Source of the DNA: Octopus sinensis
Lineage: Eukaryota
Assembly: GCF_006345805.1 (NCBI RefSeq)
Contig: NC_043000.1
Location: forward strand, 100,316,001-100,380,000
DNA length: 64,000 nucleotides
Direction: 5' to 3'
Shown: piece by piece, positions 1-64,000 of the stretch
How the letters are laid out: the number at the start of each line of letters is the position of its first letter
How positions within the stretch are numbered: the first letter of the stretch is position 1
Notes under the pieces: generated by a model
Database searches by the model: none
What the model saw: only the letters and a program-made list of their open reading frames with translations
Told to the model about the DNA's origin: nothing
Translations under genes and position numbers: made by a program

Positions 1-378
1 GAGCAAAGTGGAAGAGTTTCGTAGGAAATTACACAACATCGACGATATTAGGTTCATTAGCCAATAAAAAAAAAACTTCCATCTCTATTTTGGAGAAAAT
101 TTTTTTAAATTCTTTTACGATTTATTAAATAAGGAAAAAAAATCAATGTAGATAAAATAATTTTTTTAAATTGGAATTCAGTAATTCGCAATGGTAAATA
201 TATCCGAATATTGTCTAACTTTCAGTTACTGCAAAATAAGATCCAGAAGTCGACGACTTCCGGAGATACCCGAACAGGTCACATGAGTTTACGATGAGCA
301 AAGTGGAAGGGTTTCGTAGGAAATGACACATCGACGATATTAGTTCATTAGCCAATAAAAAATTTCCATCTTTTATTT
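1..378. repeat. ~85-bp direct repeat pair (1-90 and 296-378)
   Basis: Both copies read gagcaaagtggaag(a/g)gtttcgtaggaaat...acatcgacgatatta(g)gttcattagccaataaaaaa...ttccatct. Confidence 0.8.
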
Positions 379-599
379 AGACACAAAAGATTGCTCACTT
401 GTTTGGAACTTCGGTGATCAATTTATGTAAGGTTGCTTGTTTTGTTTCAATAAAATTTTAAAAAAATACACATATAGGTCAAAGGTGTAAGAAAAAAACA
501 ATCATTATAAACGCGAAGAAAATGTTATAAAAATAATCTGACAGAGATACGAAGAGACAGATTTGAGCCAATTAGTAAATTCGAGAGAGTGGAGAAACG

Positions 600-870
600 A
601 AACATTACTTACTTCCTGTTGCCAATGGCTTGTTTATAAGATGACGTCGAGAACGTTGTTGATGCAGACGATCGAACAGACGGCATATAATGTTTTCTTA
701 CTTTGACTCCATCACCGAATATATATATATATTTATATATATATGTTTAATTTGTTTATCTTAGAAGTAAGTTACCGTACATATGTGTCAGGCGAGAAAA
801 TGTCTGACCGGAAGAGGAATTAAAGCGCATGTGTAAAATGAAAACGAGGCTGGTCATTGATTCGTTGAGT
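600..870. repeat. Dispersed repeat homologous to 19035-19310
   Basis: Shared colinear blocks acttacttcctg, gttgttgatgc(a/t)gacgat and ggaag.(g/a)gaattaaagcgcatgtg.aaaat.aaaa.gaggctg. Confidence 0.65.
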
Positions 871-1687
871 GACAAGGAAAATATTATAATGAGTAATTGT
901 ATATTTCCTGTGAAGAAATGACAGCAAACGTGTAGAAAACGGTATTTATTTTAAACGACCAATAGAAAAAATACTTCTTAGAAAAAAGCTTAAGCCGACC
1001 TATCTTTCTCTCTGTCAACAATGTTTATCCGATCGATCGGATTACATGTCATATCGCCACCAAAAGAAGGTCAACTTGAAAATAGCCACATTGCATATGA
1101 CACCAACGAATAAATCACAACAACGAGTGCAATGTTTCACCCACAATGTAATGCCATTTAAACACCCCTCCGAACAGTCGTTGATTGAGTTTAAGGCTCA
1201 CGTGACTTCACTGATTTATTTTCCCCCACACCCCACATTTTTTACGTATTCTTGCATACGTCTACATGTAAGTGGTATTGAAACAGAGTGTTATTCAAGA
1301 CATTAAGAAGAATACTGAAGATTTTGTCTTATCTTGTTCCTATCAAAAGACTCTAAGCAATAAGTCAGGAAGTCACAGACACCTGACAACCCCTGGCAAA
1401 AGTTAAAATGTGGCTCACTATTATGATCATCTTGAGTTCTACATCCACTTTCCTTGCTGGCGTAAATTGGCTGCGTAATTTCTGCTCTACTACATTGGTC
1501 AGAAGACCCATTATTTTTGGCATGGTTTTTTTACAGCTAGATGCCCTTCCTAACACCAACCACTTTACAGTGTTGTTAACAGAAAGGCATGTGGATGTAG
1601 AAAATCTGCCTCAATGAGTTTCATGTGCCCCAAGCAAGCTTGGAGAAGTGGCTGATAAAATGACGATGATGATAATAACATGTGTAT

Positions 1688-2507
1688 ATGGACTGTGACT
1701 GCATAAGCTTGAAAGAAAGGAAGCTAGTATGCTTTGCTGGATGTGCAATGCCAGTGTGCATCAACGACAGAGTGTAAGCATCTTGAGAGAAAAGCTGGGC
1801 AAAAGAGGCATCAGATGTGCTGTGCAAGACTGCATTGGTATGGTCATGTGATGCATATGGGTGTGGACAGTTGTGTGAAGAAGTGCCGATCTCTACAAAT
1901 GGAAGGAAGCTGTGGGAGACGGAGACCCAGGAAAACATGGCATGATCTTCAAATGCCAGGCCTCATGGAAGCAATGACTAGTGACCGAGACCTTTGGCAA
2001 TATGCCATGCTTGAGAAGACCTGTTAAGTCAAGTGATATCATAGCTGTAGTCGTTGTCAGTGTCACACAACTGACACTCATGCTGGAGGCACGTAAAAAG
2101 TACGTCCAGAGCATTGGGCCTCACAGAGGTAATGTGGCCAAATGCTGGTGTCGCAAAACCAGCACCCATGCCAGTGGCACATAGAAAGCACCTTTCAAAT
2201 GCTGGGCTTCAAGGAGGCAATGACAAATGACCAAGACCTTGGCAATATGTACTTGAGAAGAAGACCCATCAAGCCAAGTGAAATCATAGTTGTGGCAGAT
2301 ACTGGTGTCATGCAAACTGGCAACTGTGCTGGTGGCATGTAAAAGTACCCATTACACTCTTGGAGTGGTTGGTGTTAGGAAGGGCATCCAGCCATTGAAA
2401 CCATGCCAAATCAGAGTAGAGCCTGATGCAGCCACTCAGCTTACCAGCTCAGGTCAAACTGTCCAACCAGTGCCAGCATGGACAACAGACACTAAATGAT
2501 GATGATA
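1688..2507 (+). mobile_element. RTE-clade LINE 3' fragment, decayed, with a duplicated ORF end and (GAT)n tail
   Basis: Translates to LHWYGHVMHMGVDSCVKKCRSLQMEGSCGRRRPRKTW...MTSDRDLWQYAMLEKT, matching the C-terminus of the 13953-16067 ORF. A second ORF-end copy lies at ~2200-2280. The 3'UTR contains gttaggaagggcatccag. Confidence 0.9.
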
Positions 2508-2944
2508 TAACAAATGCAGGAGTTATATGTGAACTACTTCAAGTTTCATGTTTGGATAGTGCAGTAATCAAATGGGCATGATCTGGCAATCACTAAGACT
2601 GAAGTGACATCACTACTTTGTGAGGGACTATGAGAAAAAAGGAAAGCAAAAAAAAAAAAATAGAGAGGCCAAATTATATGAAAAATGAGAAGAAAATGTT
2701 GTAGGAAAGGAAGATAGAAATTATGTCCCTTTAATCCATTAGATGAAGAATGTAAATGCCGACTATTTACACCTAAACAAACTATCCTTAGTGGGAGTAG
2801 TAAAATGAAAAGCTTAAAGTGTATTAGACTTGTGCTGAATCTGTCTTGATAAGAGAAACTTGTTGAGATGCATACATCTTGCAAAAATTTCCTTCTTTGA
2901 TTTTAGAAGGTCAGTGAAATCCTTTGATCTAATATAGATATATG

Positions 2945-3215
2945 TTCTTTCGGCTATACAAAACCTTCACTTTTTGACCCATTACTTTATGGCCTAGATC
3001 TCTCTGTAATATTCCACTTGATAGTGTGTGGAATATTGTTGTCCATCAGGTCTCAGATGACTTGCCAGCAGTTTTATTATGTGCTTAAAAGAAAACTGAT
3101 GGTTGGTGTATCTTTGTTTGAAATCACTTTTGCTCAGTTCAATACATTTTTCTTTTGTTTCCCTTATTTGGTGGAACAAAAGTGACCTCAGTTTCATAGA
3201 TAACTGAGCTAGGTT
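2945..3215 (-). mobile_element. Penelope-like element GIY-YIG endonuclease remnant
   Basis: Across frameshifts: SSVIYETEVT..KMY / IELSKSDFKQRYTNHQFSFKH / TIKWNITERSRP*SNGSK. This matches the recalled PLE pattern VIY.A.V..YIG..E..FK.RY.NH..SF..IKW.I..RA.PY.NG.K. Confidence 0.8.
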
Positions 3216-4894
3216 GATTTGTTTGAATAAAATTTCTCAAGGCAGTCCCTCAATATGACCACCGTCTAATGACCGAAGCATAAAAGAATATTAACAATAC
3301 TCTTCATTAAATGCATTAGAGGAGCATAATCTTTATCCACCTTTCCCTTTAAATTTTCCTCTCAAGTATGAAACTTGAAGTAGTTCATACATAATTTGTA
3401 TATTCATTAAATAAATTGCTGGATTCAGTGCTTTTTTGCCGATCTTACCAACAAGCAAACAGTACACCATATATATAGGTCATTGTTGACTTAAACCACA
3501 ATTGGTTCGACTGACTGGTTGTAAGTCAATCTGGTTGTAAGTTGGCCTATAAGCCTACATAGATTTGTTTTATATTTTTACATTCGTAAGGTACGTTCTC
3601 ACAGCATTATGTATTATACTTTTATACTGGCATTAGTCAAAAATTTTGGAGTCTCAAGCAGTCATCTTATAAACAAATACAAGGTTGCCTCGACATCTCC
3701 ACGACAGGATAGTCATCCAACACAGTGGCAATCAATAACCAAATGTAGGGGAAGCATTTATTAGCTGACATCATCTATAGTCAGGTTAATCTCTAAGAAA
3801 TTAAGCCCATTAGATTTCAAATGGACTATTTATTATTGCTGCCAGGAGCTGGCATGTCAATCATCATAAAATCGATCAGTTGTAAGTTGATGACAACCTG
3901 TATATGTATATGATAAGTTTCTTTCTGATTCCTTTGACCGAGTTCCCTCACAAGACTTTGATCCCCCAGAAGTTATAGAACTTACCAAAAGGTGCTACAT
4001 AGTGGGAGTGAACTCAAAGCCATATGATGAAGAAGCAAACTTCTTAACTTACACTGCCATACCTGAGTGTTATAATCTCTAAGTCTTACAAATCACTTAA
4101 AATTTATTGTTTTATTTCTTGACCCTTTCTTATGCCTTCATTATGACACCTCATCATATGCTGTGAATATCTAGGCTAATCTGTCATAGTCATTGCAATC
4201 ACCATTAATTAGGGTTTTATAATGATTTTCCTTTTGTAAACAAATTTTGAGGGTCATTGCATATTCAAATCTCCAAGCTTGTGAAATCTTTTGCAAAACT
4301 GAAAGCTTATGGAAAAAAGTGAAATTGTCATATTTTTGTTAAATGATGTTGTACTAGCTAAAATAATATACATATTCATTTCTTTTCCCTGTAATTCTCT
4401 GAAAAGCCAAAGATTGCACGACTGTCATCTGTTTGAAACCATCCCATGCTGAGGAATATTGCAGTTATCCTTAATGGAAAGCAATCCCAATTTGGAAACA
4501 GGAACTATGTTCTTAAGATACTACTGTTTCACCTTGTCACATTTCATCAACTATGTTGCACATGCTATCCTAATTTTGCTTATTGAGATCCCATCCAATC
4601 CAGTTTTCTTTCCTGGTCCAAGAGAACTGACGTTTTTCAGCTCATCCACAGTGAATTAATCAATGCTTAATCCTAATAAATATTAACCTTAATCATTAAT
4701 TTAACCACAAATCTTGATGGAAAACTTTTGTTATACCCCTGCTTGAAATTTGGTGGCAACACACCCAAAACTACAACCACTGAGTGATAGATGTATCTAT
4801 CCATGTCACTCAAGATTGGAAGGTATCTTGGTAAATCCTTATAGTACATGAATCATGCTGACACCTGGTTTCAAAGATCTTCCCTCTAAGTATT

Positions 4895-5170
4895 TCCAGG
4901 CATAGCTATGAGGTTATAAAGTTTGCTCCCAGTGATGTGGCTTTGGATTTAGTTCTGCCATGTGGCACATTGGGCAAGTTCTACATCAGGCAGATCAAAT
5001 CTGTGTGAGTGAATTTGTCTGGAAGCTGAAACAAGCCTATCATACATATGGGTGTGTTTGTGTTCCACATCTCGTTTTTGCATGATAGTTATAAACCAGT
5101 GTCACCATCATAGAGGTGATGCCAGCTTTTATTGTTTTCACATGAAAAAATATCTCCAGCTATGCAGAAA
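4895..5170 (+). mobile_element. SINE family B, highly decayed
   Basis: gtggcacattgggcaagttctac...gtgagtgaattt...gaagctgaaacaagcc aligns to the better-preserved copy at 48455-48926. Confidence 0.6.
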
Positions 5171-5439
5171 TATTATCATGTTTGGAAACAGGTGAGGACT
5201 GGTGACAGAAATGACATCTTATTGTAGAAAATATACCTCAACAAATTCTGTCTGACCCAAGGAAGAAAGTAAAAGTGGATGCTAAAATAATGATAATGAT
5301 GATAATGACGATATACAATATGACGTTATTTGCTGTCTTCACATTTATCTACTTGAAGAAAGCGTTTAATTCAATTCAATGAATGGTGATATAAAAGCAC
5401 AACTAGTTGTGTCCTGGATTGTAGGTAACATATACATAT

Positions 5440-6329
5440 GCTCTGTGTGTGTAGCTGCTAGAATAAGAATAGCCTAGGCAAAGTTCAGAGAGTTCCTACC
5501 TCTGCTGGTGACAAAGGGCCTCTTGCTCAGAGTAAAAGGTAGACCATATGACGCATGTGTGCAAACAGCCATGGGCTGTGACTGCTGAGGACATGCGTAA
5601 GCTTGCAAGGAATGAAGCTAATATGCTCCGCTGGATGTGTAATGTCAGTGTGCATACACGACAGAGTGTAAGCGCCTTCAGAGAAAAGTTGGACATAAGA
5701 AGCATCAGATGTGGTGTGCAAGAGAGATGACTGCACTGGTATGATCATGTGTTGCATATGGATGAGGACAGCTGTGTGAAAAAGTGTCACACTTTAGCAG
5801 TAGAGGGAACCTGTGGAAGAGGTAGACCCAGAAAGACCTGGGATGAAGTGGTGAAGCACAACCGTCGAATGTTGGACCTCATAGAGGCAATGCCAAGTGA
5901 CTGAGACCTTTGGAGACATGCTGTGCTTGAGAAGACCCGGCAAGCCAAGTGAGACCGTAACCATGGCCAGGCCAGTGCAGCATAACCAGCCTATTAAAGA
6001 ATACCCTTCCATCATTTGCCAATAAACTGTGCTTGCAAAGACCTGTTTAGCCAAGTGAAGTCATTGTCATTGCCAATGACAGTACTGCCTGATTGGCACC
6101 TGTACTGGTGGCATGTAAAAAGCACCATTCAAGCGTGGTCAATGCCAGTACCGGCTGACTGGCCCTCGTGCCAGTGGCATGTAAAAAGTACCCACTACAC
6201 TCTCAGAGTGGTTGGCCTTAGGAAGGGCATCCAGATGTAGAAACTTTGCCAGATCAGATTAGAGCCTGGTGCAGCCTTCAGTCAAACCATCCAACCCATG
6301 CCAGCATGGAAAGTGGACGTTGAACAAAA

Positions 6330-6365
<36 letters not shown>
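5440..6365 (+). mobile_element. RTE-clade LINE 3' fragment with (GAT)n tail
   Basis: ARIRIA*AKFREFLPLLVTKG..RVKGRPYDACV..WAVTAEDMRKLARNEANMLRWMCNVSV is near-identical to the long RTE ORF. The 3'UTR and (GAT)n tail run to ~6365. Confidence 0.93.
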
Positions 6366-6367
<2 letters not shown>

Positions 6368-7120
6368 ATCTTCATTATATAAAGGCCCTTCAAATTCCAT
6401 CCCATTTTCACAGAGATATTGTAAAAAGTATAACTAATTTAATTTTGGATTCATTATAATGCCCTTTTTGTGGTAAATGCCTTGCTCACAAGATTTGGCA
6501 GAAAAGGTGGAATACACTACCAGAAAGACTGAAACTGAGAACAAATGAAAAGATCCACCAATTTAAATATCAGCAGAATAACTGACACTAACAAAACCAG
6601 CATTTATTAATTTTTTGTGATTATTTCACTGGAATACAATCTGAAAACAATTATAAAAGCAAAAGCAAAACAAACAATAGAATAATTTGACTATCTACAA
6701 ATGCTGAATGGTGGACATCAGGAATTCACTGTCACCACCACTACCACTATGATCTGAGAAAAATGTTAAATTATACATTATACTGGGTTAAATAGAAATT
6801 TAATATTCATTTGATTAAGTACTATGGTTAACAATTTTTTTTTATTATAAACATTCAATTAGGCACATTAGACACTCTGTGAACAGGAATCCATGTTAGA
6901 ACAAATGTCCACAGGCCCACCTATAGGACTTGAACTAATTATCTCTCATAATCCAGTCTAGGAAACCATGCTAGCTATTACACCATAGTGACCAGGTATA
7001 ATTGTTTCATCTAATTTAGTATCCATAAAGTATCAGTATGCCAACTACATTGTTAATATCTGTCTCGTTTAACAAAATTTCATTGTCTGAAATTCTCAAT
7101 GTTATTATGATTTTGAAAGA

Positions 7121-8001
7121 TACAAGGTAGTATCAAAAAGTTCTCAGACTAGTTATGTTTAATAAAAAATAACTGATTTACCAAATTTTTACATTATCCT
7201 CTTTGAAATAATTACCTTGTGCAGCAATACACCAGTCCCAGCATTCCTGCCATTTTTGGAATCTGGCCTGGAAGTTGTTTTCTGTAAGTGAGTTGAGGCC
7301 CTTCTGCAATTCACACTTGATCTCCACAACAGTGTTAAAATGGGAAGATGATAGAAACCACAGGTGCTAAATCTGGTGAACAGGGTGGGTGCGGAAGTGA
7401 TACCATGTTGATTTTAGCAAGAAACTCATGAGTGAGGAGAGCTCAGTAACAGGATGATTTGTCTTTGTGAAGAATCCAATTCTTCTCAGATGCTAGGATT
7501 ACCTGCATGGACCTATATGACAGACCAACAACATCAGTAATGTTGTTGATTGTCCTCTGATGATCCTCACGCACAAGCTGATGAATTTTCTCCACATTAC
7601 CGGAGGTGATACTTGTGGAAGTTCTTCTACATTGCTCATCATCTTTCAGGGAGGTTCTTCTGCTTTTGAAGTGTCCGTGCCACTCAAAACATGGTGTACA
7701 ACATATTGTCTCATCACTGTAGGCTTACTGAAGCATGCTCAATGCCTCTGTAACAAGCCTCCCGCATTTAGTGCAAAATTTCACGTTAGCTAGTTGGTCA
7801 AATTTCCTGTCCATGACAAAAATCGCAGACAAAAATACAGTATACATGCGATCATAAAAACACAAATTTCACAATTTGTGAAGTAAACAGCAATTTCACT
7901 CAGCACACTGTCTCATGAAGGTCACTGCACATGCAACCATGTGCTGCCAACTGTTGGCATGCTACAGAATTAGTTCAGGAAATTTTTGATACCACCTTGA
8001 A
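7121..8001 (-). mobile_element. Internally deleted mariner transposon with both TIRs
   Basis: TIRs: TA-caaggtagtatcaaaaagttc at 7121 and gaaatttttgataccaccttg ending 7999. Minus-strand peptides: DQLANVKFCTKCGR..CFEWHGHFKSRRTSLKDDE..NVEKIHQLVRED, LPHPPCSPDLAP (YSPDLAP motif) and FQKWQECWDWCIAAQGNYF. Confidence 0.92.
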
Positions 8002-8029
8002 CTATGGGATATTAATATTAGTAGAATAC

Positions 8030-8225
8030 AGGGCAATGAATTGGCAGAATCATTAGCATGCTGGGCAAAATGCTTTGTGGCATTTCATCTGTCCTCACAT
8101 TCTAAGTTCAAATTCTGCTAAGGTTAGCTTTGCCTTTCATCTTTTCACTGGGGTCAATGTAATCAACTTACTCCTTCCTCAAAAAACTGATGACCTTGTG
8201 CTAAAATTTGAAACCAATATTAGTA
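8030..8225 (+). mobile_element. SINE family A, decayed
   Basis: ttggcagaatcattagcatgctgggcaaaatgc...gttcaaattctgctaaggttagctttgcctttcatc matches the family A head and core. Confidence 0.8.
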
Positions 8226-8874
8226 GAAATTGATAAAGGAAAATAGTTGAAGTTTTTGATTATAAACATTGAATTAAATTAAATTAGACACTTTAGAGAC
8301 ACAAATCCATGATCAAAAAATCTGCATGTAACTGCCCATGGAATGGAAACAATATATCTTGCAATCCAGACAACTATACTATCCTTTGGAACAAAGCAAG
8401 CATGCACACCCTCTCCAAACAACTTAGTGCCCTAAAACCATACATTTCTGAGAAACATACTTATCTTATCTCCCACCCGAGAGACATTCATGTTCTGTTG
8501 TCTAAATTCATAAGATTTAAACATTAGAGTGATTATACTTCCTGCCCCAAACTCCTAAATCAACCAACCCTATAAGGAAGGGAAAAGCTGCTTACTCCCA
8601 AACTCCTCCAGCAGGAGTTTGCTTAACTCCCTGAATGCCATTGTGTAGAATGTGTTTGCAAAACCCTCTAGATGCATAGTCAAGAATAAGTGTTTTCCTA
8701 GTGCCCTAATTGTCAAGAAAGAGTGTTTGCATAACTCCCTAAACATCACTAAATAGAAAGTCGCTGTAAATCCCACCATCTTAATTTATAATTTATGAAG
8801 CTACTAAAGATACCAAAATGAAGCAAGTGAAAGAATTTTGATTAAAATGGTATTTCAAATGTTACCAATAACTA

Positions 8875-9092
8875 TTTCAAATTTTTGGCACAAGCTCAGC
8901 AGATTTAGTGGGATGGGAACGATCGATTACATCAACCCCAGAACTTGACTGGTACTTTATTTTATTGAATACACAAAGATGAAAAGCAGAGTTGACTTTG
9001 GCAACATTTGAACTCAGACTATAAAGAGCTGGAAGAAATGTTGTTAAGCATTTAGTCCAGTCCAGTGTGCTAATGATTCTGCCAACAGGAAA
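8875..9092 (-). mobile_element. SINE family A, decayed
   Basis: Reverse complement of the family A core: ggtactttattttattga...gatgaaaagcagagttgact...tttgaactcaga...tgctaatgattctgccaa. Confidence 0.8.
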
Positions 9093-9167
9093 AGCCATTT
9101 TGGTATTCCAGAAATGAAAAACCAGAATTGGACATTTTTCAAAAACATTATTTGATGATCCAAATAA

Positions 9168-10690
9168 GATCATCATCATCATTTAGCATCTGCTTTCCAG
9201 GCTGGCATGGGTTAGACAGTTTGACTGGAACTGGTAAGCTGGAGAGCTGTACCAAGTTCCCATCTGATTTTTAGCTTGGTTTCTATGGCTGGATGCACTT
9301 TCTAATGCCGACCACTCCAAAAGTGTAGTGGATGCCTTTAACGTGTCACCAACATGGGTGCTTTTACAAGTCACTGACTCCGGCCACAACTATGATTTCA
9401 CTTGATGAGTCTTCTCAAGTACAGCATATCACCAAAGGTTTAAATCACTTGTCATCCCCTCCGTGAAACCCAACTTTTGCAGATAGTGCTTCACCATTTT
9501 GTCCCATGTCTCCTTGGGTCTACCTCTTCCACAGGTTCCCCCCACAGTTAGAGATTGGCACTTCTTTACACAGCTGTCTTCGTTCATATGCTATACATGA
9601 CCATACCAGCACAGTTGCCTCTCTTGTACACCACATCTGATGCCTCTTATGCCCAATTTTTCTTTTAAGACACTTACACTGTCGCACATTCACACTGATA
9701 TTGCACATCCTGTGAAGCATACTAGTTTCATTTCTTTCAAGCCTTCGGATGTCCTCTGTGATCACAGCCCATGTTTCACTGCTGTGTAACATGGCTGTTC
9801 ACACATAGGCATCATACAATCTGCCTTTCACTCTGAGGAAGAGGCCCTCTGTTACCAACAAAGGAAAAAGCTCTCTGAACTTTGCCCAGCTTATTCTTAT
9901 TCTAGCAGCTATGTTCTTGGAGCATCCACCTCTGCTACTGACTTGGTCACCTGGATAACAGAAGCCATCAACTAATTCTAGGTGTCAATTTTCTGTACAT
10001 TTCTACTGTTAATTGTACCTGTGTGCCTGCCACACACAAAAACTAATTTCTCTGTTAACCTTCCTTTGATATTGTTGTACCTCTAATGTATCCATAACTT
10101 GCACCGAATACATCTTATGGAGTTTCTACCTTCGCCTTTTCTACATATCGAGATTTGAGATTTGTCCACTTTCCTACTTACTAAGACTTTTGTTTTTGCT
10201 AAATTAACCCTAAGGCTCTTTGATTCTAGACCTCGCTTCCATATCTGAAATTTCTTCTCTAGTTCTGGTAATGATTCAGCTATAAGAACAGGGCCATCAG
10301 CATACAGGAGCTCCCAGAGGCAGCTTGACTTAAATTCCTCTGTTATTGCCTAGAGGGCATGATGAACAAGAGGAAGCTGAGAATTGACCCTTGGTGATCT
10401 ACTTGTACCCTGAATACATTGCCATACTCGTTGCCAACCCTCACGTTACTAACAACATCTATGTACTTGGCTTGCACAGCTCTGACCAGCCACTCATCTA
10501 TCCCTAGTTTCTGCATTGATCACCAAATAAAGGAGCAGAGAAACCTCTTGAAGGCTTTCTCCAGTACAGAAGTTTTTTTTGGCTAGGTACTTCTCCTGCT
10601 GTTGTCTTACCAGGAATATAGCATCAGTGGTGCTTCTCCCTGACACAAAACCAAACCACATCTTACCTAGATTAACTCTCTTCAAAAACA
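9168..10690 (-). mobile_element. Older RTE-clade LINE copy (RT through tail), with stops and deletions
   Basis: FGFVSGRSTTDAIFLVRQQQEKYLAK, QGSILS-like block, decayed PHD (SICRKGEGRNSIRCIRCKLWIH), LHSSETWAVITEDIRRLERNE, and (CAT)n at 9168-9182. Confidence 0.92.
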
Positions 10691-11205
10691 ATATTCAACA
10701 GTCCCTTTCAGTTTTCAAGTATGTATATGTACAGTTCATATTCAAATTTCAACACAGAGGTAAATTTAGCCCCAGTTGAACCTGAGAAAACATATGTTTA
10801 ACAGCATTCCTGTTGCAACCATTCTGGGTTGTTTCTATTTTTTAAAGCCAAAATGTATCTTAAACTACATTATCCTTTGTTTCTTTACTTATAAAAGAGT
10901 TAATATAACTTATAGACTAGGAATTGTAATCCCAGATGTTTAAAATAAAAATCTAAAGCCATTCTCATGAAACAGACAAATAAAGAAGTAGATGAAATTC
11001 TTATTTCAAAATGCTAGCAATTATTCTATGCCTCTCTTCTTATAACATAGCTAAAGTACCCATATAACTCAGAGGTGAGGTAAAATGCATTCACAGCATG
11101 GATGTAAATGAAAGAAATGTAGTGGTTCAGTGAATACCTTGCAAAAATGGGATATAAGAAATTGAGAAATCAAGAAAAACTAATTAACTTAATTAGTTTT
11201 TTCAG

Positions 11206-11439
11206 TCATCTATGAAAGACTTCAAGTTTGCTGTAGAAGACTCTAGTGACAACATTGTGTTTGAAGAGAACCAAGAAGCAAGTGGAGAGAATCCATTAAT
11301 TAAAGGGGGAACTCTCCTAAAACTTGTCGAACGACTCATGTACCATATGGATGCTGATCCCAAATTTGTACCAACATTCCTTACAACCTATAGATTCTTC
11401 TGTACACCACAAATGCTGTTGGATCATTTAATTGAATGA
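11206..11439 (+). pseudogene. SOS: Isolated pseudogenised exon of a Son of sevenless (Ras-GEF) gene, REM domain
   Basis: [72 protein letters not shown] matches recalled SOS1 [66 protein letters not shown]. Acceptor ttttttcag ends at 11205. TGA stands at the conserved Arg, followed by ATAAG rather than GTAAG. Confidence 0.88.
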
Positions 11440-12234
11440 TAAGATTAAAATAATTCCCTTTCAAAAATTAAGTTTGATAAGTTATAAACCAAAAATGTAT
11501 TATATACTAAAGTTAAGTTTATCCTAAAACAATTCACCACTTACATTAATTTTAGTAAAAATAAGCATCACAGATGTACATACACACTCCTTTATAATGT
11601 TATTTTTTATGAAATACACAACCTGTTTATTTCAGTTGAATTTAAAATTAATCAAGAATTTAGAGTAAAATAACTAAGTTTAATATTATTATTATTATAT
11701 GTTTGATGTTTTCTTGGTAATTCTACAAGCTGACTCCAAGTCTCACCCAGAGACCTCAAGAGACAACAAGTTAGAAGTTCAAGCTGGTGTTATGCCTAGG
11801 GTGTCATAAGTTTGGTTTTGCACATAGTATTACTCTAGAGAATGTTTAAGAAAATTATAAGTTTATTTTAAAATTTGAGATTACGTAGACAGAATTTTAT
11901 GTAGGATATGGGCAGTTCCTATGAATATTATCTTTTGAATTTCTGCCATTTTGGGGTTTCCTGGTATCTGATGAGCTAGATAGGAATCAGCCCTTTTGCT
12001 GTCATTCCTAGGGCACCTATGACAAACAGGTATTGTTTTAGTATTGAGGTGTTACATTTTGCCAGTTTGTACTTCAAGCTCTTTATACTTGCTCAGTTTT
12101 TAGTAGGTCTTGACAGATACATTTATGTCGATTGGGACAGTCATATCAATGACGGGGCAATATATTTTTCTGGCCTATTCGCATCTTTCTTTTTGTCAGT
12201 TGTTTGTTTGTTTGTTGTTGTGATTGTTGTAAAG

Positions 12235-13050
12235 AAGGCAGCAAGCTGGCAGAATCATTAACACGCTGGATGAAATGCTTAGTAGTATTTCACCCGTCAG
12301 TACGTTCTGAGTTCAAATTCTGCCAAGGTCAACTTTGCCTTTTATCCTTTCAGGGTCGATAAAATAAGTACCAGTTGGACACCAGGGGCAATGGAATCAA
12401 CTCATCCCAACCTCCCTGCAAGCTGCCCCAGTGGCAAAAATTTGAAATAATTATTATCAGTCTGCTGAGTGGTTGGTGTTAGGAAGGGCAGACATCTATA
12501 AAAATCCCACCAAAACAGTTACAGAAGTCTGGTGCAGCCTTCTGCCTGGCCAGTTCTTATCAAACCATCCCACCCATGTCAGCACGGAAGGCGGACGTTA
12601 AACGATGATGATTATTATTATCAAGAATGTAGTAAGCTGGCAGAATCGTTAGCGTGCCGGACAAAATGTTTAGTGGTGTTTTGCCTGTCGCTATCTTCTG
12701 AGTTCAAATTCCGCTGAGGTCAACTTTACCTTTCATCTTTTCAGGATTGATAAATTAAGTACCAGTTGAACACTGGGGTTGATGTAACTGACTTATCCCA
12801 TCCCCTAAAATTGTTGCCCTTGTGGCAAAATTTGAAACTATTATTATTATCATTAAGCGAAGACAATGAACTGGCATAACTAAGACAAAATGCTTAGTGG
12901 CATTACGTTCTGAGTTCAGATTCCACTGAGGTCAACTTTGACTTTTCTCCTTTTGGGGTTAATAAAGTATCATTGAAGCAGTGGGGTAATTGAGCATCCC
13001 ACTTCCTTGAACTTGTTAGCCTTGTGCCAAACATTGAAATTCATATTATT
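12235..13050 (+). mobile_element. Cluster of three SINE A copies plus an RTE 3'-tail fragment (12460-12612)
   Basis: SINE heads at ~12237, ~12632 and ~12860, each with gttcaaatt/gttcagatt and ctttgcctt.catcc. The RTE tail reads ggttggtgttaggaagggca...ggacgttaaacgatgatgat. Confidence 0.85.
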
Positions 13051-13500
13051 ATGATCCCATTACCTTTAAATGGAGTCTGGACAAATTTCTTCAAGGAATA
13101 CCGGATAAGCCACCCATACCTGGATACAACTCACTCAACAAGAACTCACTACTTGAATGGACCATAAACAAAACTTGACTTAAACAGGATTTAGATAATC
13201 CTATCAGGTGGTGCTATTAAGTTAGACATGGCCTGGACCAATCTTTGGTCGAAACATATCTAAGTTTTATTAAGTTAGTGTCTGAGCATAAAATTATGAT
13301 GCAAGGTTTAAACTTAAATTAGTTGCATTTTCATCATCATCATCGTTTAACGTCCGCTATCCATGCTAGCATGGGTTGGACGGTTCAACTGGGGTCTGGC
13401 AAGCCCGAAGGCTGCACCAGGCCAGTCAGATCTGGCAGTGTTTCTACAGCTGGATGCCCTTCCTAACGCCAACCACTCCGAGAGTGTAGTGGGTGATTTT

Positions 13501-13780
13501 ATGTGCCACCGACACAGGTGCCAGACGAGGCTGGCAGACGGCCACGCTCGGATGGTGTTTTTTATGTGCCACCGACACAGGTGCCAGACGAGGCTGGCTG
13601 ACGGCCACGCTCGGATGGTGTTTTCTTATGTGTCACCGACACAGGTGCCAGACGGGGCTGGCGGACGGCCACGCTCGGATGGTGTTTGTTACGTGCCCTC
13701 AGCACGGAGGCCAGTCGTTGCGGTACTGGCTACGATCACGTTCGGATGGTTTTCTTATGTGCCACCGGCACTGGTACCAC
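13501..13780 (-). repeat. 63-66-bp tandem repeat (~4.4 units) in the RTE 3'UTR
   Basis: Units start at 13501, 13564, 13628, ~13691 and ~13757. Consensus atgtgccaccgacacaggtgccagacgaggctggcagacggccacgctcggatggtgttttt. Confidence 0.95.
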
Positions 13781-13952
13781 AAGGATACAAATTCCATTGA
13801 TGTTCATCTATTTTGATTTGGTTCGATTTGATTTGATTTGATTCGATTCGATTCTCACTTGCCTGAACAGGTCTTCACAAGTGTCACAAGAAGGAAGGTA
13901 TGCACAGGTGGACTGACTACGTCCCAGGTAGGGGCCACGGATTATGGCTTCA

Positions 13953-16067
13953 CTAGTCTTGCCGGGTCTTCTCACGCACAGCATACTTCCATAGGTCTCG
14001 GTCTCTAGTCATTTCCATGGTGAGACCTAACGTCCGAAGGTCGTGCTTCACCACTTCGTCCCAGGTTTTCCTGGGTCTACCTCTTCCACGGGTTCCCTCA
14101 ACTGCTAGGGATTGGCACTTTCTCACACACCTATCTTCATCCATTCTCGCCACATGACCATACCAGCGCAATCGTCTCTCTTGCACACAACAACTGATGC
14201 TTCTTAGGTACAACATTTCTCTCAAGGTACTAACGCTCTGTCGAGTAAGTACACTGACATTACACATCCATCGGAGCATACTGGCTTCGTTCCTCACAAG
14301 CTTACGCATGTCCTCAGCAGTCACGGCCCATGTTTCACTGCCATGTAGCATAGCTGTTCGTACACATGCATCATACAGTCTGCCTTTTACTCTGAGCGAG
14401 AGGCCTTTAGTCACCAGCAGAGGTAAGAGCTCCCTAAACTTTGCCCAGGCTATTCTTATTCTAGCAGTTACACTTTCAGCGCACCCGCCCCCACTACTGA
14501 CTTGGTCACCTAGATAGCGGAAGCTATCAACTACTTCTAGTTTTTCCCCCCGGAAAGTGACGGAAGTTGTTTTCTGCATATTTCCGGAGGTCAATGCTCC
14601 AGAGCATCTGCCACATACAAAAACTATCTTCCCAGTTAGCCTACCTTTGACATTGCTGCACCTCTTATGTGTCCATAGCTTACACTGGGTACATCTTATA
14701 GAGTTTCTACCTACACCTTTTCTACAGATCGAGCAGGGCCATCTTCCTGAGGATATTTGTGGATTTTCTAACTTTCTACTTATTAGTACTTTGGTTTTAG
14801 CTAGGTTGACTCTAAGGCCCCTCGATTCTAAACCCTCCTTCCACACCTGGAACTTCTCCTCCAGTTCTGATAGTGACTCAGCGATTAGAGCGAGGTCGTC
14901 AGCATAGAGGAGCTCCCAGGGGCAACCTGTCTTGAATTCCTCCACAATTGCCTGGAGGACTATGATAAATAGGAGGGGGCTGAGTACTGAACCCTGGTGG
15001 ACCCCAACCTCTACCTTGAATTCTTCTGTGTACATGCTGCCAACTCTAACCTTACTTACGGCATCTCTGTACATGGCTTGCACAGCCCTCACCAGCCATT
15101 CATCTATCCCTAGTTTCCTCATTGGCCACCAGATGAGGGAACGGGGGACCCTATCAAAGGCTTTCGCCATGTCAACGAAAGCCAGGTACAGGGGCTTATC
15201 TTTGGCTAGGTATTTCTCCTGCAGCTGCCTTACCAGGAATATAGCATCAGTGGTGCTTTTCCCTGGGACAAACCCAAACTGCATCTCATCTAAACTAACT
15301 CTCTCTCTAATTAGTTGGGCTATGACCCTCTCCGTAACCTTCATTACCTGATCCAACAGCTTGATACCTCTGTAATTATTTGTATCCAGGGCATCACCTT
15401 TACCTTTGTAGCAGTTGACTAGTATGCTGCTACACCAGTCATTGGGTATGACTCCTTCGTGTATCACCTGGTTGACTATACAGGTGACTAGGTTATAGCC
15501 GACACTGCCAGATATTTTGAGCATCTCTGCAGTAATTCCTGATGGGCCTGGGGCTTTCCCTGTCTTCATGCTTCTAATTGCCTTAGCTACCACGGAACTA
15601 TCAACTCGGATAGCTGGTCCCTCTGTTGGGTCAACATTCGGCAGACTCTCTTTATCCCATTCATTTTCTTTATTCAGCAACCTTTCATAGTGGCATCTCC
15701 AAACCTCTCTCTTTGCATCCTCATTTAGCGCAAGTGAACCATCATCCATGCGAACACACTTCTCTCCTACCACATCACGATTCTCTCTCACACACTGTCT
15801 TGCAACACGAAATACCTCAAGTCTTTCATCCTCACGGCTCAGAACATTGGCAAATTTTTTCTTATCCGCTTCCCCTCTGGCTAAATAAACCTGTCTCCTA
15901 GCTTCCCTTTTGGCTGTCTGATACAATTCCCTGCTACCACCGTTCTTCCAGTCCTTCCAAGCTTGTCTCTTTTGTCTAATAGCCCTGTCAACCACAGTGT
16001 TCCACCACCATGTTACTCTGGGTCGAGATGGTACTTTGCTCCATCCACAGATCTGGTCAGTGGCTGT
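13953..16067 (-). CDS. RTE reverse transcriptase ORF (truncated; frame open for ~704 codons, no native start)
   Basis: Motifs GKAPGPSGI, NYRGIKLL, QFGFVPGKSTTDAI, FVDMAKAFDRV, GVHQGSVLSPLLF, LYADDLAL, FRYLG, LRWYGHV and RGRGRPRKTW. The frame extends 24 codons beyond the tracked ORF start (TATDQICGWSKVPSRPRVTWWWNT). Confidence 0.96.
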   Translation of the reverse strand, partial: TATDQICGWSKVPSRPRVTWWWNTVVDRAIRQKRQAWKDWKNGGSRELYQTAKREARRQVYLARGEADKKKFANVLSREDERLEVFRVARQCVRENRDVVGEKCVRMDDGSLALNEDAKREVWRCHYERLLNKENEWDKESLPNVDPTEGPAIRVDSSVVAKAIRSMKTGKAPGPSGITAEMLKISGSVGYNLVTCIVNQVIHEGVIPNDWCSSILVNCYKGKGDALDTNNYRGIKLLDQVMKVTERVIAQLIRERVSLDEMQFGFVPGKSTTDAIFLVRQLQEKYLAKDKPLYLAFVDMAKAFDRVPRSLIWWPMRKLGIDEWLVRAVQAMYRDAVSKVRVGSMYTEEFKVEVGVHQGSVLSPLLFIIVLQAIVEEFKTGCPWELLYADDLALIAESLSELEEKFQVWKEGLESRGLRVNLAKTKVLISRKLENPQISSGRWPCSICRKGVGRNSIRCTQCKLWTHKRCSNVKGRLTGKIVFVCGRCSGALTSGNMQKTTSVTFRGEKLEVVDSFRYLGDQVSSGGGCAESVTARIRIAWAKFRELLPLLVTKGLSLRVKGRLYDACVRTAMLHGSETWAVTAEDMRKLVRNEASMLRWMCNVSVLTRQSVSTLREMLYLRSISCCVQERRLRWYGHVARMDEDRCVRKCQSLAVEGTRGRGRPRKTWDEVVKHDLRTLGLTMEMTRDRDLWKYAVREKTRQD

Positions 16068-16208
16068 CTAATGAATTGTGTATAATGAAACCAGTGTAGT
16101 CTCAGACAAGTGGATTGATATAAAAGAGTTAATGGTGTGTAAAGAATGAACTTTGAGCTGACAGCAATTGGAATCAAAGTCAAACAAGACAGTATTAAAA
16201 GGCATAAA

Positions 16209-16427
16209 TTTATCTTTTATCTTTTACTTGCTTCAGTCCCTGTTGACTGCAGCCATGCTGAGGAACTGCCTTGAATTTTTAGTCAAATGAATTCACTTCA
16301 ATACTTATTTTTTGAGCCTGGTACTTATTCTGTCAGACTCTTTTGCTGAACCACTAAGTTATGGGGGATGTAAACACACCAACACTGGTTGTCAAGCAGT
16401 AATGGGGGGATAAAGAGAGACACAAAG

Positions 16428-16459
<32 letters not shown>

Positions 16460-16460
16460 G
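16209..16460 (-). mobile_element. SINE family B, 3' half
   Basis: tttatcttttacttgcttcagtc...ctcttttgctgaaccactaagtt...gtaaacacaccaacactggttgtcaagc is the reverse complement of the family B tail. Confidence 0.85.
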
Positions 16461-16640
16461 TCGTGGCCAATGACAGTACAACCTGATTGGCACCCATGCC
16501 AGTGGCATGTTAAAAGCACCATTTGAGCATGATCATCGCTAGTGCCACCTGACTGGCTTCTGTGCCAGAGGCATGTAAAAAACACCATTCAAGCATGGAC
16601 GTTGCCAATGCCAGTGGCACATAAAAAGCACCATTTGAAA
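16461..16640 (+). mobile_element. Isolated RTE 3'UTR repeat units
   Basis: gtggccaatgacagtacaacctgattggcacc...gtggcatgttaaaagcaccatt units match the 6070-6185 and 13501-13780 units. Confidence 0.75.
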
Positions 16641-16800
16641 CTTCTCAAACCCTGCATTACCCACTTGCAACAAAGACACCACACTGATTCTATGGACAAA
16701 GGATTCAAAAGCATTCCCCAATGGGAATATGCTAATCTTCTCTCTTTCAACAGTAAGAAAACACAAATGCTACACATACAAAGAAAACAACATTGTATTA

Positions 16801-16935
16801 TCCTGTCCAGTACGAGAGGAACCGCAGGATCAGAGCAACAGTTTGCACGCTCGCTTGATAGAGTGGTGGTGCCAGGCTACCTCTGAGTGATAACGGCTGA
16901 ACGCCTCTAAGCTGGAACTGTAGCCGGACCTGAGT
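16801..16935 (+). rRNA. 28S (LSU) rRNA-derived fragment covering the sarcin-ricin loop and following helices; not a gene
   Basis: AGTACGAGAGGAAC (SRL) at 16809-16822 and the eukaryotic CTGAACGCCTCTAAG at 16897-16911, correctly spaced. The intervening helices still base-pair. Confidence 0.93.
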
Positions 16936-16937
16936 TT

Positions 16938-17169
16938 AAGGTGGCGAGCTGGTAGAAACGTTAGCACACCAAGCGAAATGCTTAGCGGTATTTCGTCTGC
17001 CATTACATTCTGAGTTGAAATTCCGCCAAGGTCAACTTTGCCTTTCATCCTTTTGGGGTCGATAAATTAAGTACCAGTTACGCACTGGGGTCGATCTAAT
17101 CGACTTAACCCCTTTGTCTGTCCTTGTTTGTCCTCTCTATGTTTAGCCCCTTGAGGGCAATAAAGAAAT
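16938..17169 (+). mobile_element. SINE family A, full length, fused 3' of the rRNA fragment
   Basis: Runs from aaggtggcgagctggtagaaacgttagcac through ctttgcctttcatcc to gcaataaagaaat. The TSD aagaaaacaacattgtatta lies at 16781-16800 and 17170-17189. Confidence 0.95.
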
Positions 17170-20100
17170 AAGAAAACAACATTGTATTACACCTCTCTTG
17201 CACATGAGCAACGCACAACCAGAACCTTTGCAATCACACAAATTATTGGGCCACAATATCAATGAGGATTACTCCTAGCAAAAAACATTCTTTACATAGC
17301 TAGTACTGAATCCCAATGACTGACCCTTCTCTCCAAGGCTACAAGATACTTTATCTGCCAACAATATTGACATTTCCGCAAAAATCACATGAAAACCACA
17401 ATGAAGAATAGCTCCCCATCAGGGATGGTGCTACTGCTATGCACACAGACATGTTAAAACCATAACATCTGCAAAAAATCCACCTCAATGTGTGGCATAT
17501 ATTATTTGAAGACACTGTCCAGCCTCTGGCCCACAGGCATTTTGTCATCTCTACCTTTTCTGCTTGCTCTATAATGGACTCTAGTCTTCAGTGTTGTCTG
17601 GACTCATGCCAACGACACCCAGGCATTCCCGATCTACCCATTTCTTCTCCTCTTATCACACCCTTTGCACCAAACCCAGTTCACCAAGCCCTGCATTAGC
17701 CATAATACCTAGTCCTTCCTTTACAGAATAATGGCCCTCTGGAATTCGTTCTGTACTCATGTCTTTCCCACAAGGGTAACTTGCAATAATTCAAAGGAAA
17801 CATAAATAGATTCAATCTCTATGATATCAGAGGGTTTGCAAAGACCATAGGTACTCCTTTTTTTCTGAACTCAGTAAAGAAAAAGCAATGAGAATTTTAC
17901 AATTGAATTCTTATGTGTGGTAACAAATATCAATTGCAATTCATAATTATCCTAAATTGCATTTCTAAAGGCTATTTAAATTGTATTCATTTTGATTCAT
18001 ATTGTTTACTGTTTCAGTTGCAATTTGAACTCAAATATAACTGCATATGCAAAAAGAGAAAATTAAATCAGATTGTTAAATAATATTTTTAATCTGGACC
18101 ATTATGATGAGAAAGACAGGATAATGCTGTCTAGGAAAAACTTTTGTACCATAAATCAAGATGGCATGGTTGGAATGCTTTTGATCAAAGATTTTCTCAC
18201 AAAACTGGATAAAGACTAACTGTAGTGAAATTTTTAATAAATGGCACGCGACCGCACACACACACACACACACACATACACGCACGCATGCGAAAGTAAA
18301 TCAAACCGTTAAATAATATTCTTTAAAATGTCTGCTTTGGACTGTGGCATCATTGGTGTACTCGCAAAAACTTGAGTGCAGTTTACTGTCGTAAAAAAAG
18401 TGAAAGTAAATTGCCCTAAAAAAATGAAAGTAAATTGCGATACAATCCGGAAGTGACGACAATGACATCCCATAATTTCATGTAAACACTATCTGACATA
18501 AAGAAAGTATAGAACGTGCATTTATTTCATAAAACATGAAAACCGTACATATATATATTTTTAATGACAATTTACTCTCATGGTAAACTTGATGCTAACC
18601 AGGGAACGTAATTAAAAAAAAAAAAACAGTTCTACCAAGGATCACAGATGGAGAAAAACTAGAGAGTTCCTTCTTGACTTTGCTCTCAGCTAAGATCGGT
18701 TATGTGAACGTAGGCACTATGTTTTCTGTGAAAAAGTGTGATTAGGAAGCGAGTGCCTTTCTATTTCAGTATGTAAAGAGCGAAGGTAATCAATAATGTT
18801 AGTTTCCTTATTTGGTCCTACAAACGATTGTCTGCTTTATTTGGAAACTGTTAATCAATTTGTTTTTGTGATAAACATGAAACAAAAGTAGACATATATA
18901 TTCAGAGAAAGAAAGAGAAGAAATAAATCTCAGAAAAAGACGTCCTGGAATTTGTAAATAAGAAAGACAGGAGAAAGAGAAGTACAGGGAGAGAAACAGA
19001 GAAATAAATATAAAAAAAAAAGGAAAGAGAGAGCGAAATATATATTGAAGATGTCACTTACTTCCTGTGAGAATGAATCGTTTATGAATCACCAATCAGA
19101 ATGTTGTTGATGCTGACGATTAAGCAGACGATAAACAAGGTTTTGCTAGTTAAACTTCATCAATAAATGTATTCAGTTTGTTTATATAATTTGTTTTCCT
19201 TAAAATTAAGCCAACATATGCAAATCATGGAGAGCAAAACTATAGAATCGGAAGTAGAATTAAAGCGCATGTGCAAAATCAAAATGAGGCTGATCAGCCT
19301 CGATTTCGATTTTCTTGTATTATAATGTGTATTAATATGCATATTCTCCGAGCTGTAAGTTAATGACATTCCAGTAAAATACTGAACTTTATTTAATTGG
19401 ATTGTTAGACTCAGTTAAGGACAACAGATAGCTGTCTTGTTTTCAGACGATATCATTTGCTCGATCGACAAACTCCGATGCTTACACGTTCTAAATTGCA
19501 TGAGTTCAAAGATATCAGTTCCTATGACTTTCAACAAATTCACGAAATCAGTTCAGAAGAACGCATGAAAAAGCATTTCACCAATTATGGCACCAAAAGA
19601 TTATTTGCCATTGAAATAACAGCAAGGAGACATCGTTTTCGGTGCCATGCATTCCTTTAAAACAATACTACAACGAAAGAACTGAAAGACTAAGATGACT
19701 GCACGCTTACAAACATTGTTGGATCATTCGCGCTTTCATTTTGTACGCCTGCAAAACGTTCGATATATGAGTTCACGAATGCATTTTCCAAGTGCGTTAA
19801 TTATATTGCTTCTTTCTAGGTCTGATCGTAGGTATTTTCATCGTAGCCATCCTGTCTGCTGCTTTTTCTGACAGATCAAGAAATTCATATCCAAAAAGTT
19901 TTTCTTTGCTGTTGTTGCTTTGCCTCAGTTGCCTATGATCAAAACTTTTCATACTATCTTCATTTTTTTTCTATAAGAGACGGACAACATTATTTAATGT
20001 GCCCTTCCTCTAAACATTTCTCGCTGATGGAAGGACTAGGCTGTTTTCTAATTTATTTTATTAACGAAAACTAATCTACACCTGTGAGTGTACTTCTGAT

Positions 20101-20533
20101 TAAAAGCGTTTCAATCGTGAATCTTTCTTTTTTTTTCTAGACATTATACGTATGTCCTTTCTCCAGAGCAGTCATGGACAATCTGCGGCCTGCAAGACTT
20201 TCTAAATAGAACGCCTCATGTGAAGTTACAATGAATATTTTTAGCGGTGTGTCCTGCCTGATGATGAATCAAGATCGTCCATTCCTACAGTCAACAGGAA
20301 ATGATTTGAAGGACCGCTCTTTTCAATACTTCTCGTATCCAGTTTCACTTTTTCGTCTTCCTGTTCCCACTTTTCAATCTTGCCCGTCATCTCTCTCATC
20401 CCTTCTCTCTCCTCTTCTCTCTATACTGGGTCTCCTTTACTCTCTTCATATTTCACAGCTAGACTTTTGGTCTAAAGTTGTGTCATTATTTTGAAGAAAT
20501 GGCCGCATTTATACCCGCACGCACACACACACA

Positions 20534-20572
<39 letters not shown>

Positions 20573-20575
20573 ACT

Positions 20576-20606
<31 letters not shown>

Positions 20607-20702
20607 ATATAAAGTTTCCTTGTCCATCCTTTATGTTTAATTTGGAACGATCATGAGATCTCTTCAGTTTGGCTCACAGATTTTTTTTATTATTTCTTTT
20701 TC

Positions 20703-21712
20703 TAACTAAACAGTTTGAAACTTCGTATACTGGTGTAATTTCGCTGAACACGGTTTACTTATAACAGTTTTGATAAAATTCTGTTTTCTAGAAGATATTT
20801 CGTGTTGAAGCTGCTGTATTTAGGTAATTTTAACCAACCAACGACGCGTATTCAGCTGAAGAAACCTACAGCTTTTTGCGATAGTAATCGAAGAGCAACA
20901 ACTTCCGGGGCATCTCTACTAAATGTACTTTTCAACCACGTGTGGATTATACAGTGTGTTTGCTGGCTTGGCTATGAGTGCATGAAATATAGGAAGATAC
21001 TCAAAGAAATGAGATAGAGAGTATGTTAGAGAGAGAGTGAGAGGAGGAGGAGAGATAGCGCATATTTAGTAAAGATGACCTGGAAGTTGCTGCTTTTCGA
21101 TTACTATCGTAAACAGCAGTAGATTTCTTCAACTGAATACGCGTCGTTGATTGGTTTGTAGCGTAGCTAGGTGATATCTTCACTGTTTGAGAGATATATT
21201 AGAAATGATCTCGTGTTAGATAGCAACCATCTTCGGCTATTTTGACCCTGTTGTGTCCACTGCTCTGATTGGTTGACATTGGCGCAATTTGTCTCTTGAC
21301 TTATTTCGCGCCACTGTGTAAGCCAACCAATCACTGCCTTCGGATAAGGTCCCATGACACAGTCTTTTTGGGGTTTCACTGGAGCCCACCTCAGGTTATA
21401 AAAGGCGCCAGCAAATCACTATTTTTCTTCTTAGGTTCCAGTCCTTCTCAGAACTAACCTCTGACCACAGAGCGACTCAGCCAGTTCCAGTTCCAGCGAC
21501 AGACGACCAGACCAGCCAGCCATGTACCTGCTCCAGCCAATGGCGACGCTAACATACACCAGCAATGCTACAGGTTAAAATTGCCCAAATACGACAACTT
21601 TAGCACGAAATAACTTCTAGAATATGAAATTTTGTCAAAAATATTGAAAATGAACCGTGTTCAGCGTCAGAAATTACACCAATATACGAAGCTACGAACT
21701 GTTTAGTTGAGC
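20703..21712. mobile_element. Foldback/MITE-like element with ~220-bp inverted arms; right arm split by a ~430-bp segment
   Basis: 20829-20925 is the reverse complement of 21063-21158. 20703-20808 is the reverse complement of 21598-21712. Confidence 0.8.
21250..21575 (+). promoter_or_regulatory. Pol II promoter-like cassette (CCAAT boxes, E2F-type sites, TATA)
   Basis: ATTGG at 21268 and 21278, TTGGCGC at 21279, TTTCGCGC at 21304, CCAAT at 21327, TATAAAA at 21397 followed by GGCGCC. No downstream gene is visible. Confidence 0.4.
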
Positions 21713-22119
21713 TCATCTTCTGAATAAACTGGGTGTTAATGGCGTTTTTGTATGTTCCTTTCTCTGATTAAATTGAGCACTGTCATTAAATTATATTTCG
21801 TCTCACTAATGAGATTGCTTATTCAATCGAAACTTTCTAAATTCCGAGAAAATCCATAATTATATATTGTATATTAGTAAATTTTCCCGAAACCTACTGG
21901 ATAAATTATAAACAACATTGACGAATGAAAAGGTGGAAAACGGATAGAGATGAATAAGAACAAGAACAATGACAAAAGCTACAAGAACTTCATCCTATTT
22001 GGTCCATTTCAAAGCAAGTTTCTTTTCATGTGCATATTACAAATTTATAAAATTTTAATATTCTATATTCATAATCCTTGTTCAATGGATGCCTGGCTCG
22101 GTGGGCAAGTCGGAACGCC

Positions 22120-22650
22120 TCCTGAACGGACGCGAAATTTTTTTCCTGCGAGAGTTCCGGACTCCAGTAATGAATTTATTTGCTGGCAGTCAATCATAGC
22201 TCACCTTGATCTTGTTATCAAATTAACAAACACACACTACCGAGTAAATTCAAGACAAAGAGACCGATCGCCACGTTAAGCCTGATTTTTAGAAGGAGAC
22301 AAGTAATTAGATAGATTTGCATCTATACCTATTATCGATGTGGATGGGAAAAATGTGGGTAGAGGGTGAGGTGCTAGCAACCCTCTCCCCTTGCTGTTTT
22401 ACAAAGTAAGCAGCACAAATAACTACGCAGAGGCATCCATGGTTGAAACAAGAACATGAACAACAAGCATTATTAAAAATGAAAAGAAGCATGGTCATTC
22501 CTTACTCAAGTGACCTCATCTTATCGCTTATCACTTGTTATGCGCTCATAAATTAGTTTGATAGTTGAGCTCTGTTTGGCTGTATGCAAATGAGTTTATA
22601 ACTGGGGTCCGGAACTCTCGTGGGAAAAAAATTCGCCAGTCCGTCGCAGG
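22120..22650. mobile_element. MITE-like element with ~55-bp inverted termini; a third terminus lies at ~34255-34310
   Basis: gacgcgaaattttttttcctgcgagagttccggactccagt (22125) pairs with actggggtccggaactctcgtgggaaaaaaattcgccagtc (22602). Confidence 0.7.
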
Positions 22651-22795
22651 GTTATCTAGTTATGGATGAGTGGACTGGAGTAGTGTAAAATGAAGTGTTT
22701 TGCTTAAGAACACAACATATCGTCAGTCTGGGAATCGAAACCATTATCTTGCGATCATGAGTTCACCATCTAAACGATTAGACTACGCGCTTTCA
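22650..22795 (-). mobile_element. SINE family C (tRNA-like head)
   Basis: The minus strand has a B box ggtttcgattccc followed by tgttgtgttcttaagcaaaacacttcat. Confidence 0.7.
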
Positions 22796-23469
22796 TGAAT
22801 GCCTTTTACACATTGCTAAATCCTACCATTTCATCAAAGGGCAACACTAACATTTTGCTCTGACAATACCTTGAATTCCTTATTTCTTCTAGTCGCATTC
22901 ATTTTTATCATATTTGGCGTTATACATTTCCTCCGTGACTTCTCATTCATCGATCAGTTGTTTAGGCTCCTCCTCGCATCCTAAACTGGAAAATAAAAGT
23001 TCTGTGTAATAACACACTCTATACTGTGATAAATATAAAATTCACAAAACAGCAATAAGTCGTGGACATGACAAGGAGTTTTCGGTATATAACGATATTT
23101 GGGCAGTGATATTAATAGGTTACGCAGCGACGGTGATCACCGTCATTGTTCTTCATCATTATTACCCTAATTTTAAGTTTATTTCAATGGCTAAATGATG
23201 TTTTCGTACAAAAATTATAAAATGTTTCTGGCAGATATACAAATAGACATCGGTATATACGTACTATCTCAGAAACAGTTACCTCTTAATTTTTAGAAGT
23301 TGGGTAATGCACGACGATATTTGGTTTAAGGACAATTATGCTTAATTTTTACAATTTCTTATTTTTCTCAAGTGCTAGAAGTAGAAATAGCAATAATTAT
23401 AAATCTTGGTGCAAGGCCAGCAATTTTAGTGAGAACGGTTAGTCGATATCATTGATCCCAGTATTTGAT

Positions 23470-23790
23470 TTCGAGAGGGGCCACGGGGCCACGTTTCTGC
23501 TCCATATCAGAGAATGGAGAGAGCCAATGCATTGTAGATGCGGAGCTTCGTTTTCCGGCAGATAGAGCAGTGGCCCCAAAGGGGATTTCATAAGGAGTAC
23601 GTGACCCCGGCAGCCAGAACACACATGCGGTTGATCTCCTTATCAAAGAGGATCGAGGTCACTTTGGAGGATGTAGACGGGCTGGCACAGTACCGTCAGC
23701 AACAGAGAGCACTGGTGGACCTGGTCGACTCTACGCATGATCACGTCTATAGAACTACAAATATGGGATGAGCCCAGCCCCATCAAGCAA
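23470..23790 (-). mobile_element. RTE fragment of a different family, inserted into a minus-strand SINE A
   Basis: FDKEINRMCVLAAGVTYSL*NPLWGHCSICRKTKLRIYNALALSIL*YGAETWP. Confidence 0.85.
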
Positions 23791-23834
23791 GAAAGCAAAC
23801 AGTACTTGATTTATCGACCTCAAAAGGCTGAAAA

Positions 23835-24045
23835 GAAGAGCTGGTAGAGTCCTTAGCATGCCGAGCAAAATGCTTAGCAGCATTTCGACCATCTTTATGT
23901 TATGAGTTCAAATTTCGTTGAGGTTGACTTTGCCTTTCATCCTTTCGGGGTCGATAAAATAAGTACCAGTCGAGGACGGTGGTCGATGTAATTACCTTAC
24001 CAACTCCCTCGAAAATACTGGTTTTGTGCCAAAATTTGAAACCAT
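23835..24045 (+). mobile_element. SINE family A
   Basis: gagctggtagagtccttagcatgccgagcaaaatgcttagc...ctttgcctttcatcctttcggggtcgataaaataagtaccag. Confidence 0.85.
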
Positions 24046-24539
24046 TATCGATGTTGATGTAACTCCACTTGATTTATTACAATCTTTTTTTTTTCTCTTT
24101 TTTTGTTAAATCTAGTTCAGCTCAGATTTAGCTGAGCACCAATCAAATGCATTCAAGCTTGTATATCCTATGTGTTTTTAGTAAAACAAAATAGATAAAT
24201 AAAACTGTATCTATAATTGCATTATCCAGTGCATCATTTTTATTTTAGATGATAGGAAATCTCAAGAAGAAGAAGAAGAAGAAGAGGGAAAAGGTAGAGG
24301 AAAAGAAAGACAAGAAAGTTACATAAATGATGACATGGGAAGAAAAAATTCTTCTGCAAAACAAATGTCTGTGTAGTATAATTATATATTAGAGCATACA
24401 ATATACAATGTAATTATTATGTTTGCAGAAACATAATAATAATAGTTTTGAAAAGGATCTTGTTTAGAGTTAATCAATAAATGGTTGTGTTTTCACATCT
24501 TCACAGATTTTCTTTGGGCCAATTTTACCTATCGCGTAC

Positions 24540-24729
24540 TCTCTCTCTCTCTCTCTCTCTCTCGTGTATGTATGTATGTGTGTGTGTGTGCGTGTGTATG
24601 TATATATATACATACATACACACATAGATATGTGTTTATATATGCATATATATACATGTATGTAGACATGTACATATACATACACACACGCGCGCACACA
24701 TATACATACATACCTACATACACACTTGC

Positions 24730-24810
<81 letters not shown>
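24540..24810. repeat. Compound microsatellite (CT)n, (TA/TG/CA)n, (TCTA)n
   Basis: Read directly; (TCTA)n spans ~24730-24810. Confidence 0.95.
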
Positions 24811-24839
24811 CAGCTTATGTATCTTATTCTGTCTCCAGT

Positions 24840-26885
24840 TCTGCCTATTCCTCGGGATGAGTAGGATTCATTCATGGTTGTCACTTCGCTTGCTTCCTTC
24901 ATCTTTTCTATCCACTGCATATATAATCGTCTTCTTATTGTACCTTCAATTTATCCTGACATATGCCCTTATGCCGTCTCTCATAATAATGTGACCAAAA
25001 AATTTTAATCTTTGACATTTGGTGCATTCATCGTAATTTCAAGTTTCATTTGCTACCGTATAGATATGTTTACTCTTCCCGTTCATGCTATTCTAACTAA
25101 TCATCTCCAACACAACATTTCGAGCGCATAGATTTTCCTTCCATTTTGTTTTTTAATTGTCTAGCTTTCACCATTATGCAACATTACTGAATACATCATT
25201 GATTTTTAGCAATATTCTTTTGGTTTTTGCGACATTCCTTATCTTTCACAATATTTTGTAGTCTCATCATAACAGATTTTCCAATAGCTGTTCTTTTTCT
25301 TCAAATTTTATTTAAGCACTTAACTGCTTTTCAATATTGGATTTAAAATGAGAAATCTTGTCCATGCTTTCATCGTCTGACCTCCAATCTTAGTCTTGCC
25401 TTTTCATATTTAAATTTAACAAAATTTTAGGTTTGTTTGTAATATTTAATTTGAATCCAACTTTAGCACACCCTTCTCATACCTTTTCTAGTACACTTGT
25501 TAGAGTCTTCCTTTTCTGCCAATTGTGTTATCCGGTTATTTCAGACTGCCAATTGTATCATCCGGTTATCTCAGACTATCAATTATCTACCCTTTCATTT
25601 TAACTTTCACCTCATGATATTTTTACTGTACTAGAAGAAAATGCAAATTCTTCTTTCGATGTCTAGCAATTCTAGACACAGAATCGTTTTTATTATAGCT
25701 TACTCTGAATAAAGATCTTGTATGAGGACTAAATGTTCCGGCACACCTGTTTCTTTCAGCTACACCCAAACTAATGATTTTCACACCACATTTTTTTCTG
25801 TAAATCAGCGAAGCATATATTGAACGCTTTACAGTAGTTCCTAGATATTTCCTATTTCTATTATAGGTTTGCAGTTTGGTCTCTTGTTGCCCTTCCTTTC
25901 TTGAAACTAGTTCTGTAGCTAAGTTCATCTCCAAAGTTGGACGAAGCCATTTTTAGAATTTTTTTAACGATCTTGCTTATATGAAATATGAGGTCAACTG
26001 TCCTGTGATTATTGTATTGTTGTGCACACCTTTCCAAGGAATAGGGTTGTATTTAAACGTTTTTCAGCCTTTCCGCCACTGCCTCGTCATCTAAATGCTT
26101 TGACCAAGTTTTGTGAATATTTTAATAATAACATTTTTATCATCTACTTTCAACATTTCTAAATATCTCTACAACCTGATGCTTTTTTTTTGTTGCTACT
26201 TCAGAAATAACCCAATATATCTCTGTTCCCATTATGTTTGGTGCCTCTTCACATTCCATTGATGTATAAATCTTGAAATTCTACCTCTATATTCTTCTCA
26301 TCGCGTTTTAATAGTATCTCCTTCACTAATGTCTTCTCCATTTCTGTTCATTAGTAATCCGATTCTAAGAACTAACTTTCCAGTACTTTCCTATATTATC
26401 TTGAAGATATTTCTAGTTCTTCCTTTTTGTTGATATTCTACTTCTATTTTGCATTACTTCTTCAAATAATTATTTTTATGTTTTCTTTTCTTTCTCTTAT
26501 TTTTTGCTGCACATCGGAATTTACTGCTCAGTTTTTTGAATTCGTCAATATCTCTCATTACTTTTACTGTGTTGCCGTTCTTCTGCAACTTCTATTGTTG
26601 CTGTAATCCATTTAGTCCTTGCTCTTTCTTCTAATAAGATGGTTTCGTGTTACCTAATCAGCAATGTCATTCATTTTTTGCTATATTTCTTTAGGAAACT
26701 CGCCAAAGTTATCAATAAGTGTAAATCGATTTTTGTTTTTTCTGATAATTTCTGAAGACCTCTCAGAACTCTTTCTTAAATTTTAATTTAGTTTTAAAGA
26801 CGTGGTGTTGATTACCTGTTTCACAACCTTCTGAGGAGCTATCCATAGGTAATATTCCCTGAATTGTTTTACCTTCACATATGTT
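24840..26885 (-). mobile_element. Heavily decayed RTE-BovB-like LINE
   Basis: NHRTVDLIFHISKIVKKIL (cf. NYRTIALISHASKILLKIL) at ~25950-26010 and GKIEGTIRRRLYMQWIEKMKEA near 24900-24950. Many stops and frameshifts. Confidence 0.75.
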
Positions 26886-26889
26886 ATGC

Positions 26890-27790
26890 CTAAGTCAGCC
26901 TACGGATTCAGGCCTCGTCCAAAATTTGAAAAGGCTTTAACGTCACGATTTCATGAGTGACTTGGTTAGCTATGAAAAAGGTACAATTGAAGATTTCCAG
27001 CAGATTTTCAATGTAAAGGATGCCATATCTACGCAATCTCTTTCATGAAATAGTGTAAAAACAGACAAGTCAACGTTGTAGGAGAAAATTGAGGCTGATG
27101 ACAATTTTTATGGATGAATAGAGTGAAGTTGATTTCGAAGGTTTTCGAATCAAACCTTTATGCAAAGTGGTTAGAGAGATATATGCATTGGTGAAGAGAA
27201 ATCAGGACATGAAGGAGGAAGAGACAGAAGATTAGGTTAATATTAACAGCAATGTTCCTATCGCCATATCTTTGAATGATGAAGAAATAACTTTTGTATT
27301 GGACTCCAGCACCGTGGAAAACAAAGATGAAGAGTAAGAAGAAACAGAATCTAAAGTTTTGTAGAAGGCAGCAAAGAAGGTGCTGGATATATTTATTTCT
27401 TTTGCAGAACATTCAACGTACATGAATGCAAATGGCGTCGAGCAGTTTCATATCATTAAGAATGAATTTCTTCATGAAAGAGTAAAGACATCTCGGCAAG
27501 TTGATATACGAGAGATACTGAAGAAATTTACAGAAAAGAAGTTCCAGATTCCATCCATCAATACGGACGCTGCTAGATCTTCCAAAGTTGATGTCGGAGA
27601 TCCCGCCATATGACCGCTCCCTATCTCATCAAATTCACCCCGCCTCCTTGCTCCTTAAACCTCACCCGCCTCTTAACCTTCAGCCTCAGCAGTCAATGAA
27701 CACGCCACTTTCCTTGAATAACTTATACGAGAATAACTTCTATTTTTATATAATACAGTTTAGTGTTAAGTACTTAAATATTTAAGAAGT
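26890..27790 (+). mobile_element. pogo/Tigger transposase 3' remnant
   Basis: GLVQNLKRL*RHDFMSDLVSYEKGTIEDFQQIFNVKDAI, an acidic linker, and QFHIIKNEFLHERVKTSRQVDIREILKK. Confidence 0.75.
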
Positions 27791-28171
27791 AAAGATAATT
27801 TTATTTTCATTATAGACGCAGTTGAGAGTGAAATGTGTAAGAAAAGACTTGTGGTAATGTGAATTTAAGTGCTATTTACTAATGTATATTTTATTAGGAA
27901 GAAAATGTGTTGTTAATTAGAGCAAACAGAATTTGTGCTAACTTGTGTTAATTAATTGTTGGTAACAGAAATTAAGCTTCTACTGTATCTCAAATAAATG
28001 TTTACAGTATTATGTTTTATATCACTGAATTTACAACACAATTTTATTACAATACAATTTAATTAGGTTAAGAATTGTTTTATTTTTACTAAAGTTATGT
28101 TTCTTTGATTTTTCTTTTTACTATATACAGAATATCAATGATAATATTGATGCATATATACAGACATTTCA

Positions 28172-28834
28172 AGGCGGCGAGCTGACAGAAACGTTAGCAC
28201 GCCGGGCGAAATGCTAAGCCGTATTTCGTCTGCCGTTACAAACTGTGCTTATTTGTCCCTTCTGTGTTTAGCCCCTTGTGGGTAGTAAAGAAATAGGTAT
28301 ATCGTCTGCCGCTACGTTCTGAGTTCAAATTCCGCCGAGGTCGACTTTGCCATTCATCCTTTCCGGGTCGATTAAATAAGTACCAGTTACGCACTGGGGT
28401 CGATATAATCGACTTAATCCGTTTGTCTGTCCTTGTTTGTCCTCTCTGTGTATAGCCCTTTGTGGGCAGTAAAGAAATTGGTATTTCGTCTACCGTTACG
28501 CTCTGAGTTCAAATTCCGCCGAGGTCGACTTTACCTTTCATCCTTTCGGGGTCGATTAAATAAGTACCAGTTACGCACTGGGGTCGATATAATCGACTTA
28601 ATCCGTTTGTCTGTCCTTGTTTGTCCCCTCTGTGTATAGCCCCTTGTGGGCAGTAAAGAAATTGGTATTTCGTCTACCGTTACGCTCTGAGTTCAAATTC
28701 CGCCGAGGTCGACTTTACCTTTCATCCTTTCGGGGTCGATTAAATAAGTACCAGTTACGCACTAGGATCGATATCATCGACTTAATCCATTTGTTTGTCC
28801 CCTCTATGTTTAGCCCCTTGTGGGTAATAAGGAA
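28172..28834 (+). mobile_element. SINE A multimer (one head plus ~184-bp head-less units) inside one 18-bp TSD
   Basis: The period is 184 bp (28433 to 28617). The TSD atatatacagacatttca lies at 28154-28171 and 28835-28852. Confidence 0.93.
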
Positions 28835-29071
28835 ATATATACAGACATTTCATGGGTTTTGTAAGGTGTTATGGTAATTTAAAGTGTATGACAAGATATC
28901 TGGAAAATTCAGTTAACCGATAACACTCCGGTCCCAGTGGTACCAGACAGGGAGTTCACTATGTGTGTGTAGTAAGACTGCAATTGCAACGGTTACTAAT
29001 CGATGCAGTAGAAACATTTGTAGGTCTATAAAAATGAATTAAAGGTAATGTTAATACTATTTCGCAATAAT

Positions 29072-29179
<108 letters not shown>

Positions 29180-29969
29180 TAATAATAATAATAATAATGA
29201 TATTCTTTTTGGTTGTTCAGTATTGTTATATCAGATAGCTATATCATTTGCAAAACTGAAGTTAATACGTTTAATATCCGCTTCAACTCTTTCTCCCAAA
29301 CCACATTTTCCAGCAATATCAGTTCTCTTTTCTCTCTAATCTTTGCATTGGAAGTATTCCTGACTCTTCCCACTCTCTCTCTCCCAACACTCTCCCCTTC
29401 CCTCTTCTCTCTCTCTCTTTCTCTCTCTTACACATACACATACGTGTACACATACGCTGGCTTTCTTTCAAACACTGTACTGAAGATACGGCTACGTTCG
29501 AATTTAATCTTTTGTTGTAATTAACTTTCATTATTCTTTATAATTATCATTGACGTGTAGGGACGCGGTATTTTGTCATGTAACCATAATATACTACAAG
29601 TATATTAAACATTTTTATAAGTCAGTGCCGTGTTCTACTGTGTTAGCAGTGCTATTATATCACTTGTTGGGGTTATTCCTACGTATTTTCTATAGAAATT
29701 ATAGCCAGCACCGATTTTGTTACGACATTTCGTATCTGCGATGCTTGATGTAAACAACGAATCGACGATGAAAAATGAGTAATGGCATATATGACATATT
29801 TCAGGAGTTTTTTTCTCGTTTATCAGCACCCATCTAATCCAGTAATCATGTACGAACTCATTTCTTAATGTACTTTATGTTTAGTTTGAAACAATAATGT
29901 TCATTATTTCAATAGTGTTTCGCAATCTTGTGCTGTATATCTTCTTCCTTAATGAAGTGATGTACGCGC

Positions 29970-31510
29970 CAGGGGTTGTAAAAAATTAATTGATGAAAAA
30001 TTACTTGGTCCAATTAATTGATTGATGGTCGTACTGCCAATTAAATAATTGATTGCTATCATAATTGCAGTTAATTGCAACATTGTCAGTGAAAGTTTTT
30101 CAAACGCTCAATTGGCCAATACAGCGTTCTATTATTATTTGAGGTATTGTGTTGACACTTTGTTCTAGCTGCTGAGAATGATTCACACATCCTGTCATGC
30201 TTAGGAATTGACTATTGTGTATGTTGTCAAGTGTTAATGCTTGATTCAGACTGCTGAGAATGGTACACATTCTATCATGCTTGTGAATTGGCTATTGTGT
30301 ATGTTGTCAAATAACCGCTGTCGAGTGTTGACGTTTGGTTAGGACAATTGTGACCTTAAAGAAATACACGGAGAAACTTACTCAATAAATGGAAAAGAAA
30401 ATATCTGATGAACTTCCAAGTAAATGTCCGTTGGTAATCGACGATTGGACTAAGGGTTCGCCGCATTTCATTGAACTTCTTGCATTTTATTCGTGCAATT
30501 ATCAAAATGACTATTGTACTGTTTCACTGGATTTTTTGCCAGTGGTAAGTGAAACATCATTCACTGCTTCTGATTATGTCGAATTTATAGAGTATGTGTT
30601 AAGTGTCTGTAACAAAAATCTAGAAAATGTTGTAGCTATTATTGGAGATAATACTAAAGTGAACAAATCTATTGTGAATTTGTGTAGAATACCATTGGTT
30701 GGATGTACCTCCCATGAATTCAATCTGGCTGTTTCTGCATATCTCGACAAGCAGGAAGTTATGCTTGATAAAATTAATATGTTGATGGGCAGGCTGAAAT
30801 CATTAAAACTTGCGGGTAAACTTCGGGAAAAACCGCCTTTGCAACCTATACAAAGAAATAAAACCCGTTCATCCAGTGCTTACGACATGATTTAGAGGTC
30901 CATCCAACTCAAGCTGTTTTTAAAATCTTTTCAAGACAATCCAAAACTGGTTAATTATCTGTTGACTCCACGCGATCAAAGTGACCTGCAGACTATAAAA
31001 GACAATTTAGGAAAGTTACGCTCAGTAACAGTCGCCTTGCAAAGACGAGAAATAGATTTGGGTGATGCTCGAATTCTTTTTGACGAAATTCTCGCATTAC
31101 ATCCTTACATGGAGTTTTAAAAATATTTGCTTCCTTCGGCAGCCATTATGCACAGCCCAAATTTTGAAAGTGGAGTTGTGAAAATTGTACAACATGCAGA
31201 AGCAGAGCTACCTGCGGACGAAGTGGCTGCTTCTACATCAGCTGAAAGTGATGGCAGACACGTGACAACAGTCTGATTTACCTGTAGAAGATGATGATTT
31301 TGCTTCAATTTGTTTGAAAAAGCACAAAAAAAAAAGATAAATTCTCACCTCAGCAGTATCTGAACTGTAGATTTTTGTTACCAACGTCCAACATCTTGGA
31401 ACGTTTCTTCAGCTCAACAGGTTACGCTTTTAATGATTTTTGACAATACTTAACACCAATGAATTTAGAAATACAATTAGATCTAAAAGTCAATCGCGCT
31501 TTCTGTGTTA
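29970..31510 (+). mobile_element. hAT-superfamily transposon remnant
   Basis: Left end cagggg with AATTAATTGA subterminal repeats. Peptides VIDDWT, IIGDNTKVN, VGCTSHEFNLAV (CxxH), RNKTRSSSAYDM, IMHSPNFESGVVKI and LPTSNILERFFS. No right TIR seen. Confidence 0.85.
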
Positions 31511-32849
31511 GTGGTTTATTTGATTGAATATTGATAATGGTACGCCTATTCGTTAGCAACAAATTGGCATCAACATTTCTTCAGTATGCCGACAGCGAAC
31601 GACACTACTTTCCAGTAAAAATTAAGTACGACGCTATAAAAATAAGATCTTTTTAAAAGTAAAATTGTTAATGCATGGCGTTTTACCGCACAGATTCGAA
31701 CCACTCATGTTCTTGATTGGATATTCTGTAGTACAGCATATTCGGATTTCAAGAAATGGACTGACAAGCTAATGATTTATTCTAAGTGCAGATATAAAAG
31801 AAAGAGTCAGTTAACTCTTTACTTCTTCCACAAATACTTTCGCAAGTCTTTTATACATTTTCTAATAAGACCATGTTTGCGTAATCTTATTAAGGATTAT
31901 TTGCTGTATTTTCTTCTTAATTCTTTACAGTTTGCTTTCAGTATTAACCTACCAAGGTTTATTAACGTTTCTATAACTTCAGAGTCCTATTTTCAGGATG
32001 AAGTGGTTTGGTTTTTGGCCATTTTAATATATGAAACAAACATCATAAGATAAATATTTGGTTACTAATTTTCGTTGTTTAACCTCTGATCAGCCCTGAT
32101 CAAAGATGTTTCAGCTTTAATCATCTTATATTTTTATATGTCTATAACTACATTATACAATGTCTTCTTATTTTATGATAGTGATGAGTAATCTGAGCGA
32201 GATTCAACTCCTATTTCTCGTAGATCTAGCGACTGCGTGCTTCTTTTTTCCGTGGCTTCTCATTCATTATCGCTGAGTTTGCCCGTTAACTTCAGTGATG
32301 GAATACATGCTTTGCTGTTGTTGTTGCTGCTGTTTAAGCCCTTCACTGGTTGTTATTTCTTGAAGGTTGGTCAATTCCTTAAAAGTTCATATGTTTATTC
32401 ATAGTACAAGTTGGACATTTTGAGTTTGCTCTTATTAGTTCGGTGATCTGCACTAAGGTGGTGCTGTTAGGAGCTCCAAGCTACCAAACTTTGTTAACGT
32501 TCGTCGGAAGTGTTATTGTATTATTTCTAATTTTAAACTTTGATCGAGCATTGATAAAACATCGATATAAACGTGAAACGAAATGGCAAAACGTCTTTAG
32601 AAACTGATATTTGTTTATCAGCATTATCTTTGGTCCGGCGATAGCCATATCCTATGGCTTTCTGATTTTAAAAGGAACGACTTCTATAGTTTTTGTCAAT
32701 AAATAGAATTAAGCAATGTATGTGACGTAGTCTTTGGAGAAGAGGACTTTATTTAGGACTACTTAAAGGACGCTTCAGATATAAGATCAAGTACCCTCTC
32801 CTAAATGTAAATCACCGCCTTGCAGTCTAGAGTGAACTCATTCATTCGT

Positions 32850-34250
32850 ACTGTGTTTATTACTGTTAACTAACTTAACAAATTTACTGGCGGAGAGCAT
32901 CTTCCATTCTATCCTCACCTTTTTAGCTTGAATAAATCGATGGGGGCTTAACCGAAGAAAGAAGTTTCCATCATCAGTACTTTTAGTCTCATTTACTTCT
33001 CGATATTGACCCCATTTAGAAAAGGTTGCCCGTGCATTCCAGTTATAAGAAGGCAGTGGAGAAATCTTCCTGATAAACTCAAGATAACCCAGCATGTCAG
33101 CTGAGATACTGAGTGAATGCATGCAAAACAGTTTTGTCACTTTTCTAGAATCTCAGACAGGTTCGGCAGGCGACACTTGTAAAGTGTTTGTAGTGTTTAT
33201 CTCGAACTGGCTATACTCCACAGTAGCATCTCCAAGCCAGAAATTTCTGAAAATTACCTTTAATTTCGCAGATGAAAGTTCTCCGGACTAGACTACCATT
33301 GATACTCATCGATATTCATAATTTCCATACTTCCTCCAAAAACGTCTTATCTCTTCCCCACAACTGGTCCTCTGAAGATCTCTAACATGGAAGTTTCCCC
33401 GACTGCATTGACCTTATTCATAGAGGGTTGTGGGTATCGAGCAACATTTAGATGTCAGGCGTCCAGCCTTGGTCTTTTCTAGAAGCGCAGCTCCATCAAA
33501 GAAATGAACTGTGGAAGGATCTACATGACTAGGGGTGACTACAACCGCTGGCCAGCAAATAATTTTTATAGGTTCCGTAGCCTTAATGCATGTCAACACA
33601 TCAACAACCATAGTATATCGAGCCTTCCACGCAGAAAGTGTAAGGAGTAGATGGATCGTTTGATCAGTTGAACACGCCCCTTCGATAAGGTGTGGAAAAA
33701 CGACATTCCAGTCTGATCAAAAGAAAACTGAGACAAGTACAACGGTCAAGCGGTAAATTATAACGGAAGTAATGTATACTTTCGTCACATCTGTCTAAGT
33801 TTTCATGTCAGACAGCCCATCTCTGGGTGTGACTGACCTCACTGTTTACCATCTCAACCCAGTTCTTATCTACCTGAAGGACTGGACCAAACCAGATTCC
33901 CAGTAACTTAACCAGTCTTTCTGTCTAGTGCACTACGCTGTCCGATAGTATGGACAAACCTCTCTATGTGTTACATCCATGTCGACTTGTCCCTGTTAAT
34001 CTTTGCTCATAATTAACACCTTTGCCACGTATTCCTAGAATGGTGCCCATTACCTCAACTTCCGCGGTATCCTACGTCATTACAGTGACGTCTCCCGCGC
34101 ATTCTAACATGATACTTCCGCATCTCAGATTAAACAGTATGTCCTTCAACAGTCCAAGTTTCTGCAGCCAGTACAAACACGGAGGGTGGGAGAAGATACT
34201 CTTGGTGGACTCAGCAAGTGGTTCGAACAGTGGCGCAACTAGTTTGTACC
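32850..34250 (-). mobile_element. Tx1/L1-clade LINE ORF2 3' remnant
   Basis: VKLLGIWFGPVLQVDKNW (post-RT) and WRCYCGV*PVRDKHYKH..C.TC.R..KSDKTVLHAF (zinc-knuckle region). Confidence 0.75.
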
Positions 34251-34622
34251 GCCCGGGACGCGAAATTTTTTTTTCTCACAAGAGTTCTGGACCCCAGTAA
34301 TGAACTCATTTTCATAGAGCCTATAGTGATTGTCAGTAAGTAACATCCTATAAATTTACAATTGCATGCGAGAAAGATCGGTCACCATCTTGTACGCAAA
34401 CGACAAGAAAATAAGAATTTGTAAGACGTTTGTAATCAGTCATAACATATTTATTACTGGATGTAAAGCGTTAACATAGGTTAATTGAAGGAAAAACTTG
34501 AAACATGAATATATTTTGCAACTACATGTCTCAAAGCAAATAAGGCGAACATTCGCGCGTGCGTGTGTGTGTATGCGAGTGGCGTGACTCGATGCATGTC
34601 TAGGAACCGACAGGCAAGAGTG

Positions 34623-35760
34623 ATTTCTTTATTAGCCTATAATGGGCTTACATAGATAAGGGGACAGGGACAAACAATGGATGAATTACAGGGGAGCGGG
34701 TCATGATGTTTGTGGGTGAAAACTGTAATGAAAGTCGTTATGAATTAAAAAAATTAATTTGAATATATAACTAAGTTAAAGTATATTTCAATTGTACATG
34801 ATTGGTCGGCGAGTTTATTCAACCCACGGGTTTTGAACCTTTGTTTTTTTTCCCATATTTTTGGACAGTAACATGTTTTCTTCATTCTTCGCCGTTATGA
34901 CAGGCTACACCAGCACGGCCCCCATTCATGCTCAACTTTCTTACAACATTTTTCCATCTTTTCTCATACACACTGTGAGGCAGGTACTTCCTTTCCAGAC
35001 AGATTTTCCTCACAAGGTGGAAGTCAAACCAACTTTCCAACCTTGTCCGGAGATAAAGTGGTCTATCTCAATTCCTTTTGCACGTGTTCTCCAGACTGTC
35101 TCTTTCAATATGGCTACCACGCAGAAGAAAGCTGCTCTCCTTTCCTTGTTAATGGAGGGAGGCGGTACAATCTTAACAATAGACTCAGTCGAAAGCCGTA
35201 CTCCTTCCCCATCCGACATCATTTGTTCGACATAGGTCAGCAACCCCCTCAACTGACAATGAACGAAGGCGTTGCGTGACAGTTTCACTGACGCGCCTGC
35301 ACCTCGGTCATGTTCGGGTTGGGTGTTAAAACCATGTCTGGAAACCTCTCCCGAACCGGTAGGACAGAACGATAGCACAACCAAGCCAAGGATTTCTGGA
35401 AATTATCCAGATACCTCAGCCCGAATGTCCTCTCAAACAGGTTAGTCAGTTGTTTGTCGTCAAAGCCCAAAGTGTTTCCCAGGACGTCGTTAGACTTAAA
35501 CTGTACCAACCCTCTATAAAATTCCGCTGTTGTAACCTCACTGCCGGTATTGCTCGTCCGGGAGAATAGAGTGAATGCTTGTCTGCACTCCCTCTGCCAT
35601 ACCCCCATCTTAGGCCTCCGCCTGATCCATGTGCCTAAGTCCGTGAGGGACTCCAATTGTGGAAAAAGCTGTTTGGCGTGCGATGACCACACCTTGTCAC
35701 CATCTTGGTCAGCCACAAACCAGGTCAAGGCACGATGGTTAGGCGGTAGGTTAACACAGA
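34623..35760 (-). mobile_element. Second Tx1/L1-clade LINE 3' remnant with 3'UTR and tail
   Basis: FGLRYLDNFQKSLAWLCYRSVLPVRE and FFCVVAILKETVWRTRAKG. The tail reads ...tgtttgtccctgtcccc..tctatgtaagccc..ggctaataaagaaat at 34685-34623. Confidence 0.78.
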
Positions 35761-35794
35761 TTCTATAAACAACTGTGTATCTTTTAAGCTGGCT

Positions 35795-36372
35795 CCTGCA
35801 GAAGGCTAATTGGGCCTGCGTTTCAAAACTAAAGACGGAAATAATAATAAAGCATTTATTGGTATCCTACCATCTCAGATCTATATCACAGAGTATCACA
35901 TTTGGAGAATTTTGTATCACTGTGACATTTGGAGATCACTGTAAACAGTATTCTTGTTTTTACTATTTGGTGTGAGTATGAAGAAATTGTTGCTATTTCC
36001 AACACTGGAACGACCAACATAGAGTTAACCCCGAGAAAAGCACTGCTGCATGAGGTGAAATCCAACAATTTTCAGTCATTATCTTTGAATCTTGTTAACT
36101 GGCATTGCAAAACTAACTCTCACTAGAAATTGAAGTCTCTTGAATTTAAAGGGCATGTCTACTGGAATCAGTGGAATTCTGGGAATAAAAACATTTTCAC
36201 CCTTTCCTTGTCCAGTGAGTATTGTTGCTTCCAAAGGATGTGGATACATTTGCTCGACAATCAGTCTTGTTCCATTGCATAGCTTTAGAAGATCCAGATT
36301 TCTCAAAAGCATGATTGGAACTCCTTTCTTTAATGTCAGTTTGTGAGAAGGCATTCCAGGAGAATCTGAAGT
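35795..36372 (-). mobile_element. Helitron PIF1-type helicase C-terminal remnant
   Basis: GMPSHKLTLKKGVPIMLLRNLD..LCNGTRLIV..ILTGQGKGENVFIPRIPLIP.DMPFKFKRLQF.VRVSFAM..NK, then CFSRG*LYVG.S. Confidence 0.92.
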
Positions 36373-36404
36373 GTTAAGAAACTCAGTAGTTATTATTATA
36401 GAAG

Positions 36405-36700
<296 letters not shown>

Positions 36701-36924
36701 ATTGAAAAATATAAATAAACCACTAAATTCCTTAGTAAAACTTTAAGCTAAGGGAGGTAACTCTTGTTCACCTATCTCAGTAATACTACGGCATGAACCC
36801 TCTCACGATCGCTTTACCTGATTGAAATAGCAACCCAAATGCTTTTAAATCAGATCCTAATGCTGGATGTTCAAGAACTAAATGAAGGGCAGATTTTCAA
36901 TCCCGGGATCATCCTGATTCTAAA

Positions 36925-36961
<37 letters not shown>

Positions 36962-37039
36962 GAGCAAACGTAGACTGGGATACAGGGGTCCCAGACGGAC
37001 AGACAGAACATCGCTTTTATTAATATACATATCATACTA

Positions 37040-37260
37040 TGATGTGTTGTGTTCTTAAGCCAAACACTTCATCTTACGCTGCTTTACGATAACTTCATAC
37101 CTGACGCGTGGTACACTGTGCACCTGTTCAGGCAAAGTCGATTTGACGGAGAGAGTGAGCTAATGTACAACACAAGCAAATGATCACCATAAACAAATCA
37201 TTGGTGTAGGTCGTTCGGCAAAAGCTGAACACTCAGGCGTCGTCTTCGACGGGAGAGTCC
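37040..37260 (+). mobile_element. SINE family C body
   Basis: tgttgtgttcttaagccaaacacttcatc...acctgacgcgtggtacactgtgcacctgttcag matches 61630-61740. Confidence 0.7.
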
Positions 37261-37278
37261 ATTATGTATTATATTATA

Positions 37279-37670
37279 CTAGCAGTGCCGTCCGGCATTG
37301 CTCCGGTTTTTTTCGACCCTTTTGAATTGGAACTTTTGAAAAGTAAAAATTTTGCATTATGTAGCTTGTTATTTTCTTTAAGTGAACATTTTCCTGGTTG
37401 AAATACACCGAAAAATGGCGACACAGCAGTCAAAAAATCGTAGAAAATAGGGATTATCATTAAAAAAAAAGCACCTTTTTGATGTAAATAATTTTTGGTC
37501 TTAACATGGTCCGATTTGAATTTTATCTTCTACGGAATGAAGAGCAAGTCTTCTTTTGTCATACTCTCAATTTTGGTCAACTTATGCCGCAGGGTCTCGG
37601 AGGAGATAGTGTTAGTTGAAGACTACCAAACGTGCCACACACAGACAACTTCAGCTTTTATATATATAGA
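37279..37670 (-). mobile_element. Non-autonomous Helitron with complete termini
   Basis: The minus strand starts A|TCTATATATATAAAAGC and ends with a GC-rich hairpin (ccggagcaatgccggacggc) then CTAG|T, the canonical A|TC...CTRR|T signature. Confidence 0.85.
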
Positions 37671-38139
37671 TTATTATATTATTATATTATATTATATTAT
37701 ATTATATTATATTATATTATATTATATATTATATTTTATTATGTTATATCATATTACATTACATTCCTCAATTTTGTCGAGTTGCCATCAATCATGAATC
37801 TGCAACATTTCAGGAGAACAGAAGTCTTTGGACAGTATTTTCCTTCAAATATGACACTTTCAAGAGGAGTATCGCGGCGGAATCACATTCCAAATAAAGA
37901 TGTCCAGCAGTAAAACCTGTTATGGTGGTACAAGTTGTTGTTTGTTGCTGTTGTTGTTGTTGTTCTTCTTCTTCTTGTTCTTCTTGTTCTTCTTGTTCTT
38001 CTTCTTGTTCTTCTTCTTTTCTTCTTCTTCTTCTTCTTCTTCTTCTTCTTCTTCTTCTTCTTCTTCTTCTTCTTCTTCTTCTTCACGCACGCACATACAC
38101 TTACTCACTCACTCACTCACTCACTCATTCACTCACTCA

Positions 38140-38336
38140 TTCATATTTCTTTACTGCCCACAAGGGGCTAAACATAGAGGGGACAAACAAGGACAGACAA
38201 ACAGATTAAGTCGATTACATCGACCCCAGTGCGTAACTGGTACTTAATTTATCGACCCCGAAAGGATGAACGGCAAAGTGGACCTCGGCGGAATTTGAAC
38301 TCAGAACGTAACGGCAGACGAAATACTCGCCGCCTT
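38140..38336 (-). mobile_element. SINE family A with an internal head deletion, inserted in (CACT)n
   Basis: atttctttactgcccacaaggggctaaac...gaatttgaactcagaacgtaacggcagacgaaatactcgccgcc. Confidence 0.92.
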
Positions 38337-38939
38337 AACTCATTCACTCACTCACACATGCATACACACTAGCGCACACTCATGCACTCATATGCATCAA
38401 CGCATACATATGCGTGTAAAATCTGTATGCAGACTGTTAGGTGCATATATGTGTGCGTATGTAAGTACCTGTATATGTCTGTGCGCGTGCATACATGCAG
38501 ATGTGTATACATATATGTGTGTGCGTTCATGCGTGTGTGTACTCAACAAAACATGGCTAAAATTGAAATTGTAATAATCAATGCAAGGGAAATAATTCTG
38601 TAACAATTATCTGAATTATTTCCCTTGCTACTTTTCAAATTCTACGTATAAATGACGAGAGAAGCAAATATGTATTAATTTTACAATTTAAAAGGAGAGT
38701 CACTGATAAAAAGAATTGTAACTGAGTGAAATGGAAGGGGTTGGCAACTATACCACGGCTGTCATTCAGAGAGAAGCATTTTAACTTCTCATTTACCTCT
38801 GTCATCAGCATCTCTCCCCTTCCTTTTCTCTCTCTCACTCTGTTTTATTCTTTGTCTCACTCTTCTTTTCTCTCACTCACTCACTCACCCAGTCTTTCTT
38901 TCTTTCTCTCTTTTTCTCTCACACACACACACACGAATA

Positions 38940-39290
38940 CATACACACACGCATACATACACACACACATACACAGACTCACACATACAATACATGCTAA
39001 TACTCAATGAGCAGACGATAACTAAAGAAAACTGTTTATGTACACACACGCTTACATACACACACACACGCATACATACACACACATACACAGACTCACA
39101 CATACAATACATGCTAACACTCAATGAGCAGACGATAACTAAAGAAAACTGTATATGTATACACACGCATACATACACACACACACGCGTACATACATAC
39201 ACATACTCACACAAACACTTACACATACAATACATGCTAACACTCAATGAGCAGACGATAACTAAAGAAATCTGTATGTGTGTAAGTGTA
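38940..39290. repeat. ~118-120-bp minisatellite, ~3 units
   Basis: acatacaatacatgctaa.actcaatgagcagacgataactaaagaaa occurs three times, separated by CA-rich linkers. Confidence 0.9.
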
Positions 39291-39317
39291 TGAGTGTGTG
39301 TATATCTATATACATGT

Positions 39318-39404
<87 letters not shown>

Positions 39405-40874
39405 TGTGTGCATGTATAGAGTTATACACATGCATTTAAGTTTAATAAGAAAGTCTCCAAGCAGTTACACGACCTGCTAGAAATAACTATCAAATCTTCG
39501 TGAATGACACATTACCATCTTTAAAAACTGAGGGACATATTGAATAAGAAGGAAAATAAAGACAGATTATTAGAAGCTTGAGTATGTTTGATCGACATGA
39601 TCATATTCGTTTTAGAGTTTTCGAGAAGTGTTCGTACTGAACAAATACAATATTGCCTCACATTGCTATTTTGATTGGTTATATAATGGGAAAGGATTCA
39701 CTTAGACTGTCGTTTTGTGCGTGACTGCACGTGTTGTCAGCTCTTTTAATCTTTTACTCGTTTCAGCCATGCGGCCGTGTTCAAATGAAATATTAGCAGA
39801 AGTCTGCGTTACGCACGCCATATAATACCTCATAACTTATTGGGTTTTTTTTTCTTTGAATCTTCGGAAAATCTTTGCGAATTTGTATTCTTGTACAGAA
39901 TTGACACAAATATGCAAAAACAAAAAAGAAAGAAAGAAAAAAAGAAAGAAATTTGGTGCGTGATTTAAGGCCTTTTTAGCTATTATTTTTAGCACGTCTC
40001 ATGACCATCTCATACCTCATGTGTTTAAATAAGCGAAAAATGACAACGTGGGTCAAACAGCCTGGCAATAGCTTTGCTTGTTACGATGGAAACAGGCACC
40101 TATATGTCTGTAGCTTTCGATTGGCTAAAATTACCCCAAATTTGCAAACTTTAAAAGCTATTAACACTTTATTTATTTATTTATGGTGAAAATGAATTTC
40201 ATGTCAATGAATACTATACAAAACTACACCAATACAACAAGCATGAAATCAACTGGAGCAAAAATTGAATAAATTGAAAAGTGGCAGCCAAACAGGAAAA
40301 GATCCTCCATTTACCCCCAGAATACCCTAGATTTCGTCTGACACAGAAATACATTCCGTATTTAAAAGGCAACGAATGACAGTTACCTATGACATTGTTT
40401 CTGTCATGGGTAACTTTATGCTACATTACAAGACTGGGAAGTCCATGCAATATTTTTATTTATGCTCCTTCTGTAAAATCACGTAACATGTTTTATAAGG
40501 GTGTTCTGGATTTACACTAAATAGTAAATAAGAGGAAAAAACAAATAACACAATTAATTGGAGAAAGGTGGCATGGTCTCGAAAAATATGAAGCCTATAA
40601 ATAAAATACGAAATCATATAGATCAAGGCAGAACATTCGAGTTATGACAGGTAACCTAGATGAATATGTACATAACTGTAATTATAGCTACATCTTCCCA
40701 CACGTGGCATTTGTTAGACATAAGTTACTTAGCGCAACAGTTAAATAAAAAATATATATGCTTTACATTTACATATTGAGTTCTATTTCTCCTATTTGTA
40801 CCACCAGATCTCTCTTTCTCTCTTCCCCCGCCCCCTCTCTCTGTGTTTACAGCACACCCACTCACATTTATATT

Positions 40875-41354
40875 TACAGTAATGCCTCGCCATATCGCGG
40901 TTCACCTATCGCGCACTCAGTACATCGCGGATTTTTCTGGCTAATATATGTAAATTTATATCGCGATCTCCTCAGTATATCGCGGGTATCTGCGGCCGAT
41001 AAGTATTTATATTTTTTAGACTTTAATTATTTGTGTGGTAAAATAAGCATTTTCACGCCTAAAAATTAATAAATTAATAAATAAAAATAGGGTACAGTAC
41101 TGCTCTGTATAACACAATGATTAAAATATAATAAAAGAAAATACGTAGTGTACCGTAGATGAGTAAACAAAGAATCGCACTTATTGTATGGAAAACGAAA
41201 CTCGGGAGGCGAGTGTGTGCTGTTGTTTTGCATTTATAATAAAATAAATAATAATAATAAATATACTGTACACTACTGTTTCTACTTCGCGGATTTTCAC
41301 TTATCGCGGGTTTTTTTGGAACGTAACACCCGCAATAATCGAGGGATTATTGTT
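40875..41354. mobile_element. Tigger/pogo-type MITE
   Basis: TA-cagtaatgcctcgccatatcgcgg left TIR and cccgcaataatcgagggattattg right TIR, with repeated ATCGCG subterminal motifs. Confidence 0.8.
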
Positions 41355-41884
41355 CGTTGACCAGAGTAAAAATGTGGTGAATTAACTACTGCATGCTTTT
41401 GAAATTGTGCATGAGCTTGCAGACCATATTTTAAATCTAAAAGGAACCAAACTATACCAGCAAAATTCTTAATACTCTGAAACCACACGGTCTATCACAT
41501 CACAGACTCGTACTGAAGAAAATATCCTCAATTATTCTTTGCAGAAAATTAGTTACTCCAAGGTGATGCCATGGGATAAGTGTAGAATATCTGATGATCT
41601 AATATTGTCCTGCGAAATTTCAGATAAACATGCCATACGACTTTTATGTTTTATGTATATATTTCTTTTTCAAAGATTTCTTCGAATTTCTGTTTTGAAC
41701 TCCAGAGATAACAATTTTACAAAATTACAATGTATTTACGTTCTGAGTCCAAATTCCGCTGAGATCGACTTTGCCTTTCATTGTTTCTGGTTCGATAAAT
41801 TAAGTACCAGTAATGCAATGGAGTCGATGCAATCGACTAGTCTCCTCCCCCAAATTTCGGGCCTTGTGCCTATAGTAGAAAGGA

Positions 41885-41905
41885 TTATTATTATTATTAT
41901 TATTA

Positions 41906-41936
<31 letters not shown>

Positions 41937-42690
41937 GCATTTGCACAGCTTCTAACGCTGGAAATGTACTACGGTGTCAGCTGTTCAATACCATTGAACT
42001 AAGGTAACACCTCTTTATTTTTCGAGCACCTCCCTGAGTATCTTAGCGGTTCGAAGCAGTGTTGTTTTCTGCAAGTGCTCCACTCGTATTGCAGCCCCTA
42101 TTTGTTCCACGTACTTCTCGAGATTTTTGCTCACTGTTCCTAGAGCTCCGACAATTATTGGTACTACTGCTGCCTTTTTCATCAACCACAACTGCTTAAC
42201 TTCCCAAGCTAACCTGTCATATCTCTCGTCTTTTCTTTCTTCCTTATCGCATACCTTCTTGTCAGCTGGGCATGCTATATCTATGATCCAGCATAGTTTG
42301 CTTTCCTTCTTAATTAAAACTATGTCTGGCTTCCTATTCTCTATCTCATGGTCGCACTGAATCATAAAATCCCACAGGATCTTTGCATTATCATTTTCGA
42401 TGATGCCTTAGCAATTTCTTTTTTGAGAGCCCAAACTCGATCTTAACATCATTGGAGAAAATTCTCACAGACTGGACTAGGCTGTCTAGTTTTTACTCAG
42501 TTTTTGTGAATAGCTTCAGGTGGTCCATGAATAGCGGCTTCAGGACAAAATTCTTTACTACAGTTCGCTTGCATTTAGCGTCTCTCTCTATACTCACTTG
42601 TCCTCCTTTTCTTGTTTTAGACTCTTTATACCAGTATGACCGACGAGACACACATTGTTTTTTATTATATATAAGATTATCAAGGTGTTC
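41885..42690 (-). mobile_element. R4/Dong-clade RLE non-LTR retrotransposon, internally deleted, ending in (TAA)n
   Basis: RT block LFMDHLKLFTKTE*KLDSLVQSVRIFSNDVKIEFGLSK joined to the RLE block ENDNAKILWDFMIQCDHEIENRKPDIVLIKKESKLCWIIDIACP..VVPIIVGALG..LQKTTLLRTAKILR. A (TAA)n tract lies at 41885-41934. Confidence 0.88.
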
Positions 42691-42699
42691 AGCTGACAA

Positions 42700-42893
42700 A
42701 ATCGTTTGCTCCCCGGGCAAAATCCTTAGCGACATTTCGTCCGTCCATATGTTCTGATTTCAAATTCCGCCGACGTTGACTTTGCCTTTCATCCTTTCGA
42801 GGTCGATGAATTGAGGACCAGTGAAACACTGGGGTCGATGTAATCGACAATTCTCTCCCCCAAAACGGTTGCCCTTGTGGCAAAATTTGAAAC

Positions 42894-42895
<2 letters not shown>
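42700..42895 (+). mobile_element. SINE family A
   Basis: ccgggcaaaatccttagcgacatttcgtcc...ctttgcctttcatcctttcgaggtcgat. Confidence 0.85.
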
Positions 42896-42930
<35 letters not shown>

Positions 42931-43452
42931 GAGTGAGAGAGCAGTTCATGCCATCAAAGTGACACTGGGGTAAAATATACGAAGCCCAATATACCCATCA
43001 TGACTACCCGTCTGATAAAGGTACACCAGGCACATGCATCACAACCATATGTGCGCGACATGGTGATCTCATATCAAGATAAACAGCACATGACCTTGCA
43101 GGTGGGGCCCAGTTAGAATTTTCTTCAGGTTGAGTAGCCCATCCCGCTCAAACGGTCCCTGAATAAGGGTTGTTTAAGGATGTTGAAAGAACCACCCATG
43201 TTTCCAGAGGTGAACTATTCAAACCCCAAAGAATCCCTCTCAACACATGGCTATGATGCTCCCCCACTAATTCTGCTCGTGATCAGAGATGCACATATCG
43301 TCAGCCACTAAGGGACATGCTCAACTGGTTAAGGTCAAACAACTGACAAGCAAATCTGTGGTATTGAGCAGAATATTTGCTGTAGCCCATCTTTTATACC
43401 AAGACAAAACAATGTACATGATAACACTTCCAATCAGTTAAGATCAGAAGCC
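42931..43452 (-). mobile_element. (TAA)n-associated non-coding retroposon, copy 1 (5'-truncated by ~30 bp)
   Basis: Flanked on both sides by (TAT)n. Left end gagtgagagagcag is shared by all four copies. Confidence 0.85.
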
Positions 43453-43473
43453 ATTATTATTATTATTATTATT

Positions 43474-44003
43474 GAGTGAGAGAGCAGTTCATGCCATCAA
43501 AGTGACACTGGGGTAAAATATACGAAGCCCAATATACCCATCATGACTACCCGTCTGATAAAGGTACACCAGGCACATGCATCACAACCATATGTGCGCG
43601 ACATGGTGATCTCATATCAAGATAAACAGCACATGACCTTGCAGGTGGGGCCCAGTTAGAATTTTCTTCAGGTTGAGTAGCCCATCCCGCTCAAACGGTC
43701 CCTGAATAAGGGTTGTTTAAGGATGTTGAAAGAACCACCCATGTTTCAAGAGGTGAACTATTCAAACCCCAAAGAATCCCTCTCAACACATGGCTATGAT
43801 GCTCCCCCACTACTTCTGCTCGTGATCAGAGATGCACATATCATCAGCCACTAAGGGACATGCTCAACTGGTTAAGGTCAAACAACTGACAAGCAAATCT
43901 GTGGTATTGAGCAGAATATTTGCTGTAGCCCATCTTTTATACGAAGACAAAACAAACTGGTTAAGGTCAAACAACTGACAAGCAAATCTGTGGTATTGAG
44001 CAG

Positions 44004-44004
<1 letters not shown>
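43474..44004 (-). mobile_element. (TAA)n-associated retroposon, copy 2 (truncated, ~50-bp internal duplication)
   Basis: Near-identical to copy 1. actggttaaggtcaaacaactgacaagcaaatctgtggtattgagcag is duplicated. Confidence 0.85.
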
Positions 44005-44074
<70 letters not shown>

Positions 44075-44077
44075 TAC

Positions 44078-44132
<55 letters not shown>

Positions 44133-44133
44133 T

Positions 44134-44830
44134 TGAGAGCTGGAAGAATCTTTAGCATGCCGGGTGAAATGCTTAACGGTATTTCGTCTGTCGTTACGTT
44201 GTGAGTTCAAATTCCGCCGAGGTTGACTTTGCCTTTCATCCTTTCGGGGTCGATAAATTAAGTACCAGTTTCGCACTGGGGTCGATGTAATCGACTTAAT
44301 ACCTATGTCTGTCCTTGTTTGTCCCCTCTATGTTTAGCCCCTTGTGGGTAATAAAGAAATAGGTATTTCATCTGCCGTTACGTTCTGAGTTCAAATTCTG
44401 CCGAGGTCGACTTTGCTTTTCATCCTTTCGGGGTCGATAAATTAAGTACCAGTTGCGCACTGGGTCGTTATAATCCGTTTGTCTGTCCTTGTTTGTCTCC
44501 TCTGTGTTTAGCCCCTTGCGGGTAGTAAAGAAATAGGTATTTCGTCTGCCACTACGTTCTGAGTTCAAATTCCGCCGAGGTCGACTTTGCCCTTCACCCT
44601 TTCGGGGTCGGTTAAATAAGTACCAGTTACGCACTGGGGTTGATATAATCGACTTAATCCGTTTGTCTGTCCTTGTTCGTCCCCTCTGTGTATAGCCCCT
44701 TGTAGGTAGTAAAGAAATAGGTATTTCGTCCGTCTTTACGTTTTGAATTCAAATTCCGCTGAGGTCTGATCGACGTGATCGATTTACCTCCTCCACAAAT
44801 TTCAGGCCTTGTACCTATAGTAGAAAGGAT
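44134..44830 (+). mobile_element. SINE A multimer (one head plus ~3 head-less units)
   Basis: Junction aaagaaata|ggtatttc at ~44355, ~44532 and ~44715. Confidence 0.9.
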
Positions 44831-44912
<82 letters not shown>

Positions 44913-44939
44913 TACTACTACTACTACTACTACTACTAC

Positions 44940-44976
<37 letters not shown>

Positions 44977-44995
44977 TATTATTATTATTATTATT

Positions 44996-45582
44996 GAGTG
45001 AGAGAGCAGTGCATGCCATCAAAATGAGACTGGGGTAAAATATGCAAAGTCCAGTATACTCATCATGATTACCTGTCTGATAAGGGTACACCCGGCACAT
45101 ACATCACAATCATATGTGCGCGACATAGTGACATGTCAAGATAAACAGCACATAACCTTGTGTGTGGGGCCCAGTTAGAATTTTCTTCTGGTCGAGTAGC
45201 CCATCCTGTTCAAAAGGTCCCTGAGTAAGGATTGTTTAAGGTTGTTGAACGAAACATTCATGTTTCCAAAGGGGAACTATCCAAACCTCTAAGATTTCCT
45301 CTCAACACATGGCTATGATGCTCTCCCACTACTTCTGCTCGTGATCAGAGATGCACATATCGTCAGCCACTAAGGGACATGCTCAGATGCACATATCGTC
45401 AGCCACCAAGAGACATAGTCAACTGGTTAAGGTCAAACAACTGACAAGGAAGTCTGTGGCATTGAGCAGAATATTTGCTGTAGCCCATCTTTTATATCAA
45501 GACAAAACAATGTACATGATAACACTTCCAATCAGTTACGACGAGAAGCCATGAGAGCCACTGCCTGGTACTGCATCAGGGC
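44996..45582 (-). mobile_element. (TAA)n-associated retroposon, copy 3 (longest, more diverged)
   Basis: Runs from gagtgagagagcag to gccactgcctggtactgcatcagggc, flanked by (TAT)n. Confidence 0.85.
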
Positions 45583-45689
45583 ATATTATAATTATAATTA
45601 TTATTATTATTATTGTTATTATTATTACTATTATTATTATTATTATTATATTATTATTTTTATTATTATCATTATTATTATTATTATTA

Positions 45690-45732
<43 letters not shown>

Positions 45733-46285
45733 GAGTGAGAGAGCAGTTCATGCCATCAAAGTGACACTGGGGTAAAATATACGAAGCCCAATATACCCAT
45801 CATGACTACCCGTCTGATAAAGGTACACCAGGCACATGCATCACAACCATATGTGCGCGACATGGTGATCTCATATCAAGATAAACAGCACATGACCTTG
45901 CAGGTGGGGCCCAGTTAGAATTTTCTTCAGGTTGAGTAGCCCATCCTGCTCAAACGGTCCCTGAATAAGGGTTGCTTTAGGATGTTGAACGAAACACCTA
46001 TGTTTCCAGAGGTGAACCATTCAAACTCCAAAGAATCCCTCTCAACACATGGCCATGATGCTCCCCCACTACTTCTGCTCGTGATCAGAGATGCACATAT
46101 CGTCAGCCACTAAGGGACATGCTCAACTGGTTAAGGTCAAACAACTGACAAGCAAATCTGTGGTATTGAGCAGAATATTTGCTGTAGCCCATCTTTTATA
46201 CCAAGACAAAACAATGTACATGATAACACTTCCAATCAGTTAAGATCAGAAGCCATGAGAGCCACTGCCTGGTACTGCATCAGGC
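45733..46285 (-). mobile_element. (TAA)n-associated retroposon, copy 4
   Basis: Runs from gagtgagagagcag to ggtactgcatcaggc, flanked by (TAT)n. Confidence 0.85.
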
Positions 46286-46298
46286 ATTATTATTATTA

Positions 46299-46345
<47 letters not shown>

Positions 46346-46729
46346 CATTATTGTAAGGAATGTTCTTGTCTTTAAAACAAATGCTTAGTTTTGAAACTTA
46401 ATGTATTGTATTAATTATATAAAACCATATTGTTAACATCATTTTTTTATAATTTTCGTACTCGTTTTTCCACAGCTAAACTTTAATTTGAATGTACCTC
46501 ATATATTTTGATCTTATTCATATTTTTACTCCATTTAATTACATTGACCAGCAAATATTTCTTTAATGTGGATTATAATTAATAGAATTATTCCAGAACT
46601 GCCAAAAACAAAATAAAAGGCTATTTATTTGCTTTTAAAAGTTATTGATTTCAGCATTAAGACTCTATGATCTGTTATACATTTTCAATAAGGCTTAGCT
46701 GAGGAAATTGTCCGGGCCAGACGAGGCCA

Positions 46730-46850
46730 GGCGAAAACTAAATCTTACTTTGATGATCCAAAAATTTGGCAGAATAATCAACAAAGGCATTATGATGTTG
46801 GTGCATTGCCAAACAACGAATGATAAATTATATCACAACGGCGAAGAATA
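46730..46850 (+). mobile_element. Possible mariner C-terminal scrap
   Basis: YFDDPK.W / GIMMLVHCQ..HNGEE* resembles GI.KL..RWQKV...NG.Y. Confidence 0.35.
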
Positions 46851-47199
46851 AATATATTTTGTTGAAATTTTCGTTTCAGTAAATATTGTAACCTAAGCGT
46901 CATTAAGTTTGGCATGCTACAGCATTTGGCACTCCCTTCCTCTCATTACCCATTGTTTCATTATCTATTGGTTTCGGGGGCAGACGATCATACGGCCTCG
47001 CTACATATTTCACTCAGCTACAAATTTTATCGCCACTTATCTGTTGAACTCCTCAAGTTATCTCGGACTACGGTACGTGAAAGGACAAACCACACACGAA
47101 CGTGAATACAGACACTTCTTATACATACATGTCTATGAGTGACTGAGAGTGAGCGCGCGCGTGCCTTTCGTTTTTAAATTGCGTCTAGCCGCTTTGATA

Positions 47200-47383
<184 letters not shown>

Positions 47384-47388
47384 ACACA

Positions 47389-48225
47389 TACAGAGGTTGG
47401 ACAAAATAATGGAAACATCTACCATCATAGCATCATAATTTTGAAATATCTATAAAACCCTCAAAAGCTTGTTTATTTTTGTTTTTTGATTTATTATTAG
47501 TGTTGCTTAATATGTTTTGCTAATCTTGCTGTTTCTTTCCAGATATCATCATAAAAAGGTTATTAAAGTTCATTAAAATTACTGATCTATCGGACTTTCA
47601 AAGAGGTCAAATTGTTGGTGCTCGTATGGCAGGTGCTAGCGTAACGAAAACAGCCGAAATATTTGGTGTATCAAGAAGTACTATCTCGAAAGTAATGACA
47701 GCCTTTGAGAAAGAGGGAAAAAATCTCCTCGTCGAAACAAAACACCGGAAGAAAACCAAAACTTTCAGATAAGGACCGTCGAATTCTAACGCGAATTGTT
47801 AGAAAGGATCACAAAAGAATAGTTCCCTAAATTACTGCAGAGCTTAGTGACCACCTTGAGAATCCAGTTTCCACAAAAAGTCTTCGCCGGCAGCTGCACA
47901 AAGCCGGATTTCACGTGAGGGCTGCAATCAGAAAACCACTACTTTCAAAAACAAACGTTTCAAAGCGTTTAGAGTGGAGTAAAAACCTACAGAATTGCTC
48001 CCTAGAGTAGTTGGAAAATGTTGTTTTTTCGGACAAGTCATCCTTTACCTTATTTCCGACCACCGGCTGAGTATAAGCGTGGAGACAGCCAAAAGAAGCA
48101 TTTGACCTAGATTATCTTCTTCCAACTGTTAAACATGGAGAAGGATCTCTGATGATCTGGAGTGGGGTATATCTTGGAAATCCGCCGGCCCAATGATTTT
48201 CCTTAATGGCAGAATTAATAGTAGA
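47389..48225 (+). mobile_element. Tc1 transposon, left TIR and 5' part of transposase
   Basis: TA-cagaggttggacaaaataatggaaaca TIR. Peptides DLSDFQRGQIVGARMAGASVTKTAEIFGVSRSTISKV, AAIRKPLLSKTN..KRLEW, VVFSDKSSF and PTVKHGEGSLMIW. Confidence 0.92.
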
Positions 48226-48454
48226 GCTACCCGAATACATACTACTGAAGATCACATCCGCACTCTCAACATGCAAAAGTGATGCCAAACTGTCGGCGCT
48301 CGTGCCATTATCTCTGGCCGTGGTCCTTATGTTCCTGTATTGTGTATTTCTTTCTAGAGCATACAGGACCTTTTCTCGTCGTTTGGAAAACAGTGGGATG
48401 TTAAGAAGGAATTGTGATTTGTGAGGCACCTCATCAAATCCTTATTTTTTTAGG

Positions 48455-48926
<472 letters not shown>

Positions 48927-48944
48927 CTCAAACCAAGTCGCTCT

Positions 48945-49990
48945 TTCCCCAGGATATTTGCTGAAGATAGATAGTTACTGGAAATTCGAGTGAAAGTGGC
49001 TGGGTGTTCTCCCATATTTCAGCTCACTCTCTCTGTACAGCAAGACCTCTAAGCTCCGCCTTGCAGTTTCATCGGTGGCCGAGGAATCCAAAGTCACGAA
49101 GGCAAGAGCAAGAACCTCATTGCTTCTGTCTGAGGATGAGCAAGTTAGACATACCAACAAGACCATAAAGTGTGACAGAAAAAGAAAACCCCAGGAAGCT
49201 GTAAAGGAAGCAAAGATATACCGGAAGCACCAGGGGATTGTTTGAGCAGTCTGTCAAGAACGGCAAGGACTTGGCAACTACAGCACCAAGAGGTGGAAAA
49301 ACACCAATACCGAGAGCAAGTGAGAGCTCATAGTGCAAAAGATCCACGATTCAACTGAGGAGAATCGCTGAGTGAAGGCAGTAGGGCTTGTTGTCCAGGG
49401 TCAATGAACAGTGTGGGGCAAGGCACTTGAGCACCCACTCTCCTTGAAGGAACTCTGGAGCAGTGACGAAGGAAGTTTGTCCTTTCTCCTTCGTGCTGTC
49501 AGCACACTGACATCTTGCCAACCCCAAACAAACCTAAAATATGGGATAAAGAAAGGACCCATCTTGCAAGCATAGCAGTGCAAGTCTCTTCGCAACCTGA
49601 ATCACATTTTGACCGGATGCCCTAAGGTACTGAGAGAAGGCCGATACTAATAAAGACATGACAAAGTTCTTGCAGAAATTGTCAAGTGGACTGATCATCA
49701 AAGGATGAAGGCTCTCCTTCCTCACCAAAAGGCATCAAATTCCTCTAGAGGAAGGCGACAAAGATTCCAAGGTGAAAACAATGGTAGGGGAACCGTTTTA
49801 TATTTTGCGTTCATCCTTCAGGAAATAGGCAAAACATTTGAAACTTAAGATGGCTGTGGTTGACATGCGGAACCCTACCGTAGGTGAAGATTAGCTCAGT
49901 TCTCGCTGCCCCACTCAGGAGAAGCGTACAGGTCAAAGGGCGAAACGCTTGTGAACTTGAGATACCTGCTGACGATACGGAAGGGTTTCC
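48945..49990 (+). mobile_element. HERO-clade (R2-group RLE) retrotransposon 3' remnant
   Basis: KWLGVLPYFSSLSLYSKTSKLRLAVSSVAEESKVTKAR, QGQ*TVW, LSFLLRAV..DILPTP, CCHC knuckle ending LNHILTGCPKVLREGRY**RHDKVL, and terminal RWLWL at ~49850-49865. Confidence 0.85.
49895..49975 (+). ncRNA. Hammerhead-ribozyme-like motif in non-circularly permuted order (stem II defective in this copy)
   Basis: AAGCGT-A (49922-28) pairs with GAAA-CGCTT (49942-50). CAGGT (49929-33) pairs with ACCTG (49964-68), which directly precedes CTGACGA (49969-75). Confidence 0.7.
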
Positions 49991-50172
49991 AATATTGCAA
50001 TGGATTTAGAACTTGCAAAACCTTTAAGTAGCTCCTGCAGTTTCTGCGTGGAGCAAAGCATCTCTGATGTTTATATCATCTGTTGTTGTTGGCAGTGCAA
50101 CTGATAGAGTTTTTCCTCATCAAAAATTAATGCACGCTGTTTAGTGATTAGGTTGTTAGTAATGTAATGAAT

Positions 50173-50587
50173 GGCGGCGAGCTGGCAGAAACGTTAGCAC
50201 GCCGACCGAAATGCTTAGCGGTATTTCGTCTGTCTTTACGTTCTGAGTTCAAATTCCGCCGAGGTCGACTTTGCCTTTCATCCTTTCGGGGTCGATAAAT
50301 TAAGTACCAGTTACGTACTGGGATCGATGTAATCGACTTAATCCGTTTGTCTGTCCTTGTTTGTCCTCTCTGTGTTTAGCCCCTTGTGGGTAGTAAAGAA
50401 ACAGGTATTTCGTCTGCTGCTACGTTCTGAGTTCAACTTCCGCCGATTTCGACTTTGCCTTTCATCCTTTCGAGGTCGATAAATTAAGTATCAGTTACCC
50501 ACTGGGGTCGATGTAATCGACTTAATCCCTTTGTCTGTCCTTGTTTGTCTCCTCTATGTTTAGCCCCTTATGGCCAATAAAGAAATA
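50173..50587 (+). mobile_element. SINE A dimer inside one 15-bp TSD
   Basis: TSD agtaatgt(a/t)atgaat at 50158-50172 and 50588-50602. The second unit starts at ggtatttcgtctg. Confidence 0.93.
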
Positions 50588-50716
50588 AGTAATGTTATGA
50601 ATCGTACATTTCCATATTTGAAAATTATTCGCGGATGTATTTGTTTATGTTTTTGAGGTTATTGTCACTACTGCTGAGGCATGTGCCTTTTGATCTTATA
50701 TCTATCTTTTGTATCT

Positions 50717-51122
50717 TTCATCTTTTAATTGTTTCAACTATTACTACGCTGGCCATGCTGGGGCACCGCCTTGCAGAAATTCTAGTCGAATGAATCACCT
50801 GCAGTACTTTTTTTTAAGCTTGGTACTTACGTCTTTAACGCACCGCTAAGTTCCGCGGACATCAACACACCAACACCTGTTGTCAAGAGGTAGTGGGAGA
50901 CAACACAGACACAAAAACACACACATTTAGATACACACACATACACACACATCACCCCCCCCCCACACAGTGGGTATCTCTCAGTTTCCATCTACCAAAT
51001 CCACTGACAAGGCTTTGAATGGACCGAAGCTATAGTAGATAACATTTACACGAATTGGATCTGAACCTGGAACCATGTGGTTGTAAAGCAAGTTTATTAC
51101 CACACAGCAACGCCTGTGCCTA
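50717..51122 (-). mobile_element. SINE family B
   Basis: Reverse complement of family B from tail (cttttaattgtttca) to head (gcaagtttattaccacacagcaacgcctg). Confidence 0.85.
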
Positions 51123-51302
51123 TATCTGAAGACATTTTGAAAAAGACAAATGGCTTTTTGTGAAAGAATATAAGCTGTTGAAATTGCTTGAAGCCAAGTC
51201 TTTCATTTACTGTAGGTCATGGGGGTAGGAAATCAAATAGGTCGAAATCTTTTTGTTAATAAAACTGAAATAAATAAATAAATAAAACTCAACCGCCTCC
51301 GG

Positions 51303-52506
51303 TTATTAATTGAACATGATTGACGTAACATAAGCACTTTCCTTTACTACATACATATTTCTTCACACACATTAAGAGAGAGTGAGTGAGAGAGCGAGAG
51401 AGAGAGAGAGAGAGAGAGTCAGAAACAGAGACATAGGGACTGAGTGAGTGATTGAGAGAAAGAGGGAGAGTTAGAGAGAGAAGGAGAAAGAGAGACAGAG
51501 GAAAGGACAGAGAGACAGAATAAGAGGGAGAGAAAGAAGCATTAAAATGTGAGAAGCGTTAAAACGTCTTTTGATAACTATACAGATAACTATTTCGCCC
51601 GACATACTAACGTTTCTGCCAGCTCGCCTCCTTATCATTATCGTCACAGTCATAGTCGTGATCCGTGGTTGTCGCCGTCGTCATGGTGGTCATCGTCGTC
51701 GTCATCATCATCATCATCATCATCGTTGTGTCATCATTTTTGTCACATGCAATTCTGTTGCATCTTCTCCCTGCAGCTTTGAATACTGCGTGCGTCTTTC
51801 TACTTCGTTTATCTGTGGTTTTTGATGGATGGATATATATGTATATATAAATATATATTCAATCACTTTGTTCACAGAAGTGGTGATTAGATAGGCTACG
51901 TATGGACGGTGTCTGCATAGGTGGAGAACGTCGTTGGTTACTATTGTGTATAGTGTTAGAGGCAAGAACAGAAAGAAGGTCGTGTGTGTGTGTGTGGACT
52001 GGAAGGTGCAGTGGACATTAAGGAACTACGGAGATGAGCGGAGTTGTTACAAAGTAATTTTGGCAATGGATTGGCGTGACAAGAATCTTTTGATCTGACA
52101 TCGAAAAGTGCGATAACAGGAGAGCGTTGAGAACATCAAGTGACAAAGATCTTAATCAACAGGATGAAGGAACAAATTTCTACAAATGCTTAGAGGGCAA
52201 CGAACACACACACACACACACACACACACAAAGTACATACGGATACTCTCTCTCATTCACACTTATGCTGTTTTCATTAAAATTAGAAACAGGACATGCA
52301 TACACACGCGCGCCTACACACACTTACACACACATACTCACACATACACTCATACGCATATGCATATACACATACACTCTCATTCTCTCATCTCACATAC
52401 AGATATACTTTTCGTAAAAACTAGAAAGAGTTAATGCAAACAGTGACATACACACGCACACAAACACACTTAGACACACACACACATACTTACACACACA
52501 AATACT

Positions 52507-52545
<39 letters not shown>

Positions 52546-54337
52546 GCTCTCTCTATCTCTATCTCTGTCTGTCTCTAAGTCTCTCACACACGGACACACA
52601 CACAAACACGCATACACATAGCTCTTTCTGTGTCTCTGCTTGTCTCTTTGTCTCTCTCTGTCACATACACACACACACACACACGCTCTCTCTATCTATC
52701 TCTGTCTGTCTGTCTCTCAGTCTCTCTCTCTCTCTCTGTCTGTCTCTTAGTTTCTCTCTCTCTCACACACACTCACACACAAACACATACACAAACACAC
52801 GCACAAACACACACGCTCTCTGTCTCTGTCTCTCTCTCACACACACTCACCCCCACCACCAACTCTGCCCACACACGCTCTGTCTCTCTGTCTGTCTCTT
52901 TCTCTCTCTCTCTCTCTCACACACACACAATCACAGCATTTAAATGATATATAAAATTTTTGCATTTTGTATTTTGTTACTCTATATTTTAGCATTATTT
53001 TATTATAAGTATATTCTCTCTCTCTCTCTCTCCCCCTCTCTCTCTGTCTGGTACACACATACACACAAATATATTTACACACATTACATTATCTTATATA
53101 TTTTTTCAAAAATACTATAATCAAAAGGTGTAGCATTAGTATGAGGATATGCGCTGTAACACCATGTTGCTGCATCCACCAATTTGTTTGCGAATCCCTA
53201 CTCTTGGTGAGTGACGCCTTTGTACCTCTCAGTCAACAACTCTCCATCCTATGGGTCTCTTTGGGTAGTCGTTGCTGGCGAGGGCTTTACGGGGTGGGAG
53301 TGCAAATCCTACCTCAGCGTGTTTTAGTCGTTTTTTTTTTACGACACGCAGAGAAAATGTTGGGTTTATTCTTTGATATGCCAGTCCCCACACAGCACTA
53401 GAGCAACATGAAATGAAGTGTTTTGCAGAAGAACACAACATGCTGCCCTGCCTGGGAATCGAACCGACGATCTAGCGTCCGTGTGGGCAACATGTGAACC
53501 ATTAGGCCACCTTTAATCAAAAGGTGGAACACTATTCAATAACTTTAAAAAATGACAATATAAGAGTAATCCTGATCGGTTGTCTGAGAATGCTTAGTTT
53601 AAGTGACTAGGGTGTTTGGGTGGATGGCAGAATGAACAGCAGAGTAGAAAAGAACAACTATCCTAGAATCCCTGAGCCGTGGTAATCATCAGGTGACTTG
53701 TGTGTGTGCGGGGGTGGTGGTGGTTCTACTGAATCTATTAGTAAGGTAGATGAAAACTATTTAATTTGGTATTACTGATTGTTAACAAAATCGGAAGCGT
53801 CCAACAAAATACTTTCTTGTACTTAGTTTATATCCCTTTACGTTCTGAGTTCAATCCTAGTGAGGTTACTTTGCCTGTGATTCTATCGGAGTCGACCTAA
53901 TAAGAATATCAGGGTCGATATAATCGACTGTTCTATCTCCACAAATTTCCAGTCTTGCGCCCACGCATTATATAAATTGTTATATGTTTTGATTACCAGT
54001 GGCATTGAAGGGGACGATTGGACGCAGCTGTTGCGACGCCGATGATTTGGCACGATTTATTTAGACAATCAATCACTTTTGATGGCAGTACTTTTTGGCA
54101 CTGGACACACACACACACACACACACGCACACACACATACGCAGCGCGCACAGGAACATAAGAATGCAAGTAGAGTTGAAGAGGAGAGACAGATAGAGAG
54201 AAGGAGAGATAAAGTGGGAGAGGGAGGGTAAGATAGGGAGAGAGAGAGAGAGAGAGATACATTAACATTTATTAATTGAACATGGTTGACGTAACATAAA
54301 CACTTTCCTTTACTACATACATATTTCTTCACACACA

Positions 54338-54385
<48 letters not shown>

Positions 54386-54556
54386 GTGAGAGAGCGAGAG
54401 AGAGAGTCTGAAATAGAGACATAGAGACTGAGTGAGTGATTGAGAGAGAGAGAGGGAGAAAGAGGGTCAGTTAGAGAGAGAAGGAGAAAGAGAGACAGAG
54501 GAAAGGACAGGGAGAGAAAGAAGCATTAAAATGTGAGAAGCGTTAAAACGTCTTTT
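51303..54556. repeat. ~270-290-bp direct duplication (51303-51572 and 54268-54556)
   Basis: ttattaattgaacatg.ttgacgtaacataa.cactttcctttactacatacatatttcttcacacacattaag(GA)n...gaagcattaaaatgtgagaagcgttaaaacgtcttttg occurs in both copies. Confidence 0.9.
53390..53512 (-). mobile_element. SINE family C head
   Basis: A box tggcctaatgg and B box ggttcgattcc on the minus strand, then tgttgtgttcttctgcaaaacacttc. Confidence 0.8.
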
Positions 54557-56959
54557 GCCAAATAGGTAAGCGTCAATTCACCAACGCCAAATTGGCGGCC
54601 GGCACCAAGCTGGCTGTGGCAAAACGTCTCATATCTTCAACGGGAAAGATGTTTTTTACTATTTCTCGATTAGTTTCTTTTTGTTGATCCAAGTGGGTGT
54701 TTTCAGTTTTTTTTTTTTTTGTGCAAATTGTTTTAGACGGGAGCTTGTGTTTAATTTCGTGTTTTCTCTCACGCTTAGGGCAGATTTTTTTTCCTTTATT
54801 GATTTTAATGTAAAAAATTTTCGACGGAAAGACTAAAAAAAAAAAACAGACAAACAAAAAAAAAAACAAAAAAAAAACGAAAAATGGTTTTGTTTAAAAT
54901 ATGATATCTTCAGTGGAAGATGTAGGAGTGAAGGTGGTTCCTAAATTTGCTGTGGAAATTTTGTAGAATATAAATAATACACAAGCTCGCATAAATAGAA
55001 AGGAATTTTTATCTGATAAACGATGTAACAAGAAAAAAAAAGAAAGAAAGAAAAAGAAAAGAAAAAGGAAGGTGAAGAATTTTAAAAACAAAATGATTTT
55101 TCTTTGAGATATATTGAAACTGACAACGGTAACACTATGAACGAATGCATAACATGAACATTAACTCTACCAATACTGTAAATATTAATAATAATACTAA
55201 CGTTGCTAAGGTGGTCGACAGTGGTAACAACAATAACAGTAATGACATAAACTTAAGCAAAACAGCAGCAACAACAACAACAACAACATATTTTGTCAGT
55301 GTCAGACGCGGGATGCAGGTTGGGAAATGGAATTCATAAGGATCCTAGGATCTTCTTCGTCGTCATCGTCGACGCTGTTGCATTTTTAAATATTATTTTT
55401 ACTATTTCGTTGCAAGTATCTTTCTCTCTCATCGGACAGATAGACGATACAAAGGCGGACACGAAAAACAACAATTAGAGGAACAGGGAAAAAAGGACGG
55501 GTCATTGGTGGCCTTCTTTCGTCAGTCAAGTTACCAGATGTCCTTACAGTTTTAGGCAGTGACACTTGATATTTACGTGTATTTCATAAACTAATTATTA
55601 GTTATATAATTTGACTTACATAAACAAAACTTATAGTTAAATCGTTAGAAATATGTACTTTTTATACGTATTTGAGTTGAAACCGTGTTGACAAAATTCG
55701 CTACAGAAAAATGCTATTAGTAAAAGCAGAGGGAATATTCATCATCCTCAAAATGGTACAATATAACAGTAATCCTTTTCTTCTGTTCCTAGTTCAACTC
55801 CCAGAAGTGGTTCGGGTAGCTGGTGGTGCAATCAGCAGGGCGGTCGGCCACGTATTTTGGAATCTCTGAGACAAGGGTGGGGTTAATGAATGCAGTGGAG
55901 ATGTGGGCATAGGCTGCATGGGAATGTATGTGGTGTGAGGGACGGATAGAGAGAAAGAGAGAGAAGGGAGGCAGAGTGAGGAGGGAGGCAGAGAGAGAGA
56001 GAGAGGGGGAAGGTAGAGAGAGAGAGAGAGAGCGGGAGAAAAAGAGAGAGAGAAAGGAGGCAGAAAGTGAGAGGGAGACTTTAAGAGAGAGAGAGAAAGA
56101 GAGAGAGAGAGAAATAAAAGACTTATATTAAGCTTAACTGATCTCAACTGACTTCGGTTTATATTAATGCTAAAGAACTTTTGTATTACACTACACACAC
56201 ATACATATTTATACATAAACACACACACATATTGTTGAAATCATAAAAAATTTATAAACTTTCGAGAGAACGTGAAATAATTCCTTTTTTGAACGGCGGG
56301 TTTCGAAGCACACAAAAAGTTATAAATAATAACAATATTTGTAAGCTATTATCTATAGCTTTATGTGTGCTTCGAGATCTGTTGTTACGAAAGAGAATTT
56401 ACACACACGCACACACACACGCACGAGCCCACACACGCACGCGCGCACACACGCACGCGCACACACACGCACGCGCACACACATGCAGCACGCATTCACA
56501 GACCAAAGGGCAAATTTCAATTTCATTCCATTTAGAATGTTTTCTGTGTTACTCATTTGGTGCATCACTACCTACCTGAATTAGCTAAATTCATGCCATA
56601 CTTTATGTATGTATGTATGTATGTGTGGTTGTATGTGGTCCATACATATATGCATATATCTATATGTATATACTCATACGTATATGTATGTGTGTGTGCG
56701 TGTGTCTATATATGTATGTATAAATATGCATGCGTTTGTATATATTCACATACACACAGAATTGTTCATGAGCCAACACAGAAGTCTTTGTGTAACCACT
56801 GAACATACTACAAATCACACCTGTCTGTCTTAATAAAAGAATATGTTAAGTAATGTACTCGTAGGTTCCCCCTTAAAAACATTGACTGCTCACACCTGGA
56901 ATCTTCTTCTTTCCTACCTCCGCAACATTATTCAGTGATCGCTAGTTAGACAATGTATT

Positions 56960-57018
<59 letters not shown>

Positions 57019-57214
57019 GGCAGTCACCATGATAGATCAGTAGCCACTACACACATTTGTTTTCTCTCCTTGTTTCTCTCCTTGTTTTTCTGTTACCCTT
57101 TCTGTAGAAGAGCGTAGGCTCGAAACGTAAAATACTTTTTCAGTTCCTGAGCGTTATACTAATACATCTGTTTGTTTTGTACACCACCTGTCTCTGTCTT
57201 TTCGTGAACTCTCC

Positions 57215-57220
<6 letters not shown>
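57019..57220 (+). mobile_element. Short Penelope-type terminal repeat with a minimal hammerhead-like motif
   Basis: CTTT CTGTAGA A GAGC-GTAG-GCTC GAAA CG TA AAA at 57098-57132. Confidence 0.55.
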
Positions 57221-57249
<29 letters not shown>

Positions 57250-57429
57250 CACCTTTTTTTTTTACTTCGAGCCAAAGAATGGTGACAAGTTTAAAGCATT
57301 ATTTTCTAAAATTGTTAACTGATGGCGAAAGACTGCTGATGACGTTGGAAAACGAAATTTACTTCTGACGTACATTTCTTAACCCCTATTGACCTATGCC
57401 TTACTTTGATTTCCAAATATTATGAATAG

Positions 57430-57680
57430 ATATTGTATTTGTACGTTTCTTCTTCACCTTACAGTGCATCTGAATATTTCTGAATATAACGTAATTGTTC
57501 GTATTTTCAATTTGTGAGATTTAAATATTTCTTAGACTCGACTTACCCTCAAGACGTAGCCGAAGTACTTGAAGTAATGGTGCCTACAGGAACACAGAAT
57601 CTGAAATGCAATCATCTAGCAGAGACACTGACTTCGATATCAATTCAGGCGTCGTGCAAGATGATGCACTAACATCATTC
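57430..57680 (+). mobile_element. Decayed RTE RT fragment, paralogous to 59210-59460
   Basis: YRNTESEMQSSSRDTDFDINSGVVQDDALTSFPF (cf. YKNT.A.V.SPDGDTDFFDI.AGVLQGDTLAP.LF). Confidence 0.6.
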
Positions 57681-57820
57681 CCATTCAAGAAGGAAGAAAA
57701 TGCCAAAATAAGAAATGATTTGGTTGCTATTTCTTATAGGTTGTGTGATATCGTAAAGGATTCCTCAATGCATGTTTACTGAAGTTGATATTGTTGTTGT
57801 TGTTGTTTTTGTTGTTGCAG

Positions 57821-57857
<37 letters not shown>

Positions 57858-58104
57858 TGTTTAACATTACCCCATACTTAATCCAGCAGATATAAGCTTA
57901 AAGGCACCTTCAATTGTGAACACCTCATCCGTATATCACAGACACGATGCATCTTGTATTACATTAGCCAAGACTGGAGAAACAATTTTGCAGTTGATTT
58001 TAGCAAGCCTAGTGACTACGTAAAGACTCCCTCACTGACTTACATGATGAAAAATTCTTCGCCTATGCTTTCTAAAGAATAATATTTAAAAAAAAAAAAC
58101 CTTC

Positions 58105-58480
58105 TGCTATAGGTGCAGGCGTGGCTGGTGTGTAAGAAGCTTGCTTTCTAATCCCATGGCTCCGGGTTCAGTTCCACTATGTGGCAGCAGCTTGGGCAAG
58201 TGTTTTCTACTATAGCTCTGGCCGAATGAAGCCTTTTGAGTGGATCTAGAATATTTATGTATATGTTTGTCCTCCACTACCACTTGACAACCAGTGTCTG
58301 TGTGTTTACGTCCCTGTAACAGCGGTTCGGCAAAAGAGACCGATAAAATAAGCACCAAGCTTGGTAAAAAATTTAAGTACTGGGATTCATTTATTCAGCT
58401 AAAATTTCTTCAAGGTGGTGCCCCAGCATGGCCGGTGTCTAATAACTGAGACGAGTACAAAATAAAAGATAAAAGATAAT
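58105..58480 (+). mobile_element. SINE family B
   Basis: ggcgtggctggtgtgtaagaagcttgc...ggttcagttcc...gcggttcggcaaaagagaccgat...aaaataaaagataaaagat. Confidence 0.85.
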
Positions 58481-58812
58481 ATTTCTGCAGAAAATGTTTA
58501 CAGTAGTCGATGTTTTACTTTGCATCGAGGGTGCAGTCACAGTTAAGGCCTTCGATTTGCTTTCTGATAACGGATTCAATCTTACTGTATGCCATCGTGG
58601 CTATGTCTAATTTACCATAAGATTCGAACCGAACCCAGCATTGTGATGAGGAAAATTCTGTATAGAAGCTTGCTGGTTAGATTCTACCAGTAATTTAAAA
58701 GGACCAGGCGTTACATACAGTATCACGCTCCATCTGCTTGAAGGTTAGGTTAAGTGTATGTATTTATATATGTATATATATATATATATTATATATGTAT
58801 ATATATATATAT

Positions 58813-58892
<80 letters not shown>

Positions 58893-58916
58893 ACATATAT
58901 ATATATATATATATAT

Positions 58917-58971
<55 letters not shown>

Positions 58972-58989
58972 ATATATATATATATCTAC

Positions 58990-59020
<31 letters not shown>

Positions 59021-59209
59021 ATACACATATATATATATATATATATAAATAAATATATATATATATATATATATATCTTTGTAATACTCAACCACTAACA
59101 AGTTAATACTACAAGTAACTAGTTCAAGTGATTGAATAACAGGAATGTATATCGTCGAAATCGACGTAAGATCCATTTACTTAAGAATGTATGATAGTTG
59201 GAGATTGAA

Positions 59210-59989
59210 TAAACATTGTATTTGTGCTTTCCTTCGTCTTAGTAGCCTCAGTACATCTGAATTTATCTGAATATATCTTGATTGCTCATATTTTCAATTT
59301 GTAAGATTTAGATATTTCTATTATCACATCGACGTACCTTCCAGACATAGTAGCTGAAGTAATGAAGTTCTACAAGAACACAACAGCCGAAATGCAATCA
59401 TCTGGACGTGACACCGACTTCGACATCATTTCAAGTGTCGTGCAGTGATGCACTGGCACCAGTACCATTTTGCATCTGCCTGGGCTATGTTATTCGCACT
59501 TTAGTAGACAAAAGTAAAGAACTCAGTTTTAGTCTTACCAAAGCCACTTCTCGCTACTCAGGCACGACAATAACAGATGCTGTCAATGGTATCGCTCGCT
59601 TTGCAGGTACCATTTCAGAAACTACCTTTCTTGTATGTAACTCTGAAATGCGTTGCATGTCAATGTCTAAAAATTGATTACATTTGTTGCAATCAATAAT
59701 CAAAATCAAAGAAAACACTTTAAAATTTCTTAAGAAATAACATCGCATTCACAGAAAAGAATTTTAAAAATTCTCCTTGAAAATCAAGGGTTGTTCTTGT
59801 TGTCCCCCATACCCTTTGGAAGTCACCCGTGCTGCAATGAAGTCTGACTGTCACTCACCAAGTACCAAGAGGCAAAGCTTAATAATTTGTGTACCCGCAT
59901 TTAACGGGGAGTTCTGAATATATTTTGAAAAAAAACCAACCGACTAAACAGAGACTGCTTGGCAGTATTCTTGCAACCAGTGATATCAT

Positions 59990-60054
<65 letters not shown>

Positions 60055-60230
60055 AAAGACGCATGCATTTTGTAAGACTTGTTGTAGAGCTAAGAACTCA
60101 TTAGTTCCTCTACATGGATACACACGGGTCGACCGTCCGGCAAAAACCTTCATCAACCAGTTCTATATGGATACGAGATGTTTCCCTGTTGAACCACTGT
60201 ACTCGGCCAGAAGATGGTTACCACATCTAG
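59210..60230 (+). mobile_element. Decayed RTE LINE (RT fragment plus C-terminus)
   Basis: KFYKNTTAEMQSSGRDTDFDIISSVVQ / DALAPVPFCICLGYVIRTLVDKSKELSFSLTK, and PLHGYTRVDRPAKTFINQFYMDT at ~60100-60180. Confidence 0.7.
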
Positions 60231-60583
60231 GTACATATACAATTTCTCCTCTTTTCTTCAAGGAGAGTGTTGTTTTGTTGCACGTTCGCACGTCAACTTT
60301 GATCTAAGTAGATGAATCTATAACGAAAGGAGTTTCTGCCTTGACCAACCCATCCTTTTCTTTGTCATTGCGTATCTGGAACTATATTACCCCATGAGTC
60401 TCTATTTTTAAGATGGAAGATTGTGATGTGCGGTAAATTTGGCTGATATTTATAGCAGGTCGAGCGACCACGAATAGCAAGTTGGTTTGTTCTCAAAGAT
60501 ATTTCCGTGTAATCATTAAAAATGATGGATAGAGATTTTGTCTTTATTACCCTGCTCTCTTTTTGCATTGTCTTTTTTCCCCT

Positions 60584-60695
<112 letters not shown>

Positions 60696-61566
60696 GTGTG
60701 TTGATAATCTTCTATCATTTTCCAAATTATTCTAGCTTGATTTTCAGACAGTCGCTGCAGTGTATTGTAATTATTGGCAATGCCTTAAAGCGAATCAGTG
60801 AACAAAATGCAAATAAGAATATATATTATTTCAGTAAATGATGTCAAATTATAGGTAAACGCTGGGGGGTTACAGAAAAGCTTTTCCTACATAATCTCTT
60901 TATTTATTTAGACTATCCTTCATTGCACCACTAACATATTTTCCTCTTATATCTTCTTGCATTTAATTATTACTTATTTATTTTACAGGAAGAAAATTCA
61001 GGAAGATGGTTTACGCAAAATGTATTACTGTATATATCTGCGCATAAGTCGTAAAAGATGGCAGCCAATATTTCCATTTAAGATGTACATTTGAAGCTAT
61101 GTAGTCTGTAAAGGACCCCCCTACAATAGCGAACAACTGATTTTACAAACTTTGGTTTTCGTTCAAATTATGAAAATTTTTCATAAAAGAGACGCTTGTG
61201 ATTTTGGCATGCTTTAATATGCGTTGAATCAAACGCAACATTTGTATCCTACAATTTATATATAAAGGTTATCTATGTTACATAGTTTTCTATTTTGGCA
61301 ATATGGAAGATATTCTAGTAGTTACAGAGGAATTAGCATTTATGAGAGCTTACTACATTAATATATATTTAACAACTATCCCAGTGGCCAGTACAACGGT
61401 ACTTTTATGTACCATACCTAACCAGTCTTGATTATTAAAATCTAGCCAATTGATTTTTACTGCTTGTCAGCCGTTGCAAATGGCGACCGGTGTAAGTCAG
61501 CTAAATTCATTGGGCTGTTAATTTAAAATATGTTAGGTTTATTATAAATTTCTATTAATTTAAAGA

Positions 61567-61830
61567 GGGTGCATGTGCTAGTGGTTAGGGTGTTGCATTC
61601 ACGATCGCGAGATTGTGGTTTCAATTCCCGGAGTGGGTGGTATGTTGTGCTTTTGAGCAAAACTCTTCAACTTACGTTGTTCTGCGATCACTTCGACACC
61701 TGACGTATGGCACACCGTGCATCTGTTCAGTCAACATCGATTCGATGTAAGGAGTGAACATTTAATTAGTATAAACAAATGATTTGTGCAGATTGTTCAG
61801 CAAGAAATTGCAGAACCGTTTATCTTGAAC
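61567..61830 (+). mobile_element. SINE family C, near full length
   Basis: tRNA-like head gggtgcatgtgctagtggttagggtgttg...gtggtttcaattccc, then tgttgtgcttttgagcaaaactcttc. Confidence 0.8.
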
Positions 61831-62825
61831 TACGAGGTACTGCCATCATTAATTTAATATAACTTCACTAGTAATCCATTCTCACAGTTTTCCAGTAAAA
61901 AAAATTTGTGTAGTTAGACCATACAGACATGAAAGTATCTGCCATGGTATATTAAATTCTAAACAGCAGTTTTAGAATGGTGAAGTTCAGATTTTATATT
62001 CTGTCTTGAAGATTATCCCTGTCTTTTTTGTTTTTTGTTTTAAAATCTTTTACGACTGAATTCCATTCTGTACATAGATACATACGATAGGTTTTCCTCG
62101 TCCACAAGAGAAACATTATTAAAGCGAAAGTAAGATCAGGTATGTTGTAGAAAAATATTGTACTGTGTGACTAGTTTTATTTTTTCAGATAGGATGTACG
62201 GGAGATAACTTCGGACATTTCATCCTAATTTGAAATCTTCGGTAGAAATATAATCTCGCCACTCAGTGATCTATATGTTGCTAATGAATAATTGAATATA
62301 TACAAACAATGTCTCTGTGTATGACTTTAAAATTTAACCGGTAGAGGGGCTCTGGTTCGGGAGTTCTAGGGTTTTGAGGAGAATGGAACCACTTCTTTGA
62401 AACTATACGAGTAGTTCCCAGGTCTTCTCTAACACGGAGTTGTAGCACGTTTTAGGCTCCAAGCTTAGGGTAAATTAGCTTATTAGGGCTTGCCTACTTA
62501 TGCTTGGGACGATTAGATCCAGCGGACACTGTGAAGAAACCTTCATGGTTCAACAGAAAGAAAGGCGGCAGCAGCAACGCATTATGGAATATAGAGAGAA
62601 AGATAAGGCAAGTAAAACATCTTGGTCGTTGACTGGATCTGTCTCCATCCCCAGTAATTTTGATCCTGTCTGGTTATTAGATTGCTTTGGGCACGGACGA
62701 GAGAGCAACTTTAAAGCAAATTCGCCGCGCAAGTCATCAGTCATCCTCGAGGATGACTTGATGGTCCTCGTCGCTTCGACGGACTAACATATATGCAAAA
62801 TGAAATATGTGATGGAAGAGAGTTA

Positions 62826-62871
<46 letters not shown>

Positions 62872-63649
62872 TTGGCAAAAAGAGTGAGAGAGAGAGCAGG
62901 AGGTGGGAGAAAGAAGGAGAGTAAGAGAGAGAAGGTTGGAGAAAGAAAGTGAGAAAAAATATTTAGATATGAAATAATTCTCAAATAACGACTACATGAT
63001 AAACAAATAGTTAAGTGGTTGTAAACATTTTAAATACCTATTTTTTTTAATGGATGTTAATGCTTTAATGTCCGTGTTGTTATAATTCGCCAATGTTTGT
63101 GCTTTTCTCTTAATCTTGAGTTACTAAGAATTTTTTTTTTCATAATTATACATTAAAGCGAAATGCACTTCAAACTGAGTCGAAATTCCGTTATAGTAAA
63201 TTACAATTTTTAATGCTATATAATGGACAATCAACATGGTTATGTGGTTAAAAATTTAAATTTTTACTCTACGGTACTTTTGGTAAATTACTTATAATGT
63301 AGATCTGGATAAGCCAAAGCTTTGTATTTATAATTTAGTGGACGAATGGTGCGTATAATATCGTTGGCTGTATGTATGCATGTATGTAATTATTCAATTT
63401 TATTTCAAGATTTCTTGCCATTAGAGAAAGAGCCGGTCTCTAACCTAAATGAGGGTTCTTCATTGGAATTTCAACATTAACAGATATTTTTGCATGTATA
63501 TATGTATGTATATGTGCAGTGTTTGGAGTCAGTACAAGTGCTGATTTGTATTTTTTTGTTTTATGTATGCATTCTAACACATTATAGTTGCATGTCTAGA
63601 CATGCGCATATATACTTAAATGATAAACTTCTGAAAAGTTTTACAGATT

Positions 63650-63725
63650 TTTATAGTTCCAGTGATGTTTTTTTTTACAGTTCCAGTGATGGTTTTTTTT
63701 ACAGTTCCAGTGATGATTTTTTTCG
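63650..63725. repeat. 23-24-bp tandem repeat, 3 units
   Basis: tttta(c/t)agttccagtgatg occurs three times. Confidence 0.9.
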
Positions 63726-64000
63726 ATGACATTTTTGGGCAGCTGCTAATCACATGTTTGATGTCTTTTATATCAACATTACATAATCTACGTTTTCGAT
63801 TGTATCTTGAAGCACCAAATGCTTCACTGTCTTCGCATTTTCCTCTTTCTTCTGATTTTCCCCATTTTCTATAATTTTTTGTCTAAATTTCTGAGAAACT
63901 TAAGCTCAAAACATCGAATGCACCACTATTACATACTCCTCACTGAACGTCAAACTAATAATCACACATTGTAAAGACGGCGAGTTGCCAAGATCTTTAG

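What the first reader, a model, noticed from the sequence alone, without database searches (positions are those of the whole stretch)
16781..17189. 28S rRNA fragment and SINE co-inserted as one chimeric retrocopy
Seen: a perfect 20-bp TSD (aagaaaacaacattgtatta) brackets 135 bp of LSU rRNA (starting at the base of the sarcin-ricin helix) fused directly to a complete SINE A. The pair interrupts an older CR1-like LINE. Established: LINE RT template switching makes 5'-cellular-RNA/3'-retroposon chimeras (such as U6-L1), and a 28S-derived SINE class (SINE28) is known in mammals. Inference: either a one-off switch from SINE RNA onto 28S rRNA or a member of an undescribed rRNA-headed SINE subfamily.
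Basis: partly seen in the sequence, partly recalled or inferred. Interest (0 to 1): 0.85.

Follow-up and report, generated by a model that had tools for sequence, protein, structure and literature searches.

The report
One-off 28S rRNA–SINE chimeric retrocopy
A 135-base piece of large-subunit ribosomal RNA and a complete SINE were pasted into this genome together in a single retrotransposition event; this is a real but already described by-product of LINE reverse transcriptase, not a new kind of mobile element.

Summary
An exact 20-bp direct repeat (16781-16800 and 17170-17189) brackets a 369-bp insert. Its first ~135 bp are eukaryotic LSU rRNA (Rfam 71 bits, gathering score 50; model 3022-3144 of 3401, helices 95-97 starting at the base of the sarcin-ricin stem). 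The remaining ~233 bp are a full-length copy of the window's young SINE, same strand, ending in the normal SINE tail. Neither part has its own duplication. So this was one insertion event, not two, and not an assembly join.

The best reading is target-primed reverse transcription of a SINE RNA to its true 5' end, then a template switch onto 28S rRNA. Other SINE insertions in the window are irregular multimers inside single duplications, so the partner enzyme seems prone to switching.

None of about 10 other SINE heads in the window, nor one external copy, carries rRNA. The SINE's B-box lies downstream of the rRNA piece and is mutated. That argues against a heritable rRNA-headed subfamily, but the host genome could not be reached for a genome-wide junction search.

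28S/LINE-1 chimeras in primates and cellular-RNA/SINE chimeras in a fungus are published. This is a new member of a known kind, of modest interest.

The parts
16781..16800 (.). Left copy of the 20-bp target-site duplication AAGAAAACAACATTGTATTA. Its last A (16800) also aligns to the first rRNA model position, giving 1 nt of microhomology at the 5' junction.
16801..16935 (+). Fragment of eukaryotic large-subunit (28S-type) rRNA covering helices 95 (sarcin-ricin loop), 96 and 97. 16800-16921 is matched by Rfam. 16922-16930 (AGCCGGA) resembles the (A/G)TGCCA(A/G)A that follows H97 in real rDNAs. The last ~6-9 nt (CCTGAGTT) are unassigned: either the variable region after H97 or untemplated filler.
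   Evidence: 71.1 bits, E 1e-16; alignment to rDNA contigs; only rRNA-like stretch in the window
16936..17169 (+). Full-length copy of the young 'A' SINE subfamily. The head starts at (T)AAGGTGGCGAGCTGG and the tail ends in AATAAAGAAAT. It is 91.9% identical to the local consensus; 8 of its 19 substitutions are CpG transitions.
17012..17024 (+). B-box-like Pol III promoter motif of the SINE, GAGTTGAAATTCC. The consensus reads GAGTTCAAATTCC, and the conserved C is changed to G at 17017. The motif lies ~210 nt downstream of the start of the chimera.
   Evidence: difference list; sequence
17170..17189 (.). Right copy of the 20-bp target-site duplication. Its first bases, AAGAAA, repeat the SINE's terminal AAGAAA(T), as expected if the nicked target annealed to the RNA tail.
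16602..16780 (+). Left flank of the target. It is single-copy in the window and reads as a possible decayed LINE RT C-terminal frame (..WEYANLLSFNSKKTQMLHIQRK..) that continues across the empty site.
   Evidence: frame, uniqueness; no significant family match
17190..17696 (+). Right flank of the target. The same possible LINE remnant continues here (..KLLGHNINEDYS; ..IHLNVWHILFEDTVQPLAHR..), with frameshifts.

Best explanation
This is a single target-primed reverse transcription event. A LINE endonuclease nicked the target at ...ACATACA/AAGAAAAC. The freed bottom-strand end (...TTTTCTT-3') annealed to the SINE RNA tail (..AAAGAAAU) and primed cDNA synthesis. The reverse transcriptase copied a genuine SINE-length RNA to its real 5' end. 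Instead of finishing, it switched template onto a 28S rRNA molecule or fragment just 3' of helix 97. It then copied ~135 nt back through helices 97, 96 and 95 and stopped at the base of the sarcin-ricin stem. The cDNA end was joined to the other side of a 20-bp staggered break, with 1 nt of microhomology. The product is a dead-on-arrival, one-off chimeric retrocopy with no function. Shown: single-event insertion, the identity and orientation of both parts, and the boundaries. Inferred: the template switch itself, the order of events and the one-off status.
For: One exact 20-bp TSD brackets both parts, and chance expectation is 0. There is no separate TSD for the rRNA or the SINE alone. The rRNA identity scores above Rfam's gathering score. 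The SINE part is complete to within 0-3 nt of the 5' end defined by three TSD-bounded copies and by L011, which is what end-to-end template jumping predicts. Both parts are in sense orientation, like 83% of the published 28S/LINE-1 chimeras. Other insertions of the same SINE in this window are multi-template products inside a single TSD. A28 is a head fragment, a tail fragment and three 183-bp units within the 18-bp TSD ATATATACAGACATTTCA. A50 is a full SINE plus one unit within a 15-bp TSD. This fits a partner RT that switches templates readily. Template jumping is an established property of non-LTR RTs (papers). It is also the accepted explanation for cellular-RNA/SINE/LINE chimeras and for SINE module exchange in molluscs. 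For one-off status: 0 of about 10 other SINE heads in the window and 0 of 1 external copy have rRNA upstream; the B-box lies downstream of the rRNA piece and is mutated.
Against: The final DNA structure cannot distinguish a template switch during reverse transcription from a pre-formed chimeric RNA made by ligation or read-through. The host's own 28S sequence could not be obtained. As a result, the exact donor position, any junction microhomology and the status of the last 6-9 nt are unknown. The sample for 'no other copies' is only 64 kb plus 543 bp. The SINE multimers could also come from multimeric source genes or from later DNA-level duplication rather than template jumps.
Confidence: 0.6

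Rival explanations
1. 5' transduction. A source SINE copy sits inside an rDNA unit or an older rRNA pseudogene, just 3' of helix 97. A read-through transcript (Pol I or Pol II) ending at the SINE tail was retrotransposed and 5'-truncated at the sarcin-ricin stem.
For: This gives exactly the structure observed: a single TSD, sense orientation and a direct junction. The SINE part carries 8 CpG transitions relative to consensus, while the SRL and H97 loops of the rRNA part and the TSD are unmutated. That hints that the SINE template came from an old genomic copy, not a master gene. TEs inside rDNA are common (review).
Against: It needs a transcript that ends precisely at the SINE tail even though rRNA continues downstream in an rDNA unit. 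It also needs two rare circumstances rather than one. No such source locus could be looked for. The contrast in decay is statistically weak (about 32 ultra-conserved rRNA positions and 20 TSD positions).
Confidence: 0.17
2. RNA-RNA ligation before reverse transcription. An rRNA fragment ending in a 2',3'-cyclic phosphate was ligated (RtcB-type) to a SINE RNA, and the chimeric RNA was then retrotransposed through the SINE tail.
For: This mechanism is demonstrated for U6/LINE-1 chimeras (PMC6789731). It is offered as an alternative for 28S/LINE-1 chimeras. rRNA is cleaved by endonucleases that leave cyclic phosphates (own knowledge).
Against: RtcB ligation needs a 5'-OH acceptor. Replacing the 5'-OH with a 5' triphosphate strongly reduced ligation. 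A SINE RNA that is intact to its first nucleotide is expected to be a primary Pol III transcript with a 5' triphosphate (own knowledge). Ligation products typically involve 5'-truncated acceptors, whereas here the SINE is complete.
Confidence: 0.1
3. This is a member, or the founder, of an undescribed SINE subfamily whose head is a 28S rRNA fragment, propagating as a unit.
For: SINE heads derived from rRNA exist (5S SINEs; SINE28). Module acquisition by template switching is how new SINEs are thought to arise. The genome-wide test could not be run.
Against: No second copy turned up among about 10 other SINE heads in the window, in L011, or anywhere in the window by BLAST with the fragment or with whole rDNAs. 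No predicted protein among 5.8 billion clusters shares words with the open frame across the rRNA piece. That is weak evidence, because the host is absent from that collection. The Pol III boxes lie downstream of the rRNA piece, so transcripts from the internal promoter would start ~135 nt too late to carry it (inference from type-2 promoter geometry). The B-box C is mutated.
Confidence: 0.08
4. This is not a single event: either two independent neighbouring insertions or an assembly chimera.
For: Read support cannot be checked here.
Against: A perfect 20-bp duplication encloses the pair, and there is no internal duplication. A misassembly would not create a TSD whose removal restores one continuous open frame across the empty site.
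Confidence: 0.03

Closest known systems
[quoted passage not shown]
   Same: A 28S rRNA fragment of 50-482 nt sits in sense orientation at the 5' side of a retroposon. The pair is inserted in one event with one TSD, and is attributed to template switching or RNA ligation.
   Different: Here the 3' partner is a complete SINE rather than a 5'-truncated L1. The host is a non-mammalian animal, and the RT is not L1 (the SINE tail has no poly-A). The rRNA region is helices 95-97, about 260-380 model positions from the 3' end. It was not established whether this overlaps the human hotspot at 3636-4115 of 5035.
WEIRD / Mg-SINE / MGL chimeric retrogenes of Magnaporthe grisea (PMC2104539)
   Same: Copies of a cellular non-coding RNA are fused directly to a SINE and/or LINE copy and flanked by short direct repeats. 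They are explained by single or double template jumps of a LINE RT outside mammals.
   Different: The 5' RNA there is a specific abundant transcript, and switching occurs at preferred sites, giving 33 bipartite elements. Here there is one locus, and the 5' RNA is rRNA.
U6/LINE-1 chimeric pseudogenes (PMC4476161; PMC6789731)
   Same: The architecture is the same: small cellular RNA, then retroposon, inside one TSD.
   Different: U6 is full length and carries a 2',3'-cyclic phosphate that allows RtcB ligation to 5'-truncated L1 RNA. Here the cellular RNA is an internal fragment of a long RNA, and the retroposon is not truncated.
SINE28 (PMC4994717)
   Same: It is a retroposed sequence containing LSU rRNA.
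   Different: [quoted passage not shown] Here the fragment is internal, is attached to an unrelated tRNA-type SINE, and is seen once.
Template jumping of the R2 and related non-LTR reverse transcriptases
   Same: This is the enzymatic activity invoked here: after reaching the 5' end of one RNA, the RT continues on another (papers listed).
   Different: The evidence for R2 is biochemical. The RT that mobilises this SINE was not identified, because no LINE in the window shares the SINE's 3' tail.

Membership tests
LINE-RT-mediated chimeric retrocopy (cellular RNA 5' / retroposon 3') | One target-site duplication encloses both parts | tested here: met
   Exact 20-bp repeat at 16781-16800 and 17170-17189, with 0 expected by chance
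LINE-RT-mediated chimeric retrocopy (cellular RNA 5' / retroposon 3') | No duplication or target DNA at the internal junction; the parts are fused directly | tested here: met
   No shared k-mer of 5 or more between the left flank and the junction, or between the junction and the right flank. At most 6-9 unassigned nt lie between the recognisable rRNA and the SINE head.
LINE-RT-mediated chimeric retrocopy (cellular RNA 5' / retroposon 3') | The 5' part is a copy of a cellular RNA; the 3' part ends with the retroposon's own 3' tail at the TSD | tested here: met
   LSU_rRNA_eukarya at 71.1 bits, above the gathering score of 50. The tail AATAAAGAAAT is the same as in other copies.
LINE-RT-mediated chimeric retrocopy (cellular RNA 5' / retroposon 3') | Empty site exists in a related genome or haplotype; reads span the junction | not testable with these tools
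   The host genome and its relatives are not in any searchable collection
SINE28 | [quoted passage not shown] | tested here: not met
   The fragment covers model positions 3022-3144 of 3401 and stops about 250 positions before the 3' end. The definition is from PMC4994717.
SINE28 | Multiple dispersed copies with individual TSDs; Pol III transcription from within the rRNA-derived part | tested here: inconclusive
   Only one copy in 64 kb. The genome-wide count and transcription could not be tested.
New composite SINE subfamily with an rRNA head | Two or more loci share the same rRNA/SINE junction but have different flanks and TSDs | tested here: inconclusive
   0 of about 10 other heads in the window and 0 of 1 external copy. 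The sample is far too small to exclude a low-copy family.
New composite SINE subfamily with an rRNA head | A promoter able to transcribe the whole unit, head included | tested here: not met
   The only recognisable Pol III element, a B-box-like motif at 17012-17024, is ~210 nt downstream of the unit's start and carries a C>G change at the conserved C. No tRNA or other Pol III gene model matches the insert. Promoter activity itself was not assayed.
tRNA-derived SINE (for the 3' part) | The head is recognisably tRNA-like | tested here: inconclusive
   ARAGORN finds no tRNA in the window, and Rfam lists no tRNA hit at E<=10 in 16700-17300. Only a B-box-like GAGTTCAAATTCC appears in the consensus.

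The most novel reading that the evidence does not exclude
The locus is a snapshot of SINE head acquisition. In this reading it is the founder or a member of a low-copy, lineage-specific SINE subfamily whose 5' module is helices 95-97 of 28S rRNA. It would be propagated from read-through or cryptic-promoter transcripts and made by an RT that also produces the multimeric SINE insertions seen in the window.
Probability: 0.08. Interest if true: 0.6.

Novelty: new member of a known kind. Interest (0 to 1): 0.3.

Why it matters
The locus is a clean, TSD-certified example showing that the reverse transcriptase mobilising this invertebrate-type SINE can fuse a cellular RNA to a complete SINE. This is the process proposed to create new composite SINEs. 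It extends 28S-rRNA chimeras, so far reported with primate LINE-1, to a SINE partner and a different LINE system. The multimeric SINE insertions in the same window add to this, suggesting that this genome would be good material for studying template switching in vivo. For annotation, it is an rRNA-like hit that should be masked as a retropseudogene, not treated as rDNA.

Tried and rejected
Attempts to obtain the host's own 28S:
- I searched 5.8 billion protein clusters with the open minus-strand frame across the rRNA piece, hoping for spurious ORFs on rDNA contigs. It returned no candidates.
- An exact-pattern scan of metagenome contigs with the H97 string returned 9 contigs. All are unrelated protist rDNAs, about 60% identical.
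- Scans of genome contigs and viral contigs with rRNA, junction and SINE strings all returned 0.

Attempts to pull more host genome:
- The exact RT ORF is not on record.
- RT homologues are at most 74% identical and come from many animals.
- A SINE-frame protein search gave a single 543-bp ENA contig.
- The family-versus-one-off test could therefore not be run genome-wide.

Other checks:
- Whole-window Rfam scans, in both gathering and E-value modes, missed even the confirmed LSU piece because of their filters. They returned only low-complexity miRNA-like hits. I replaced them with BLAST of whole rDNA units against the window.
- Thermodynamic folding of the rRNA piece is unremarkable (z = -0.83) and was not used as evidence.
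- The idea that the site lies in the APE region of the neighbouring RT LINE was rejected, because that copy ends at ~16064.
- A U6-like 15-mer just left of the TSD (Rfam 16.2 bits, E 0.25) was judged to be chance.
- The contrast between the decayed SINE part and the intact rRNA loops and TSD was considered as a dating argument. It is too weak statistically to rely on.
Full report
**Observation**

- The 20-mer AAGAAAACAACATTGTATTA occurs exactly twice in the 64-kb window, at 16781-16800 and 17170-17189. It occurs nowhere else even with two mismatches allowed, and 100 dinucleotide-preserving shuffles gave none.
- The repeats enclose a 369-bp insert, 16801-17169.

**The rRNA part**

- A focused Rfam search gives LSU_rRNA_eukarya at 16800-16921 on the + strand: 71.1 bits against a gathering score of 50, E 1.1e-16, model positions 3022-3144 of 3401.
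- The alignment covers helix 95 with an intact sarcin-ricin loop (AGUACGAGAGGAAC), helix 96 with many pairs kept by changes on both sides, and helix 97 with an intact CUGAACGCCUCUAAG loop. The fragment does start at the base of the sarcin-ricin stem.
- The match includes 16800, the last A of the TSD, so there is 1 nt of overlap at the 5' junction.
- Whole-window Rfam runs missed this hit because of their speed filters.
- As a substitute, I blasted complete rDNA units fetched from metagenomes against the window. The only rRNA-like stretch anywhere is 16882-16918.
- After helix 97 those rDNAs read (A/G)TGCCA(A/G)A, and the window reads GTAGCCGGA. rRNA-like sequence therefore probably continues to about 16930.
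- The last 6-9 nt (CCTGAGTT) cannot be assigned without the host's 28S.
- Minimum-free-energy folding of the piece is unremarkable (z = -0.83) and adds nothing.

**The SINE part**

- BLAST of the insert against the window finds about 20 other pieces of the same SINE. All start at insert position 135 or later, and none contains the rRNA part.
- There are two subfamilies: a young 'A' type, to which the chimera belongs, and an older type with a different tail followed by (ATT)n.
- The SINE's true 5' end is fixed by copies with their own duplications: 28172 (18-bp TSD), 50173 (15-bp TSD, one mismatch) and the minus-strand copy at 38145-38337. It is also fixed by one external copy on a 543-bp ENA metagenome contig, L011. 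All begin at (T/A)AGGCGG[C/T]GAGCTGG.
- In the chimera the SINE therefore starts at 16936-16939 and is complete. The non-SINE part is 135-138 bp.
- The SINE ends in the family's normal tail, AATAAAGAAAT, directly at the right TSD.
- It is 91.9% identical to the local A consensus. Eight of its 19 substitutions are CpG transitions. One changes the conserved C of the B-box-like motif (GAGTTCAAATTCC to GAGTTGAAATTCC, 17017).
- Neither ARAGORN nor Rfam recognises a tRNA in the head, so the tRNA origin of this SINE is only suggested by that motif.

**One event or two**

No k-mer of five or more bases is shared between the left flank and the internal junction, or between the junction and the right flank. 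Neither part has its own duplication. Removing the insert and one TSD copy restores a continuous open frame across the site. An assembly join would not produce that, nor a perfect TSD. I conclude that the rRNA piece and the SINE entered together.

**The target**

- The 680-codon RT ORF next door (13953-15995, minus strand; RVT_1 plus a weak PHD hit below Pfam's cut-off) belongs to a 5'-truncated LINE copy that ends at about 16064. It does not reach the site.
- The flanks themselves are single-copy in the window. On the + strand they read as ...WEYANLLSFNSKKTQMLHIQRKQHCITPLL...KLLGHNINEDYS, and further on ...IHLNVWHILFEDTVQPLAHR.
- These motifs occur in the order and spacing of the region after the RT core of many LINEs.
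- Pfam finds nothing. The best blastp hit to 120 LINE proteins has E 0.04, though it falls at the right position in the protein. An HMM of that family is not significant.
- A decayed LINE is plausible, but its clade is unknown.

**Mechanism**

- The TSD begins with AAGAAA, the same bases that end the SINE (..AAAGAAAT). This is expected if the nicked bottom strand (...TTTTCTT-3') annealed to the RNA tail to prime reverse transcription.
- The enzyme copied a SINE RNA to its real first nucleotide, which points to a SINE-length Pol III-type transcript as the first template. It then continued on 28S rRNA.
- Template jumping at the 5' end of a template is an established activity of non-LTR reverse transcriptases (papers). 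It is also the accepted explanation for chimeric retrogenes and for module exchange among mollusc SINEs.
- The window adds circumstantial support. Array 28172-28834 consists of a head fragment, a tail fragment and three 183-bp units, all inside one 18-bp TSD. Array 50173-50586 is a full SINE plus one unit inside one 15-bp TSD. So single insertion events of this SINE often contain several template pieces.
- Two rivals give the same final DNA. RtcB-type ligation of an rRNA fragment to the SINE RNA before reverse transcription is shown for U6/L1. It is less likely here, because that reaction needs a 5'-OH acceptor, whereas an uncut SINE RNA should carry a 5' triphosphate.
- The other rival is 5' transduction from a SINE copy lying in an rDNA unit or an rRNA pseudogene. 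The CpG-decayed state of the SINE part, against unmutated rRNA loops and TSD, hints that the SINE template came from an old genomic copy. The numbers are too small to weigh that.

**One-off or family**

- In the window, none of the about 10 other SINE heads is preceded by rRNA, nor is the head in L011.
- A type-2 Pol III promoter starts transcription a short distance upstream of its A box. The rRNA piece, 135 nt upstream of the SINE, would therefore not be included in transcripts driven by the SINE's own promoter. In this copy the B-box is also damaged.
- These points favour a dead-on-arrival single event.
- The decisive genome-wide junction search could not be done, because the host genome is not represented in the collections available. 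The open frame across the rRNA piece has no word-sharing protein among 5.8 billion clusters. The SINE frame has just one. The exact RT ORF is not on record. DNA pattern scans of the metagenome, prokaryote-genome and viral collections gave only unrelated protist rDNA or nothing.

**Comparison with what is known**

- Chimeras of a cellular RNA with a SINE and/or a LINE, flanked by direct repeats, were described in Magnaporthe grisea.
- U6/L1 is the classic case.
- SINE28 is different. [quoted passage not shown] The fragment here is internal and is attached to an unrelated SINE, so it is not SINE28.
- What is new here is the combination: a 28S fragment with a complete SINE, a non-L1 system with a specific tail and no poly-A, and a non-mammalian host.

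**Verdict**

The interpretation as one chimeric retrocopy is supported. A template switch is the most likely mechanism (about 0.6). A heritable rRNA-headed subfamily is unlikely (about 0.08) but not excluded. This is a new member of a known kind, and I score interest at about 0.3.

Noticed in passing
window 28154-28852; 50158-50602; 44137-44766: Young SINE-A copies occur as irregular multimers. A 183/184-bp unit (from GGTATTTCG, 51 nt into the SINE, to the tail AAAGAAAT) is repeated head-to-tail. Array 28172-28834 (head fragment, tail fragment and 3 units) lies inside one 18-bp TSD, ATATATACAGACATTTCA. Array 50173-50586 (full SINE plus 1 unit) lies inside one 15-bp TSD with 1 mismatch. Whole multimers were therefore inserted in single events, through serial template jumps or multimeric source genes. 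The unit start lies in the loop/3' arm of a CGAAAT..ATTTCG hairpin.
   Followed up: partly
window 38145-38337 (-): This SINE-A copy has its own TSD (inside a GAGT/GAAT-rich microsatellite). The first ~11 nt of the head (AAGGCGGCGAG) are joined directly to the 183-bp unit (TATTTCGTCTG...). It is either an internal deletion or a jump at the same breakpoint as the multimers.
   Followed up: partly
window 13497-13779 and 16488-16634: A ~63-bp tandem repeat (3-4 units) lies at the 3' side of the 5'-truncated RT LINE. It recurs in inverted orientation and CpG-decayed form (70-80% identity) beyond the LINE's truncated 5' end, and once more at 6094-6138. Its relation to the LINE (3' UTR repeats of a second, inverted copy?) was not resolved.
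   Followed up: partly
window 13953-16064 (-): This is a 5'-truncated LINE copy with an intact 680-codon RT frame plus a weak PHD-finger hit below Pfam's cut-off. Full-length relatives (~1050 aa, with APE, RT and PHD domains) are 50-56% identical and occur in contigs from very diverse sources, including a catfish gene model and a lucinid-clam symbiont MAG. The closest (74%) is in ENA metagenome project XUSH22-1.
   Followed up: partly
L001 and L011 (ENA ERZ23499376, ERZ23499442; project XUSH22-1): The closest relative of the window's LINE and the only external copy of its SINE both come from metagenome assemblies of one project. That project evidently contains DNA of the host or a close relative, and its sample records could identify the organism.
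   Followed up: no
window 16723-16779 (-): A U6 snRNA-like stretch with a 15-nt exact match to the ACAGAGA-box region (AGAGAAGATTAGCAT) lies just left of the TSD. Rfam gives U6 16.2 bits, E 0.25. It sits within the LINE-like reading frame of the flank and is judged a chance match.
   Followed up: partly
window 8010-8260, 8860-9115, 12205-12860, 23805-24060, 41640-41900, 42655-42910: An older SINE subfamily shares the head and body of SINE-A. It has a different 3' end (..GCCCTTGTGGCAAAATTTGAAAC) followed by (ATT)n, which suggests a tail swap and therefore a change of LINE partner between subfamilies.
   Followed up: no
window 1-64000 (method note): Rfam in gathering mode on the whole window reported nothing, although the LSU fragment scores 71 bits (gathering 50) when a 600-nt stretch is searched. 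Short rRNA fragments are lost by the speed filters in large searches.
   Followed up: yes
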